In this document: piece by piece, positions 1-64,000 of the stretch
Layout of the letters: each line of letters starts with the position of its first letter
Numbering within the stretch: position 1 is the stretch's first letter
Origin: Synechococcales cyanobacterium VAR_4_metabat_354
Lineage (GTDB): Bacteria > Cyanobacteriota > Cyanobacteriia > Cyanobacteriales > Chamaesiphonaceae
Direction: 5' to 3'
NCBI GenBank assembly: GCA_031414775.1
Contig: JANOQI010000062.1
Span: 32,001-96,000 of the forward strand
Length of the DNA: 64,000 bases
Notes under the pieces: generated by a model
The model's input: only the letters and a program-made list of their open reading frames with translations
What the model was told of the DNA's origin: nothing
Databases searched by the model: none
Translations under genes and position numbers: made by a program

Positions 1-313
1 AATCAACAAAGGCATCAATGATGCTTTCTACCGTCTGGAGAGTTTTATCAGTTTCTTTGATAGTGACCGGAAAAACTGTCAAATCGATATCATAGTGCTG
101 GAAATAATCCCGCATCTGGGTGCCATACAGTGCATATACTTTAGCATCTACCACCATTAAACAACGGCCAAATTGCTGATAACTGACAGCAATCTCTGGA
201 TTTTCTTGCTGAAAGGCACCATTCACATAAAGTAAACTAAAGTCGATTTTCTCATATCCTTCGACGTGGAAGGCTTGATCTGTGGCTGTAAAAGTTGCTT
301 GAATGCCAGTCAT
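1..313 (-). CDS. mysA: Sedoheptulose-7-phosphate cyclase / demethyl-4-deoxygadusol synthase (MAA biosynthesis), 5' part; runs off window edge
   Basis: Manual translation from ATG at 313: [34 protein letters not shown]...[11 protein letters not shown]..., matching the DDGS N-terminus (FHVEGYEKI motif). Confidence 0.85.
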
Positions 314-846
314 AAGTGTATTGATGTAGTTAAGTAGATGTTTAGTGATTTGGCAACAGCGTCAGACTAGTTTCCATGAAAAAATAGGGCAAGTAATCGA
401 AAAAAGTTCTTTTAAAAAGCCTGGTTATTTTTTCGTGAATATTGCTCTTGCCAGTAGGAATGACATGATGAAGAGCTTCATCTAGATTTTGATAAAAGTT
501 TCTTCGAGTACGTTGACGCTAGTACTAGCTCCACACATAACTTAACGGATTTCTCATTTTTATTCAACATTACCGGTAATAATGCATGTTTAAGTCTCTG
601 AGAGTAACTAAAGATTAAACATTGCTTAAGGAAAAACTTTGGTAGTATGGGTCTTCGGTTATATTGAAGGTGAATATTTAATTTTGGGCATGTATCATGG
701 ATATCAAAGTAATCCTGCCAATTCTATCGATCGCCTTTGGCCTTTGTTGCCTATTTTTTGGCACGCGCAATGGTTTTTACAATTCAGGCAATTATCATGG
801 CAATGGTTCAGCCCATTAAACCTATTGTTTTTGTTGGAGAAGTTCA

Positions 847-2376
847 CTGCCTGCTAGTAACGAAGATTTATCTTGTTTTGCCTTTGCGGCCGGTCATGGC
901 GATGAAGGTGTGTGTTTATTCATCAAAATTGGCCCGTACCAAATTTTGTTGGATTGCGGCCTAGTAGATGTGGCCAAACTGGCGACTACTAATCTGTCGT
1001 TAGTCTGGTGCAGCCATGCTCATCCCGACCATGCTCAAGGTTTAGCGGCCCTGCATGAGGCTTGTCCTCAAATTCCCATTTATGCCAGCGAAGTGACAGC
1101 GGAGTTACTGCAAAATGATTGCTGTCAAGCGCTGCCCTGGAATTGTCCGATCGAACTCCAAGAAGGTCTCACCGCCGAGATTATGCCCGCTGGCCATTTG
1201 CCAGGTGCTGCCGTCATTCTGTTTACCTATCAAGGTGCGGAGCGCAGCTATCGCCTCCTTTATACTGGTGACTTTTTTCTATCTAATTCGCGGTTTGCCG
1301 AAGGGCTGTCTTTGACAGACATTCGTGTTCATCGACCAGATGTGTTGATCGTGGAAGGCAGTTATGGCACTGCTCGCCAGCCGCATCGCCGCCAGCAAGA
1401 AAATACTTTGATTGAGCAAGTGAGCCGCACACTTCAGCAATATCGATCAATCGGTTTGTTGGCACCACAGCTGGGGCAAGCCCAAGAAATTCTGTTACTG
1501 CTGAGGAGTCATCATCTATTCACGGGTAGAGATGTCGATCTGTGGGTGGATGAATCGATTGCCGAAGTGTGTGATCGCTATTTGCGTTGTTTACCGCATT
1601 TACCTGCTACTGTCCAAAATTTCGCGCGTAACCAGTCTTTGTTTTGGGATGAAAAGGTCAAGCCCCGCGTGCGGCGGTTGAGTGAAAGACCAGCCGGTGC
1701 AGCGTCTGGCAGTGAAATTTTGCTAGTGAGTGACGCGAACCAGTTGCCAATAGCTCCTGCTGTATGTTTGGTGCCCCAGCGCTTGGGTGCAGAAATAGAC
1801 AACAACACTTATCTTTTGACCGATCATTCTGATGGTGTGGGCACAACGCAGCTTATTCATAATTTGCGTCCTCAGCATGTGATTTTTGTGCATGGCTCAC
1901 CGACTTATTTGGGAGATTTGACGGGCTTGGATGAGCTAAATAGTCGTTATCAGCTCCATTCGCCAGCCACTGGCACGTTAGTAGAACTTCCAATCGGGGA
2001 CAGCTTTATGCAGTCTACAGTACCAATTGAAGTGGGCTATCAGGGTGAACTTACTGCCGATGAGGAATCTGTGACAATCTCTTTATCTAGTGGTGTCACT
2101 ACTGATCCGCGCTGGCATAATCTGTCTGATACGGGATTAGTGGAGGCGCGGTGGCAAGGAGAAGAGCTAGTGCTGCGTGGGATCACGGCCAAGCAATTGC
2201 TAAATGAAGCCTATGGTAATAAAGTGGATAGTGCGATCGCTTGCTGTGCTAATTGTCGTTATCAGCGCGGTAATCGTTGTGGTAGTGAAGATTCAGTTTT
2301 GTATGGATTTAAGGTCACACCTACCGGAGTTTGTCCAGCTTTTGCGGGGCTGGATAACGAGGAATTTCAGGGCTGA
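847..2376 (+). CDS. MBL-fold/beta-CASP-type metallo-hydrolase with Cys-rich C-terminus; probable CTG start at 847 (ORF track start 910)
   Basis: LLDCG, SHAHPDH, AGHLPGA, YTGD and HG motifs; in-frame GHGDEGVCL lies upstream of the GTG at 910. Confidence 0.8.
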   Translation: MPASNEDLSCFAFAAGHGDEGVCLFIKIGPYQILLDCGLVDVAKLATTNLSLVWCSHAHPDHAQGLAALHEACPQIPIYASEVTAELLQNDCCQALPWNCPIELQEGLTAEIMPAGHLPGAAVILFTYQGAERSYRLLYTGDFFLSNSRFAEGLSLTDIRVHRPDVLIVEGSYGTARQPHRRQQENTLIEQVSRTLQQYRSIGLLAPQLGQAQEILLLLRSHHLFTGRDVDLWVDESIAEVCDRYLRCLPHLPATVQNFARNQSLFWDEKVKPRVRRLSERPAGAASGSEILLVSDANQLPIAPAVCLVPQRLGAEIDNNTYLLTDHSDGVGTTQLIHNLRPQHVIFVHGSPTYLGDLTGLDELNSRYQLHSPATGTLVELPIGDSFMQSTVPIEVGYQGELTADEESVTISLSSGVTTDPRWHNLSDTGLVEARWQGEELVLRGITAKQLLNEAYGNKVDSAIACCANCRYQRGNRCGSEDSVLYGFKVTPTGVCPAFAGLDNEEFQG

Positions 2377-3125
2377 TGAAAAAGCTACTGATTTTGGGTG
2401 GAACTGGCGATGCTGTGCAGCTAGCAAAACAAGCTGCTGCCCTCGGCTTTGACGTGATTTCTTCTCTCGCTGGCCGCACCCAGCAATCTCTCAGTGCGAG
2501 TAATGCTGGTGCCGTGCGGATCGGTGGCTTTGGCGGAGTTTCAGGACTGGCCGCCTATCTTCACCAAGAAAATATTGACCTGCTGATTGATGCTACTCAT
2601 CCCTTTGCCCAACAGATTTCCTGGAATGCGGCTGAGGCTGCTGCTCTTGGCGGTATGCCCCGCTTACTGCTATGTAGGCCAGCCTGGGAGCCAATCACTG
2701 GCGATCGCTGGTTTCCAGTCCAGAATCATGCTGAAGCTGCCGCGCTGTTGCCTGGTTTGGCGCAGCGCATATTTTTGACGACCGGCAGGCAAGAATTAAG
2801 TAGCTATGCTCATTTGCAGGAGTTGTGGTTTTTGATGAGATCGATCGATCCACCTCCAGCTCCTTTGCCTCCAGGAGAGATTGTTTTGGCTAAAGGCCCT
2901 TTTACACTGATGGCTGAAAAGAATTTGATGTTGCAACATCAAATCGAAATCATTGTCAGTAAGAATAGTGGTGGAGCCGCCACCTACGCTAAGATTATTG
3001 CTGCAAGAGAATTAGGATTGCCGGTAGTGATGATTCAGCGGCCAGCCATGCCAGCAAGTCTACAAGTCGTCACTATCGATGCTGCATTACGATGGTTAGC
3101 ACCACAGTTGCCAGGAGAAATGTAG
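2376..3125 (+). CDS. cobK: Cobalt-precorrin-6A reductase
   Basis: LILGGT, SLAGRT, RIGGFGG, IDATHPFA and VSKNSGG motifs. Confidence 0.95.
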   Translation: MKKLLILGGTGDAVQLAKQAAALGFDVISSLAGRTQQSLSASNAGAVRIGGFGGVSGLAAYLHQENIDLLIDATHPFAQQISWNAAEAAALGGMPRLLLCRPAWEPITGDRWFPVQNHAEAAALLPGLAQRIFLTTGRQELSSYAHLQELWFLMRSIDPPPAPLPPGEIVLAKGPFTLMAEKNLMLQHQIEIIVSKNSGGAATYAKIIAARELGLPVVMIQRPAMPASLQVVTIDAALRWLAPQLPGEM

Positions 3126-3146
3126 TTATCTATGGATGATGACTAA

Positions 3147-4355
3147 TTAGCGCTTAATTACACACCATTGGGTGATGGGTGCTGAGGCTTTCCAGCCAAG
3201 AAATTTACCGACAGGTTCAGCGTGTTGGATCGCAAGGCGGCTCAAATTTCCTCCGTACTGATATTGAAGCTGAAAAATCCGTTGTTCCGTTTCTACTGTG
3301 ACGGCGTTGGCGACCAGTCGTCCACCGACTCTTAGGTGGTGCCAGCATTTTTCAAAAACATCAGGGATCGTTAAGCCGCCGCCGATGAAAATGGCATCGG
3401 GCATGGGTAAGTCATCGAGAACTGCTGGGGCTTGACCAGCAATGATTTGGAGGTTGGGCACACCGAGCATCGCTGCATTATGGGCTAAATTTTGGCGACG
3501 TTGGGGATGTTGTTCGATCGATATCGCCAGGTTACGAGCATTCGATCGCATCCATTCAATGCTGATCGATCCATTGCCAGCACCGACATCCCACAGTAAT
3601 TGGCCAGGTAAAGGTGCTAGCGCTGCTAGTGTCACCGCTCGGATTTCGCGTTTGGTAAGCTGTCCATCGTGGTCATAACTATCATCTGGCAAACCAGGCG
3701 ATCGAGACATCCCCGACATCGTACTGGGGCAGTTCAGGGCGATCAGGTTCAGTTGGGCAACTTCTCGTTCTGACCAATCAGCCACACTACTGCTAATGAT
3801 TTTTTCAGCAGCGCCGCCAAGGTGTTCTAGCACTGTGATCTGCACATCACTTTGGCTTTGTTGATTTAAGATATTGGCCACTAGCGCAGGGGTGTAGCGA
3901 TCGGCACTCAAAGCCAAAATTCTGGCATTGGGGTAAAGGAGAGCGTTGATTAGGTGCGGATCGCGACCACAGAGGCTAACAGTCTCAATCTCGGGTAATG
4001 GCCAACCGAGCCGACTAGCGGCGAGGCTGAAGGCCGAGGGAGCTGGGATAATCGTGATTTGTTCGATCGGAATGTGTCGAAGAATAGTGGTACCAATGCC
4101 GTAGCACAGTGGATCGCCACTAGCTAAGATGCAAACGGCTTGGCCACGATGCTGTTGAATGAGATCGATCGAATCACTAATTGGTTTTTTCCAAGTCAAT
4201 TGTTGCTGGCTAGTGGCTGGCAGCAAGGATAAATGTCGCTCACCGCCCACCACTAAATCGGCTTGCTTGATGAGGGCGTGGGCAACTGGATTCAGACTAT
4301 CCAGACCATCATCGCCAATCCCAATAATTGATAGCCATCGATCGATCATGAGCAC
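3147..4355 (-). CDS. cbiET: Precorrin-6Y C5,15-methyltransferase (decarboxylating), CbiE-CbiT fusion
   Basis: IIGIG, GGERHL, LASGDP, GQLTKREIR and WDVGAGNGS motifs. Confidence 0.93.
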   Translation of the reverse strand: MLMIDRWLSIIGIGDDGLDSLNPVAHALIKQADLVVGGERHLSLLPATSQQQLTWKKPISDSIDLIQQHRGQAVCILASGDPLCYGIGTTILRHIPIEQITIIPAPSAFSLAASRLGWPLPEIETVSLCGRDPHLINALLYPNARILALSADRYTPALVANILNQQSQSDVQITVLEHLGGAAEKIISSSVADWSEREVAQLNLIALNCPSTMSGMSRSPGLPDDSYDHDGQLTKREIRAVTLAALAPLPGQLLWDVGAGNGSISIEWMRSNARNLAISIEQHPQRRQNLAHNAAMLGVPNLQIIAGQAPAVLDDLPMPDAIFIGGGLTIPDVFEKCWHHLRVGGRLVANAVTVETEQRIFQLQYQYGGNLSRLAIQHAEPVGKFLGWKASAPITQWCVIKR

Positions 4356-4479
4356 TAACTTTAATTACGGCTATTTCACCGCCTATTGTAACTGTTGCTC
4401 AGTTATAAAATTGCTGATTTTCAATGTTGCCAATTCGATCGTGGCTACTTTCAAAATTACTACAATATGAATTATATAC

Positions 4480-4658
4480 ATCTAGAGTAATAGTGTTTAA
4501 ACTGAGACAGTCCAGTCTAAACACCCAATTCAGGGTGTTATGCGAATGAATATCGTGCTAATTTCCCTATTTTCTAGGGTATAGGCGGACAGGTGTCGGT
4601 ATATATGCCTGGTTTAAGGGGGTTATACTGAATCCGTCAGTATAACCAGTAGTTAGGC
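4480..4658 (+). repeat. Cassette-array leader: four ~42-bp-period palindromic units ending in an attI-like core site
   Basis: IR gtgtttaaactg-N8-cagtctaaacac (4493-4524); weaker IR units at ~4535 and ~4578; perfect IR ggttatactga-N5-tcagtataacc (4621-4647); then GTATAAC-cagta-GTTAGGC (4640-4658). Homologous copy on the minus strand at 14100-14196. Confidence 0.7.
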
Positions 4659-4738
4659 TTCTCATCTATTGTTATTGAAGCAACCTAGCAAATTGATTTG
4701 AAAGCTACATTTACATTAAAATTTGATTTTGTTTAAAA

Positions 4739-5404
4739 ATGAAAATAGACCAGAAAATAATTCAGCGAATGGATGATTTGTTGGCAGCAGGAGAAAGTGT
4801 TCTTTGTACTAAAAAAAGCCCTTCTAGCAATTCAATTGGTTTTGACTCATTAGTTAATTCTCAAGATGCTTACCAATGGTTTACAAGTGTTCAAAATCTT
4901 TTAGTTAGGGTTTTTGGTGAGGAAAGTGAGCACTATAAAAATTTTAGTGCACAAGACAAAAAAAGACTAACATATTCTCATGTTTATCGAGCACAAGGAA
5001 TTCTCAAAGCTGCTAAAGATGATTACGAACATGAACATCTTTTTGATCTAAAGAAGATAATTGAAGCAGAAGTTTTTGATGATTTCTTAGATCAAGCAAA
5101 TGCACTATTGGAAGCAGGTTATTTCCAACCTGCCGCAGTTATTGCTGGAAGTGTTCTTGAGGATGGATTGAGAAAGCTCTGTGTAAAAGAAAATATATCT
5201 TTACCTCCAAAACCGAAACTTGATTTAATGAATGCAGAATTAGCGAAGTCAGGATTGTATAATAAACTTACTCAAAAAAAGATTACGGCAATTGCGCATA
5301 TTAGAAACAATGCTGCGCATGGACATTGGGATCAATTTGAAAAACGGGATGTGCAAGAAGCTATATCTTGGATAGCCCAGTTCATGGAAAGTAACTATGC
5401 CTAA
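4739..5404 (+). CDS. HEPN/DUF4145-like protein (cassette 1)
   Basis: AT-rich; C-terminal R-x4-H motif (RNNAAH); stop codon lies inside the attC R'' box GCCTAAC. Confidence 0.7.
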   Translation: MKIDQKIIQRMDDLLAAGESVLCTKKSPSSNSIGFDSLVNSQDAYQWFTSVQNLLVRVFGEESEHYKNFSAQDKKRLTYSHVYRAQGILKAAKDDYEHEHLFDLKKIIEAEVFDDFLDQANALLEAGYFQPAAVIAGSVLEDGLRKLCVKENISLPPKPKLDLMNAELAKSGLYNKLTQKKITAIAHIRNNAAHGHWDQFEKRDVQEAISWIAQFMESNYA

Positions 5405-5488
5405 CAAGCGGCTGCACACGGAACTAGTTATTACTCTGTCGGTTATGATGCAAAGTGTTTAGCTGTCCGGTGAGCGTGACCGTTAGAC
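5399..5488 (+). other. attC site (integron cassette recombination site)
   Basis: GCCTAAC ... ctgcacacgga / tccggtgag ... GTTAGAC, 90 bp, imperfect hairpin with bulged bases. Confidence 0.85.
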
Positions 5489-5523
5489 CGCTCAGTAAAA
5501 ACTTTTTAGGATAGTTCCCGTCA

Positions 5524-5913
5524 ATGAACCTCGAATTCAGCCGTCGTCTTGCCCTGTTGGGGATTGTTCCACCCATAGCTGATACCGTTCGTCGTTGGCA
5601 CCAATTGGGTGACTTAAAAATCTGGCCTTTTTGGTTAGATGATTTTCTTCTTGGTGGTTTTCTACTCTACGGTGCATGGTTGACACAAAAGGATGCGAAC
5701 AATGGTAGACGCTTTCTTTCGGCTGCTTGGGGGTTTGCTTGTGGCATGGTGTACCTCAGTTTTTTCGACCAGATTACTTCTCTCGACAAACCCGATCCTG
5801 CCCCGATCCCTTCTGAATGGGTCGCTGTAATTAAAGGAATATTCTTCTTTCTTGCTGTTTTGGGATTGATTGGAAGTTTATGGGGAAACCCTAGAGAGTC
5901 TAGGCGACATTGA
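5524..5913 (+). CDS. Hypothetical membrane protein (cassette gene)
   Basis: 129-aa ORF with several hydrophobic segments, immediately after an attC. Confidence 0.7.
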   Translation: MNLEFSRRLALLGIVPPIADTVRRWHQLGDLKIWPFWLDDFLLGGFLLYGAWLTQKDANNGRRFLSAAWGFACGMVYLSFFDQITSLDKPDPAPIPSEWVAVIKGIFFFLAVLGLIGSLWGNPRESRRH

Positions 5914-5983
5914 TAAGTGGGACTGAATTGATCATCTGTCTCAAGCTAAAATGGAAGCGTCAAGTCGCAGCGAGGACAACCCC

Positions 5984-6259
5984 ATGACAGTTCGACAACC
6001 CCGATATAGCAAAGAAGAGTTCGCCCAGCGCGGCGATGTACTCTATGAGTCTCAGATTCGCCAACAAGTCGAAAAAGGCAATCATGGGAAGATAGTGGCG
6101 ATCGACATTGAAACCGGAGCCTTTGAAGTCGCAGACGATATCGTAACCGCATCAGAGCATCTTCTCACCAGAGTGCCGGATGCCCAGACTTGGTTTATCC
6201 GCATTGGACACCAGGCTGTATACCATTTTGGTGCGCGGAGTCTGAGAAAATTCGGATGA
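5984..6259 (+). CDS. Small DUF5678-like protein, partner of a retropepsin-like protease
   Basis: MTVRQPRYSKEEFA...GKIVAIDIETGAFEV; GAGG RBS; ATGA overlap with next gene. Confidence 0.7.
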   Translation: MTVRQPRYSKEEFAQRGDVLYESQIRQQVEKGNHGKIVAIDIETGAFEVADDIVTASEHLLTRVPDAQTWFIRIGHQAVYHFGARSLRKFG

Positions 6260-6624
6260 TACATGGAATAGTCAATCAAAATTGTGAAGCGATCCTTTCT
6301 GTTGTCGTAAAGAATGACACTAAAACACAACTAGTTGATGTAGTAGTCGATACAGGTTTTTCCGGCTTTCTGACTCTGCCCTCTAGTATGATTACGGCTT
6401 TGGAATTAGTTTGGAAGGGGCGTGATGTTGCGACTTTGGGAGACGGCACTTCCTGTATTTTTGAAGTTTATATTGCAGTTGTAATCTGGGACGGGCAATA
6501 CCGCACGATCGACATCAATGAATCAGAAACTATTCCTCTAATTGGGATGCAATTGTTACGAGGCTATGATTTACGGATTCAGGCAATAGAAGGTGGTAGT
6601 GTTACAGTCAGTCTACTAGAGTAA
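6256..6624 (+). CDS. Clan AA (retropepsin-like) aspartic protease
   Basis: VDTGFSGFLTLP catalytic DTG motif and PLIGMQLL motif. Confidence 0.85.
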   Translation: MIHGIVNQNCEAILSVVVKNDTKTQLVDVVVDTGFSGFLTLPSSMITALELVWKGRDVATLGDGTSCIFEVYIAVVIWDGQYRTIDINESETIPLIGMQLLRGYDLRIQAIEGGSVTVSLLE

Positions 6625-6633
6625 TTCTGGTCG

Positions 6634-6656
6634 TTCGCGCAGCGTTGCGCCAGCGA
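6634..6656 (+). repeat. Short dispersed repeat (SDR5-like) inserted at CG^ATCG
   Basis: tCG|ttcgcgcagcgttgcgccagcga|ATCGc; removing 23 nt restores CGATCG. Confidence 0.6.
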
Positions 6657-6662
6657 ATCGCA

Positions 6663-6744
6663 GGCTAACAAACCAGTTGGGGTTGGCATTCTCTAGAGAT
6701 GCTAGCTCAGACACAACATTGTTTGCTCAACCAGAACGTTAGCC
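6663..6744 (+). other. attC site (somewhat degenerate)
   Basis: GGCTAAC-aaacca-GTTGGG ... CTCAAC-cagaac-GTTAGCC, 82 bp. Confidence 0.7.
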
Positions 6745-6799
6745 TCTGAGTTATCTGTGGGAACGTAACTGGAAACTTATCTGTAGGTTTGTGCGGTAA

Positions 6800-6896
6800 G
6801 GGCTTGTAAAGAAACAACTTCATGTTTTGAGGCTGAAAGCTTTTCCTTGTCGGGAAACTACCGATCGAAACCATGAGCTTATTTTTTTACAGCCCC
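6800..6896. mobile_element. MITE (97 bp) with TAA target-site duplication
   Basis: ~30-bp imperfect TIRs gggcttgtaaagaaacaacttcatgtttt / aaaccatgagcttatttttttacagcccc, flanked by TAA at 6797-6799 and 6897-6899. Confidence 0.7.
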
Positions 6897-6987
6897 TAAG
6901 TGATTCAGGAGTCTTGGGTTAGAACACGGTCGGAGTATCTATCGATGGGGTGAGGTTGCAAAAAAAATATCCAGGTAGAATTTACCT

Positions 6988-7155
6988 ATGGAAAATCGAA
7001 GTAGATCCGGCTTTCGCACACGCCTATTAGTATTCTTCGCTTTGGCGTTTGCCTGGTCGTGGGTCTGCTGGCTCCTGACTTCAGTTATTAGACCTCAATT
7101 GCCCTCTTTAGCTGGGGTAAATTTTCTGGTGGTTGGCTTCGCATCACGATTATGA
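6988..7155 (+). pseudogene. N-terminal fragment of a CPBP (CAAX/Abi) intramembrane protease
   Basis: 55-aa ORF containing LLVFFALAFAWSWVCW, typical of the first TM helix of CPBP proteins. Confidence 0.5.
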
Positions 7156-7221
7156 GACCTGTCGGTGGACGGAACGGACTGCGTATCTGGCTCGATTTGA
7201 TGCCGACAATCGAGAAATTAT

Positions 7222-7563
7222 ATGGAAAGTAAAACCAAACTAACACTGATTAAAATCATTCATACTGCGATCTAGGTATTCTTCAATGTTGTAATTTTCT
7301 ATATGCTGTATGCCGCGATTGCCAATAAACTCGATCACTGGCTCTGGATCGGTTATGGACTTATCGCTCTAGAAGGGCTAATCCTACTCACTTTTAAATC
7401 CCACTGCCCATTAAATCTGCTGGCTCGAAAATACACCAATTCCACCCAGGACAATTTTGATATTTATCTTCCCAGTTGGCTAGCCAAGTATACAAAATTA
7501 ATCTACACCACTATTTTCGCGATCGTTACAATCATCACCATCTATCAAATAATGTCGAATTAA
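7222..7563 (+). pseudogene. Membrane protein with an in-frame nonsense codon
   Basis: MESKTKLTLIKIIHTAI*VFFNVVIFY continues in frame into ORF 7303-7563; TAG at 7273-7275 (likely TGG->TAG). Confidence 0.7.
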
Positions 7564-7589
7564 AAAATACCAAAACACTGGAGGCAGTA

Positions 7590-8351
7590 ATGACCAAACA
7601 AATTTCTCTTGATGCGCTATGGGATTCAGCCACATCTCAGGATCGTATATTCCGCTTAGAGGACTTCACGCACCTGCCAGAAGTCGCCAGACGATATCTT
7701 GAACACGCGATCGAACCTGGAACAAAGATCGCTTCTGCGGTGCGGTGGAAAATGCACGGCGAAATCAAATTAAAAAAGTGGATTCCATTCACAGCCGAGC
7801 AAGTCGTTTGCTGGGAACATGGACTGATTTGGAGTGCTACCGCATGGATGAATAGCTTCTTGCCCATTGTCGGCTCGGATCGGATCATCGACGGCATCGG
7901 TGCGATGCAGTGGAAGCTGTTAGGATTATTCCCTGTGATGACGGCGAGTGGTGCTGATATTACGCGGTCTGCTATTGGTCGCCTCCAATCAGAGTCACTC
8001 TGTTTACCATCTGTGTTCTGTGGCGATGATGTTTCATGGACAAGCACAGAGTCGTCGGAATTAGACTCCAATTTGCATTCCAGTTTTGTCGTGCAAGGTG
8101 AGCGAGCCGAACTAGACTTCACGATCGATCGAACAGGTCGTCTCAAAACCTTCAAGCTACCACGCTGGGGCAATCCAGACGATACTGAGTTCCGTTGTGT
8201 GGACTTCGGTGGAATTTTGGAGGAAGAGAGCACATTCTGCGGCTACACCATTCCGACCCGGCTACGGATTGGCTGGTACTTTGGCTCCGATCGGTTTGAG
8301 CCGGAGGGCGAGTTCTTTCGAGCCACGATCGATGATGCAATCTATCGATAG
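7590..8351 (+). CDS. DUF6544-like protein
   Basis: LPEVARRYL, WIPFTAEQ and RWGNPD motifs; GAGG RBS before ATG 7590. Confidence 0.7.
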   Translation: MTKQISLDALWDSATSQDRIFRLEDFTHLPEVARRYLEHAIEPGTKIASAVRWKMHGEIKLKKWIPFTAEQVVCWEHGLIWSATAWMNSFLPIVGSDRIIDGIGAMQWKLLGLFPVMTASGADITRSAIGRLQSESLCLPSVFCGDDVSWTSTESSELDSNLHSSFVVQGERAELDFTIDRTGRLKTFKLPRWGNPDDTEFRCVDFGGILEEESTFCGYTIPTRLRIGWYFGSDRFEPEGEFFRATIDDAIYR

Positions 8352-8375
8352 AACAATCTACGTCAAAGGATAAGG

Positions 8376-8657
8376 ATGAAAAATGAGAAAATATCCAATT
8401 GCTTGGTTCTATATCTTGGCTTTTGGTATGTCATGGCTTGGCATGATATCGACCGTCTTAGCCTCGCGAGGCACAGTACTAAAGGCAGTATTTTGCTAGT
8501 GGCGCTTCTTCATGGTTCGCTGAACGTGTGGGGACTATTTATAACTGGGGTGTCCCCTGTCGCATACGCTCTTCTAAATTGTGTGGTGGCGATTATCCTA
8601 ATAGCAGTGTTTGGAAGAGTAAATCTCTCTCGTCGAGAAAAGGTTTGCGCGGGCTAA
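8376..8657 (+). pseudogene. C-terminal fragment of a CPBP (CAAX/Abi) protease
   Basis: TKGSILLVALLHGSLN (CPBP HxxxN motif) without the EE..R motif; stop codon lies inside the attC R'' box. Confidence 0.6.
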
Positions 8658-8738
8658 CAATTCAAATGCAGCGAACGGAAGAGAGATCTTGGTGCTGAAT
8701 CTGAAGTTGTCTGCTGCCGCTGATTTGAGCCGTTAGAG
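8652..8738 (+). other. attC site
   Basis: GGCTAAC-aattcaaATGCAGCG ... CGCTGATttgagcc-GTTAGAG, 87 bp. Confidence 0.85.
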
Positions 8739-8764
8739 AACTTGTGAGGTGGGAAATCAATACA

Positions 8765-8875
8765 GTAAGTAGGCAGACATAATTGTTAGTAATATCAAAA
8801 TTACTTGAAATTCATATTGTGAGGTAATTAAGCCTCATAAAGCATCTTAATATTTAATTCAGCCCAGCTACTTAC
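8765..8875. mobile_element. MITE-like element
   Basis: Imperfect TIRs gtaagtaggcagacataatt / aattcagcccagctacttac around an AT-rich core. Confidence 0.5.
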
Positions 8876-8994
8876 ATAGTTCTGGTAATGTCTTGTCTTG
8901 TATTGTTTCCCACTCCGTAATCTAGATTATTCCCAAATTGGATTAAGATATAACGTTTGTATTAGATTCTCAATCTAAATTAATATACAATCTA

Positions 8995-9027
8995 AAAAAA
9001 CTACTAAAAGCCTTTAGCAGTTTTTTG
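8995..9027. terminator. Bidirectional intrinsic terminator
   Basis: aaaaaactactaaa-agcc-tttagcagtttttt hairpin with A and T tracts. Confidence 0.6.
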
Positions 9028-9051
9028 ATTTCGCAAATCTAATCGCTAGCT

Positions 9052-10617
9052 CTACTTAGCTGCTGAGGCTAATTCTTTAGTAATAACTGGTGCAGTCAAA
9101 GCATCTTCCAGCTCAGACTTACCCAATCTTGCTTCGAGAATATTCATCACTTCTCGACCGAAATCATTAGGATTATCACGGAAGGCTTGCAAGCAAACTT
9201 CGCCAAAGAATGAGCCTAATGGTTCAGGATTCCAGAGTAATTTTTTGGCCACCCAAGGCATGTGGCTCATCGGGTTGTAGCCTGGTTTAATCACATTGTT
9301 TTTGAATGCATATTCTTCTAAATGGGTATGCGGCTGTAAACCGATAAAGAAGATGGCTGGTTCAACTTTATCTACACCAAAAATCTTTTCCATTTCACGG
9401 TGATAGGCAATCGTTTGGCGAATAGTTTCAAAACTTTCGTCAATTACATTAAAGGAGTAATTGATCGATACCATATCTTCAAATCCAGCCGCTTTGAGAT
9501 CGCGACAGTTTTGTAAGACAGTGCGGAGATTATAGCCCATCCGCATCTTCCTTACTAATTCTTGAGAGCCACTAGTAATGCCAATCTCAAAATAATTCAT
9601 CCCCGTTTTGACCATCAAATCACACAGTTCGGGTGTAAGATTATCAGCTCGAATATAAGCTGCCCATTTGATATCTTCCATCCCACTCGCAATGATTTTT
9701 TGTAATAACTCGATCGCATCATCCATATACTTGCGCGCCGGGATAAACTGAGCATCTGTAAACCAGAAATTCCGAATGCCACGATCATATAATTGGCGCA
9801 TCTCGGCGACTACTTCATCCGCTGGATTTATTCGTACTTGCTTACCTTCAATTACGGTATATACACAATAGCAACAGTTATGCGGACAACCGCGTTTGGT
9901 CTGTACACCGACATAGAAATCTCGATCTTGTAAGTAATAACTAAATTCTGGCCAAATTGTCTCGATATAGTTGTAATTGCACGCCGTCTTCTCGATCGAA
10001 GCTGGCAGTTCATGCACCAATCCTTTCCGAGGTGCTTCGCCCACAATATAGCAACGCTCAGGAGCGAGATCTTCGTTCCTAATAATTTTCTCTAACAATG
10101 CTTCACCTTCACCGATCGAGACGATCGATCCTTTCGGCAAACTCTTGGCCAACTGCTCATAGAAAACACTGACAGCACCGCCACCGACGACCAATTTAGT
10201 TAAAGGATTGTATCTTTGTGCCCGTTTTAGCCCACGTTTAATCAGAGACATATTCCGCCATAGCTCGGTATAGTGACTCTTGAGCATCCTGGCACCACCT
10301 AAAGCACCGCGTAATTTTTTGAGCGGATTGCGATCGTAAAAAACTTCAAAGGAGTTCTGGAGCGGATTACCCCCCCGGCCGCCGACTGGTGCATAAATTT
10401 GGATATCTCGCCAGGAATAGACTAGTAAATTTGGCTGAAATTCATCGATCGCAATATCCATGGCCGCACCATAATCTAGTGGCGGTACTGCGCCCAGATC
10501 AAAGATCCGTTGCTCGGCATCAGGGAACTGCTTATGAACGTGATCTGATAAGTAGACAACCCCGATCGGAAAGATCGGATTGCAAGGGAGACGACAGTAG
10601 AAAATGCGTTCTGTCAT
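9052..10617 (-). CDS. B12-binding radical SAM protein (PSII high-light acclimation, Slr0320-like)
   Basis: RLPCNPIFPIGVVYL N-terminus; CxxxCxxC motif (CPHNCCYC). Confidence 0.9.
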   Translation of the reverse strand: MTERIFYCRLPCNPIFPIGVVYLSDHVHKQFPDAEQRIFDLGAVPPLDYGAAMDIAIDEFQPNLLVYSWRDIQIYAPVGGRGGNPLQNSFEVFYDRNPLKKLRGALGGARMLKSHYTELWRNMSLIKRGLKRAQRYNPLTKLVVGGGAVSVFYEQLAKSLPKGSIVSIGEGEALLEKIIRNEDLAPERCYIVGEAPRKGLVHELPASIEKTACNYNYIETIWPEFSYYLQDRDFYVGVQTKRGCPHNCCYCVYTVIEGKQVRINPADEVVAEMRQLYDRGIRNFWFTDAQFIPARKYMDDAIELLQKIIASGMEDIKWAAYIRADNLTPELCDLMVKTGMNYFEIGITSGSQELVRKMRMGYNLRTVLQNCRDLKAAGFEDMVSINYSFNVIDESFETIRQTIAYHREMEKIFGVDKVEPAIFFIGLQPHTHLEEYAFKNNVIKPGYNPMSHMPWVAKKLLWNPEPLGSFFGEVCLQAFRDNPNDFGREVMNILEARLGKSELEDALTAPVITKELASAAK

Positions 10618-10675
10618 GGTGGTTGTAGGTAACAAATTATGTTAAATGGTGAGCTACAAAGAAATTTTAAGTATC

Positions 10676-10693
10676 TTTATATAAAGTTACACA
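10676..10693. promoter_or_regulatory. HLR1-like (RpaB) direct repeat
   Basis: TTTATATA-aa-GTTACACA about 60 bp upstream of the radical SAM gene. Confidence 0.45.
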
Positions 10694-10872
10694 AAATTGT
10701 CTGATTTAGGGGCTTTTGGGTCAGGAATTTCTAGGCTCAGCTCTGACCTAGAGGACTTTGACGGGGTGAGACTGTTCGTGATGGTAGTGATGGTTACAGC
10801 CGGGGGATCAAGGCAGTGATAGTTTAGTCTTCAATTACTTTTCATAAAAGGGTGCATCCCACCCCAAATAAT

Positions 10873-11217
10873 ATGTCTCAAATTTTAGATCCCGTTCCTT
10901 CGGATCGCTCCGATCCGATTTTCTGCTGCTACATCAATAACAGTAGCCAAGTGCAAATCGCGAGAATTACTAATATTGATAACTGGTACTTTGAGCGTGT
11001 TGCTTTTCCTGGACAACGCCTGATTTTTGAAGCGCCGATGAACGCGTATTTAGAAATTCATACTGGCAAAATGACTAGCTCGATCTTGTCCGATCGCATC
11101 CCTTGTATTCGTTTGCAGGTTGATGATCTAGACGAAGGCAGTTGGGAGAGTAACATGCTCAAAAGTTCGCCAGCTGAGTCTAGCTTGGCTGTTCCTAAAT
11201 TGGAGTATCAATACTAG
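10873..11217 (+). CDS. DUF1830 protein
   Basis: MSQILDP...QIARITNIDNWYFERVAFPGQRLIFEA. Confidence 0.85.
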   Translation: MSQILDPVPSDRSDPIFCCYINNSSQVQIARITNIDNWYFERVAFPGQRLIFEAPMNAYLEIHTGKMTSSILSDRIPCIRLQVDDLDEGSWESNMLKSSPAESSLAVPKLEYQY

Positions 11218-11309
11218 ACACATGTTGGCAAATCTTTTAGCGCTGGGGGTTGTCTACACCGGATTGCCCCCAGTTGCTATGATGATGACTGATTGTGGAT
11301 GAGTGAGTC

Positions 11310-12440
11310 ATGAGCAAGCCCGCAGAAATAATTGTGATTGGCGGTGGAATTATTGGCCTATCGATCGCCTTAGAACTTCATTGGCGGGGTCTAGCTGTCC
11401 AAGTTTTAACCAGAAGTAATACAGAAGCGGCTACCTGGGCAGCGGCAGGGATGCTGGCTCCCCAAGCCGAAGGAATTCCGTCCAGTGCCCTATTGAATCT
11501 CTGCTTATGGAGTCGCAGTTTATATAGAGGATGGACGGCGAAGCTCTCTGCTATGACGGGGTTAGATACTGGTTATTGGGAATGCGGCATTTTAGCTCCT
11601 AAGTATCAGCAATTAGATGAATTAAATGAAACCAACTGGCTAACTGTCGCAGAGTTGCAAACTTACCTCCCCCGCACTAAGTTAAGCTCCGAAGTTGTTG
11701 GTGGTTTTTGGTTGGCCGCCGATGGCCAGGTAGATAACCGGAAACTTTATCAGGTGCTGCGGACAGCGGCTCAGATCGCCAATATCGAAATTGTCACCGA
11801 TATCGAAGTCCAAGCTTTTGATCAGCCAGCTGACCGGATCGATCAACTAACCACCAATCAGGGTGATTTTAGTGCCAGCCATTACGTTTTAGCTACTGGA
11901 GCGTGGTCCGGGCAATTACTACCTATTCCGGTCGTTCCTCGCAAGGGGCAATTACTGGCATTACAGGTACCCGATATCCATAATTTGCCCTTGGAAACCG
12001 TGCTGTTTGGCGAAGAGACCTATATTGTGCCACGTCGCGATGGGCGGATTGTGATTGGAGCAACTAGCGAAGATGTTGGTTTCTTGCCCGGTAATACTAG
12101 TGCTGGATTGCAGGAATTAATGGCCAAGGCTACGCGGCTCTGTCCCCCGTTAGCGACTTACCCCATTCAAGAGCAGTGGTGGGGCTTTCGGCCTGCTACC
12201 GTCGATGAGCAGCCCATTTTGGGTGATAGTCCCTACGCTAACCTCACCTTGGCTACGGGTCATTATCGCAATGGTATTTTAATGGCGCCAGCTACGGCTC
12301 AACTAATTGCTGATGCCTTAACTCAGGTCACTAGCGATCACCACCACTTGCTAGCGCATTTTAGCTACCAACGATTTGCCAACCAAAAATTATTTCCTGG
12401 TGCTGATGCTACCCAGTTGTGTCGCACGGCTAGCGCCTAG
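11310..12440 (+). CDS. thiO: Glycine oxidase
   Basis: GGGIIG, AAAGMLAP, WGFRP and GHYRNGIL motifs. Confidence 0.9.
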   Translation: MSKPAEIIVIGGGIIGLSIALELHWRGLAVQVLTRSNTEAATWAAAGMLAPQAEGIPSSALLNLCLWSRSLYRGWTAKLSAMTGLDTGYWECGILAPKYQQLDELNETNWLTVAELQTYLPRTKLSSEVVGGFWLAADGQVDNRKLYQVLRTAAQIANIEIVTDIEVQAFDQPADRIDQLTTNQGDFSASHYVLATGAWSGQLLPIPVVPRKGQLLALQVPDIHNLPLETVLFGEETYIVPRRDGRIVIGATSEDVGFLPGNTSAGLQELMAKATRLCPPLATYPIQEQWWGFRPATVDEQPILGDSPYANLTLATGHYRNGILMAPATAQLIADALTQVTSDHHHLLAHFSYQRFANQKLFPGADATQLCRTASA

Positions 12441-12494
12441 CCCCAAAAAATAGTACATTGATCACCATCACTTTGTCACTAAGAGAGAACAACT

Positions 12495-13007
12495 ATGTTG
12501 GTTAACAAGTCTTTACTGCGTCGGGTATTGCCAGTGCTGGCTGTGATCGGCTGTACTATTGTTATTCTGCCGAGTAGAGCGGAGTACACGCTGTTTAGCG
12601 GGGTCGAACCCAAAAACCAACTTAGTTACAGCCTCGATTTTGGCAAGCGATCGATCACTGATAGCTATCGCCTTGTATTACCTGGCCGCAAAATGCAACT
12701 GGGCGCAGTCCAGCTCAATATTCTTTATCCGGAGAACTACAACGGAGTATTTGATGAAAACCAAATTACCATCAGCGCTGGTGAACAATCTATTCCGATC
12801 GCTGGCGTTAAATGGCAAAAAGAAAAGCGCAATCTCCAAATTGACCTGAAAGAACGTCTGCAAACCAAAGGTGATATCAATATCGTGCTGGGCAATGTCC
12901 GCAATCCAGACAAAAGTGGGTTGTTCTATTTTGATTGTCAGTACCGCAGCAGCCCTAATTTCCCGATCGCTAGATATGCTGGCACTTGGATTTTAAATAT
13001 TAAATAG
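12495..13007 (+). CDS. DUF2808 family exported protein
   Basis: Signal peptide; YPENYNG, NVRNP..G.FYF and GTWIL motifs. Confidence 0.75.
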   Translation: MLVNKSLLRRVLPVLAVIGCTIVILPSRAEYTLFSGVEPKNQLSYSLDFGKRSITDSYRLVLPGRKMQLGAVQLNILYPENYNGVFDENQITISAGEQSIPIAGVKWQKEKRNLQIDLKERLQTKGDINIVLGNVRNPDKSGLFYFDCQYRSSPNFPIARYAGTWILNIK

Positions 13008-13128
13008 CAAAAATTATATATTTGGAATAGTTTCTCAGAACCGCACCGCACAGCAATCCCTAGAAGCTTGATTCTCTTGCTTTAAGCCCTTGTTGGCCTC
13101 AATCACACCAGAATTCTAAAATTCACCG

Positions 13129-13683
13129 TCAAAATAAACTTTTTGCATATTCGTGCCAGTAAGCCGCAATCTCAGAAGTCTGCTTCAAAATTACGTCCGG
13201 AAGCAAGTCTGCTGGCCAAAAAGCAAGATGATAGAAGTCTACAGGTTCTTCTTCCTCAAGAATAGTATCCACATCTTTGCCGCGATCCATGTCACGAACA
13301 CAATAGCGTACTCGGTAAGTTCCAATTGAAAGCGGAATTTCGCAAACACATTCACCGTTCCAATCGTAGAGGGAAACTCCCTCACCATTTATCACAAAAG
13401 GAACTTCTACAACTTCTTCCCATGCTTGGTCAAGAGGAGGGGGAGCATCCAGCACGTCTATACTCAACCGGACGTGACCAGTATGCAGCCCTGTAATCAA
13501 AAAAAGTATATCAGATATGGCTGCTCCACAAAGCCCATTCGTCTGACCTTGAAAACAAGCAGATAGTTCAGCAGGTTCTTGGGCGTTGGACAGGACGTAT
13601 GCCTGTCCATAATGGACATACAAGCATCTATCGAAGATTCGAGTCATTTGGAGTAGATCGCCATGTTTATTTGTGCTGGACAA
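13129..13683 (-). CDS. Hypothetical acidic protein (cassette gene)
   Basis: 184-aa ORF starting just after the attC R' box GTTAGGC (minus strand). Confidence 0.7.
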   Translation of the reverse strand: MSSTNKHGDLLQMTRIFDRCLYVHYGQAYVLSNAQEPAELSACFQGQTNGLCGAAISDILFLITGLHTGHVRLSIDVLDAPPPLDQAWEEVVEVPFVINGEGVSLYDWNGECVCEIPLSIGTYRVRYCVRDMDRGKDVDTILEEEEPVDFYHLAFWPADLLPDVILKQTSEIAAYWHEYAKSLF

Positions 13684-13690
13684 CTTTGCT

Positions 13691-13777
13691 GCCTAACGGC
13701 TTGGGCTTCAGCGGTAGCAAGAGTCTTCGAGTCAAAAACAGAGTATTGAGGCTATCCGCTGCAAGCCCTGGTTAGAC
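13691..13777 (-). other. attC site
   Basis: Minus strand: GTCTAAC-cagggcTTGCAGCGG ... CCGCTGAAgcccaagcc-GTTAGGC, 87 bp. Confidence 0.85.
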
Positions 13778-13804
13778 AATGCAGAAAGACCGACAAAAAC
13801 TCAA

Positions 13805-14056
13805 TTATCTCACTGCGCGCAGCTCCTCTTGAATAACTCGGCGTAGTGTTTCTTCATCTAGAGGCTGCTTCACTTTTTCTAGATACTCCCGCAAAGCCTC
13901 ATTCATGATAGTTTGATAGCCTTTGCCAGCAGAGTCACTCCGTTCTCGAAAGGTTCCTAACACATCATCGTCAATATAAATTGTGATACGAGTTTTACCT
14001 GTCTGGGGAATGACAGCACCCCGTTTTGCTTGACTAAAATCATATTCCGCTTTCAT
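13805..14056 (-). CDS. brnA: BrnA/DUF4415-family antitoxin
   Basis: MKAEYDFS, KTRITIYIDDDV and GYQT.MN.ALR motifs. Confidence 0.85.
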   Translation of the reverse strand: MKAEYDFSQAKRGAVIPQTGKTRITIYIDDDVLGTFRERSDSAGKGYQTIMNEALREYLEKVKQPLDEETLRRVIQEELRAVR

Positions 14057-14099
14057 ACTTCTGTCTCTCCGAACGGGTCGCTGGACGGGCTGAAATCAG
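14040..14099 (-). pseudogene. brnT: 3' remnant of BrnT toxin
   Basis: Reads LISARPATRSERQKYESGI*, the BrnT C-terminal motif, overlapping the brnA start; 5' part absent. Confidence 0.75.
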
Positions 14100-14196
14100 C
14101 TAGAAAACAGGAGTGTTAGCCCGACAGCTGTCTGCATAACACGCAAAATTGGGTGTTTAGACTGCATTATTTCAGTTTAAACATTATTTTCTAGAT
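14100..14196 (-). repeat. Second copy of the cassette-array leader (first two palindromic units)
   Basis: Minus strand atctagaaaataatgtttaaactg-N8-cagtctaaacacccaattttgcgtgttatgcagacagctgtcgggctaacactcctgttttctag aligns to 4480-4577. Confidence 0.8.
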
Positions 14197-14628
14197 AAAT
14201 ATATTTCACTAATATTTTGTAATAATCTCAAAAATCATCCCGATCGATCAGGGTCTATTCTTGCAACCTTGCGGGACAGCTGTTCTGTAATGTTACTGAT
14301 AAGGAGCGATCAGGCTATGAAGGAATGCAATGGAGTTGAGTTTAGAGATTAAATTTTGGGAATGGCAGGCAGGGGCTTTTTGACAAGTGGTCACCCACCT
14401 GTTTTTTTGGGCAGTTCTGAAGATGTTTCCGGATCAGCGAAAGCCGCCATCGTAAATTATGACAACACTTTGGGCATTCTAGGTACAACAGCCTTAGCTC
14501 TACCCAGACATCACTCATGTACCTCATTAACAAATACTGCCCAGTGATTTGCGACCAAATTTATTCTTCGTCAACAGCTTCTGCACACCAAATTTCGCCT
14601 TAGTTGAGTAGGATTGGAATTCCAATTT

Positions 14629-15909
14629 ATGTCCATCATCCCTAATTTATTAAAAAATAATGAATCGCCTGTCAGTGATATTCCTTTAGAGATAGAGGAT
14701 GAGAACATCGACGAAGAATTACCTGCTACTTGGCAAGAGCTAATCAACCTCGAAGATTTAGAAGAGCCGGAGGATGAAGTTGCTGACCAATCCAGCAAAG
14801 GCCAGCAGACCTACAGTCGGGATCTAGTTCGCCTCTATTTGCAAGAAATTGGCCGCGTCAAGCTATTAACTCGTGATGAAGAAGTGGCCGAATCCCAGCT
14901 GGTGCAACGCCATGGCCAATTGTTAGAGATTAGAAATATGGCAGCTGCTGCCGTTGCTACTGGTAAAAGTAACGATGCCATTATTGAAATGTATACGCGG
15001 CTAATTAATATCCGCGATCAGATGACCGTGCAAAGTGGACATCGGCCATTACCAGAGCGATGGGCAATAGCGGCTGGTATTGATGTGGGATTGCTCAAAC
15101 CCCAAGTTGCTGCTGGGAAAAAACGCTGGGCAGAACTCGCTAATGTGACCGTCGCAGAATTAGAGGAGATCCAGCTCAAGGGGGTAGCAGCCAAAGAACA
15201 TATGATCAAAGCCAATCTGCGGCTAGTGGTGTCGGTAGCTAAAAAATATCAGCACCGGGGCTTAGAACTCTTAGATTTGATTCAAGAAGGCACGATGGGC
15301 TTAGACCGAGCGGTGGACAAATTTGATCCGACCAAAGGCTATCGTTTTAGTACCTACGCTTATTGGTGGATTCGCCAAGGCATTACCCGTGCCCTTGCCA
15401 CTCAAAGCCGCAATATTCGTTTGCCAGTACACATCACTGAAAAGCTGAATAAGATTCGGAAAGTACAGCGCCAACTGACCCAAGCTGGAGTTTCTCCCAA
15501 ACTAGAAGAAGTCGCTCATGCGCTGGAGATGACTCCTGAACAGGTGCAAGAAGTCTTGATGCGGGTGCCTCGATCGATCTCCCTGGATGTAAAAGTCGGT
15601 AAAGACAAAGACACTGAATTAGGTGATTTGCTGGAAGCTGTCGAAATCTCGCCCGAGCAATTGCTGATGCGGGAATCTTTACACGGCGAGTTGCTACAAC
15701 TCCTGGCCGACCTTACTGAAAGAGAGCGGGAAGTAATTGCCCTGCGCTTTGGTTTGGGTCATGATCAATCTTACTCCCTGGCTGATATTGGGCGGATTCT
15801 CGATCTATCCCGCGAGCGGGTGCGTCAAATTGAAGCCAAGGCTTTGCAAAAGCTGCGGCAACCTAAACGCCGCAATCGGGTCCGTGATTATTTGGATATT
15901 CTTTGCTAA
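14629..15909 (+). CDS. sigC: Group 2 RNA polymerase sigma factor
   Basis: DLVRLYLQEIGRV, ANLRLVVSVAKKY; C-terminal KLRQPKRRNRVRDYL typical of SigC. Confidence 0.85.
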   Translation: MSIIPNLLKNNESPVSDIPLEIEDENIDEELPATWQELINLEDLEEPEDEVADQSSKGQQTYSRDLVRLYLQEIGRVKLLTRDEEVAESQLVQRHGQLLEIRNMAAAAVATGKSNDAIIEMYTRLINIRDQMTVQSGHRPLPERWAIAAGIDVGLLKPQVAAGKKRWAELANVTVAELEEIQLKGVAAKEHMIKANLRLVVSVAKKYQHRGLELLDLIQEGTMGLDRAVDKFDPTKGYRFSTYAYWWIRQGITRALATQSRNIRLPVHITEKLNKIRKVQRQLTQAGVSPKLEEVAHALEMTPEQVQEVLMRVPRSISLDVKVGKDKDTELGDLLEAVEISPEQLLMRESLHGELLQLLADLTEREREVIALRFGLGHDQSYSLADIGRILDLSRERVRQIEAKALQKLRQPKRRNRVRDYLDILC

Positions 15910-17351
15910 TCTTCGGTGGCCGCTGCTTGGCCACTGGGTTGTTTCCCCGCGCAAGCTTTTTGAGCCGCTCGATCGGGCATTCCCAATTCGGCAGATTGAT
16001 ACAGTCGATCAAACTCCTGTTGAAAATGGGTAGCAACTATCGGGCTGTTGATTACTAGCAAGGTTTCATCATTTTTGTAGTTAGCCGTTGCTGACCAATT
16101 GTGGGAACCGGCAATCACCAGCCGTTGGTCAATAATTGCGATTTTATGGTGTAGCAAATCACCGGTTGGTAAACTAGGCACCCCAGCGGTGGTAATTGGA
16201 TTTGCCCAGACCGGGCGATTGCCATAACAGGGCGGGATGCCTAACATAGTTAACATTTGACTGTAGGGGCGGTAGGCAAAACCTCGATCGATCAAAACCC
16301 GAATTTTCACCCCGCGCTGCTGCACTGGTTCTAAAGCACTCGCTATTTGATTTTCAGAAAAGACAAACTGGGCAATGTCAATTTTTTGCTGGGCTTGATT
16401 CAAGGTTTGAGCAATCAAACCATTGTTGGTAGTTGTCCAGTCTTGGCTAGGTAGGGCTGGTGAAAAGTGAATAGTAATGGTGCTATCACCAACTGGAATC
16501 ATGACAGGCGATCGATCGGGTTTGTTAGTGCCAAACTTGCTATCTAGCTGATTGCCGGGGCCATCGCCCCACATCAAATTAAATTCGGTGGTAAATATTT
16601 GCGCCAAGTTAGCGCTATCGATCGACAGCAAATTGTTTTGATTGCCACGGCTAGCGAGTTGATTCAAATCTCCGTGAACATCACTCATTGTCCAATTAGC
16701 CGAGGTAACAATCATGGTGTGGCCATCGACCACCATGAATTTGTGATGCATCAAACCGCTCCCGGTCGAACCATCGGCAGTGTCGTCAATGATCGGCACC
16801 TGCGCCGCTTGCAAGATCTTCAGGGCATCGCGGTTGCTAATTTCTTGAGGGCTAAGCTGACCATCGCCATTGCTATCTACTAAGCGCACAAATTCACGAT
16901 AGCGCTCCTGTTCCCGTGCTGATAGCTGGCTGACTTCAGTGGGAGTTAATTCGCTCCAACTGCGGCTGTAGATATTTTCTAAAATCACCCGCACCTTCAC
17001 GCCTGCTTGTTGCTTTTTGACCAGTGCTTGGGCAATGCGCGGTAACTTGAATTCCTGCACTGCAATATCGATCGAACTTTGAGCTGAGTCGATCAATTCA
17101 ATAATTTTGGCTTCTAAGTCATCGCCGGGGCGCTGCTGTGGGCGGTAAGGTTCCAAATAACTAGCCGCCAGATTGTGATTGAAATAAGCTTTGATCAGGG
17201 GATGCTGTGGTAATTGCGCCACCGTGGGCGGCAAACTAACAGAGTTCTGTGGCCGGAGCCACACCCAGCCTAGTACCCCCATCATGGCAAACCCAAGGAG
17301 TATTAACCAGCGACGCTGTTGAAGAATTTTGGGAGGCAACATTTGGATCAA
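15906..17351 (-). CDS. Phospholipase D-superfamily nuclease (competence ComA/Slr0197-like, no HhH tail seen)
   Basis: Two HKD motifs (HHKFMVVD, HHKIAIID); N-terminal TM segment. Confidence 0.8.
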   Translation of the reverse strand: MIQMLPPKILQQRRWLILLGFAMMGVLGWVWLRPQNSVSLPPTVAQLPQHPLIKAYFNHNLAASYLEPYRPQQRPGDDLEAKIIELIDSAQSSIDIAVQEFKLPRIAQALVKKQQAGVKVRVILENIYSRSWSELTPTEVSQLSAREQERYREFVRLVDSNGDGQLSPQEISNRDALKILQAAQVPIIDDTADGSTGSGLMHHKFMVVDGHTMIVTSANWTMSDVHGDLNQLASRGNQNNLLSIDSANLAQIFTTEFNLMWGDGPGNQLDSKFGTNKPDRSPVMIPVGDSTITIHFSPALPSQDWTTTNNGLIAQTLNQAQQKIDIAQFVFSENQIASALEPVQQRGVKIRVLIDRGFAYRPYSQMLTMLGIPPCYGNRPVWANPITTAGVPSLPTGDLLHHKIAIIDQRLVIAGSHNWSATANYKNDETLLVINSPIVATHFQQEFDRLYQSAELGMPDRAAQKACAGKQPSGQAAATED

Positions 17352-17436
17352 TACTCAAAATAGAAGGTGAAGTGGTTAACAATAGTCGAATACGCCAGAG
17401 ACCAGGACGATACAATAGCTGTAGGCCAAGCTGATT

Positions 17437-18618
17437 TTGACTGCAACAATAATGCAAATTTACCTCGACTACAGTGCAACTACTCCGACCCGGCCAGAGT
17501 CGATCGCCGCAATTCAGGAGGCTTTGACGGCAGAATGGGGAAATCCCAGCAGTCTGCACCAGTGGGGAGAGCGATCAGCATTAGTATTGGAGAAAGCGCG
17601 GCTGCAAGTGGCCGCACTGATCAATGGCGATCCGAGTGGAATTATTTTTACCTCTGGTGGTACTGAAGCTAATAATCTAGCACTATTGGGGATTGCTAAA
17701 ACTTATTCTCAACCCCAACATTTAATTATTTCCAGCGTCGAACATGCGGCCATTAGCCAGCCAGCAGCTTGGCTACAAAGCCAGGGCTGGCAAGTCACTA
17801 TTTTGCCAGTAGATCGTTTTGGGTGCGTAAGTCCGCTAGATTTACAGTCATCGTTGCGCCCCAATACAGCATTGGTTTCGATCATTTATGGCCAAAGCGA
17901 AGTGGGCACTATCCAACCGATCGCATCCCTGGCCGCGATCTGCCAGGCGGCGGGGGTGTTGTTTCATACCGATGCCATTCAAGCTGTCGGTAGACTATCG
18001 ATCGATGTCCAAAGTCTAGGCGTAGATTTACTTTCTCTTTCTGGCCATAAATTTTACGGCGGCGGTGGAGTGGGAGCCTTGTACATTAAACCCGGTCTGA
18101 AAATATCACCGCTATTATTGGGCGGCGGTCAAGAACTGGGGTTCCGTTCTGGTACTCAGCCAATCGCTCAAATTGCGGGGCTGGGAGTGGCGGCGGAGTT
18201 AGCGGCGCAGGAAATCGCCACTGAAATGCCCCGGTTGGTCGGATTACGTGATCGACTGTTTCAATTACTAGCTGACTGTGCGAGCAGCGTTTCTGGCGGA
18301 AAATCGGACTTGAAACCTACGGGGCATCCCACCCAGCGATTGCCCCACCATTTGAGTTTTTGTGTGCCGGCGGGGATCACAGGCCGTCAGATTGTGCGCT
18401 CGATGAACTTGGCCGGGATTGGGATTAGTGCTGGTTCAGCTTGCAGTAGCGGTCGATCGAATCCGAGTGCGGTGTTGTTGGCGATGGGATTCGACCCCAT
18501 CACGGCGGTGGGCGGTATTCGGATCACCTTGGGGCGACTGACTACTGAAGCAGATATTGATTGGACGGCGATGGCTCTGGGTCAGATTTTAGATGCCGTC
18601 AGCCAAGATTTAGCATAA
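17437..18618 (+). CDS. iscS: Cysteine desulfurase (IscS-like)
   Basis: YLDYSATTP, GNPSSLH, FHTDA, SGHK and SAGSACSS motifs. Confidence 0.9.
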   Translation: MTATIMQIYLDYSATTPTRPESIAAIQEALTAEWGNPSSLHQWGERSALVLEKARLQVAALINGDPSGIIFTSGGTEANNLALLGIAKTYSQPQHLIISSVEHAAISQPAAWLQSQGWQVTILPVDRFGCVSPLDLQSSLRPNTALVSIIYGQSEVGTIQPIASLAAICQAAGVLFHTDAIQAVGRLSIDVQSLGVDLLSLSGHKFYGGGGVGALYIKPGLKISPLLLGGGQELGFRSGTQPIAQIAGLGVAAELAAQEIATEMPRLVGLRDRLFQLLADCASSVSGGKSDLKPTGHPTQRLPHHLSFCVPAGITGRQIVRSMNLAGIGISAGSACSSGRSNPSAVLLAMGFDPITAVGGIRITLGRLTTEADIDWTAMALGQILDAVSQDLA

Positions 18619-18626
18619 AGTCATCA

Positions 18627-19484
18627 TCATTCAATTCCGGTCGGCAAAGGCAGAAAATCTGGCCGCGCCGTTTGATTTCGCTCTAGTTTTAGCTGTAGAA
18701 CATCCCAATCTTCTTGTTCGATCGCCCGTATCGTTTCCGCTAAATCTTGCTGATAACCAGCCAACGCCCGCAACACCTCCGCCCGATTATATTTAGCCAT
18801 CATTAGCCCTAGCTCTGGATTGCCGCCCCCCACCCGACTGGTATCTTTAAAACCAGAACTAGCCAAATCCTTGGCCAACTGCAACACTTGCATCTCACCA
18901 TTGGCCACACAAGCGCTAATCAAACTACCACTGATCATCACCGGCAAATGTGAAATCCAAGCCACCGCTTGGTCGTGTTCTTCTGGTGTGGCGTAGTATA
19001 ACCGCGCCCCCAAAGCTGCCACCAAACTGGCTAATTGATCGATCGAACTCTCCCTTGTCCCAGCGACTGGCGTAATTACATAAGGCTGATCCCGAAACAT
19101 CCCCAGCTCCGCTGACTCAATCCCACTCTCCGCTTTACCAGCCATCGGATGACCACCCACAAAATGCGGCCAAATTTGGGTGGCGGCGGCCACAATCGAA
19201 CCCTTCACTGAACCGGCATCTGTCACCAGCGTTGCTGGTTTGATCAAACCGGCTAATTGTTGAACTGTCGGCACAATATTGGCGATCGGAGTACAGATGA
19301 TGATCGCCTCCATCGCGGCCAAGATTTCCAGCTCCGTCCCCGCCTGGTCAACCAGTCCCCGCCGGGTCGCCTGCTCACAGATGGCCGCTTGCCGACTAGT
19401 ACCCACCACCTGATGCCCCAGCTGCCGCAAATCCCCCGCCAGTGAAGCCCCAATTAAACCCAAGCCGACAATGCCAATTTTCAT
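18627..19484 (-). CDS. tyrA: Prephenate/arogenate dehydrogenase
   Basis: GLGLIGAS, GGHPMAG, HDQAVAWISHLP and SGFKDTSR motifs. Confidence 0.92.
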   Translation of the reverse strand: MKIGIVGLGLIGASLAGDLRQLGHQVVGTSRQAAICEQATRRGLVDQAGTELEILAAMEAIIICTPIANIVPTVQQLAGLIKPATLVTDAGSVKGSIVAAATQIWPHFVGGHPMAGKAESGIESAELGMFRDQPYVITPVAGTRESSIDQLASLVAALGARLYYATPEEHDQAVAWISHLPVMISGSLISACVANGEMQVLQLAKDLASSGFKDTSRVGGGNPELGLMMAKYNRAEVLRALAGYQQDLAETIRAIEQEDWDVLQLKLERNQTARPDFLPLPTGIE

Positions 19485-20506
19485 GGTTCGATCGCTACCT
19501 TAATTACCTTTCGATCGCGCATATCGGCAAAAGCTTGTCCCAAATCGGTCAGCGGCCGATGATCGCTGATTAACAATTGCCAGGGAATAGTGCCACTGGC
19601 AATTAAATCCAGTGCTGCTCGCACGTACTGGGGCGTGTTGTGAAAAACTCCTTTCAGGGTCAGTTCGCTGTAATGCAGCAGATCTGTGGACACGGTAATG
19701 TTGGTTTCCTTGGGGCAACCACCAAATAAGTTAATCGTCGCGCCCGGCCTACCACAGGCGATCGCTGTCTCCCACACCGCTGGCACGCCAGTGGCTTCGA
19801 TCACAATATCGGCTCCCCGGCCAGCGGTCTCAGATTTTACGGTGCTGGGAATATCCGTCAGATCATGATAATTCCAAGTGCAGTGGGCACCGAGCTGTTC
19901 GCCAACGGCTAGTCGATCTTTATTGCCGCCAAATAACCATACTTCTCGGCATTGCTGAGCCAATACCGCCACAAACATTAGTCCGATCGCCCCATCCCCA
20001 ATTATTACCACTTGATCGATCGGTTGGGCGTTACTACGAGCAATCCCGTGTAGTACACAGGCTAATGGCTCGGTCATCGATGCCCAAGAATCGGGTACTT
20101 GCGCTGGAATTCGCAACAGATTTTTCTGAACAATCGGGGCTGGGACTTTTAAATACTCCGCAAAGGTACCATTATTCCAAGTCAAGTTTGGGCAGAGCGA
20201 ATATTCCTGTCGATCGCAAAAAAAACAATTCGCGCAGGGTGCTGAATTATTGGCCACCACTCGATCGCCCACCTGCCAATTAGTAACCCCGGCTCCCACT
20301 TCCACAATCTTCCCTGCCGCTTCATGGCCAAACAAAGTCGGCGGCTTCAGCATTTTGGCATGACCACCCCGCCGCCACACCTTCAGATCCGTGCCACAGG
20401 TGGTCGCCGTCGCTACTTTAATAATTACTTCCCCCGCCCCAGCGGTAGGTGCCGCGACTTGTTCAAGTCGCAGGTCTTCTTGACCATAGAGAACTGCTGC
20501 AAGCAC
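19481..20506 (-). CDS. Zinc-dependent alcohol dehydrogenase
   Basis: CGTD, GHE, CxxCxxC..C and GDGAIG motifs. Confidence 0.9.
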   Translation of the reverse strand: MLAAVLYGQEDLRLEQVAAPTAGAGEVIIKVATATTCGTDLKVWRRGGHAKMLKPPTLFGHEAAGKIVEVGAGVTNWQVGDRVVANNSAPCANCFFCDRQEYSLCPNLTWNNGTFAEYLKVPAPIVQKNLLRIPAQVPDSWASMTEPLACVLHGIARSNAQPIDQVVIIGDGAIGLMFVAVLAQQCREVWLFGGNKDRLAVGEQLGAHCTWNYHDLTDIPSTVKSETAGRGADIVIEATGVPAVWETAIACGRPGATINLFGGCPKETNITVSTDLLHYSELTLKGVFHNTPQYVRAALDLIASGTIPWQLLISDHRPLTDLGQAFADMRDRKVIKVAIEP

Positions 20507-20688
20507 TGGCGATCTTAATAAATTTACATAACGGCTATTTTATCAGCTAGCTGCTATTCCCAGTTTGATCTTCGTCGGCTGCCAAAGTTGTTGCAATACC
20601 AAGATTCACCTCACTCATTTGCTTGAGCTGTAGCAGGTTCAAGGTAGTAAACTACAATAAAAATAGAGTCTAAGCGAGAATTTTTTCC

Positions 20689-21108
20689 ATGGGTGAGCAG
20701 CAAAATTCGGAAGAATCCAAGCTAGTAATTGTTTACTTTGCCAACGGTACCAAGCAGTGGGTAAAAACTGGTAGTACTAATCAGTGGGCAAGAGATGGTG
20801 GTCAGGTTCATAAATTCTACGAAGGCAAAGTCTATAGCACTAGCGACGGCCGGAAAGTAAAGATGAAGCAGCATTTTAAAATGCTGAATGCGGTGTTGAT
20901 GGATATTGAAACTGGTGAGTTTTTGCCGACTGATCGCAGCGACTTACTAGATTTACTGCCCCATGAAAAATCGACAGTCCAAACTTGCAAATGGTGGGAA
21001 GTAGATTGGCAATGCGAAATTGTATTTGAAAAGAGAGTTGAGAAATCGCCCATTAAACATCGCGAAACACCGGTATTACCTCCTGACAACACTTCTGGAA
21101 TTGTGTAG
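20689..21108 (+). CDS. Hypothetical protein
   Basis: 139-aa ORF ending 2 bp before ispD. Confidence 0.6.
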   Translation: MGEQQNSEESKLVIVYFANGTKQWVKTGSTNQWARDGGQVHKFYEGKVYSTSDGRKVKMKQHFKMLNAVLMDIETGEFLPTDRSDLLDLLPHEKSTVQTCKWWEVDWQCEIVFEKRVEKSPIKHRETPVLPPDNTSGIV

Positions 21109-21110
21109 AT

Positions 21111-21830
21111 ATGTATTTACTAATTCCTGCGGCTGGCATGGGTCAGCGGATGAGCGAGGCTTGGGTCAGCCAAGGTGCGGCCCAGCGGAATAAGCTACTT
21201 TTGACTGTTTTAGGCAAACCAATTTTGGCTTGGACGCTACTAGCTGCCGAGTCTGCTCGATCGATCGAATGGATTGGCATTATTGCTCAACCAGAAGATT
21301 GGCCAGATATCAAAAATATTCTGCAACAACTAACTATTACCAAGCCGCTGCAACTAATTGTCGGGGGTACTACCCGCCAAGAATCAGTCTACTGTGGCTT
21401 ACAAGCTCTCCCCCCGACGGCGACTGCTGTCTTGATTCATGATGGAGCTAGATGTTTGGGTAGTGCGACTCTGATCGACAGGTGTGCCCAAGAGCTGAAT
21501 ACCTGCGATGGCTTAGTTGCCGCCGTGCCGGTCAAAGATACTATCAAGATAGTTGATCAACATCAAATTGTCACTAGTACTCCCGACAGGTCTAATCTGT
21601 GGGCAGCGCAAACCCCTCAAGGATTTAAGGTCCAGCTGCTGAAAGATTGTCATGAGCAAGGTCGGCAAATGGGCTGGACCGTAACTGACGATGCGGCGTT
21701 GTTTGAACTCTGTCACCTGCCAGTAAAAATCGTGATGGGGGAAGAAACCAACCTAAAAGTCACGACACCAGAGGATCTAGCGCTAGCCGAGTTGATCTTG
21801 AATCAACGCTTAGATGGGAAATATCGATAA
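21111..21830 (+). CDS. ispD: 2-C-methyl-D-erythritol 4-phosphate cytidylyltransferase
   Basis: PAAGMGQRM, GGTTRQES, IHDGAR, AQTPQ and NLKVTTPEDL motifs. Confidence 0.95.
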   Translation: MYLLIPAAGMGQRMSEAWVSQGAAQRNKLLLTVLGKPILAWTLLAAESARSIEWIGIIAQPEDWPDIKNILQQLTITKPLQLIVGGTTRQESVYCGLQALPPTATAVLIHDGARCLGSATLIDRCAQELNTCDGLVAAVPVKDTIKIVDQHQIVTSTPDRSNLWAAQTPQGFKVQLLKDCHEQGRQMGWTVTDDAALFELCHLPVKIVMGEETNLKVTTPEDLALAELILNQRLDGKYR

Positions 21831-22062
21831 ACAATTAAAACTAAATTCAAATTTAACTACTGCGAGAATTGACAGCTGCCCACAGCAGTTAAATCACTAA
21901 ATCGGAGGCTAGTGTTCTATTTACCTGCATTCTGGGGAATATAAGTAAATACGATACTTTTTGATACCGAATCTTTGGTAGAGAGAGCAGAGTAATATGG
22001 TATATTCTGTCTGTATTCTCTCAACTAATGTAATTCTCCAAATATCTAGCCCCAAAAACCCT

Positions 22063-24147
22063 ATGGCTGTTTTTCCTGCCCATCACCACACTCCACTTCT
22101 GCTGGTTGTAGATGATGATGAGATCGTGAGATCGATGTTGGTAGAAAGTATGAGTCAAGAAGGCTATGAGATTGTAGAAGCCAAAAATGGGGAAGCCGCC
22201 CTAGTAACTTTCCAAGAAAGACAACCAGACATGGTGTTGCTAGATGGCATCATGCCGATGATGGACGGCTTTGACTGTTGTGCTCAACTCAAAAAGTTGC
22301 CTGGGGGAGCGCAAACTCCGGTTTTAATTATTACTGGCTTAGAAGAAACCACCTATGTCGATCGAGCATTTGAAGTAGGTGCCGCAGACTATATTACCAA
22401 GCCCATTCACTGGGCAGTACTGCGGCAGCGCGTCCGCCGCTTACTAGAGCAATCCCAACTCTACCGCGAGCTTAAAGAACAAAATCGCTTGCTAGAACAA
22501 GCCAAACAAGCAGCAGAAGCAGCTACTCGTGCCAAAAGCTCTTTTCTGGCCGCGATGAGTCATGAAATCCGCACTCCAATGAATGGCGTTATTGGGATGA
22601 CCGGTTTGCTTCTAGACACCGAGCTTAACTCTCAACAATATGAATTTGTTAATACCATCCGCAACAGTGGTGATACTCTTCTAACTTTAATTAACGATAT
22701 TTTAGATTTCTCTAAAATCGAATCAGGCAACTTAGAACTAGAGCAGCAACCCTTAAATATTCGCGACTGCATCGAAGCAACCTTAGATATGCTGGCACCC
22801 AAAGCCACCGAACAAGGTTTAGAACTAGCTTATTTTGCCCATAAAAATGTGCCCAGTAGCATCATTGGAGATGTGACCCGAATTAAGCAAATTCTCGTGA
22901 ACTTAATAGGCAATGGCTTAAAGTTCACTCCCCAAGGCGAAGTGATCGTCATGATCACCAGTCGCCTCGTCCATAAGACTGTGGGCAATAATCCAGCTAT
23001 TGCTCCTATTTACGAGATTAAATTTGCAGTACGCGATACCGGCATCGGTATTCCTGGGGATAAGCTCGATCGTCTATTCAAAGCTTTTAGTCAGGTAGAT
23101 TCTTCCACCACTCGCAATTATGGTGGCACAGGTCTTGGTTTGGCCATCAGTCGGCGGCTGGTAGAAATTATGAATGGCAAGATGTGGGTAGAAAGTGAAG
23201 AACAGCGGGGTTCTACTTTTTCCTTCACCATTACCGCTCAGGTGGCTCCCATCAGTTATGCCCAACCTAAAACCAAGCTCCGCTCATCCAGCCATTTTCA
23301 CCATAAGCGACTGCTGATTGTCGAAGATAACAGCACTCATCGCAAAATTCTCAAACACCAAGCTCAGTCTTGGGGCATGGTGCCCTATGCCACATCTTCA
23401 GGCGCAGAAGCACTACGCCTCTTGGAACTACACAACCACTTTGACTTAGCGATCCTCGACCTGCAAATGCCCGGAATGAATGGACTGGAACTGGCTCAAA
23501 GAATCAGCCAAATTCCTCAGTATCGCCAGCTACCAATCATCGTGCTTAGTGCCCTAGGGGTTAGCCCCGCCGATCTAGAAAAATCGACCGTGAGTTTTGC
23601 GGCTGTTCTGAGTAAGCCGGTGAAACAATTTCATTTGTATGAAGCTCTAGTTCAAGCACTTGGCAATCAGCCAACATTAAATCAGGAAAGAGCTACTCCC
23701 CAAGATATTCTGGCTCCCAAACAACAACTTCGCATCCTGCTAGCTGAAGACAATCCCGTTAATCAAAAAGTAGCCATGCACATGCTGAAGCGGATTGGCT
23801 ACCAAGCTGACATGGTGATGAATGGCGCCGAGGTTTTAGATCGACTGCGGATGTCTCAATATGATGTGGTGTTAATGGATTTACAAATGCCCAAAATAGA
23901 TGGACTAGAAGCTACCCGCCGCATTATTTCAGAATTTGCCCCGGAGTGTCGCCCCCAAATTATTGCGATGACTGCTAATGCCATGGATGGCGATCGAGAG
24001 GTCTGTTTGGCGGCAGGTATGAACAACTACATCACTAAGCCAGTAAAAATCGAGCAGTTAGCAGAAGTTTTGAGTCGCTGTCAGCCGCTGCTTCACTACA
24101 AACCGCTGGTGAGCACACATCAACAGCAGATCAGTCATGCCCTATAG
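22063..24147 (+). CDS. Hybrid histidine kinase (REC-HisKA-HATPase-REC-REC)
   Basis: [12 protein letters not shown]-box, N/G1/F/G2 boxes, three receiver domains. Confidence 0.92.
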
Positions 24148-24538
24148 CTATCAAGTACAGTTGCGCGATACTGATGCAGCTGGAGTTGTTTATTTTGCCA
24201 ACTTGTTAGCAATTTGCCATGGAGCCTATGAATCATCGATGGCTAATGCTGGCATTAATCTGAAGGAAATGGTGACGAGTCCCCTCCTGGCACTGCCGAT
24301 CATCCACGCTAGTATCGATTTCCAGCAACCAATTTATTGTGGCGATCGACTGCAAATTCATCTGACTCCCTCTATTCATAGTAGTAATGAATTTAGGGTA
24401 AGCTATCAAATCTGTTTAGCGGCTGGTCAGGTGGCCGGTCGAGCAATTACTAAACATGTGTCGATCGATCCCGCCACCCGCAAACGGAGTAATTTGCCGC
24501 AGATGATTGTGGATTGGATCTCTGCTCATCAGAATTAG
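24137..24538 (+). CDS. 1,4-dihydroxy-2-naphthoyl-CoA hydrolase (hotdog thioesterase)
   Basis: [22 protein letters not shown] motif. Confidence 0.85.
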
Positions 24539-25749
24539 GATAGAGCCTGGACGGCAGCTTGGTACTGCGGATCTGTACTTAGATCACTCAAATTGCTACT
24601 GCCGTTGGGGTTAGCCAGTGCCACGATCTGTGGTTCAATTCCTTTCTTATGAATATCCCGATGATCTGGTGTTTCATACTTAGCTACGGTCACAGCTAGG
24701 CCGCTACCATCCGGTAACTCAAACAAAGACTGGATTAGACCTTTGCCAAAAGTTTTTTCGCCGACGATGACCGCTCGATCATTATCTTGCAGTGCCCCGG
24801 CCAAAATTTCACTGGCACTGGCCGTCCCCGCATTAACTAATACCGCCAAAGGAGCGCTGGTGAGCGCTTGGTGATTGGCTTCAAAATTGTCCAAAACGCC
24901 CTGGCGATTGACCGTGTAAACAATGGTGCCGGTATCCAGCCACATTCTGGCAATATCCACACCCGCTGTCACCAAGCCACCGGGGTTATCACGCAGATCC
25001 AAGATATAAGCCTTGGCTCCCTTGCCGTCTAAATTTTTAATGGCAGCAGCTACTTCTTGAGGCGCTTTGGCGCTGAACTGCGCCAGCCGAATGTAACCGA
25101 TCGACTGTTTCTTACTTGGCCGGAGTTCGGCGATCACTGGGTGTAAATCAATTTTTTGGCGCGCTAATATCACTTCCCGGGCGGGCTGTCCCGGTGACTG
25201 GATGATCAGACTAATATTGGTGCCCGCCGGGCCACGCATCCGAGCGGCGGCGGTGTCTAAATCTAGATCGGTGGTGAGAGTAGCATCTACTTGCAAGATC
25301 AGATCATGCGTTTTAATGCCTGCCCGTGCGGCGGGGGAACCAGCAATTGGCGCAATCACCTCAATTTGCTTGGTTTTTTCTTGCAGCCCAATCTGTAAAC
25401 CCACGCCAAATAGTTCGCCCGCTGTACTAACCTGAAGGCTGCGATACTGTTCTGGATTGAGAAAGCGGGTAAAAGGTTCATCTAAGCTGGCTAACATCTT
25501 CTCGATCGATTGATAAGCCGCCGCCGGATTAGTAATATTTTGCTTGATCGTGCGATCGCGCACCAGCCACCAGTTTTGATGATTAAAAGTCTCGTCGTAG
25601 TAAGCCTGATTCACCGTCCGCCAAGCTTGCAATACCAGCTGTTGCTCAGAGCTGAAAGCTAGCGCCACCGGTTGCCCCAGTAGCCAAAACCAAGCTACTT
25701 GCATTACCAACAATAGGCTGCACATCAGGCTCCGATTAACCATCTTCAC
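24535..25749 (-). CDS. ctpA: D1 C-terminal processing protease
   Basis: PDZ domain, LDLRDNPGG, TASASEILAGAL, TFGKGLIQ; divergent from petB. Confidence 0.88.
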   Translation of the reverse strand: MKMVNRSLMCSLLLVMQVAWFWLLGQPVALAFSSEQQLVLQAWRTVNQAYYDETFNHQNWWLVRDRTIKQNITNPAAAYQSIEKMLASLDEPFTRFLNPEQYRSLQVSTAGELFGVGLQIGLQEKTKQIEVIAPIAGSPAARAGIKTHDLILQVDATLTTDLDLDTAAARMRGPAGTNISLIIQSPGQPAREVILARQKIDLHPVIAELRPSKKQSIGYIRLAQFSAKAPQEVAAAIKNLDGKGAKAYILDLRDNPGGLVTAGVDIARMWLDTGTIVYTVNRQGVLDNFEANHQALTSAPLAVLVNAGTASASEILAGALQDNDRAVIVGEKTFGKGLIQSLFELPDGSGLAVTVAKYETPDHRDIHKKGIEPQIVALANPNGSSNLSDLSTDPQYQAAVQALS

Positions 25750-26055
25750 AAATTACCTGCCAGATTAAGATTTATAAATTAACTTGATTGCGATAGTCTA
25801 ACATAGCTCTAGGCTAGCAAACACTAGACCTAGAGCTTATCTAGCGCTCTTTTTACCCTACCCGCAACCATTAAAAAGTGTTAAATTTAGTAGTGGCAGA
25901 TTAAAAAATCTCCCTCATCAGCAGCGAGAATCTAATTTTTGACCATCTACTCCTGGTGGGTGATTGAACTCTCAAGTTCTCGTTATCATCAACCGCTCCA
26001 GCGGCTTTCGCTGTTAGCGATATAATTGACAAACTCATAAAAAAATAATCACTTC

Positions 26056-26724
26056 ATGTTCACCAAGCAGGTTACTAACAGTAAAACCTACCAATGGTTT
26101 AACGAACGTCTAGAAGTGGAAGCCATCTCGGATGACATTTCTAGTAAGTACGTTCCTCCACACGTAAATATTTTCTACTGCTTAGGCGGTATCACGCTGA
26201 TGTGTTTTATCATTCAGTTTGCTACTGGCTTTGCTATGACTTTTTACTACAGCCCCACTGTGGCCGAAGCTTTTAATTCTGTCCAGTTCATCATGACTCA
26301 GGTTAACTTCGGTTGGCTGCTGCGATCGATCCACCGGTGGAGCGCCAGCATGATGGTCCTGATGATGATTCTGCACACTTTCCGGGTGTACTTAACTGGT
26401 GGCTTCAAAAAGCCCCGCGAGTTAACCTGGATTACTGGCGTCATCTTGGCAGTAATCACCGTCAGCTTTGGGGTAACTGGTTATTCCCTACCTTGGGATC
26501 AAATTGGTTACTGGGCAGTCAAAATCGTATCTGGTGTGCCTGAAGCTATTCCAGTAGTGGGCGTAGCCATGGCTGATTTGCTACGGGGTGGTTCTAGCGT
26601 TGGTCAAGCAACCCTAACTCGCTACTACAGTTTACACACTTTCGTCTTGCCTTGGTTCATTGCTGTTTTCATGTTGCTGCACTTCCTGATGATTCGGAAG
26701 CAAGGCATCAGCGGCCCATTGTAA
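26056..26724 (+). CDS. petB: Cytochrome b6
   Basis: [15 protein letters not shown]...RKQGISGPL. Confidence 0.99.
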
Positions 26725-26762
26725 GCTACAACCATTTTTGAAAAATAAAGAGTAGAAAACCT

Positions 26763-27245
26763 ATGGCAACAATTAAAAAGCCGGATCTATCAGATCCTAG
26801 TTTGCGCGCCAAACTAGCCGAAGGCATGGGACACAACTATTATGGTGAACCAGCTTGGCCAAATGACCTGCTGTATATTTTCCCAGTGGTAATGCTGGGG
26901 ACAATCGGCTGTTGTGTCGCTTTAGCTGTCCTCGACCCTGCTGTACAAGGCGAACCAGCGAATCCCTTTGCTACCCCCCTAGAAATTTTACCAGAGTGGT
27001 ATTTGTGGCCAGCATTCCAAATGCTGCGGGTATTACCTAACAAATTGTTAGGAATAGCTGCCATGTCGGGTATTCCTTTGGGCTTGTTGATCGTACCTTT
27101 TGTCGAAAACGTCAACAAGTTTCAAAATCCTTTCCGTCGTCCTCTAGCGATGGCTGTATTCCTGTTTGGGACAGTTTTCACTATTTACCTAGGTATTGGT
27201 GCGGCACTGCCGATCGACAAGTCTCTAACTTTAGGTCTATTTTAA
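26763..27245 (+). CDS. petD: Cytochrome b6f subunit IV
   Basis: [16 protein letters not shown] and PEWY motifs. Confidence 0.99.
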
Positions 27246-27408
27246 TTTTGGTACAACACCATTCATTCCCTAGAAATTGGGCATAGTGATGTTGTACCTC
27301 AAAATAGTTTTGATATTTTTGGGAGTCAGCTAGTGTATAACTGGCTGACTCTTTCTTAGGGAGATGTCGATCGCGTTAAAATAAAAATCAAGGTAATAAG
27401 GAGGCGTT

Positions 27409-27774
27409 GTGACGTATAACAGTCCAAAAATCTGGCAACTTAATTTAGCAGGGTTAAAACCCTTACTCAATATTATCTTGATTGCTTTGCTCCTCGGCAG
27501 TTTGGGCTTAGGTTGGCTAGTCAAATCGGCTTTATTCTTGGTAGGGTTAGTAATACTTGTGCCAGTGATTGGAATTTTAGGCTTTGCTTGGTGGTCAAAA
27601 CAAAACATCGTGCAGGATACCTGTCCGGTGTGTAGTTTCGAGCTAACGGGGCTAAATGGGACAGGGTTAGATTGTCCTAGTTGTGGTGAAGCTCTTAAGG
27701 TAGAAAATGGTCAGGTCGTACGAATCTCGCTTCCTAATACGATCGATATCGCCGCCGTGGAAGTAGAAGGCTAA
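27409..27774 (+). CDS. Conserved cyanobacterial membrane protein with Zn-ribbon
   Basis: Two TM helices, CPVC...CPSC. Confidence 0.75.
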   Translation: MTYNSPKIWQLNLAGLKPLLNIILIALLLGSLGLGWLVKSALFLVGLVILVPVIGILGFAWWSKQNIVQDTCPVCSFELTGLNGTGLDCPSCGEALKVENGQVVRISLPNTIDIAAVEVEG

Positions 27775-27820
27775 TTTTTCAAAATTTTAATCACCCTTTT
27801 GTAATTTTCAACTTTTAACC

Positions 27821-28162
27821 ATGAGTAATCCCCAACAGCAAGAATGGCAACAGAAACTCAAAAATCTCAAAATTGAGGTGGATGCCGCCGCTGAAAATAG
27901 CCGTATTCCCGAAGTTCTACCTAAGATCGATGCTGATACTTTCAATCCGGCGGCTTGGCAAGAGCGTCTGTTTCAAACCCGTAATTGGTTTGAACAAGTT
28001 CCAGCTAGCGGCAAGTTAGCAGTGATCGCTGGTAGTGCCATTGGTGGTCTGATTTTACTCAAGACTGTTTTTCAGCTGGTAACTTCGTTAATTACTTTGG
28101 CGGTGGTCGCAGTTGGTATATCCTTTGCCTACCGCTATTTGATTACGCCCAAGGCTGATTAA
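27821..28162 (+). CDS. Hypothetical membrane protein
   Basis: 113 aa, two C-terminal hydrophobic helices. Confidence 0.7.
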   Translation: MSNPQQQEWQQKLKNLKIEVDAAAENSRIPEVLPKIDADTFNPAAWQERLFQTRNWFEQVPASGKLAVIAGSAIGGLILLKTVFQLVTSLITLAVVAVGISFAYRYLITPKAD

Positions 28163-28566
28163 GTTGATTTATTTGACATTACAGCCATCAAGCCCAAATG
28201 TTCGACAAAAGGTATAAAGTCTTTGTCGGAGAATAGCAGCGCATGTCCATTTTCGATACAGAACGTAGCTATCATTACGTCGATTGTCTTTCTGATAGTG
28301 ATTCCTTTTTTTCGTAATTCTCTAAAATTATCGGCACTCTTGATAGCCGTTATCGATCCAAGCATCTCAAATACAGTTAGCGAAGTCAGTAATCGTTTTG
28401 CTGTCTGGTAGTCACGATCCTGGCGAAGTCCTTGCAATACTTCGGCCAAAATCAGATCGCCAACACCTAGTAAATCTGTTTCCAGCAGTTTATCGAGTTT
28501 AGCCACTTCAGGAATATCCGTACCATTAAAGTAGTCAATCCAAACACTAGAATCTACAATAATCAT
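28159..28566 (-). CDS. vapC: PIN-domain toxin
   Basis: IIVDSSVWID, EVLQG, RKTIDVMIA and DKDF motifs. Confidence 0.92.
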   Translation of the reverse strand: MIIVDSSVWIDYFNGTDIPEVAKLDKLLETDLLGVGDLILAEVLQGLRQDRDYQTAKRLLTSLTVFEMLGSITAIKSADNFRELRKKGITIRKTIDVMIATFCIENGHALLFSDKDFIPFVEHLGLMAVMSNKST

Positions 28567-28757
28567 CCATCAGTTCTCATCGATTCTAAATCTCCATCCC
28601 ACTGGAGCTTTCCTTTAAAATCTCGAATACTTTGTTGCTTGGATAATCTTACTAGGGTTTGCAGCGCTAATTCCACTGTCTCTTTTTTTGATTTTACGCC
28701 AGTGGCTTGCATGGCGGCATTCATCAGGTCGTCATCTATTAGTATATTAGTTCTCAT
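28563..28757 (-). CDS. vapB: VapB antitoxin
   Basis: MRTNILIDDDLM...WDGDLESMR; overlaps vapC start. Confidence 0.9.
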   Translation of the reverse strand: MRTNILIDDDLMNAAMQATGVKSKKETVELALQTLVRLSKQQSIRDFKGKLQWDGDLESMRTDG

Positions 28758-28758
28758 G

Positions 28759-28792
28759 CAATGTGTGTAAATAGTATTATTAATACACATTG
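28759..28792. promoter_or_regulatory. Probable VapBC operator
   Basis: IR caatgtgt ... acacattg directly upstream of the vapB ATG. Confidence 0.45.
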
Positions 28793-28886
28793 TAACTGAA
28801 AGAGAATTTTTCGTGGAATCAGCGATCAGGTTTAACTAGATGAGACATTTAAAGTAAATCACGCCAGTTCTGGGGTAAGAAAGGGT

Positions 28887-29624
28887 CTACAAAGCTTTAA
28901 ATATGCCCGGTTCGGTTCTGATCGGAATTGCCGTGACATTATCCAGCGCCGCGCAGTATTGAATGTCGATATCACAATTGAGACGGAGCAGACGTTGGCC
29001 ATGGCTGGCTAGCCGTAATAACTCCACTAAGTCATTTTGCCACTGCTGGTACAAACTGATCGCGGCTACCGTCTCATCGTTACCAGCGAAATCTTTTAAC
29101 TCCTTGCCCTGGAGCTTTTCTTGCAAACTGTGAGTGATCGCCCCCGCACAAACAGTATCTTCGAGGGCATAATTGCCTTCCCATCCCGATCCAACAATCC
29201 AGACCGTCTCGGGTTTTAGTTCAAGCAAGTAATCTACGATTGCTGATCGATTAATTAAAGCGGCGGCTAATACGGTTTTAGCACCTGCAATCCTTTGCAG
29301 CGTCCGAGTACCATTGGTCGTACTAATAAATAGTCGCTTGCCACCCACCACATCGGGCGTACAATCTAACGGCGAATTGCCTAAATCACAGCCTTCTACC
29401 TTAGAACCACCCCGTTCACCACCACGCAATCTTTTGGCTGCTGGCCAGCTCTCGCTCTTGGCCATCAGCGTATCCATATCGAGAAAGGCTTCGATCGCTT
29501 CCGCCCCAGAGGCTAAAGCCGTTACCATGGTAGTGGTCGCCCGCAACACATCGATGGCGATCGCACAATCCGGCGCATGGTCGGTGGGGGTTAGTTCAGG
29601 AGTGTGATAAACAGATACTTTCAC
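28887..29624 (-). CDS. comB: 2-phosphosulfolactate phosphatase family protein
   Basis: [18 protein letters not shown] and STTNGT motifs. Confidence 0.88.
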
Positions 29625-29696
29625 AGTTTTAATAAGTATAAATACTAAAAATAATCTAAGCTTTCAATTCTAACCCGTAGCCTGGAGCATTCGACG

Positions 29697-30983
29697 CTAA
29701 TCACGGCTAGTGACCGATAAACCTTCTACTAAAATTGAAGGCGTATAGCAAGGACCATTCCAATCAGCATCATTACCCAGCGCCACAATATTTTTGAGAG
29801 CACTGTAAACATTGCCGCTAACCATCGTATCTTTAACGCGACCAATTACTTCACCGCGCTGTACTAAGTAGCCTAAATCGACATTGATCGAAAACTCCCC
29901 AGAAATTCCGGCACCACCGCCTAAAACTTGATCAACAATCAAACCTCGATCGATCGACCCAATTAGTTCGGCCAGTGATTGCTCGCCGGGAGCAATCAAC
30001 ATATTTACCAGACCGGGGGTGGGATAGCTGCCCAGACCCGGACGAAAACCACAGCCGGTGGAACCAGAACCCAAATTTTCGCCGACCGTTCGATCGGCGT
30101 AAAATAATTGTAATTTGCCTTTTTTGACAAAGGTCAAAGGTCGAGTAGGAGTACCTTCATCGTCAAAGGGGCAACTGTACGGGCCTTGAGTAGGTTCTTG
30201 GGTGATCGTCAACTGGTCGGACATGACAATCTGGCCTAACCTGTCGTTCCAAGGCGAAGCGCCTTCGACCACTTGTTTACCATTGATGGCTGCTTGCACT
30301 GTTTCCCACAGCATATCAGCGGCTTTGGCTGTAAATATTACCGGCACTTTGCCGCTCGGTGATGGCACATTTTTCTTTGCCCAGTGCAGCCGCTGGAAAA
30401 TTTGTTGAACAATTTTTTCTGGTTCCAGAAAATCACGCTGGGTTTGGCCATCGCCGATCGCCAAAAAATCTTCACCCCGCACCCATTCAGCGGCAATATA
30501 AGCGCTGAGCGTGGTGTCGGTATAGCTACAGTCTAGTCCCAGGCTATTCACTAACCGCGTGGTTTCCGATTCACAGTCCCACTGGCTGCTACACAAGACT
30601 TCTGGAAAAGCCTCTCGAATGGTCTGGATGGACTCTCGTCCCATCGCCAACAGTTCGTTCACTTCTACCATTTTGCCGAGATCGGGGTAGATCTTTTTAC
30701 TCCCACTATTCAGCTGGGGAGTTTCCACTTCATTCAATTCTGCAATGGCCAGCGTCTTATCTACCAACACCTGCGGATCGACCGGGCCAAAGGCCACGGC
30801 TAAGCCGGGTTTGCCATTGCGCCACAACCGTAAGGCAGTACCTTCACTCTGAGCACTTTCCAACTGTTTAAGGCGATTGGCCTCAAAGAAAATTGGTCGC
30901 GAGAAGGACTGAGATTGATAGACCTCAGCCATTTCTGCCCCGGCTTTAGCAGACAGCTCCAGGAGCTGTTCAGAAATATCCAC
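29697..30983 (-). CDS. TldD/PmbA family protein
   Basis: PFDDEG, SGEFS and RVKDTMVSGN motifs. Confidence 0.88.
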   Translation of the reverse strand: MDISEQLLELSAKAGAEMAEVYQSQSFSRPIFFEANRLKQLESAQSEGTALRLWRNGKPGLAVAFGPVDPQVLVDKTLAIAELNEVETPQLNSGSKKIYPDLGKMVEVNELLAMGRESIQTIREAFPEVLCSSQWDCESETTRLVNSLGLDCSYTDTTLSAYIAAEWVRGEDFLAIGDGQTQRDFLEPEKIVQQIFQRLHWAKKNVPSPSGKVPVIFTAKAADMLWETVQAAINGKQVVEGASPWNDRLGQIVMSDQLTITQEPTQGPYSCPFDDEGTPTRPLTFVKKGKLQLFYADRTVGENLGSGSTGCGFRPGLGSYPTPGLVNMLIAPGEQSLAELIGSIDRGLIVDQVLGGGAGISGEFSINVDLGYLVQRGEVIGRVKDTMVSGNVYSALKNIVALGNDADWNGPCYTPSILVEGLSVTSRD

Positions 30984-31854
30984 TGGCGGCTCCTGCCTCT
31001 TGCAATAACCAAAATCCGGCAAATTCTTCGGCTGTCGGGGAAGATTGCACCGCTAAAAAATGTACGCCGTTGGATTTTTGCTTGGCGCGCTCAAAACTTA
31101 CCGCTTCGTTAGCAATTACCATTTGGGTGGATATGTCTAGGTTAGCTAATGTCCAACTATTACTAGCACCAGTTTCGAGCAATATTTGGCTCTGGGGCGC
31201 TGGAGAGTAGCGCACCATCGCCAGTTCCAGTCCTGAGATCCAAGCAGCAATCGGGATGGATCGATCGCTAAAAATCAACAGCCCCGGTACCTGACAGTCC
31301 GGTGAAATGTTGGCCAACTCCAAGGGGAAAGCTTCAGAAAAGCCGATCGACCAATCTGGCATGTCTTGCAATTCGCTAGCTGCCAAATTCACGAAGGCCC
31401 ACTTATTGCCCATGATCGCATCCGGCAAAGGCTGCGGCGGATCGGACATCATTTGTACTGACGGGGCAGGCTGCTTTTGATAGGTCGGATTGAGGCTGTA
31501 AACCTCTAATTCCCTTTGTTGCAGCCAATGCTGAACCGCAATGGTGCGCCGACTAGGAGTGGCCGGAATTCCCACGTCTTTGCAAGCTTTCAGAATCATG
31601 TTGTTCATCTGCCGCCGAAAGAAGCGAATCCCTTGGGGGACTTCTGTGGACAGAGCGATCGCTTGCTGCAAGGCATCACTGAGCCAAGCAGCATTTACGC
31701 GATCGCTAGGGCAATTTTGGGTAAACCGAAATAAGGAATCGGCGGATTGACGAGTATTCTGAGGACTTTCACAGACCAGCAGCTCCCAAACCTTTTTTTG
31801 TTGATCATCTAAAATCGGACGGGAATAGAAGTCAATTTCCCAAATTTTTCCCAT
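30970..31854 (-). CDS. Tab2/Atab2 family RNA-binding protein
   Basis: WEIDFYSRPILD..KKVWELL, RFFRRQM, GVHFLAVQ and FAGFWLL motifs. Confidence 0.9.
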   Translation of the reverse strand: MGKIWEIDFYSRPILDDQQKKVWELLVCESPQNTRQSADSLFRFTQNCPSDRVNAAWLSDALQQAIALSTEVPQGIRFFRRQMNNMILKACKDVGIPATPSRRTIAVQHWLQQRELEVYSLNPTYQKQPAPSVQMMSDPPQPLPDAIMGNKWAFVNLAASELQDMPDWSIGFSEAFPLELANISPDCQVPGLLIFSDRSIPIAAWISGLELAMVRYSPAPQSQILLETGASNSWTLANLDISTQMVIANEAVSFERAKQKSNGVHFLAVQSSPTAEEFAGFWLLQEAGAASGYF

Positions 31855-32009
31855 TGCTGAATCTGCTGCGGTGTATTGGCCAATCAATAGATCATGATAT
31901 CAGTTAACCGGACACTGCCTAATGTGACTAGTGCCCAACTACCGCAGTACCAGTATCAAAAATCTACGAGAAATGAATTAGTGGGATCTCCTGAATTTAC
32001 TGGCCATGA

Positions 32010-32585
32010 TTACCAGCCTAGTCTACTTTTAGCAATCGTCCGAATCGGTTTATCACTCCCTTTGGCGGCCAATGTTTCTAATTGTTTGCGAGAGATGCTG
32101 GTAGCGTTGGCCAATTCCCGCTCGATGATACTGTCTTTTCTCGCCAAGATTTCGGTGAATGCCGCATCCGAGATGCTCTTTTCTTGCATGGCCGCCCGCA
32201 TCCGATTTTGCCAGATGATGTTCTGGGCGGTGTAGTTGGCGAATGCCGAATGCTTGGTAAGCTGGCTATATTGTTCGGCGGTGAGCGAGGGGCAAGATAG
32301 TAGGTTGTTTAAGGCCGTCTTGGCCATAGCCTGGTCTTCATCGATCAAACATAGTTCAATATACTGCTCTAGCTGTTCGTCAGTAAAGTTTTCCTGTTCA
32401 ACCAAAATAATTTGAAAGGCTTCGTAGCGGTGGTGTTCGGGGCTGAGCCAGAAGGAGTCTTGGCCGCTGTGAAATTTCTGAATTTGATCTTCAAAAAAGC
32501 TAGCGGGCAGTAACCAATAGTCAAACCAAGGGGCGGGAAAGCGCAGTTGATCGATCGCATCTTGCATATTAAATTTAAGCGCCAA
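32010..32585 (-). CDS. Hypothetical helical protein
   Basis: 191-aa ORF (ATG alternative near 32567); no family recognised. Confidence 0.6.
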   Translation of the reverse strand: MALKFNMQDAIDQLRFPAPWFDYWLLPASFFEDQIQKFHSGQDSFWLSPEHHRYEAFQIILVEQENFTDEQLEQYIELCLIDEDQAMAKTALNNLLSCPSLTAEQYSQLTKHSAFANYTAQNIIWQNRMRAAMQEKSISDAAFTEILARKDSIIERELANATSISRKQLETLAAKGSDKPIRTIAKSRLGW

Positions 32586-33089
32586 AAAGTTCTTTCCCTG
32601 ATTCTCGCAGATTCAGGATCGATTCTTATTCGGCGAGGCTCGATCAACGCCAGTAGATCGTTTTACTCACACCACCACCAATCATTTTTTAGGATGTGAC
32701 TTCAACACCGCCAAGAATTGCTTTTGATACTTGTGCCAAAGACCAACTAAACTCCTCAAACAAAAACGATAACTACTTACTGGTAATCTTTCTTCCTGGA
32801 CTGGTGCAGGGCTAATCCATTCATCATAGAGATCTTTCATCTCGCAATCCATAGTTGTTTACATAGTTGAGTCTTCACGAGCTATTACTGCAACAGGCCA
32901 AAGCATAGTTAATATCTGGCAATTTCGCAGTTAATTAAGCATAAAAAACACCCCACTTTGCATCAAAACAAAGAGTGAATTCCATACCCTATTTCAAAAT
33001 CAATTATGTCTATAGATTACTAATCACCACCGTGATCAAAATACACGGTGCAGATCTAAATAATCCAATAGGTTTGATTGGTCTTATGC

Positions 33090-33992
33090 TTAGATTACCC
33101 ACTGGCCAGTCGCAACTAACTGCACCTTCCCCCCCACCGATACCCCAATCTCTCCATCTTGCCGCGGCGATTCTCTCAAAGAGATACTTCGTGAGCGAAC
33201 ATACAACAACGACGGTCGATCGATCTCGTAGCCTTGCTCCACTTGCCAATCAAAAACAGTTTGCCCCTGATAACCATATTGCACCAGATAAGCCGCCAGA
33301 CAGCCGTTGGCACTCCCCGTCGCGGGATCTTCCGGAATCCCTAAGGCATGGGTGAAGACGCGCACATGTAAGTCATTTTCAGCCTGGAGAGTTTCTGGGC
33401 AAAAGATCAAAATAGATTGAGCCGGTAATTGATTGATCAATTGATAGTAGCTAGTTAACTCCAGTTGAGCTTTTTGGACGGCAGCTAAAGTTTTCAACGG
33501 CACAATAATGAACGGCAGACCAGTGGAAACTTGGCTAATGGGATAATCAGCGATATCCGCCGGGTCAATATTCAGCACGGGAGCGAGTTGTTCTTTGGTT
33601 AACTCTCCTAAAAATTTTGGAGTTTTTTGCTGCATCCACAAAACTTCTGGTTGATTATCAACATAATTAAAAGTTACAGGAATCTTGCCCGCCGTATATT
33701 CCAGCGTGACCATAGGCAGGTTTTGCTGAGCGACATATTGTTGAATTACCCAAGCCGTACCTAGGGTCGGATGACCAGCAAAGGGTAGCTCTACCTGTGG
33801 CGTAAAAATTTTAACGGGGTAGTCTGGGCCAGCCCCAGTAATAAAAGTACTTTCCGAAAAATTGATTTCTTTGGCGATCTGCTGCATTTGAGGAAAGCTT
33901 AGCTGATCGGCATTCAAAAAAACGGCTAGTTGGTTGCCAGTGTATTGACCAATCGCAAAAACATCCACAATGTAAAAATCCAAACTAGCCAT
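33090..33992 (-). CDS. PhzF-family epimerase-like protein
   Basis: VDVF..GNQLAV, ELPFAGHPTLG and EDPATGSA motifs. Confidence 0.92.
   Translation of the reverse strand: MASLDFYIVDVFAIGQYTGNQLAVFLNADQLSFPQMQQIAKEINFSESTFITGAGPDYPVKIFTPQVELPFAGHPTLGTAWVIQQYVAQQNLPMVTLEYTAGKIPVTFNYVDNQPEVLWMQQKTPKFLGELTKEQLAPVLNIDPADIADYPISQVSTGLPFIIVPLKTLAAVQKAQLELTSYYQLINQLPAQSILIFCPETLQAENDLHVRVFTHALGIPEDPATGSANGCLAAYLVQYGYQGQTVFDWQVEQGYEIDRPSLLYVRSRSISLRESPRQDGEIGVSVGGKVQLVATGQWVI
33172..33195 (-). repeat. 24-nt SDR-like in-frame insertion at CG^ATCG in the PhzF-family gene
   Basis: Minus strand CG|ctcacgaagtatctctttgagaga|ATCG; hairpin tctct-ttg-agaga; removal restores CGATCG. Confidence 0.65.
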
Positions 33993-34198
33993 TCAAACCC
34001 CCAATTGGTAACGCAATAAAAATTTATATGGGTACTTACTAACATCAGCGGCATATTTTCCCCACCAGCGCCACCGCGCAAACCATACCACGGTAACAGA
34101 GTGACCGCCGTATCTTAAAATTTGGGACATTACCGTCTAGATATTTTAGGCGGCAAAGCAATTACGCCAATCAATATATTTAAGTGGGGAGAGTTTTC

Positions 34199-35635
34199 AT
34201 GACCATGCAACTCCAAAAGCCAATACTGATCGGTGGCTTGGCTCTATCGGCAGGATTATGGGGGCTAGATAGCCTTCAACATGTGTTAACCAATGCTGGC
34301 GATACCCTGATTTTGGGTACGATGGCTGCGGGTGGTGGTTATTGGTGGTGGTCAAAACAGCGTGGCCAGATCAAAGCAACGCCCAAATCGGTAGTCATTA
34401 ACTCCGAAACTCTCCAACATTTAACGGCGCAAGTAAATATTATTATCGATCGATTGAGCAGCGAAGGGGCAAAATCAGAGGCAATCAAGCAGTTACAGCA
34501 GCAGCTCCGCCATGCTACTAGTCAAACTGACCGACAGTCTTACCAAGTAGCCGTTACCGGCAAAGCCCGCGTCGGAAAAACTACCCTCATCCAAGAATTG
34601 CAAACTCCAACCGGAGAGCAATCGATCGAACTGCTAGAAACTCCGGCACTATTTAGCACTGTAGAAAACATTGATGATGTTTTGACGCAACAACTAGCCA
34701 GCCAAGCTGATTTGGTCATTTTTATCACCAATGAAGATTTGACGGCGACTGAATACAATTACCTAGCACAGCTCAGTCGGCAACAACGGCTGTTATTAGT
34801 TTTCAACAAACAAGATCAGTATTTGCCAGTCGATCGAGAAGCCATCCAGCAAAAAATTAAATCCACCGTCGCCAGCTTGGTCAGTGCCGATAACGTCGTC
34901 GCCATCAGTACCCGACCCCGACCCATTAAAGTCCGCAAAATTCAGGCCGATGGCAGTATATTGGAGTCGATCGAACAGCCCCCGGTCGAGTTGCAAGCTC
35001 TCACCCAGAAATTGCAGCAAGTTTTGACCACCGAAGGTGCCCAATTGATTCTGGCTACTACCTATCGTCAGATCGATCGAGTCAAAACCCAAGGAAAGTT
35101 GCAACTCAATATCCTGCGTCGCCAAAAAGCCCTACCGATCATTGAACAAAATCAATGGATTGTGGGCGCAGCTGCTTTTGCGAACCCTTTGCCCGCATTG
35201 GATCTATTGGCCACGGCGGCGATTAGTACCCAAATGATTGTGGATTTGAGTGGCATTTACCAGCAAAAATTCTCCCTAGAGCAAGCCCAAGAAGTGGTTA
35301 GTAATTTAGGTGGTTTACTTCTCAAACTAGGACTTGTCGAACTATCGACCCAAGCGATCGGCAGCATCCTCAAAACCAACGCCGTCACTTTTGTGGCTGG
35401 TGGTCTAATTCAAGGCATGAGTGCGGCTTACCTCACCCGCATTGTCGGTCTCACTTTGGTGGAGTACTTTGCTAGCCAAGACGTAATTGTGCCCCAAGAG
35501 CAACCTGCTTGGCATCTCGATCGGTTTACAGCCATCCTTTCCCAAGTATTTCAGGCTAACCAGCGCCTCACAGTTCTCCAAGATTTTGTTCAACAGGGAC
35601 TGCAACGCTTCATACCAGAAGCGGAAATTGTCTAG
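34199..35635 (+). CDS. GTPase-like/DUF697 (YcjF-like) protein
   Basis: GKARVGKT P-loop, NKQD and NPLPALDLLA motifs. Confidence 0.8.
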   Translation: MTMQLQKPILIGGLALSAGLWGLDSLQHVLTNAGDTLILGTMAAGGGYWWWSKQRGQIKATPKSVVINSETLQHLTAQVNIIIDRLSSEGAKSEAIKQLQQQLRHATSQTDRQSYQVAVTGKARVGKTTLIQELQTPTGEQSIELLETPALFSTVENIDDVLTQQLASQADLVIFITNEDLTATEYNYLAQLSRQQRLLLVFNKQDQYLPVDREAIQQKIKSTVASLVSADNVVAISTRPRPIKVRKIQADGSILESIEQPPVELQALTQKLQQVLTTEGAQLILATTYRQIDRVKTQGKLQLNILRRQKALPIIEQNQWIVGAAAFANPLPALDLLATAAISTQMIVDLSGIYQQKFSLEQAQEVVSNLGGLLLKLGLVELSTQAIGSILKTNAVTFVAGGLIQGMSAAYLTRIVGLTLVEYFASQDVIVPQEQPAWHLDRFTAILSQVFQANQRLTVLQDFVQQGLQRFIPEAEIV

Positions 35636-35762
35636 TATCAGCATCGTTAAAAAATGCTAAGATTCAGTCATATTCCAGACAATTTCGCCTAAGCAAGGCT
35701 CCCGCTGACTCTATTGTTTTGAGAGATCGGCAAACTTCAATTTGAACTTTTACCTGCTGACC

Positions 35763-38555
35763 ATGCTGAAAAATCTCCTGGGCGATCCCAACGTTCGTAA
35801 ACTTAAAAAATTCCAACCGCTGGTCACTGAGATTACTTTGCGGGAAGAAGAATTAGCCCAGTTGAGTGACGAGGAGTTAAAAGCCAAGACCAAAGATTTC
35901 CAGCTGATCCTCGAAAAAGCCAATAACGATGAAGAAGAAAAAGAACTTTTAGACGAGATTCTACCCGAGGCCTTTGCCGTCGTGCGCGAAGCGGGCAAGC
36001 GGGTGTTGGGAATGCGTCACTTTGACGTCCAAATGCTGGGCGGTATGGTACTCCATGCTGGTCAAATCGCCGAGATGAAAACCGGTGAAGGGAAAACATT
36101 GGTGGCTACTTTGCCATCTTATCTAAATGCGCTCAGTGGTAAGGGCGTGCATGTGATCACCGTCAACGACTATCTGGCGCGGCGGGATGCGGAATGGATG
36201 GGACAAATTCATCGCTTCTTAGGATTGTCGGTGGGTCTGATCCAGTCGGGAATGGGTCCGGCGGAAAGACAAAAAAATTATCGCTGTGACATTACCTATG
36301 CCACCAACAGTGAGCTGGGTTTTGACTATTTGCGCGACAACATGTCTACTTCGATCACCGAGGTAGTACAGCGGGTCTTTAATTACTGTGTGATTGATGA
36401 AGTCGATTCGATCTTAATTGATGAAGCCAGAACGCCATTAATTATTTCTGGTCAGGTAGAAAGACCTACCGAAAAGTACGTAAAAGCCACCGAAATTGCC
36501 AAGAGACTGCACAAGGATACTCACTACGAAGTAGAAGAGAAAGCCAAAAATGCGCTAATGACCGAGGAAGGCTTCGCCGAAGCGGAGCGGCTGCTGGGGG
36601 TAAATGATCTCTACAACGAAGATGATCCTTGGGCACACTACATTTTCAATGCCATTAAAGCCAAAGAGCTATATACCAACGATGTTAATTACATTGTGCG
36701 GCATGATGAAATTGTAATTGTCGATGAATTTACGGGTCGGATCCTGTCTGGCAGACGCTGGAGTGACGGTTTGCATCAGGCGATCGAAGCAAAAGAAGGC
36801 GTAGAAATTCAGAACGAAACCCAGACGCTGGCGACAATTACCTATCAAAACTTTTTCCTGCTCTATCCGAAGCTCAGTGGGATGACTGGTACGGCTAAAA
36901 CAGAAGAAGTGGAACTAGAAAAAACCTACAAAATCCAGGTTACAGTGATGCCCACCAACCGGGTGCGGCAGCGAATTGACTATGCCGATGTGGTGTTCAA
37001 AACCGAAATGGGTAAATGGAAAGCGGTGGCCATGGAGTGCAAAGACTACCATGAGAGCGGACGACCAGTGTTGGTGGGCACCACCAGCATCGAAAAATCG
37101 CAGTTCATTGCTCAATTTCTTCAAGAAATGCAAATTCCTTTTAACCTGCTCAACGCCAAACCAGAGAACGTCGAACGGGAATCAGAAATCGTGGCTCAGG
37201 CTGGTCGGAAGGGAGCAGTAACAATCGCCACCAACATGGCCGGTCGCGGCACCGATATTATCTTGGGTGGCAACTCCGACTATATGGCACGGTTGAAGAT
37301 TCGGGAGTATTTAATGCCCAGACTGGTGATGCCTGACGATGACGATCAGTTTTCGCCGCGCCAGGTACCAGGAGCCGAGCCAGTCAATGCGGCCTCTGGT
37401 CAAGGTTTTGGAGCACCTACTAAAAAGAAAAAGAACTGGAAGGCGGCGGCGGAGATTTTTCCCACAAATTTATCGGTAGCCACTGAGAAGCAAGTGAAAG
37501 CAGCCGCTGCTTTTGCCGTGCAACACTATGGGGAAGCCAGTTTGTCAGAGCTAGATGCGGAGGAAGTAATCGCCGTGGCCTGTGAAAAAGCGCCTACCGA
37601 TAACCCGGCTATTCAAAAATTGCGCGATGCTTACCGAGCCATCCGCAAAGAATATGATCCGCTCACCGATCGCGAGCATGAAGAAGTCCTCAGCCAGGGC
37701 GGCTTACATGTAGTTGGTACCGAACGTCACGAATCACGGCGAGTGGATAACCAGTTGCGCGGTCGGGCTGGTCGTCAAGGAGATAAAGGTTCGACCCGCT
37801 TCTTTTTGAGTCTAGAAGACAATTTAATGCGGATCTTCGGTGGCGACAAAGTGGGTAAGATGATGGACATGTTCCAAGTAGAAGAGGACATGCCGATCGA
37901 ATCCAAAATGCTGACTAATAGCCTAGAAGGGGCACAGAAAAAAGTCGAAACCTACTACTACGACATGCGCAAGCAGGTCTTTGAGTACGACGATGTGATG
38001 AACAATCAACGGCGAGCCATCTACGCCGAGCGCCGTCGGGTGCTAGAAGGCCAAGATCTAAAAGAACAAGTCGTCGTATATGCCGAAAAAACGATGCAAG
38101 ACATCATTGATGTGAACATCGACCCTGATCTGCCGCCAGAAGAGTGGAAGCTAGAAGCATTAGTCAGCAAAGCCCGTGAATTTGTCACCACCTTTGCAGA
38201 CTTTAGTCATCTCCAGTTAGAGGACATGACCTATCCAGAAATCAAATCTTTTATGTATGAAGAGGTGCGCAAAGCCTACGACATTCAAGAAGGGATTATC
38301 GATAAGGTGCAGCCCGGTCTAATGCGTCAAGCCGAGCGGTTTTTTATCTTGCAGCAAATCGACAATCTCTGGCGAGAACACCTGCAAGCCATGGATTCAC
38401 TTCGGGAATCGGTAGGACTACGCGGTTATGCCCAGAAAGACCCGCTGATTGAATATAAGCAAGAAGGCTATGAGATGTTCTTGGAAATGATGTCCGATAT
38501 TCGACGCAACGTGGTTTATTCGATGTTCCAGTTCTCGCCTAGTGCTGAGGGTTAG
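35763..38555 (+). CDS. secA: Preprotein translocase ATPase
   Basis: [23 protein letters not shown] and [12 protein letters not shown] motifs. Confidence 0.99.
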
Positions 38556-38558
38556 TCT

Positions 38559-38933
38559 ATGAGAAAAATCATAACTGCGGCGGCGGCGGTACTTATAAGC
38601 GGCGGGCTGGCGATGCCCGCGCTGGCCGATCAATGTCAATTGGTGGGTAAGTCGCAAGCATTGGCGGCTCTGAATTATCTATCGATCGGTCAGACCATTT
38701 ACAATTTTTGTGAGCTATGTGGCGACAAAACTCCCCAGCCGATCCAGATTAATAAAATTGCGGTCACCAGTGGGGAAGATGGCAAATTATGGCAAGTGGC
38801 AGTTAATAACAAAAATATCGATTTGGCTTACACCTATATTCGGTATGAACCAAAATATCAGGTCAGCTTAGCAGTGATTACGAAATGTCCGACCCAGGGC
38901 GTAACCCCGGTAATGAAAATTAAAGCCAAATAG
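38559..38933 (+). CDS. Secreted Cys-containing hypothetical protein
   Basis: Signal peptide (ALA^DQC), FCELCGD and IDLAYTY motifs. Confidence 0.7.
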   Translation: MRKIITAAAAVLISGGLAMPALADQCQLVGKSQALAALNYLSIGQTIYNFCELCGDKTPQPIQINKIAVTSGEDGKLWQVAVNNKNIDLAYTYIRYEPKYQVSLAVITKCPTQGVTPVMKIKAK

Positions 38934-39011
38934 TCGGTAAGCAGCTGCGCTCAACCCATTGAAATACAAGGTTTGAGCGCAGATAAAAGTAAACCCTTAT
39001 TATCTATTAGC

Positions 39012-40790
39012 CTAATTTTCTAAGAGTTTCCCTGCAATCTGTTCGACATCAATGCTGATGGAGCCAGATTTAGGTTCACTTACTGTATAAACAACTGTCA
39101 CATTGAGGTCTTCAGTACTTACAATTTCCAAAAAACCAATAGTCAAAGGCATTGGAGCCGAAGGCGGTGCACCAAATAATAACTCACCAATGCGGTAACA
39201 ATCATCCATGGTCGCTGTGTTCGGTGGTAGAACCATCTGATCACGCACTTTACGTTCTACAAATTTAGGTTCACGTCCACTTGGTGCACCAGCAAATACG
39301 ACTGGAAGTAAGTATTTTTCAATTTTCACTTCTTTGTTTTGGTAATTGTGGATGTTGATTTCGGTTGCATATGCGCCTGGTCTCACTACGGATTCATCAC
39401 ATTTACACTCTTCTTGCACGCCACAGACAAATTTGACGCTGTAGCTGCGTTTACAAGCAGGAATGGTGATTTTGACCTGCTTGCTGACAACAACCACACC
39501 ATCTGCAACCGCATCAATCGTCCCCGTGAAAACTTGTGGCTTTTCGCTACAGGGTATAACTCCCGTAAAAACCACATCGAACGGGAGGACATGCTCTACA
39601 TCGCTAGCTAGAGGACCATACCCACCCAGAGGCGAAATGAAAGTAACAAATGGCACTGTTCCACCGGTTGGTAATAACTTTAGGTTATTGATGGTGCTAA
39701 TCGCATTGGCAATCAGCTTGATAATCGTATCCACAATACTGGTGGCATCAATCCCAGAAATAAAGGTACCATTGGGCGTTGCCGTAGCAATCCTTGTGCC
39801 TTGACCAGATGTTCCGCCAATACTACAAAAAGCAGCATAATCATTCGCACTAGTGATGGGATCATCGTCCAATCCATTGGGGAAACCCGTTACTGTACTA
39901 ATTGCCAACACCGTAATTTTTTCAGTAACTAACTTATTAGTCACCGAGGCTTCGGTAATGTCAGCAGCTAAGCCAGAGATGGCGGTGCAAATTGGATCAT
40001 GTCCCGGTGCATCGCCAAACCAAACAATGATGCGCTTAGAACCAGTCCGCCAACCGATTGAACCGCCAGGCGGCTCGGCAATTTGATCTAGAGCAAAGAG
40101 TTGTCCTTCAGAGCCATCAGAGCCATCTGCGGCTACCCATGTATTGATAGCGTTGGTAACATCAACTGCATTGGTAGTCAGATTGAGTTGATGCTGAAAT
40201 GCGTAGGGATTGGAGGTGGGAATCGGAAAGTCTTTATAGTTCCCCACACCAAAGGCCAGGTCAAGTCCTAGTCCATTCAGTGCAGTTAAAATTGCATTTG
40301 CACCTGTTTGTACAGATGCCAGTATACTCCCCATACTGCCTGTTGTATCAGCCAAAAAGTAAACATCGGCTTTGGAAACACCAACAGATTTAGGTACAGT
40401 GACGGTAATAACTTCACCTAAAGTATCATCTAAGTTAAGCACTAAGTCATTAACTGTTGGATCGATCGTGATTGCTCCAACTGCTGTAGCCAAAGCACTC
40501 ATATCAACTTTTATCTCGGGGACAGCAAAAAATCCTTTACCTTCCCTTTTGCTTATACCCGCCAAATCTGAAACTTCTCCAGTTTCATCTAAAACTACAA
40601 CATAATGTGAACCATTTGGCTCCTCTTGTTGTACAGCTTGAAACTTAAAGAGTTTTGTACCAGTAGATGGTACTAGATCTTCAGTCACATTAATGATTGT
40701 TAAGTTATCTACAGCATTGCGCTCTGAGAGAATTTGTAATGCTCTCGCTGCCAGCGAATTTGGGACACGTTCTAAAGGTGATCTTGACAT
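39012..40790 (-). CDS. vWA-domain protein (integrin beta-I-like) with a C-terminal YSVKFVCG domain
   Basis: MIDAS DVYFLADTTGSM; D..E and IGWR..SKRIIVWFGDAP motifs; flanked by AT-rich DNA. Confidence 0.75.
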   Translation of the reverse strand: MSRSPLERVPNSLAARALQILSERNAVDNLTIINVTEDLVPSTGTKLFKFQAVQQEEPNGSHYVVVLDETGEVSDLAGISKREGKGFFAVPEIKVDMSALATAVGAITIDPTVNDLVLNLDDTLGEVITVTVPKSVGVSKADVYFLADTTGSMGSILASVQTGANAILTALNGLGLDLAFGVGNYKDFPIPTSNPYAFQHQLNLTTNAVDVTNAINTWVAADGSDGSEGQLFALDQIAEPPGGSIGWRTGSKRIIVWFGDAPGHDPICTAISGLAADITEASVTNKLVTEKITVLAISTVTGFPNGLDDDPITSANDYAAFCSIGGTSGQGTRIATATPNGTFISGIDATSIVDTIIKLIANAISTINNLKLLPTGGTVPFVTFISPLGGYGPLASDVEHVLPFDVVFTGVIPCSEKPQVFTGTIDAVADGVVVVSKQVKITIPACKRSYSVKFVCGVQEECKCDESVVRPGAYATEINIHNYQNKEVKIEKYLLPVVFAGAPSGREPKFVERKVRDQMVLPPNTATMDDCYRIGELLFGAPPSAPMPLTIGFLEIVSTEDLNVTVVYTVSEPKSGSISIDVEQIAGKLLEN

Positions 40791-41550
40791 GAGTTTAAAC
40801 TTCTTTTCTTATATGTATTTAGATTTCGTTTGTATTTGGATAAATTCATTTGAGCAAGTATAGTAAACCTAAATCAGTACCTAAATCAAATCGTCTCTGG
40901 AACCTCTATATAGAGAATTTTCCTTCTTGTGAAAGTATCCTGATACCATTCTTTGCACAACACTTCTAACCTTATCCAGTCAACTTTATTATTGTGCTTT
41001 TTCCTACATATTGGAATAGCTTTTATGAAAAAAAAAGACAAAATTATCTCATTTGTTAGCAATGATATTTTACTGTGGAATATCATTGCTTACCAGATGG
41101 TAAAACGTTGCTGCATAACCTCCACAGCTTTAATTAGTTACTTAAATGCAGTTAAGCTTTTGACTATCTAGAGTTAATTTAGAGCTTAATATAGTCCATA
41201 ATTGTATATGTTATGTCTTTTATATTATTAATCTCGCACATTAAAACAACATAAAGTCTCTAAATTTTTCTACTTAATCCTGAGCGATCGCCAGAATAAA
41301 AATATCATTTTTCACGCGATGTGCAATTATTCTTGAATTAACGCTGTGAATCAGTTAGAGCCGCTCGAAATCTGAACTGTCAAATCGTTCGGTACGAGAA
41401 ATTCAGGGTTTCAGACTTTTAGTCGCACATAGCGTAATTGAGATATTTGAGATGGCTGAAATGACTTCAATTATCGTGAAGTTGCTCTTGATGAATTAGG
41501 TAGATTATGATGGGCATCACATCTCAAAACCCCAGTTGATGGTAACCAAC

Positions 41551-42087
41551 ATGGTCAACACTCCCACCAAGAAACTTACCAAAGCAGAATTTTGGGCGAT
41601 CGCCGATGCTGCTGATGTCACCTATGAATTAATTGATGGAATTCCTATTGCCAAAATGTCACCTAAGTATTTTCATTCTCGCTCCACTGGTGAAATTTTT
41701 ATAATTTTGAGGAGCTGGGCTAACAACCGAGGTCGAGTAGGAGTTGAATGGTCAATCGATCTCCGCGATAACTTCACCCCCGTACCAGATTTGCTCTATG
41801 TATCCTTTGATAAATTACCCATCACTTGGCAAGAAAACGCCGCTTGCCCAGTTGCCCCAGAACTAGCCATCGAAATCATTTCTCCTGGTCAGACCTTTGG
41901 CCAAATGACCCAAAAAGCCAGTAGCTACCTCACCAACGGCATCCTGCGCGTATGGGTGATCGACCCCACCGCAAAGATCCTAACCGTTTTTTATCCCGAT
42001 GCCGCACCAATTACATACAGCGGCACCCAAATTATTTCCGACCCAATTTTTCCAGACCTCTCGATTATTGCCAACCAGCTGTTTTGA
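41551..42087 (+). CDS. Uma2 family endonuclease
   Basis: YELIDG, PDL, PELAIEIISP and VWVIDP motifs. Confidence 0.9.
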   Translation: MVNTPTKKLTKAEFWAIADAADVTYELIDGIPIAKMSPKYFHSRSTGEIFIILRSWANNRGRVGVEWSIDLRDNFTPVPDLLYVSFDKLPITWQENAACPVAPELAIEIISPGQTFGQMTQKASSYLTNGILRVWVIDPTAKILTVFYPDAAPITYSGTQIISDPIFPDLSIIANQLF

Positions 42088-42181
42088 CCAAATTTCGTTA
42101 AGCTGAACAAAAGCCAGGAACGATAAAAGTCCCATGAAAGGAAAATCATTGCCGCCCAATTTGATCATTAACTCATGCTGT

Positions 42182-42640
42182 TTATGGATGGAAATGCTGC
42201 CAATAATGGACGACTCGCCACCAAAAAATGTTACCGCCAAAGCCTAGACCCAAACCGAAGATCTGGCAAATGACCAACAGGATAAAATTGGAGAAGCGGC
42301 TAATGTTCAACTCATGCAAATCAATACTCCAGAGCAAAGCCGTAGCTAATACTAGCGAGGTGTAAATAAAAATTGGTAACTTGGTTAAAATAATGACGAG
42401 AAAGGTGGCGAGACCCATGACGCAAAATAGTGACCACAGACTGGCTCCAAACATCCCCTTCAACAAGGTATCTATTGCTTGATCGAAATAAATAGCAATA
42501 GTGTCGGCCATAATTGTGATTGTTATCAAAACCACCCAACGACTGGGCAGATGCCAATTCGCTGATAGCCAGCCAAAAATGGCGTAGGTTAGAATTAGAA
42601 ATGCTCCAGATAGCCACAGGGGAGATTTCGATCGAGGCAT
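42182..42640 (-). CDS. Hypothetical membrane protein
   Basis: Multiple TM helices; downstream of apcD. Confidence 0.7.
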   Translation of the reverse strand: MPRSKSPLWLSGAFLILTYAIFGWLSANWHLPSRWVVLITITIMADTIAIYFDQAIDTLLKGMFGASLWSLFCVMGLATFLVIILTKLPIFIYTSLVLATALLWSIDLHELNISRFSNFILLVICQIFGLGLGFGGNIFWWRVVHYWQHFHP

Positions 42641-42742
42641 GGTGAAACCCAGTGCAATTATTCTAATTTAAGGTATTTTCATATAAAAATAACCACCGAT
42701 CGCAGCTAGTGTTCACGGTGGTGATATTGAAGTTGAATACTC

Positions 42743-43228
42743 TTAGGACATAGATTGAATGATGTAATCAAAGTAAGGTGCCGCAGCAGCAGCATCTTCA
42801 GTAGTCAACAACTTAAGAGACGCATCCTTGAGGCAAGAAATCGAATCTACCATCCCAGGGACAGGTACACCTAAAGAGTTATACATTTCCTTGACCCCAA
42901 CAATACCGATACTCTCGATCGGATCCTTATCACCAGCCAATACTCCGTAAGTAACCAGGCGTAGGTACCAACCATAGTCGCGCAGACACTGAGCACGGGG
43001 CTTGGTTTGATAGGCATTGCCACCAGGAGCAATATAGTCGGGATGAATTCTCCACAACTCTTTACTGGCCTGCTCGACAATCTTCTTTTCGCCTTCGGCC
43101 AAAATAGTGGCAATCCGAACGCGCTGTTCACCGGTTTGTAAAAATTCTTGAATATTTCTCAGTTCGCCACTGCTAGGATATCGCAGCTCATCATCGGCCT
43201 TGAGAATAACTTGGCTAACTACGCTCAT
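42743..43228 (-). CDS. apcD: Allophycocyanin-B alpha subunit
   Basis: [23 protein letters not shown] and [11 protein letters not shown] motifs. Confidence 0.95.
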
Positions 43229-43310
43229 ATTTATAAAGTTATATTTTCATGATCTCTCATGTAAGTTTACCTTATTAGGCTGGCGGGGACTGATGGCTGG
43301 GCAAAGACCA

Positions 43311-43328
43311 TTAACAGAAGTTAACAAA
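43311..43328. promoter_or_regulatory. HLR1-like direct repeat upstream of apcD
   Basis: TTAACAGA-ag-TTAACAAA. Confidence 0.35.
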
Positions 43329-43430
43329 GAGGATAGCAGGGTATAGACAATCATCCAGTAACTTCGACCTCAAAGCAGCCAGTTTTACGTTAGAATCTAT
43401 CAGCTCCAAATCACTTGCCAGAGAAGCCCA

Positions 43431-44834
43431 ATGACAGCCACCGCAGAATCCGTTAACTCTTGGCACCAAGGCGCACTAGTCACCATCGAAATCACTGATA
43501 TTAATGATGCTGGTGAAGGAGTTGGTCGGATCGACTCCCACGTAGTATTTGTACCCGATACGGCGGTGGGCGATTGGGCAGATGTGCGTCTAGTGCACCT
43601 CAAACGTAATCACGGCTATGGCCAGCTTCAGAATTTGGTGATTGAATCACCCGATCGAACTCGTCCCAGCTGCATCGTGGCCGACAAATGTGGCGGTTGT
43701 CAGCTTCAGCATATTAATTACACCGCTCAACTAGCGGCTAAACAGAATCAGGTCATCCAAACCCTGCGCCGGATCGGGGGAATCGATCCAGCCTTAGTCA
43801 GTCCAATTATCGGTGCCCCAGTCGATCTAGGCTATCGGAACAAGGCCACCTATCCTTTATCTCAGTCGCCATCCGGTCAGGTTAAGGCCGGGTACTACCA
43901 AAAAGGCACTCACAAAATTGTGAACCTTAACCAGTGTCCGATCCAAGATGAACGCCTAAATCCGCTACTGGCTCAAGTCAAACAAGACATTCGTTACCAA
44001 GACTGGCCGATTTATGATCCAAACGTCAGCACCGAGCAAGCCCAACTGCGCCACTTATCGCTGCGCATTGGTCGGCGCACAGGCGAAATCCTGTTGACTT
44101 TGGTGGCTACTGATGGCGATCTACCCAACATTTTCGAACAGGCTCAGTCTTGGTTAGATAACTATCCGGCGATTGTAGGGGTCTGTCTCAATCGTCAAAA
44201 TCGCCGCGACAACGTGATTTTTGGCCCAGCGACTCAAACTATTGTGGGCCGCGACCATGTCAAAGAGGTTTTTGCCGATCTCCAGTGGCAGCTGGGCGCT
44301 GATACCTTTTTCCAGATTTATACTGAACAGGCCGAAGTCTTATTAAAAGTAATTCAAGATCATCTGACTTTGACTGGGCAAGAATTTTTACTAGATGCCT
44401 ATTGCGGTATCGGCACTTTTGCGCTGCCGTTGGCTAAGCATGTGAAAAAAGTGCTAGGCATTGAATCCCATACGGCCTCTGTAGCTCAAGCTCAGTTTAA
44501 TGCTCAGCTCAACCACATTACTAATGTCGAATTTGTGGCTGGTGACTGTAGTGAATTAATGCCCGAGTTAATCGATCGACCAAATATTGTATTTTTAGAT
44601 CCCCCTCGCCAAGGTTGCGATCGAAAGGTCATTGAAACGCTCATTGGTCGGCCACCCACTCAGCTGGTTTACATCAGCTGTAAGCCCTCCACTCAAGCCC
44701 GCGATCTGAAGATCCTACTAGATTCTGGTCGTTACGAATTGAAAAAAGTGCAGCCAATCGATTTCTTCCCTCAGACCGCTCATGTCGAGTGTGCTGCTTT
44801 TTTGCGATCGATTCCAGTTACGGACACCATATAG
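43431..44834 (+). CDS. rlmD: 23S rRNA (uracil-5)-methyltransferase
   Basis: TRAM domain, CGGC, DAYCGIG, LDPPRQG and DFFPQTAHVE motifs. Confidence 0.92.
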   Translation: MTATAESVNSWHQGALVTIEITDINDAGEGVGRIDSHVVFVPDTAVGDWADVRLVHLKRNHGYGQLQNLVIESPDRTRPSCIVADKCGGCQLQHINYTAQLAAKQNQVIQTLRRIGGIDPALVSPIIGAPVDLGYRNKATYPLSQSPSGQVKAGYYQKGTHKIVNLNQCPIQDERLNPLLAQVKQDIRYQDWPIYDPNVSTEQAQLRHLSLRIGRRTGEILLTLVATDGDLPNIFEQAQSWLDNYPAIVGVCLNRQNRRDNVIFGPATQTIVGRDHVKEVFADLQWQLGADTFFQIYTEQAEVLLKVIQDHLTLTGQEFLLDAYCGIGTFALPLAKHVKKVLGIESHTASVAQAQFNAQLNHITNVEFVAGDCSELMPELIDRPNIVFLDPPRQGCDRKVIETLIGRPPTQLVYISCKPSTQARDLKILLDSGRYELKKVQPIDFFPQTAHVECAAFLRSIPVTDTI

Positions 44835-44972
44835 GTCAATCTGTATCAAGGTAGACCAATCAAATAAATACGGTTACAATGGTAGGCATCTAGGCTAAAA
44901 ACAAGCGCCTAGTGGCCACCAGCTGGCTTCGGTATTTTTTAACACTCCAAACCTAGGGCAGATTGAATTGCT

Positions 44973-45419
44973 ATGACAATGGCAAGTGCAACAGGATACG
45001 ATTGGGACAGAATTACTTTTGCCTCAACTCTCTTTTTATGTCCAATTCTTGACCAAATTCTGGCCGCAGTGCCCAAGAAATGGCATCCAGAAATTAGACT
45101 AGGTTTACAAGAAGCGTTAGTAAACGCTGCCAAGCACGGAAACAATCTTGACCCTCAAAAAAAAATTGTTGTCCATTTTTCTTTTACAGAAGGTGAATAT
45201 TGGTGGATTATTTCTGATGAAGGTGGGGGTTTTGAGTCACCTTGTGACTGTCATCAAACTATTGCCGAGAAGCTACCAGAAAGCGAATCAGAATCTGGCC
45301 GAGGAATGTCACTATTGCACCAGATATTCGATCGGGTGGTGTGGAATGTCCAAGGTACTGAGTTAAGGCTCTGCAAGCAGCTTCGTTGTAAAGCTGGGCG
45401 TGAGCCATTTTTATGCTGA
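44973..45419 (+). CDS. pmgA: Anti-sigma-factor-like kinase PmgA
   Basis: ITFASTLFLCPILD, RLGLQEALVNAAKHGN and SGRG motifs; downstream of rlmD. Confidence 0.85.
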   Translation: MTMASATGYDWDRITFASTLFLCPILDQILAAVPKKWHPEIRLGLQEALVNAAKHGNNLDPQKKIVVHFSFTEGEYWWIISDEGGGFESPCDCHQTIAEKLPESESESGRGMSLLHQIFDRVVWNVQGTELRLCKQLRCKAGREPFLC

Positions 45420-45464
45420 AAAAAGTTGAAATCTTTATCTAAAATTTTCAAAAAATATTCTATT

Positions 45465-45495
45465 AAAAAGCCCGAACTAGTTGTTCGGGCTTTTT
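45465..45495. terminator. Bidirectional terminator
   Basis: aaaaagcccgaac-tagtt-gttcgggcttttt between convergent genes. Confidence 0.8.
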
Positions 45496-45528
45496 AATTA
45501 ATTGATTTCTACTTAATTCACACCAAAA

Positions 45529-45891
45529 CTATTGCTTAACTTCACAAGTCAAAGGACAAGCTGCATAAGTAATTGTTTGCAAAGTATTGCCTTTGCCATT
45601 CAACCAGCTCAACCAAGTAACTTCGTCAGGGTGAATACCTTTCATTGTCAAAACTGCCGCAATTAACAAGACAGCTAAGATATTCGCGGCAAAGATTCCA
45701 CCAGCAACTAGTAAAACCGCACTTACCGGTAAGACTGGGTGCAAAGCTACTGATAGTAGAGCACCTACTGTCGCCATTACTGCTACCAAAGGAAAACCTA
45801 CTACTAGCAAGCACACAGCGAGGGTAAAGCACCAGATGAGAAAGCTCTTCCCAGTAGACAGGTAATTTTTTCTTGTTGTGGCTAATTGCAT
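45529..45891 (-). CDS. Conserved cyanobacterial membrane protein
   Basis: KSFLIW.FTLAVCLLVVGFP...YAACPLTC. Confidence 0.8.
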   Translation of the reverse strand: MQLATTRKNYLSTGKSFLIWCFTLAVCLLVVGFPLVAVMATVGALLSVALHPVLPVSAVLLVAGGIFAANILAVLLIAAVLTMKGIHPDEVTWLSWLNGKGNTLQTITYAACPLTCEVKQ

Positions 45892-46390
45892 TTTTTATCT
45901 CCAGTAGTTTTTACGAATACCATCAAAGATTGGACGAATTAGGTCTCTCTCGGTATGGGGATCAATTTTCTTGGTCTCTTTAATATAGAGGATGTTGCCG
46001 GAGAAGTATGAGGACTCCTATATGAAAGTTTACACAAATCATCACAACGATGAGTCTAATTACTCATAAGATTATTTTAATTCTTATACTAAAAAATATG
46101 AAAAGCGATTGAAAGATTGATTTCTGAAGGGTTAATAACTGCTGGAAATACTGCTGGATAAAAACTACCTGAAGTAACATGATTCTAATTAGTGCAGTCC
46201 AAATTATCCGTCTTAAAGGCTGCGGTCATTGGTGAATAATATTTACATTTTGTAATTATATCCAGACAAATAAAAATAGGTTAACGAATACAGCAAAAGT
46301 TATATGGATAAATCAGCGGTGCGGTCTGGGTACTCTGAAAATATAGTCGGAAAACATTTAGTATCGATCGATTGAGGAATTATTTAAATT

Positions 46391-47590
46391 ATGCCTAGCC
46401 CACCACCACCACCAACTCAGAACAGCTCAATATTTACAGGTACCCTGGATACCAATGAAGTACCGGTCTTTAACCGTCGCCCGACCCAAGCGCAAGCAGA
46501 AGATGTAACCGTGGCAAGCCTCCCCAACGGACAGCCCACTATTGAACAGCTGATTACCGAAGCCTTTACGAAAGGTTACTCTGATGTGCATGTGGGGGTT
46601 GGTGAAGAACCACGTTTTCGCAATCGGGGAGAAATTGAGACCACTAGCTACCCCGAAACCGATCAGCTGACTTTCCAGTGTTGGCTACAAGAACTGTTAA
46701 CTGATGAAGAAATTCGCAAGTTTGAAGAGAACCTGGATTTTGATGGAGCAACTCAGTACGACTTTGCCCGGGTACGAATCAATGTTTTTGATTCTCTCAA
46801 TGGCCCCGGCATGGTGATGCGTTTGATTCCCCTCAAGATTATGACCTTGGAGCAGTTGCGGCTACCACAGATTTTCAAGGATGTTTGTCAATATCATAAG
46901 GGTTTGATTTTGGTGACTGGCCCAACTGGTTCGGGCAAATCTACTACGATGGCAGCGATGGTAGACTATATGAACCAAGAAATGCCTCGCCATATTATTA
47001 CGATCGAAGACCCGGTAGAATTCATTCACAAAAGCCAGCGAGCCTTAATTAAGCACCGGGAAGTGGGTACCAACACGCTCAAATTTGATGTGGCGCTTAA
47101 GGCCGCTTTGCGTGAAGACCCCGATGTGATTTTGATTGGGGAAATGCGCGATCGAGAGACTGTCAACACGGCTCTAAAAGCGGCTCAAACCGGTCACTTA
47201 GTAATTGGTACTTTGCATACTAATAGTGCCATTAAGACGATCGAACGTATTTTGGGCTTGTATGATGCTGACGAACAACCAGCTATGCGGGTAGCTTTAG
47301 CTGAATCGTTAGTGGCGGTAATTGCTCAGGGTCTATGTCGCACTACCGATGGTAAACGGGCTGCGTATCATGACATTTTGATTAATACGGAAACTGTCAA
47401 AGATTATGTCCGAGATGGCAAGTATGACGAAATTAATGAGTTGATGCTGGATGGTGAGTTCAGCGGCATGATTACGATGAACAAGTCGCTATTTAATCTT
47501 TATCAGGAAGGTCGGGTGACGGAGGAAATTGCGCTGGAATTGTCACCAACTCCAAATGAGATGGCGATGATGCTACGTGGTCGGATTTAA
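46391..47590 (+). CDS. pilT: Type IV pilus retraction ATPase (PilT2-like)
   Basis: GPTGSGKST, TIEDPVE, LREDPD and GTLHTNSA motifs; Pro-rich N-terminus. Confidence 0.92.
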   Translation: MPSPPPPPTQNSSIFTGTLDTNEVPVFNRRPTQAQAEDVTVASLPNGQPTIEQLITEAFTKGYSDVHVGVGEEPRFRNRGEIETTSYPETDQLTFQCWLQELLTDEEIRKFEENLDFDGATQYDFARVRINVFDSLNGPGMVMRLIPLKIMTLEQLRLPQIFKDVCQYHKGLILVTGPTGSGKSTTMAAMVDYMNQEMPRHIITIEDPVEFIHKSQRALIKHREVGTNTLKFDVALKAALREDPDVILIGEMRDRETVNTALKAAQTGHLVIGTLHTNSAIKTIERILGLYDADEQPAMRVALAESLVAVIAQGLCRTTDGKRAAYHDILINTETVKDYVRDGKYDEINELMLDGEFSGMITMNKSLFNLYQEGRVTEEIALELSPTPNEMAMMLRGRI

Positions 47591-47720
47591 CCTAACTTGG
47601 GCGTTGCTTAATCAAGGTACAAGAGCAGCCCAGTGGCGTACAGAAAAAACAAGTTAGGATCTAGCTACTAGCCAAATACATAGTCGATCGATCCTAACCA
47701 GAGCTGTTGCCAGAGGTTGT

Positions 47721-48152
47721 ATGCAATACGAAATTACTACCCAAATACCCACAGTTAGTGAATACCAATTTTTGAGAGCAGCGGTAGGTTGGCACAACCA
47801 CACGGTAACAGTGGCAGAACAATCACTCCAAAATTCTCTGTACAGTGTATGTGCAGTTCATGAAAATGATGTAATTGGCTGTGGAAGAGTGGTTGGGGAT
47901 GGTTATATCTATTTTTATCTACAAGATGTGATCGTTTTGCCAAAATATCAAGGTCATGGCATTGGCTTCAAAATTACTGAAAACATCCAGAACCATGTAC
48001 TATCGATCGCGCAGCCCGGTGCTTTCTTTGGTCTGATGGCTGCTGATGGTGCTGCGAGTATGTATGAAAAATTTGGCTTTGCCTGCCGACCCCCAAACAG
48101 GCCAGGGATGTCCATGTGGATCGACAAAGACTCGTTCACTAAATCACAATGA
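47721..48152 (+). CDS. GNAT acetyltransferase
   Basis: GRVVGDG, DVIVLPKYQGHGIG and YEKFGF motifs. Confidence 0.88.
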   Translation: MQYEITTQIPTVSEYQFLRAAVGWHNHTVTVAEQSLQNSLYSVCAVHENDVIGCGRVVGDGYIYFYLQDVIVLPKYQGHGIGFKITENIQNHVLSIAQPGAFFGLMAADGAASMYEKFGFACRPPNRPGMSMWIDKDSFTKSQ

Positions 48153-48201
48153 TGCGATCGATCTCAACATCCCAATCCAACGAAAAAATCTATTTCTACA
48201 C

Positions 48202-48633
48202 TTAATCTTTCAATGTCAATGTTTCTGGCGGATAATCGGCACCCTCCAGCATCACCATCGTAATTACCCCGTAGGCATCCACCCAAGCTTGCTTAACATC
48301 AGGAGTCCATGCCGTTCCGGCAAAACTAGCCATAGTTTTCAGCAAAGAACTGCCCACTAACGGATAGTGTTGCGGCAACACGCCATACTTTACATGGCGA
48401 GTCCCCAAACCTTGCAGCGTTGAAGTCAATAACTCGGAGTTGCGCAGATTATCTACCACGAACTTTAGAGAGTCAGCGAGATGACCTCCTTGCTCATTCA
48501 TTTGTGTATTAACAAACAGGGGCTGAATGTCAGGATAATCATTTAAAAGATTGGCATAAAAAGCAGCCGGGAAATCACGGTTAGAATTTTGGACTACTTG
48601 AAAACTGGCTTCTAAAACTTCCACATTCAACAT
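48202..48633 (-). CDS. Single-domain (flavohemoglobin-like) globin
   Basis: FY..L...P...PLF, LGTRHVKYGV (His F8), HYPLVG and AW..AY motifs. Confidence 0.9.
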   Translation of the reverse strand: MLNVEVLEASFQVVQNSNRDFPAAFYANLLNDYPDIQPLFVNTQMNEQGGHLADSLKFVVDNLRNSELLTSTLQGLGTRHVKYGVLPQHYPLVGSSLLKTMASFAGTAWTPDVKQAWVDAYGVITMVMLEGADYPPETLTLKD

Positions 48634-48788
48634 CAAAACTTACCATCAGCTATTATTTAAGACGCCTAAACATTAGGGTGAATTAGCACAGCCTGTCAAC
48701 GGTTCAGGTTTTTGTCCTCTCTTAGATAGTTAAAATAGGATGGAGATATTATCCACCAACAATCATTTTAAATATAGAGTGCCAAGAT

Positions 48789-50210
48789 TTGAAGCTGCTT
48801 AATCGTCCCACCAACAACCTGCGGTTAGAGCGCACCTTGGCACTACTAGCTCTGCTTAATTTTGGCCTAGTCCTGTTTGACCTCAGCTACATCCCCTGGC
48901 GTAATTTGTACTTTCGCTACTTAAATCCCATCACCAAAATCTACGACCCGATCAAGGGCATCGAGCCACATCGAGAAACAGTTCAGTATTTAGCGGCTGT
49001 CGATCGATTAAAAAAACAAACTCAAGCCCAGGGCTGGCGATCAGCGGCAGTATCAGCCACCATCCAAGACTTGGGCGAGCAAAGCACCAAGATGATTGAA
49101 ACCAATCCTTTTCAGCTGGCCGGTAAAACTGGCGCATTAGAAAAAATTAAAAATCGGATGCGCGAGCACATGCGCCAAGAGTCTGCCCGTAGTGCTTTTC
49201 GGGCTTTTTGGAATGTTGAACATTTGCAGCGAGTCAGTATCGAATCAGAACTAGCCTACTTCGATCGTCAGATTCGGCCACTTATCGACATCAACTATTT
49301 CCGCGAGACCGGGGAAGATGGTGATTTTGTCGATAACTTTTGGTGGATTGACCTAGGGTTTGTAGTAATTTTTGCCATTGATCTGGGTCGGCGCTGGCTC
49401 ATCTCACGCCGCCGCAAACCAAGCATCACTTGGCGGCAAGCCGTCTTCAGTCGCTGGTACGATCTCTTTTTGCTATCGCCTTGGTTCCGCTTCCTACGCA
49501 TTGTGCCCTTAACCATTCGCTGGCACCAAGCATCACTAATCAATTTATCGGCGGTGCAACATCAACTCAACAGTTTGGTGGTGGGCGAGTTGGCCGATGA
49601 GCTAACGCAAGTAGTAGTCACCCAAATCTTGAGTCAAGCCCAAGGCTCCATTAAAAATGGGGTAGCTTCTAAACTGTTGATCGATCGATTGCAGCGTTCC
49701 TACATTGATCTTAATAATATTAATGAAGTAGAAGCAATCGCCCAGATTATTTTAGAAATTGCCATCTATCGCGTCTTGCCCAAGATCCAGCCCGATTTAG
49801 AAGAAATCGCCAATCACCTGTTCCAAAAAGCGCTGATTGATTCACCAGCTTTTCAAAGTTTGAAAGTAATCCCGGGTTTTGCTGCCGCGCCCCAGCAACT
49901 CACTGGGCAATTAGTGCGCCAGATTTCTGATGCTCTATATATCGGTTTGACCAAAGCTGTCAGCGATCCACAAAATGGTAAGCTTTCCCGGCGACTGGCC
50001 GAGAACTTCACTACCGCCCTGGGTGCCGAACTGCAAAAAAGTCATACCGTGGCCAAGCTAGAGTCATTGCTAGCCGATTTGATCGAAGAAGTTAAAGTCA
50101 GCTACGTCAATGCCGACGATTTAAGTCGGCCAGAGGGTGACATCATTATCCCCATAGAAAACCCCAAAATTGACGCAGACCAATTCACCCAAGATAAATT
50201 GCAATTCTAA
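48789..50210 (+). CDS. Conserved cyanobacterial membrane protein
   Basis: LVLFDLSYIPWR, YDPIKGIEPHR and RWYDLFLL motifs. Confidence 0.8.
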   Translation: MKLLNRPTNNLRLERTLALLALLNFGLVLFDLSYIPWRNLYFRYLNPITKIYDPIKGIEPHRETVQYLAAVDRLKKQTQAQGWRSAAVSATIQDLGEQSTKMIETNPFQLAGKTGALEKIKNRMREHMRQESARSAFRAFWNVEHLQRVSIESELAYFDRQIRPLIDINYFRETGEDGDFVDNFWWIDLGFVVIFAIDLGRRWLISRRRKPSITWRQAVFSRWYDLFLLSPWFRFLRIVPLTIRWHQASLINLSAVQHQLNSLVVGELADELTQVVVTQILSQAQGSIKNGVASKLLIDRLQRSYIDLNNINEVEAIAQIILEIAIYRVLPKIQPDLEEIANHLFQKALIDSPAFQSLKVIPGFAAAPQQLTGQLVRQISDALYIGLTKAVSDPQNGKLSRRLAENFTTALGAELQKSHTVAKLESLLADLIEEVKVSYVNADDLSRPEGDIIIPIENPKIDADQFTQDKLQF

Positions 50211-50552
50211 CCAGTTTTCCTTAAAAAAGTAGGATTCCATATGGCCATAGTCTTCCAAGAAATACTCTTCCCCAATCATCTCTTCTAGGTTTTGGAGTAA
50301 TTCTTGTCGATCGAGTTCCCACGGATTGCACCAGGGAAATTGCACCGATTTATTATGAACTTCAATCCAGCCCAACCGGTCGTCATTACCATATTCAATT
50401 TTCAGTACCAGCTTGTGCTGATAATATTGCAGGTCGCGGTCTTCTAGCTCGTCAATATAAATTTTGTCCGGCTGGCCAAGAATTTGATAAATCTCTTGCT
50501 CGGTCATCCCAAAAACCAAGTCTCCTAGCCCTCTACCAATTTTGATTTGCAC
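50121..50552 (-). CDS. Hypothetical acidic protein
   Basis: 143 aa, G.G...FGMT..EI..ILG.PD N-terminus; 90-bp tail-to-tail overlap with the upstream gene. Confidence 0.65.
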   Translation of the reverse strand: MQIKIGRGLGDLVFGMTEQEIYQILGQPDKIYIDELEDRDLQYYQHKLVLKIEYGNDDRLGWIEVHNKSVQFPWCNPWELDRQELLQNLEEMIGEEYFLEDYGHMESYFFKENWLELQFILGELVCVNFGVFYGDNDVTLWPT

Positions 50553-50584
50553 TGTTTGTCCTGAATTAACTAGCCGAGGTCGAG

Positions 50585-51142
50585 CTACCGCTTTGTCGGC
50601 TGAGCCGAGCGAACCGTCTGCACCACCAGCTTATCACCTACCTTTAACCCCAAGGTAACAGCGCGACCAGCGTTTAATTCAATTACTTGATCAATTAGCA
50701 CATCCGGCTTCGGACCATAGCTGGGGCAAGGCTCATCTTTGCAGGGTGCCACATCGATCTGAATATTTTTGATTACGCCTTTATTGAGAAACAGCATATC
50801 GAGCGGAATCAACGTGTTCTTCATCCAGAACTGCGCCGGTTGAGGCTTGCTAAAATTGAACACCATCCCGCGATCAGACGGCATACTGCGTCGAAACATT
50901 AAACCGATCGCCTGTTCTTGGCTAGAGTTAGCAACTTCCAGGTTAATGGTCTTTTTCTTAACTACTATTTGGGCGGCGATCGGCAAATTCTGCGCCCCGG
51001 GGAAACTAGGCTGAATTTGAGCTGGGCTGCTTTTCATGGCTGGTTTTGGTGGTGAGGCGGCGGAACTACAGCCCCCCAACAATGGAAACAAGCTCAGGAG
51101 CAAGCTGCGCCGCACTAGCAACATTTTAGATATCTTGGACAT
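50585..51142 (-). CDS. DUF192 lipoprotein
   Basis: Lipobox LGGC; GLMFR, FWMKNTLIPLDM and VIELNAG motifs. Confidence 0.9.
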   Translation of the reverse strand: MSKISKMLLVRRSLLLSLFPLLGGCSSAASPPKPAMKSSPAQIQPSFPGAQNLPIAAQIVVKKKTINLEVANSSQEQAIGLMFRRSMPSDRGMVFNFSKPQPAQFWMKNTLIPLDMLFLNKGVIKNIQIDVAPCKDEPCPSYGPKPDVLIDQVIELNAGRAVTLGLKVGDKLVVQTVRSAQPTKR

Positions 51143-51175
51143 AAATTTTAGATAGTTCCTTCCGCATTAATCATC

Positions 51176-51865
51176 CTAACTTTCGCGTAAAACATAGCCG
51201 GTACCGCGTACCGTCAAAATCAGGCGCTTTTCGCTGTCAGCATGAAGCTTCAGACGCAGGTAACGGATATAGACTTCAATAACATTAGATTCCCCTAAAA
51301 AATCATATCCCCAAACGTTTTCCAGGATTTGTTCGCGGGTTAAAACTTCACCGGGATGATTCATGAAGTAGCGCAGTAGCTCAAATTCTTTAGTGGTGAG
51401 GCTAATCGATCGACTGCCCCGCACGGCTTGCCGCGTGTCCAAATCCAAGGTTAGATCGCTGAACTGAATTTTTTGATGGGATACCGGCTGCACCTGTAAA
51501 TAAAACTGGAGCAGTTGCAGAAAGCCATGGGTATGGTAAGGCTTAACCAAATAATCATCAGCACCTGATTCTAGGCAGGCCACTCGATCGGCAATGCCGT
51601 CATGAGCCATCAACAACAGAACAGGCATCACGTAATTCTGTTCACGCAGCTGCTTCACAAAATCGAGGGCAGTATCTTTGGGCAGCTCGCGATCGACTAC
51701 CACCAATTGCGGTGGTTGCTGCCTGATTTGCAACCAACTACTCTGAACATTCTGGCTACTAAAAACCTGATAACCAGATTTGAACAGGTCTACATAAATC
51801 TTTTCGGCCAGAGTAGTATCATTCTCGATTAGTAAAATATAGGATGAGGCGGTAGAAGAAGACAT
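51176..51865 (-). CDS. nblR: OmpR-family response regulator, NblR-like
   Basis: REC plus winged helix (ESNVIEVYIRYLR); DRVACLESGADDY; next to DUF192. Confidence 0.7.
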   Translation of the reverse strand: MSSSTASSYILLIENDTTLAEKIYVDLFKSGYQVFSSQNVQSSWLQIRQQPPQLVVVDRELPKDTALDFVKQLREQNYVMPVLLLMAHDGIADRVACLESGADDYLVKPYHTHGFLQLLQFYLQVQPVSHQKIQFSDLTLDLDTRQAVRGSRSISLTTKEFELLRYFMNHPGEVLTREQILENVWGYDFLGESNVIEVYIRYLRLKLHADSEKRLILTVRGTGYVLRES

Positions 51866-51920
51866 ACTCAACTCGGACGATTTCTACTGTCATTCTAGCT
51901 GGCTGTGGAATACTTCGATC

Positions 51921-52721
51921 CTAGCCTTCGCTTTCGGAGGGGGTGGAATTGATCACAGACGGAGCCAAGTAAGCTACCAAAACTCCAATCAAAAAGCCAG
52001 CACAGTTCCGAAGTAGCGGTACCAAGTCGGCAGTGCGCGTAATCACTGGGGCAACACCAAAAGCAATGAACAGAATCCCCCACAGTGGCGAAAATATTAA
52101 CGCCCATTGCCAAGCAAAAGTTTGGCCAGGTTTACGCGGGTAAGCCGCAAATCCACAGATGATTCCGCCCAAGATAGAAGCACTTAAGGTAAGCAGCCAC
52201 TGTTCCTGCGGCAATCCGGGTACTACGATACAGCCACCTTTGGCCAAGCAACCTTTGACAGCACTTAATGAGTCTAGAATCGCCCCATCTTCCCCGTGTT
52301 CTCGTACGTAATACATATTACCAAAGCGGGTTTGCAGCTCAATCCAGAAGCTACGCGGCATTAACCGATAAGCTGTGTTACCAACATTAAAGTTCAAGAT
52401 ATTGCCACCGCGCGAATCGGCCACCAACAACACACTTTTATCATCTAAGCCCCAATACTTCTTCACCGATCGCCCTGGTGTTCGATCGAACTGCGTTAAA
52501 ACTCGCAGTTTCCAGCCAGTTTCCGTCTCAAACTGACCAATTTCAGTAGCGAGCCGCTCTTCTTGAAAAGGAGTGAGAGCTTTAGCTAAGTCGATAATGG
52601 GAGTTTGTTCTTTGGGCAGCAAGTCAGGATTGTCGTAAGCCAAAGCTGCTGGAGCATTGAAAAAAAGGCAGAAGCTAAAAAAAATGGTAAGTAGCGGCAG
52701 CAGAAGACGGCGACGAATCAT
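51921..52721 (-). CDS. TPM-domain thylakoid protein
   Basis: YDNPDLLP, GWKLRVLTQ and FWIELQTRFGN motifs. Confidence 0.85.
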   Translation of the reverse strand: MIRRRLLLPLLTIFFSFCLFFNAPAALAYDNPDLLPKEQTPIIDLAKALTPFQEERLATEIGQFETETGWKLRVLTQFDRTPGRSVKKYWGLDDKSVLLVADSRGGNILNFNVGNTAYRLMPRSFWIELQTRFGNMYYVREHGEDGAILDSLSAVKGCLAKGGCIVVPGLPQEQWLLTLSASILGGIICGFAAYPRKPGQTFAWQWALIFSPLWGILFIAFGVAPVITRTADLVPLLRNCAGFLIGVLVAYLAPSVINSTPSESEG

Positions 52722-52851
52722 ATGACAAGGGTACTAAAAGAATTATGGGGGCGTGAAATTTAAGTATATAAATGTTTATATTTCTTCTAATGTAGCAAAA
52801 AATAACCCCTAGTGATCCCCAGAGGTTACTATTCATAAATGTTAGGTGGAA

Positions 52852-54279
52852 TTACTGGTCAGCAGCACCCTCTGCCCATTCCGTGTGGAATACACCGGGT
52901 TTATCGGTGCGTTCATAGGTGTGCGCCCCAAAGTAATCGCGCTGTGCCTGAGTCAGATTTTGGGGCAGATTAGTCCGCCGGTAGCTATCAAAATAGTCTA
53001 AAGAAGCACTAAAGGCCGGAACTGCAATGCCCAACAGTGCCGCTTGACTAAGAACTTCCCGCCAAGCAGCCTGTCGATCGAGGATCGTCTGCTTAAACTC
53101 TTTGGCTAACAATAGGTTAGGCAGATCTGGTTGATCTCTAAAAGCTTGCTTAATGCTGCCCAAGAAGCCAGCTTGAATAATGCAACCGCCTTTCCAGATC
53201 CCAGCAATATCGCCCAGCTTGAGCTGATATTTATTAACTTGAGATGCTGTATTTAGCAAAGCCATACCCTGAGCATAGGAACAAATCTTAGAGCAATACA
53301 AAGCATCCCGGATTTGGTTAATGAAAGTAGCTTTGTCACCAGTAAATTTAGCAGTGGGGCCAGTAAGAATCTGCGCTGCTGCCACCCGCTCAGTCTTGAG
53401 GCTAGACATAATTCGGGCATTAACTGCCGCGATAATGGTCGGAATCGGCACGCCTAATTCCAGCGCACTTTGAACTGTCCAACGGCCGGTACCTTTCTGA
53501 CCAGCCGCATCCATAATCAGCTCAACCAGGGCTTGGTTAGTTTCGGGATCGATCACCTTAAAGATGTCAGCGGTAATTCTAATTAAGAAAGATTCCAGTT
53601 CAGCAGTCTTGTTCCAGTCGGTAAATACCTGATGGATCTCTTGATGGTCTAGACCCAATACATTCTTAAGCAAGTCATAAGCTTCGGCAATTAGCTGCAT
53701 ATCGCCATATTCAATGCCGTTGTGCACCATTTTCACGTAGTGACCAGCACCACCGGGACCAATATAAGTAACACAGGGACCATCATCTACCTGAGCAGCA
53801 ATTTTCACCAAGATCGGTTCGAGGTTCTTATAAGCAGCTTCCGTACCACCAGGCATCAGACTAGGGCCTTTCAAGGCTCCTTCTTCGCCACCACTCACAC
53901 CCATGCCGATGAAGGTGAGGCCAGTGTTTTCTAATTCGGTGGTGCGACGGGCAGTGTCATCAAATAGCGAGTTACCACCATCGATAATGGTGTCGCCTTT
54001 CGCTAGTAGGGGTTTGAGCTGTTGAATTACGGCATCTACTGGACCACCAGCCTTGACCATAACTAATATGCGGCGGGGCTGCTCAAGGCTGGCCACGAAT
54101 TCTTCGAGGGTAAATGCGGCTTTGACATTTTTTCCTTGGGCGCGGGTGGCCATGAAAGTATCGGTCTTTTCCCGCGATCGGTTAAAAACAGAAACAGAGA
54201 AACCTTTGCTTTCAACGTTGAGAGCCAGATTTTCACCCATTACTGCTAGGCCAATCACACCAAAGCTTTGTAAAGTCAT
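52852..54279 (-). CDS. gnd: 6-phosphogluconate dehydrogenase (decarboxylating)
   Basis: GLAVMGENL, VKMVHNGIEY and QAQRDYFGAHT motifs. Confidence 0.98.
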   Translation of the reverse strand: MTLQSFGVIGLAVMGENLALNVESKGFSVSVFNRSREKTDTFMATRAQGKNVKAAFTLEEFVASLEQPRRILVMVKAGGPVDAVIQQLKPLLAKGDTIIDGGNSLFDDTARRTTELENTGLTFIGMGVSGGEEGALKGPSLMPGGTEAAYKNLEPILVKIAAQVDDGPCVTYIGPGGAGHYVKMVHNGIEYGDMQLIAEAYDLLKNVLGLDHQEIHQVFTDWNKTAELESFLIRITADIFKVIDPETNQALVELIMDAAGQKGTGRWTVQSALELGVPIPTIIAAVNARIMSSLKTERVAAAQILTGPTAKFTGDKATFINQIRDALYCSKICSYAQGMALLNTASQVNKYQLKLGDIAGIWKGGCIIQAGFLGSIKQAFRDQPDLPNLLLAKEFKQTILDRQAAWREVLSQAALLGIAVPAFSASLDYFDSYRRTNLPQNLTQAQRDYFGAHTYERTDKPGVFHTEWAEGAADQ

Positions 54280-54371
54280 AAATAGAGATTGTGAAGTTTT
54301 GCCGTTTTTTTTAGGTTAACTGATCCCCATCGCAGTGGTCTAAATATGGAGGAAACTTAAGATTTCAGAAC

Positions 54372-54400
54372 AAAAAAAGCGGCTTACAGCCGCTTTTTTT
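54372..54400. terminator. Intrinsic terminator of the porin gene
   Basis: aaaaaaagcggct-tac-agccgcttttttt. Confidence 0.85.
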
Positions 54401-54417
54401 ATTCTGAAATACTTTAC

Positions 54418-56073
54418 TTAGAATGTGAAAGTAGTTCTGACAGTACCAATAAGCGCGCCACCAGCATTGGGGTCTGCTTGGTTAGGGTTAGTCAAGTAGA
54501 TCAAGCCTGGAGTGATCGACAGACCATCATTCAGCTTGTACTTATAAAAAGTCTCCAAATGATAAGAACTATTAGCACCAGGTACACCGATCGCCGCAGC
54601 GTTAGTGACAGTCGGAGCCTGACCAGCAAAGAAACCTAGCAAGTTGCCTGGTTGACCAAAGTTAGGCAGAGCCACTCCAACACCATAAGTTAGGACATCA
54701 GCATTCGGGCTACCACCAGCCGCTAGAGCTGCGGAAGTCTTGCTGATAAAGCCACTCAACGACAGGTTATCACTAGCTTTATAAGCTGCAGATAGTCCAT
54801 AAGAGTTACTAGTAGAAAAACCACCAGGAATACCGGTTGGATTGGTTGTTGGGTCTTGAGCGGCAGTCAAGGAAGAACCAACGATCGGACCAGCACTACC
54901 AAAGTTGTAGATAGCACCACCATCATGATAAGCATTGACATAAGTTAAACCGAAGTCAAACTTATCGCTAGGCTTAAAGTTGACTTGTGCCAAGAAAGAA
55001 TTACGACCGCCGAAAAGTCCCTTAGTGGGGTCATTGGCAGCAGTGCCACCAAAATAGCTGAGATTCACAGAATCTAGAAAAGTACTATTACCGTCATTTA
55101 GAGGAATTGCTAGGCCAATCCCAGTACCACCACCAATTTTATAAATGGGGTTTTCTTCAGCGAAGAAAGACAGCGCTCCATTCCCACCATCAAAATCTTG
55201 GAAATAAGGGTTGTGAGTTTCAGCGTAGTCCGAATGGATACCATTTACAGCAGCGGTGTAGACAGTAGATTTACCCACTGGAAATTGATAGGCCAACCAG
55301 TCTATTCCTACATTGTTGTTGGAGTAACCAGCGTAAGTAGGATTACCTTCAACTGGTACTGCTCCATTCTTTAAGTTGCCGTAACCGCTAAAGTTACCAG
55401 CAGCCAAACGAGTGAATAGTTTGTCTTTACCAGTAAAGCTAGTTTCTAGTAAGAGGCGCACCCGGTCGCTAAGCGTACCATTACTACCGGCTACACCACC
55501 ACTGATCACGCCATTCAATCCAAAAACCACCTCGCCTTTCAGCTTGGTAGTCGTCGAAAACTGACTGGTTTGGGATTGGGCTAGTGAAGTGCGTTCCGCC
55601 TTCTCAATACGGGCATCTAAAGTACTGAGTTCTGCCCGAAACTCTTGAGTTAAGCGACGTAGTACTTCTAAATCTTGAGCAGAAACATCACTGGAGTTAT
55701 TAGCCAAAACTGGCTCGGCTTTTTTAAGGCAAGCATTAAGACCATTAGCAAAATCTTCACGAGAAATAGCTGCACCAGTCAAACTAGCATCGCATTTATA
55801 TTTACTTTCTAAGCTTTTTAGCGAGGTGTATTGCCAATCGGCAGGCTTAATTAAAGCGCCGGATTCTGCTACTGCGGCGTTCTTCGCAACTAGGGCACCA
55901 GATGTAGTATCAGCGACAATTCCACCGACTTCATCTAGGTTAGTGGAAACTGTCTTAATAGAAATTTCTTCTGACTTAACGTTTGATGCAGCAAAGGCGT
56001 TAGCAGATGCAAAAAAACTGATGGCATATGCTGCGGGGACTGCAAACAGTAACTTCCATGAAATATTTGACAT
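54418..56073 (-). CDS. Cyanobacterial outer-membrane porin (SLH-like + OprB, iron-uptake porin family)
   Basis: Signal peptide, QFSTTTKLKGEV, C-terminal GTVRTTFTF. Confidence 0.92.
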   Translation of the reverse strand: MSNISWKLLFAVPAAYAISFFASANAFAASNVKSEEISIKTVSTNLDEVGGIVADTTSGALVAKNAAVAESGALIKPADWQYTSLKSLESKYKCDASLTGAAISREDFANGLNACLKKAEPVLANNSSDVSAQDLEVLRRLTQEFRAELSTLDARIEKAERTSLAQSQTSQFSTTTKLKGEVVFGLNGVISGGVAGSNGTLSDRVRLLLETSFTGKDKLFTRLAAGNFSGYGNLKNGAVPVEGNPTYAGYSNNNVGIDWLAYQFPVGKSTVYTAAVNGIHSDYAETHNPYFQDFDGGNGALSFFAEENPIYKIGGGTGIGLAIPLNDGNSTFLDSVNLSYFGGTAANDPTKGLFGGRNSFLAQVNFKPSDKFDFGLTYVNAYHDGGAIYNFGSAGPIVGSSLTAAQDPTTNPTGIPGGFSTSNSYGLSAAYKASDNLSLSGFISKTSAALAAGGSPNADVLTYGVGVALPNFGQPGNLLGFFAGQAPTVTNAAAIGVPGANSSYHLETFYKYKLNDGLSITPGLIYLTNPNQADPNAGGALIGTVRTTFTF

Positions 56074-56404
56074 AACTTTAAATGTTTCTCCTCAGGCACT
56101 ATTGATTTAGTATTTCGCTCACTGCCAAGCAATGGTAGGTTCAGTAACACTTTGTATTACTGACATTATATGTACAACAACTTTACTTCCAGAATAGTCT
56201 GGAGACCCAGCAGTCATATTATGATCTTCAATCATGACAGTTTTGTATGACTTGATACTATCCTGTTGAGCTGGTAACTTTGCTGATGTTAAAAGCAATC
56301 GTAACAGTCTCTTCAGCAGAGCAAGGCATTGAGCGATTCTGTATAATTTGTATCAAAAAATACTATTAGCAATTATACCCAGGTTGTTCTGGTAAATCTA
56401 CCAC

Positions 56405-56675
56405 CAAAACTATCCGCCCCCGCAGCTATCTGGTCAATACCAAAATAACTACAGGGGCGGTCTAGCGGATTTCCATCGCTGGAACCTGACTGCCAGGAAA
56501 ACTCCAAGCATCTTTAAGGCTTAAACTGTCTCGCGTCGCTTAGAGAACAGTCCCGGCACACAGCCGGCTAGCTCCAGTCTGCAAACCCATCAATTTACTA
56601 CTATCTGGCATCGGCACCACCTCCTATTTACTGAAAGGACACTGAGGTTGAGCAACGATTCGTTCTAACCTACTA
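56405..56675 (-). ncRNA. Putative sRNA divergent from ruvX (possibly PmgR1-like) containing a 23-codon sORF
   Basis: Minus-strand TATAAT at 56681-56686; AGGAGGTG SD then ATG 56611; GC-rich terminal hairpin ccgcccc...ggggcgg (56414-56460). Confidence 0.5.
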
Positions 56676-56706
56676 AAATCATTATAGCCTTTGAGACACG
56701 GCAATT

Positions 56707-57159
56707 GTGATATATATTTCGGCTTTAGCTTTAGATGTGGGTAGCAAAAGAATTGGGGTGGCGGGCTGTGATGGGACGGGTCTAATTGCAACGGGCATCA
56801 TGACGATCGATCGAACTTCTTTTGAACAGGACTTGGCAGTTATTCGACAGTTGATTGCCGATCGATCTGTTTCTATGTTGGTAGTGGGTCTGCCCTATAC
56901 CTTGGCGGGGGAGCTAGGCGCTCAGGCCAGGCAGGTGCAAAAATTTGCGCGGCGAGTGGCTAAAGCCGTGGAGCTGCCGGTGGAGTATATGGATGAGCGG
57001 CTAACTTCGGTGACGGCAGAGCAGCTGATGATCGCGGCGGGTCAGTCGCCCAGGGATGATAAAGGCATGATCGATCGGAAGGCGGCAGCGCTAATCTTGC
57101 AAGACTGGCTGAATCAGCGACGTGCTCAGCTAGATGCTGACTCTGTTGCAAAAAAGTAA
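56707..57159 (+). CDS. ruvX: Holliday junction resolvase-like YqgF/RuvX
   Basis: LALDVGSKRIGVA, VVGLP, DERLTS and IDRKAAALILQ motifs. Confidence 0.93.
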   Translation: MIYISALALDVGSKRIGVAGCDGTGLIATGIMTIDRTSFEQDLAVIRQLIADRSVSMLVVGLPYTLAGELGAQARQVQKFARRVAKAVELPVEYMDERLTSVTAEQLMIAAGQSPRDDKGMIDRKAAALILQDWLNQRRAQLDADSVAKK

Positions 57160-57187
57160 AGTTTTGGTTTCAGGCATCAGACCGAAT

Positions 57188-58705
57188 TCATACTTTTAGG
57201 CCCAAGTCCACCGCCATCCGGTGGGCACAAGCAAAGCCCGAAAAAGCCACGGCATTTAATCCTTGACCAGGAAAAGTACTGTCACCCACACAGTAAAGAC
57301 CAGGTATTTTGGTGCGATTGAAAGGCATTGGTAATAAACCCGCTAATTTACGGCGGGGCATCGGGCCATAACTGCCATCGACTCGTCCTAAAAAGCGCCG
57401 ATGGCTGCGCGGGGTGCCAATTTCTAAGAAATCAATTCCTTGATCGAGTCCGGGAAATAATTTTTCTAATCGATCGATCAAGACTCCTGCTTGGATTTCT
57501 TTCTGTTGCTCATATTCAACTGCTGTTAGATCTTGCCAATCATCTAACCAGCTGGGTGTAAAAGCATGAATGATGTGATATCCCGGCGGAGCCAGGTCGG
57601 GATCAAGCAAGGTAGGAATAGAAACAAATAAAACACCAGCTGCGCTTCTAGCCTCAGTCATTTTGTCCCAATTAGCCAACTGAATGTGATGGCATTCAGT
57701 ACCGGCGGGTAGTACGGCGGCAGCTACTCCGATATGGAGACTGAGAAAGCTGGGAGATTTTTGATAGTTGTGTTGCCATTTTTGTTCGCGGCGAGGCAAG
57801 GGAACATCAGCCAGTAATTTACCAAAGGTGTCCCAGCGGGTGGCGTTGGAAACAATTTTTTGGGCATAGATTTTTTGGCCATTAACCAGCTCGACTCCCA
57901 CCGCTTGACCACCAGCCATCATAATTTGTTGGACGCGGGCACGGTACTGGATTTCGCCACCATGTTTTTCTAGTCCTTCTACTAGTTTTTGGGCAATCTG
58001 ACCCACCCCACCCTTGGGGTAGTTGATACCACCATAATGTCGATCAGAGAACACCATCCCCGCGTTAATCATCGGGGTCAAATCCGCCGGGACTACTGAC
58101 CAGGAATAACACTCAATATCAATAAACTTAAGGACTTGAGGATCTTTGATGTATTTTCGGGCAATATCCCCAGCATTTACTGGCAGATATTTAGCTAGAC
58201 CCAGACAGGATAAAGGTTTTTGAAAAAAGACCCGGGTCAGATAACGAATTTCTTCTAAGGACAACAAGTCCATGGAGTTTAGGCAATTGAAGACTTGCCA
58301 GCATTCATCATAGAACTTGCGAATGCCGATCGCCTCATGGGGAAACTTGCTGACTAATTCTTGAATGAATTGCTCATAATCGCGATGAACCTTGATGTCC
58401 AAATCCCCTGGCAGATGGTAGTGAATTTGCACCGGATCAGGAATGGTTTCAATACTCATCCCGACATCGGCGAGGGCTTTAGTCAGCAGGTTGGTAGTAC
58501 CTTGGCTGCCAAATCCAAAAATCATCGAAGCCCCCACATCAAAGCGATAGCCCTCTCGATCAAAGTAACCCGCGCTGCCTCCTGGAATCAAATAACTCTC
58601 TAAAACCAATACTTTTGCACCTTTGGCCGCTAGCTGAGTGGCCGTCACCAATCCGCCAATTCCGGAGCCAATTACAACGACATCATGTTGGTCTTGAGCA
58701 AGCAT
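57188..58705 (-). CDS. crtH: Carotenoid isomerase
   Basis: [30 protein letters not shown] and [13 protein letters not shown] motifs. Confidence 0.95.
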
Positions 58706-59219
58706 AGAAAAAATGAATATAAAAGCGCTGCTAAATAGTTTAGCTGTTTCCTGGCTACCGATCACTAGTTCCAATTCAAATCGAGCCATGGATCATCTTA
58801 ATCAGCAAAATCTGTTCTGTTGATTTTTCAAAAGGCGAACACTCTAAATAACGATTACAAAGACTGTGTTTTGGGAATTTATCAAATCACTATTAGAAGA
58901 CTCCACAAATACCGAGCCAGTGTAATTTATATTGACAATAGTGTGAATTTATATTAGGTAATAGAATGGAGTTTTCTATTCTATTACCTAAAGAAATTGA
59001 GGAGAAAACTAATATACTGCACATAACATATAGCTATAAATCAGTAGTCATTTTAAAATCCCCAGAAAGCCATTTAGCTGAAATACTTGATTTACTAGAA
59101 TCAAGTTTGACAACATAGTCTGCATTGGAGTAAGTTAGACAAAACAGTTGCCAAAAGTAATAGTCTCAGCTCCAATATTAACTATTCCACTCCAATCAAA
59201 AGAAATCAAGAAAACTAAT

Positions 59220-59690
59220 ATGCAGGAATTGACATCGACTAAATTAGAGACGATGGGTATTTTCTCTGAGATGGAGTCAATGATCATACTTCAGGGAAAA
59301 AAGTTTAGTCGTGGCCCATCTTTCTCTTTAAAAAATCGTGCAATTGGAATTAGTTTCTGTGAGCGAGAAGAACGAAGAGGATATGACTTTTTGCTAGTAG
59401 CAAGTGCAACATCAGTGACAGTTTGGAAAGAAATAAAAACTACAATAGAAACTTCAAATAGCTCTTTTTTTGAGTTGGACAAGCAGAATTTTGTTGAATG
59501 CTGTCGCCAAGAATTAACTAAGTGTATTGGCCCTATAGCTTTATTAATTATGGATGAACTAATCTCTGATTTGAAATTGAAAACTCCTACTCAGTTTTTA
59601 GATCGAATCGAGGCGCAAATTCCAGACTCCAAATTAGTTACTGAGTTCCGATCTAATGTTATGTCAGCTTGGAATCCAGAAAGTTTTTAA
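59220..59690 (+). CDS. Hypothetical protein
   Basis: AT-rich ORF with C-terminal ELTKCIGPIA motif. Confidence 0.6.
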   Translation: MQELTSTKLETMGIFSEMESMIILQGKKFSRGPSFSLKNRAIGISFCEREERRGYDFLLVASATSVTVWKEIKTTIETSNSSFFELDKQNFVECCRQELTKCIGPIALLIMDELISDLKLKTPTQFLDRIEAQIPDSKLVTEFRSNVMSAWNPESF

Positions 59691-60629
59691 CTATTTCTTT
59701 GGTGTATGAATCCGGGTAATAGCCATTTGCAAACTGATACCCAGTCGATCGATCGATTGAGAAAGTAAACCAATTTCATCTTGACGTTGACTATCCAATT
59801 TCTGATCTAGATCTCCCATACTAATTGATTCCACAATGTGAGCAATTCTAGTAATAGGCTTGACTACTTGTTGCTGCAACCAACGGTGCAGTGTGGTAAT
59901 CGCAATTCCAAAGATAACAAGTGTGACTAACGCGATCGAGATAAATAATTGCTGAGCATTACTCAGAATTTTCTGAGCCGGAACCAATACTATTTGGGCA
60001 CCAATAATTTCGTTAAGATGCCAGTTAAACCCATTTTTGGTACCATATTTAGCAATCATCTGTTTTGGTGCTTTGGCCGGTGTACTATGACATTCTAAAC
60101 AACTTTTTTGAGAAACTGATAGGGGACGAGCAATATAAAAAACATCGTGATTTATCCGAGGAGTACTTGCTAAGAATCCAGATTTTTCCTTGAGGTTAAA
60201 ATCATTACGAAACTGTTCGATAATCTTGGACTCAAAAGAATCAGCTTTATCATTAATATTAGTAGGATTTAGAGCCGTTTCTCGGTAAAGAAAATCTTTG
60301 TACTGAGGATTTTTTCGTAAGTTTTCAAAAACAGTATGAGCAGAAAATGCCGGAACAACTTCAGGTGAAAATTTGGCTGTGATCTGTTTACTTAACTGGG
60401 GTGTAATATTGCTAGTAGTATAGTCTCGCACTGAATTCATTGTCTCCATGAGAATCATGGCTTTCGAGCTTACTTCTTGCTGGGCTTTTTGGTTAACCAT
60501 AAATGTAATGAAAATGCCACTAATCATCATGCCAATTAAAAAAATCAGACAAGTGATAACAGTGAGCTTTTGAGTAAGACGAAGTCTTTGTAAAAATCTT
60601 TGTAAAAAAAGTGATTTCAGGATAGTCAT
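59691..60629 (-). CDS. Membrane sensor with Tll0287/DUF3365 heme-c domain and HAMP domain, no output domain
   Basis: TM, ALNPTN..D, CLECH (CxxCH), TM, HAMP (DEIG.L). Confidence 0.85.
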   Translation of the reverse strand: MTILKSLFLQRFLQRLRLTQKLTVITCLIFLIGMMISGIFITFMVNQKAQQEVSSKAMILMETMNSVRDYTTSNITPQLSKQITAKFSPEVVPAFSAHTVFENLRKNPQYKDFLYRETALNPTNINDKADSFESKIIEQFRNDFNLKEKSGFLASTPRINHDVFYIARPLSVSQKSCLECHSTPAKAPKQMIAKYGTKNGFNWHLNEIIGAQIVLVPAQKILSNAQQLFISIALVTLVIFGIAITTLHRWLQQQVVKPITRIAHIVESISMGDLDQKLDSQRQDEIGLLSQSIDRLGISLQMAITRIHTPKK

Positions 60630-60816
60630 TTCTGATATATATGTGAAGAATAATTAATTCAAAATCTTGTTTAAGGGCTAAGTATAAAAGATAGTTGATG
60701 CTGGAAATATCACCAAGATTTCAAAGAAAGTGGCACATACGATTGCTAATTGTGAAGATGTTTAAAATTCCAAGAACACGAGTAATTACTTTTTACTATT
60801 CGGATTTAGTTATAAG

Positions 60817-62046
60817 TTAGCAGTGGCTCATTGTATTAATCGCTTCTTCTAAGGCAATGGCCACATGTGTCCAATGGGTACCCCCCTGACAAAAAGCGAT
60901 ATATGGTTCTCGTAATGGTCCATCTGCTGAAAATTCAGAGGTGCTGCCATCAATAAATGTTCCCCCAGCCATGATGAGTTGGTCTTCATAACCAGGTTGA
61001 GCCGCCGGTACGGGGTCGAGATAGGAGCCGATCGGAGAATGTTTTTGGATCGATCGACAAAAAGCTGTTAACTTTTCGGGTGAACCCAACTTAATGGCTT
61101 GAATCACATCCCGACGCGGTGCCAGGGGCGCGGGATTCACCGGATAACCCATTTTGTCGAAAACATAAGCTACTAAATGATTACCCTTTTTAGCTTCTCC
61201 CACCATTTGTGGCGCGAGGAATAGTCCCTGAAACAGCAGCCGGTTTTGCTCAAAGGTGGCACCACCAGCACTGCCAATCCCCGGTGCCGTCAACCGACAG
61301 GCTGCTGCCTCGACTAAGTCCGCCCGACCAGCCACGTAACCACCACTGGTAACGATCGTACCGCCCGGATTTTTGATCAAAGACCCGGCAATTAGATCAG
61401 CTCCTACTGCTGGTGGCTCGCAGTTTTCGATGAATTCGCCATAGCAGTTATCCACAAAGCAAATAGTATCAGGATTCTGTTGTTTGACAATGGCAATGAT
61501 GCGACCGATTTGTTCGATCGATAAAGAAGCTCGCCAAGCATAACCACAGGAACGTTGAATATGTACCAACTTAGTTTCTGGTCGTACGGCTTGAGCTAGA
61601 GCTGCCCAATCCACTTGTTGATCAGCTGTTAAAGGCAGTTCCCGATAGCTCACCCCCAACTCCCGCAAAGAACCCTGGCCGCTACCGCGCACGCCAATTA
61701 CTTCCTCTAGGGTGTCGTAGGGAGCACCGACGACGGCCAGCATTTCGTCCCCTGGTCTTAACACACCATAAAGAGCGCAAGCGATCGCATGAGTACCCGA
61801 GACAAACTGCACCCGTACCACCGCCGCCGCCGCTCCCATTAATTCGGCAAAAACTTTATCAAGGGTCTCCCGACCCAAATCATCATGCCCATAGCCACTT
61901 ACACTGCTGAAATGATGTGTTCCCACCCGGTGATTGCGGAAACTTTGTAAAACTCGATTCAGATTTTCCTTGACTTGTCCATCAATACCAACAAAAATTT
62001 GTATTAAGGCTTTCTCTGCCTCTTGGATCAGTACAGCTTTATTCAT
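60817..62046 (-). CDS. Methionine gamma-lyase / aluminium-resistance (YnbB) family PLP protein
   Basis: SGYGHDDLGR, VSGTHAI, VDNCYGEF and GSLIKNPGG motifs. Confidence 0.9.
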   Translation of the reverse strand: MNKAVLIQEAEKALIQIFVGIDGQVKENLNRVLQSFRNHRVGTHHFSSVSGYGHDDLGRETLDKVFAELMGAAAAVVRVQFVSGTHAIACALYGVLRPGDEMLAVVGAPYDTLEEVIGVRGSGQGSLRELGVSYRELPLTADQQVDWAALAQAVRPETKLVHIQRSCGYAWRASLSIEQIGRIIAIVKQQNPDTICFVDNCYGEFIENCEPPAVGADLIAGSLIKNPGGTIVTSGGYVAGRADLVEAAACRLTAPGIGSAGGATFEQNRLLFQGLFLAPQMVGEAKKGNHLVAYVFDKMGYPVNPAPLAPRRDVIQAIKLGSPEKLTAFCRSIQKHSPIGSYLDPVPAAQPGYEDQLIMAGGTFIDGSTSEFSADGPLREPYIAFCQGGTHWTHVAIALEEAINTMSHC

Positions 62047-62135
62047 GCAGTGGTGCTGGAAGACGGTGTATAGATCTAATTTTGACGTAGATAGGGCATC
62101 TTGAGAATAAACAACAATATATATAGGGTTATTGA

Positions 62136-62945
62136 ATGACTGTTGCGGCATCGAATAAACTGCCCCTAGACTGGGGTGTGATCGTTTTCATGGCTATTAT
62201 TCATCTGGGGGCGATCATAGCCTTCTTGCCTCAATTTTTTAGTTGGGAGGGCGTTGGCGTAGCAGTTTTTCTGCACTGGATTAGCGGTGGCTTAGGTATT
62301 ACTCTTTGCTGGCACCGCATGCTTTCGCACCGCAGCTTTCAAACACCTAAATGGTTGGAGTATCTATTAGCGTTCTGCGGCACGCTGGCCATGCAAGGTG
62401 GCATTATTTGGTGGGTAGGAATGCACCGTCATCACCATTTACATTCTGATAAGGACAACGACCATCACGACTCCAAGAAAGGCTTTTGGTGGAGTCATAT
62501 GCAGTGGATGTTCCATGAAGTCCCCGCCGAAAAAGAAGTGGCTAAATTCACTAAAGATATTGCTAACGATCGCTTTTATCAGTTTTTAGATAAATACTTT
62601 TTGCCCATTCAGATTGTGTTGGGAGTCTTGCTCTATTTCTTAGCTGGCCCATCAATCTTTTTCTGGGGGATTTTTGTCCGGTTGGTATTTGTTTATCACT
62701 GCACCTGGCTAGTAAACAGCGCTACTCATAAGTTTGGTTATCGCACTCATGATACTGATGATCACTCTACTAACTGTTGGTGGGTGGCGATTACTACTTA
62801 CGGCGAAGGTTGGCACAATAATCACCACGCCTATCAATACTCGGCACGTCATGGAATGCAGTGGTGGGAAATTGATATTACTTGGATGACAATTCAAGTT
62901 TTACAGTTTTTCCGACTAGCCAGTAACGTCAAGCTTGTCCAATAG
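62136..62945 (+). CDS. desC: Delta-9 acyl-lipid desaturase
   Basis: His boxes HRMLSH, HRHHH and HNNHH. Confidence 0.92.
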   Translation: MTVAASNKLPLDWGVIVFMAIIHLGAIIAFLPQFFSWEGVGVAVFLHWISGGLGITLCWHRMLSHRSFQTPKWLEYLLAFCGTLAMQGGIIWWVGMHRHHHLHSDKDNDHHDSKKGFWWSHMQWMFHEVPAEKEVAKFTKDIANDRFYQFLDKYFLPIQIVLGVLLYFLAGPSIFFWGIFVRLVFVYHCTWLVNSATHKFGYRTHDTDDHSTNCWWVAITTYGEGWHNNHHAYQYSARHGMQWWEIDITWMTIQVLQFFRLASNVKLVQ

Positions 62946-63020
62946 ACCAAATATAATATCGGTATTATTTAAAAAATTATTCTCTCCAGTAAATTTGGGG
63001 AGATTTTTTTAGCAGATTTT

Positions 63021-63064
63021 TGTGGCCGACGATACATTAACGATGTCTTGCCTATGGCTACGAT
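63021..63064 (+). promoter_or_regulatory. Possible NtcA-type promoter of argZ
   Basis: tGTG-N8-TACa at 63021-63036 and TACGAT (TAN3T) 23 nt after the TAC. Confidence 0.35.
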
Positions 63065-63128
63065 GAAGGAAGCAGACTTCTAAAAAAGCCGATAATGAAA
63101 GTTATTTATGACCCATATCGAGTTAAAC

Positions 63129-64000
63129 ATGACTGATCAATTAAAGACTGATCCCATGCGTATTTTGATGTGTGCCCCGCACCATTACGAAGTCAATTAC
63201 GTGATCAATCCCTGGATGGAAGGCAATATTCATCGTTCATTACGCGCGCAAGCTCTAGCGCAATGGAATCAGCTTTACCAAGTCTTGCAACGTTATGCCC
63301 AGATTGATTTGGTAGAGCCGCAACCGGGCTGGCCAGATATGGTTTTCACGGCCAATGCTGGCTTGATCTTGGGCGATACGGTGGTGCTCAGTCGCTTTTT
63401 CCATCCCGAACGGCAGGGGGAAGAACCGCATTTTCAGAAGTGGTTTGAAGATCAGGGCTACAAAGTGCATCTATTGCCCAAAAGCTTACCCTTTGAGGGT
63501 GCCGGTGATGCCCTAATGGATCGATCGGGTGGATGGCTGTGGGCTGGTTATGGGTTTCGATCGGAGCTAGATGCCCATCCCTATTTAGCCCAGTGGTTGG
63601 ATGTGGAAGTATTGTCCCTGAGATTGGTCGATCGACGGTTTTATCATCTCGATACCTGCTTTTGCCCGCTCACTGATGGGTATTTGTTGTATTATCCACC
63701 GGCCTTTGACACCTATTCCAATCGTTTAATTGAGTTGCGGGTGCCGCCGGAAAAACGGATCGCAATCGATGAAGTTGATGCGGTCAATTTTGCCTGTAAT
63801 ACGGTGAATATTGATGCCCTGCGAGATGGCACCGCCGAACGAGTTGTGGTGATGAACAAGGTCAGTCAGGGGTTAAATAAAATATTGATCGATCGAGGCT
63901 TTACGGTAGTCGAAACGCCACTAACAGAATTTTTAAAAGCCGGAGGGGCAGCTAAGTGCCTAACGCTCAAGGTGATAGAACCCCATCGAGAGTCGCCGCA
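63129..64000 (+). CDS. argZ: Arginine dihydrolase ArgZ/AgrE (TIGR00300-type), 5' part; runs off window edge
   Basis: Manual translation: RILMCAPHHYEVNYVINPWMEGN, PDMVFTANAG, FEGAGD, FYHLDTCF, KAGGAAKCLTL. Confidence 0.9.
   Translation, partial: MTDQLKTDPMRILMCAPHHYEVNYVINPWMEGNIHRSLRAQALAQWNQLYQVLQRYAQIDLVEPQPGWPDMVFTANAGLILGDTVVLSRFFHPERQGEEPHFQKWFEDQGYKVHLLPKSLPFEGAGDALMDRSGGWLWAGYGFRSELDAHPYLAQWLDVEVLSLRLVDRRFYHLDTCFCPLTDGYLLYYPPAFDTYSNRLIELRVPPEKRIAIDEVDAVNFACNTVNIDALRDGTAERVVVMNKVSQGLNKILIDRGFTVVETPLTEFLKAGGAAKCLTLKVIEPHRESP
63816..63839. repeat. 24-nt SDR-like in-frame insertion in argZ
   Basis: GAT|gccctgcgagatggcaccgccgaa|CG; removal gives VNIDRVVVMNK and restores GATCG. Confidence 0.65.

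Follow-up and report, generated by a model that had tools for sequence, protein, structure and literature searches.

How two gene-cassette arrays without an integrase gene come to be headed by homologous non-coding leaders is the question raised by the window, a stretch of 64,000 nucleotides of a cyanobacterial contig (C62). The preliminary description proposed that the leader is a 'solo attI', a dedicated module of a dispersed capture system that is opposed to decay. With a probability of about 0.62, we favor the reading that both arrays are intI-less platforms copied from the integron of the host and reworked by IntI acting in trans. The features concerned are as follows.

4435..4457, + strand: left boundary of platform copy A; homology with the C27 and B copies begins at a CGATCG (HIP1-type) word
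4458..4639, + strand: leader A, an intI-attI spacer copy with L- and R-type IntI-like heptamers at a ~41-bp period; strongest boxes at 4515, 4537 and 4622
4640..4658, + strand: attI simple site A; L box 4640-4646, 5-nt spacer, R box 4652-4658, crossover after G4652
4653..5482, + strand: cassette A1; ORF 4739-5404 (221 aa; weak HEPN match, below cut-off); attC A1 at 5399-5488 (+, 50 bits)
5483..6738, + strand: cassette unit A2; ORFs 5524-5913, 5951-6259 and 6256-6624 (the last clan AA aspartic protease-like, slightly below cut-off); attC A2 at 6663-6744 (+, 32 bits)
6739..8738, + strand: cassette unit A3; small ORF pieces, 7303-7563, 7590-8351 (DUF6920) and 8376-8657; attC A3 at 8652-8738 (+, 57 bits)
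8763..8880, no strand assigned: short repeated element with inverted ends, 3' of the last attC of A; apparently MITE-like, with one 80% copy on C63
9052..13007, no strand assigned: four host genes between the arrays, outside the element (Slr0320-type radical SAM, DUF1830, ThiO and DUF2808)
13032..13690, - strand: cassette B2; ORF 13129-13683 (184 aa, no family); terminal attC-like stretch at ~13032-13098
13691..14099, - strand: cassette B1, 5'-truncated; end of a brnT-like gene (read from the C27 copy), brnA antitoxin 13805-14056; attC B1 at 13691-13777 (-, opposite in orientation, 52 bits)
14100..14247, - strand: leader B; 5' ~125 bp of the array (14224-14100), left boundary CGATCG at 14241-14246; distal third and attI crossover deleted

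The attC scores come from our own covariance model, not that of IntegronFinder, which was built from 17 training sites of relatives only and run with filters off over all 64 kb. Compensatory changes occur in 8 of the 16 pairs of the training set, and 95.5% of its cells are paired, compared with 77.9% when shuffled. The model finds exactly four loci in the window, three in A and one in B; a fifth row is the opposite strand of 8652-8738 (E 0.17), and the terminal attC-like stretch of B, which is degenerate, is missed. Three attC sites in A and at least one in B, as first described, are thus recovered, and rejection by a covariance model, which would have counted against these calls, did not occur (32-57 bits). 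Folding by itself is weak for some sites, with z-scores of +1.0 for 5399-5488 and -1.7, -1.2 and -3.4 for the others. A pattern-plus-folding scan of the whole genome gave 195 candidates and was too noisy, and the covariance model was used instead. As in gene cassettes, the sites carry inverted R''/R' and L''/L' boxes with extrahelical bases and follow stop codons, the ORF ends adjoining or overlapping R''.

Contigs of another run (same study, same strain) span the junctions at 2800-5613 and 14040-15200 with 0 differences, and so these junctions are not errors of assembly. Empty orthologous sites, which had been suggested as a check, exist for locus A in relative G001 and for locus B in 7 relatives. 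The arrays do converge on four host genes, as had been noted; these genes are collinear in G001 and G009, so that the layout bears no sign of function and an inversion between A and B is ruled out. The reported absence of a tyrosine recombinase from the 64 kb also held, since all 11 PF00589 matches of the genome lie on contigs other than C62, which likewise has no TIGR02249 match, and no trace of intI is present to the left of A or B. Both arrays thus lack the intI in cis of a complete integron and, with no intI nearby, resemble CALINs, which have attC cassettes without a nearby intI according to the available text of Cury et al. (PMC4889954). A, with three attC sites, fits this definition, and B alone, having one model-detected attC, is SALIN-like (bioRxiv 10.1101/2022.09.11.507474).

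The leaders of A and B are homologous: the arms at 4489-4577 and 14100-14188 are 76% complementary over 89 nt (BLAST E 1e-15 in a search against the whole genome). The module in A, however, measures ~195 bp (4458-4652) rather than the 96 bp first assigned to it. In the leader, IntI-type boxes recur at a 40-42-bp period, L-type alternating with R-type heptamers; they match the attC/attI core profile and are predicted binding sites for IntI. Homology between copies ends at the simple site of A, the R box of which is the exact complement of R'' of the first attC. The 'solo attI' proposal therefore holds for A, which ends in a simple site with a G|TTRRRY crossover (4640-4658) where cassettes enter, but not for B, which keeps only the 5' two-thirds of the module and is cut at 14100 without a crossover. 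B is a frozen remnant that lost its crossover site by deletion. With its complete attI and three cassette units, A is a candidate for a landing site that is still live.

The leader is a copy of the intI-attI spacer of the host integron, the intact version of which lies on another contig (C35). C35 carries the one intact integron of this genome, with the leader directly upstream of intI, and the preliminary suggestions to look for intI elsewhere and to compare its attI with the leader are thereby answered. The C35 IntI (320 aa, full length) scores 469-470 bits with TIGR02249 against a cut-off of 265, and 370 with the class-1-type model NF011946, under the cut-off of 435. Its spacer is 74% identical to leader A. 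The locus, by an alaS-like gene (named from sequence, not by a family call), is common to G001 and G007. Seven leader copies are present in this genome. Those of C35 and A alone are whole; truncation affects B, C14 and C57, another MITE-like piece interrupts C27, and C31 is degenerate. Cassette B1 is 92% identical over 405 nt to a cassette of the C27 array. Rfam models gave no match in the window at the gathering score, nor at 5 leader loci at E 0.05.

All 11 congeneric genomes contain the leader, with 2-6 matches apiece. Among 39 copies in relatives, 9 have an intact intI, 17 an intI remnant and 13 no trace of the gene. All 37 attC matches at these loci lie downstream in cassette orientation, and none in 133 kb upstream, which is far above chance and bears out the view that the leader heads cassettes (20 of the 37 lie outside the training set of the model). 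A downstream attC match is lacking at 10 of the 30 copies without intact intI, 4 of these being <700 bp from a contig end. Since intI remnants accompany 17 of those 30 copies, solo copies trace back to integrons from which intI was lost; the leader, being the intI-attI spacer itself, is not a dedicated module opposed to decay.

The pattern reaches beyond the genus to other cyanobacteria. The leader profile matches 21 of 28 cyanobacterial intI loci, where the region extends up to ~350 bp, and the complete genome of Egbenema (L117) has an integron at 4.70 Mb and an intI-less, 90% identical copy heading a cassette at 1.81 Mb.

Several observations suggest that intI-less platforms did not stay where intI was lost. 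Four same-genome pairs (L073/L077, L064/L066, L071/L079 and A/C27) have a common intI loss at different loci and with different first cassettes, L073 and L077 having an identical internal intI deletion; platforms would therefore have lost intI, then been copied and probably reworked in trans. In the leader tree, 10 of 15 tip pairs fall within one genome (shuffle maximum, 7 in 20000), for which gene conversion or mixed strains in a bin could be another source. Among 26 sites scored, the R box at the crossover exactly complements R'' of the first attC in 15 of 21 copies without full intI (permutation mean 3.0; 0/20000) and in 4 of 5 copies with it. In 8 solo-solo pairs, 53 of 512 conserved and 155 of 985 variable columns differ (p 0.004, the pairs being non-independent); this points to modest or weak selection on solo copies, and some of the divergence may be older than the loss of intI.

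Ordinary decay, in which integrons were repeatedly gained or duplicated, their arrays filled and intI then lost, would make the solo copies inert CALINs that still show attI. The frequent intI remnants are expected from it, as are intact intI genes by at least six different neighbors across the genus, the damage to most copies in this genome and the weak conservation in solo pairs; intI loss is also a known route to CALINs in the accessible part of Cury et al. (PMC4889954). However, decay does not account for pairs in which two loci share a deletion junction but differ in the first cassette, unless gene conversion spread the junction. Moreover, in 8 of 10 comparisons the leader resembles the intact copy more closely than does the intI stub next to it (e.g., 0.88 vs 0.70), and many left ends of homology lie 0-10 nt before the array start. 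Taken with these points, decay as the whole explanation is unlikely, albeit the most serious of the rivals.

Alternatively, a host factor might bind the array, which would then persist for its promoter or regulatory function on the first cassette genes and be devoid of any recombination role. B retains the 5' part without a crossover, two genomes (G004, 99% complete, and G012) keep copies while intI was found in them as fragments only, and cassettes require an upstream promoter according to the text seen of PMC4889954. Yet a promoter scan of 4350-4760 gave 2 matches against 1.8 expected, i.e., background level, and the repeated boxes match the core profile of recombination sites; this explanation is improbable. 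Derivation of the leader from one end of an insertion sequence or other transposon that carried cassettes, the outcome that the preliminary description had named as fatal to its proposal, has a negligible chance, because, despite the dispersal of copies and the MITE-like pieces after array A and inside the C27 leader, copies abut the intI start codon at 9 relatives' loci and on C35 and stop at the G|TT crossover on the right, and clustering of the flanks of 43 copies revealed no partner end or common transposase neighbor. An insertion sequence end would be expected to show paired terminal repeats, a target duplication and a linked transposase.

In the favored reading of copied platforms, a copy of the intI-attI region of the host integron, with its ~41-bp-period boxes ending at the crossover, would be the starting point. 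intI would be deleted from such copies, and the intI-less platform would be copied to new chromosomal sites, its left end often at CGATCG. The single intact IntI, located elsewhere, would then add and remove cassettes at solo attI in trans. Trans service is inferred here from sequence pairs, and the copying route and present-day activity are likewise proposed from comparison. Excision of whole platforms by IntI at a second simple site at the array 5' end was ruled out, because sequence to the left of that site persists in solo copies. Against the favored reading, the part of PMC8946536 available describes attI/IntI pairs that are not cognate as generally inefficient, and leader A is only 74% identical to the C35 spacer. 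The weak selection on solo copies, the damage to most copies in this genome, the copies in G004 and G012 with intI fragments only, and the 10 copies lacking a downstream attC match also count against it. As a separate observation, TCGATCGA is in excess (1937 vs 655 GCGATCGC), which may point to a family close to the relatives of Chamaesiphon as far as the text seen of PMC4390886 goes.

In contigs of four runs, no population variant was seen at the A crossover, and the rows shown contain joints neither at the crossover nor between attC sites; run X1 (92% read) has a gap at 4445-6096 and run X5 leaves cassette A1 without cover, neither of which is counted as evidence. Joints skipping region B in X3 and X4 have sides of <30 nt and are probably derived from other organisms. 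Two scans of metagenome contigs with exact patterns gave 0 matches, and hence no second strain of this species with a readable locus A; a genome-collection scan gave 3 loci. Five runs with shares of 0.06-0.07 were not accepted as evidence of habitat; of these, contigs of X5 alone were compared with the window.

A and B are a variant of the CALIN and the integron, new in having attI-headed, copied platforms. As is common for CALINs, intI lies elsewhere in the genome; unlike CALINs, these arrays retain a recognizable full attI region, and their intI-less platforms are recent same-genome copies with different first cassettes. The origins of CALINs named in the available text of Cury et al. (PMC4889954) are cassette genesis, secondary-site insertion, intI loss and rearrangement, copying of attI platforms being absent from that text. 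C35, with intI, the same spacer, a simple site and cassettes, resembles a sedentary chromosomal integron, the usual picture of which, in the portion consulted of bioRxiv 10.1101/2025.06.18.660453, is one position per genus (e.g., ilvD in Xanthomonas), whereas platforms here occupy many unrelated loci, several per genome. Class 1 attI1 has 65 bp with L, R, DR1 and DR2 (PMC12901181, PMC8946536, both in part) and shares the L box, 5-nt spacer, GTTRRRY R box and extra box-like sites upstream; here the region is ~200 bp, with a 40-42-bp period, alternating box orientation, a variable unit number and predicted IntI-like boxes. Insertions at attG (bioRxiv 10.1101/2022.09.11.507474) also involve IntI placing cassettes in trans outside the main integron, but attG are genomic sites unlike attI, whereas homologues of a true attI head the arrays here. 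Delta-attI-type cassettes, in the excerpt seen of PMC12901181, carry still-recombinogenic attI pieces away from intI, and the truncated C14 and C57 copies resemble them; those pieces, however, replace cassette-end attC within mobile integron arrays, whereas ours stand at the front of arrays in distinct chromosomal positions.

How CALINs arise and whether they are active is an open question, partly because attI is unrecognizable in most genomes; it is described as unknown for most integrons and not searchable (PMC4889954, as far as its available text goes). The attI reported here is long, conserved and searchable with one profile in cyanobacteria, so that intI-less arrays can be sorted into attI-headed and other ones. 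The periodic array is an unusual attI architecture, with a possible role in synapsis or host-factor independence. Should solo attI sites prove live, these genomes would not conform to the scheme in which a single integrase serves one attI and one ordered array. We tentatively suggest, at less than even odds, that many cyanobacteria have a distributed integron, in which one intI would serve several live attI pads scattered along the chromosome. The array, with its 40-42-bp period and variable length, would bind IntI and spread independently of intI; IntI would fix its right end at G|TT, and recombination at HIP1-type CGATCG words would often produce its left end. If true, CALINs would have one more origin, and many cassettes would occupy the first position simultaneously.

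The leader that heads cassette arrays A (about 4458-8738, + strand) and B (about 13032-14247, - strand) is the spacer between intI and attI. In the source genome, BLAST and nhmmer recover four clear copies, at A, at B and on contigs C27 and C35; a profile search adds three partial copies, on C57, C31 and C14, the last with an intI stub of 23 codons. On C35 the copy directly adjoins the start codon of a full-length integron integrase, which identifies the leader as this spacer, and a cassette and attC then follow. This integrase (320 aa; TIGR02249 470 bits, cut-off 265) is the only one of five matches in the genome above the cut-off. Thus, the distant IntI postulated in the preliminary description is present, intact and adjoining the same leader. 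In A, homology extends through the L box (4640), a 5-nt spacer and the R box (4652), and all leader copies diverge directly past G|TT. B keeps the first ~125 bp of the leader, joined to the end of a brnT/brnA cassette. A cassette of the C27 array matches this one at 92% identity, whereas the leaders of B and C27 share only 74-79%. The C27 leader is interrupted by a ~200-bp insert with inverted ends (G000:C27:23674-23470, L226), which is MITE-like. Ten more attC matches are spread over C38, C50, C30, C53 and C15, where no leader was found in the parts scanned; the small contigs C38 and C50 may be continuations of the C35 array.

In the window, the two leaders are homologous as first described (76% identity across 89-110 nt). 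An attC covariance model trained on 17 sites, from relatives only, and run with filters off finds four loci in the 64 kb, in line with the three in A and at least one in B of the preliminary description:

5399-5488, + strand, attC 1 of array A (covariance model)
6663-6744, + strand, attC 2 of array A (covariance model)
8652-8738, + strand, attC 3 of array A (covariance model)
13691-13777, - strand, attC of array B (covariance model)

Compensatory changes at 8 of the 16 pairs support the modelled structure, in which 95.5% of cells are paired, versus 77.9% when shuffled. The four genes separating the arrays are host genes, and none of the 11 PF00589 matches of the genome falls on the window's contig, in agreement with the reported lack of a tyrosine recombinase. 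In another run of the same study, one contig covers 2800-5613 without a difference and others cover 14040-15200, which excludes assembly errors at the junctions of A and B. A contig from a second study, 92% identical, covers 4006-4506, placing the leader start beside the same gene in a related strain too. A short element with inverted ends (8763-8880) lies 3' of the last attC of A and has a single 80% copy on C63. The gene pair at 5951-6624 (102 aa and a clan AA protease-like protein) also occurs in relatives' cassettes and at three further places in the source genome, with 69-75% identity.

The spacer has a period of 40-42 bp in all eight leaders tested, and a period as high arises in 0/200 shuffles for seven leaders and 6/200 for A. 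With an attC/attI core heptamer profile, L- and R-oriented boxes, several of them weak, alternate along it. Unit number varies: G009 has internal duplications, and G004 and G007 have deletions. A periodic array of variable units accounts for the palindromes with kept arms and changed centres seen at the outset.

Leader A matches all 11 congeneric genomes (2-6 matches each), one of the 13 genomes searched in the sister genus and none of the 16 from other families; with a second leader query, 11 of the order's 251 genomes gave a match, and each belongs to the same family. Of 16 genomes searched for IntI, 10 have a match above the cut-off, and these are all congeners. The A-leader search gave 39 distinct relatives' loci: intI is intact in 9 (in one of these it is cut by a contig end), survives as a remnant in 17 (a stub, an internally deleted gene, a pseudogene or a piece; weak in two cases) and has left no trace in 13. 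Their left neighbours nearly all differ, the sole recurrence with intI being the C35 locus (G001, G007). The suggestion that leaders consistently sit 5' of attC sites is borne out: all 37 attC matches (17 of them training sites, 20 not) are downstream and in cassette orientation (157 kb scanned), with none in 133 kb upstream. Of copies lacking intact intI, 20/30 have a downstream attC match, and in four of the 10 misses the sequence stops within 700 bp. L049 (G007:C64) occupies the same locus as the C35 integron and matches C35 in the intI 3' end and flank. Its protein, however, shares just 84% identity and its leader belongs to another type, suggesting replacement through recombination between integron copies. 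L051 (G005:C164) is a near-precise intI deletion: in the 90 nt left of the leader, the segment found 3' of intI in L030, L047, L053 and L058 is joined to it.

A cassette entering at attI carries its own core, so that the crossover R box should complement R'' of the first attC. Among copies without full intI, 15/21, A being one of them, show exact complementarity (permutation mean 3.0; 0/20000 reach 15/21), as do 4/5 with full intI. This shows cassette entry at the site, without dating it; same-genome pairs bear on the timing. L073 and L077 (G009) have a common internal deletion fusing intI start to intI end and 89% identity upstream, and they occupy different loci with different first cassettes. 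The same pattern recurs in L064/L066 (G009, 96% over 106 nt) and L071/L079 (G005, 93% over 172 nt); A and C27 have a common left end and a common 6-nt deletion. When 43 leaders are placed in a FastTree tree, with B, C27, L059 and L063 cut back to the homologous part, 10/15 tip pairs come from a single genome, compared with at most 7 in label shuffles (n=20000). The simplest reading is that copies were made once intI had been lost, and that IntI acting in trans set or changed the sequence past G|TT.

Plain decay of integrons, the main rival, is considered less likely. Several observations stand against copying and reworking. Solo copies (leaders without intact intI) are weakly constrained (differences 10.4% at conserved versus 15.7% at variable columns, 8 pairs), 5/7 copies in this genome are damaged, and G004 and G012 hold leader copies whereas the IntI search yields fragments only. 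Also, no variant junction at A is seen in the contigs examined, and A is 74% identical to the C35 spacer, and its recognition by C35 IntI is putative. Part of the pair and tree signal could also arise from gene conversion or mixed bins.

Empty orthologous sites, proposed as a comparison, exist at A in G001 (91% identical DNA), where the flanking genes are separated by 60 bp, and at B in seven relatives, where the DUF2808 gene adjoins the sigma factor gene without a leader; G001 and G007 instead hold other inserts at B, in which leader and attC searches gave no match. Among 16 loci scanned, the sole leader carrier is the already known G008 copy, and no clean target site was found. A may reflect either gain in this lineage or loss in G001. 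The gap after the DUF2808 gene (window 13008-14390; L085:6185-8688; L088:1-1073) looks like an insertion hot spot, because it holds differing accessory DNA in the source genome, G001 and G007. In G008, a solo leader of different type (L082/L093, G008:C65:29314-29515) lies directly past the same radical SAM gene as between the arrays, in orientation opposite to array A.

The left homology end lies within 12 nt of the HIP1-type word CGATCG in 8/30 non-independent pairs (background 6%), and within 7 nt in four of eight pairs with true flank boundaries, chosen afterwards (post hoc binomial p 7e-4). L056 and L059 contain the end of a host gene found beside the C27 copy, reaching up to a CGATCG word. 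Some evidence for a role of HIP1 in site-specific recombination is mentioned in PMC4390886. As a lead only, left ends would often form at CGATCG words and right ends by IntI. Genome-wide, TCGATCGA (1937) exceeds canonical HIP1 GCGATCGC (655).

Beyond the genus, 79 loci were scanned with the leader profile. It matches 21/28 cyanobacterial intI loci at E < 1e-4 (5 of the 21 being congeners near the training set); in 5 of the 7 misses, most of the upstream DNA or the 5' portion of intI is absent, and the best match among 51 non-cyanobacterial loci has E 0.0025. The complete Egbenema genome has an integron at 4.70 Mb and, at 1.81 Mb, an intI-less copy (90% identical) ahead of a cassette and attC. 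Two partial copies also occur, with an attC downstream of the one at 2.18 Mb and no attC match for the one at 2.59 Mb. All three intI-less copies carry an upstream block of 540-830 bp (L220:6440-7246, L221:3487-4308, L222:6285-6861), 85-95% identical, with an 82-aa ORF matching no Pfam family; Rfam gave no match. The block may take the place of intI in the copied unit. Weaker relatives of the block adjoin leader matches in three other genomes. Three copies without intI, 90-94% identical, lie on a contig of Myxacorys and precede three different genes, with a strong downstream attC match for two and a weak one for the third. These ~230-bp leaders lie within 6 kb (L219:3633-9330), two tandem and one convergent, with a short attI-core piece near 5030-5065. 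Extra leader copies occur in 8/10 genomes probed, the other two giving no match and a single weak match. A conserved palindromic word, resembling the cyanobacterial LexA box, stands between intI and array beside the intI start in L117-L122, L124, L125, L127 and L131, and is less clear in the source genus.

CALINs (attC clusters without nearby intI), in-trans mobilisation of their cassettes, attG insertion and delta-attI cassettes are established in the literature (PMC9668308; bioRxiv 10.1101/2025.06.18.660453; bioRxiv 10.1101/2022.09.11.507474; PMC3108266; PMC4390886; PMC8946536; PMC4889954; PMC12901181). Searches of open papers found no description of duplicated intI-less arrays headed by attI, nor of a cyanobacterial attI with periodic structure, although supplementary attI alignments of PMC9668308 or IntegronFinder papers may bear on the novelty of both. 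A is a CALIN retaining a whole attI, and B is a truncated relic. Taken together with the genus and wider data, these arrays suggest, with a probability of roughly 0.6, that integron platforms spread without intI and were reworked in trans.
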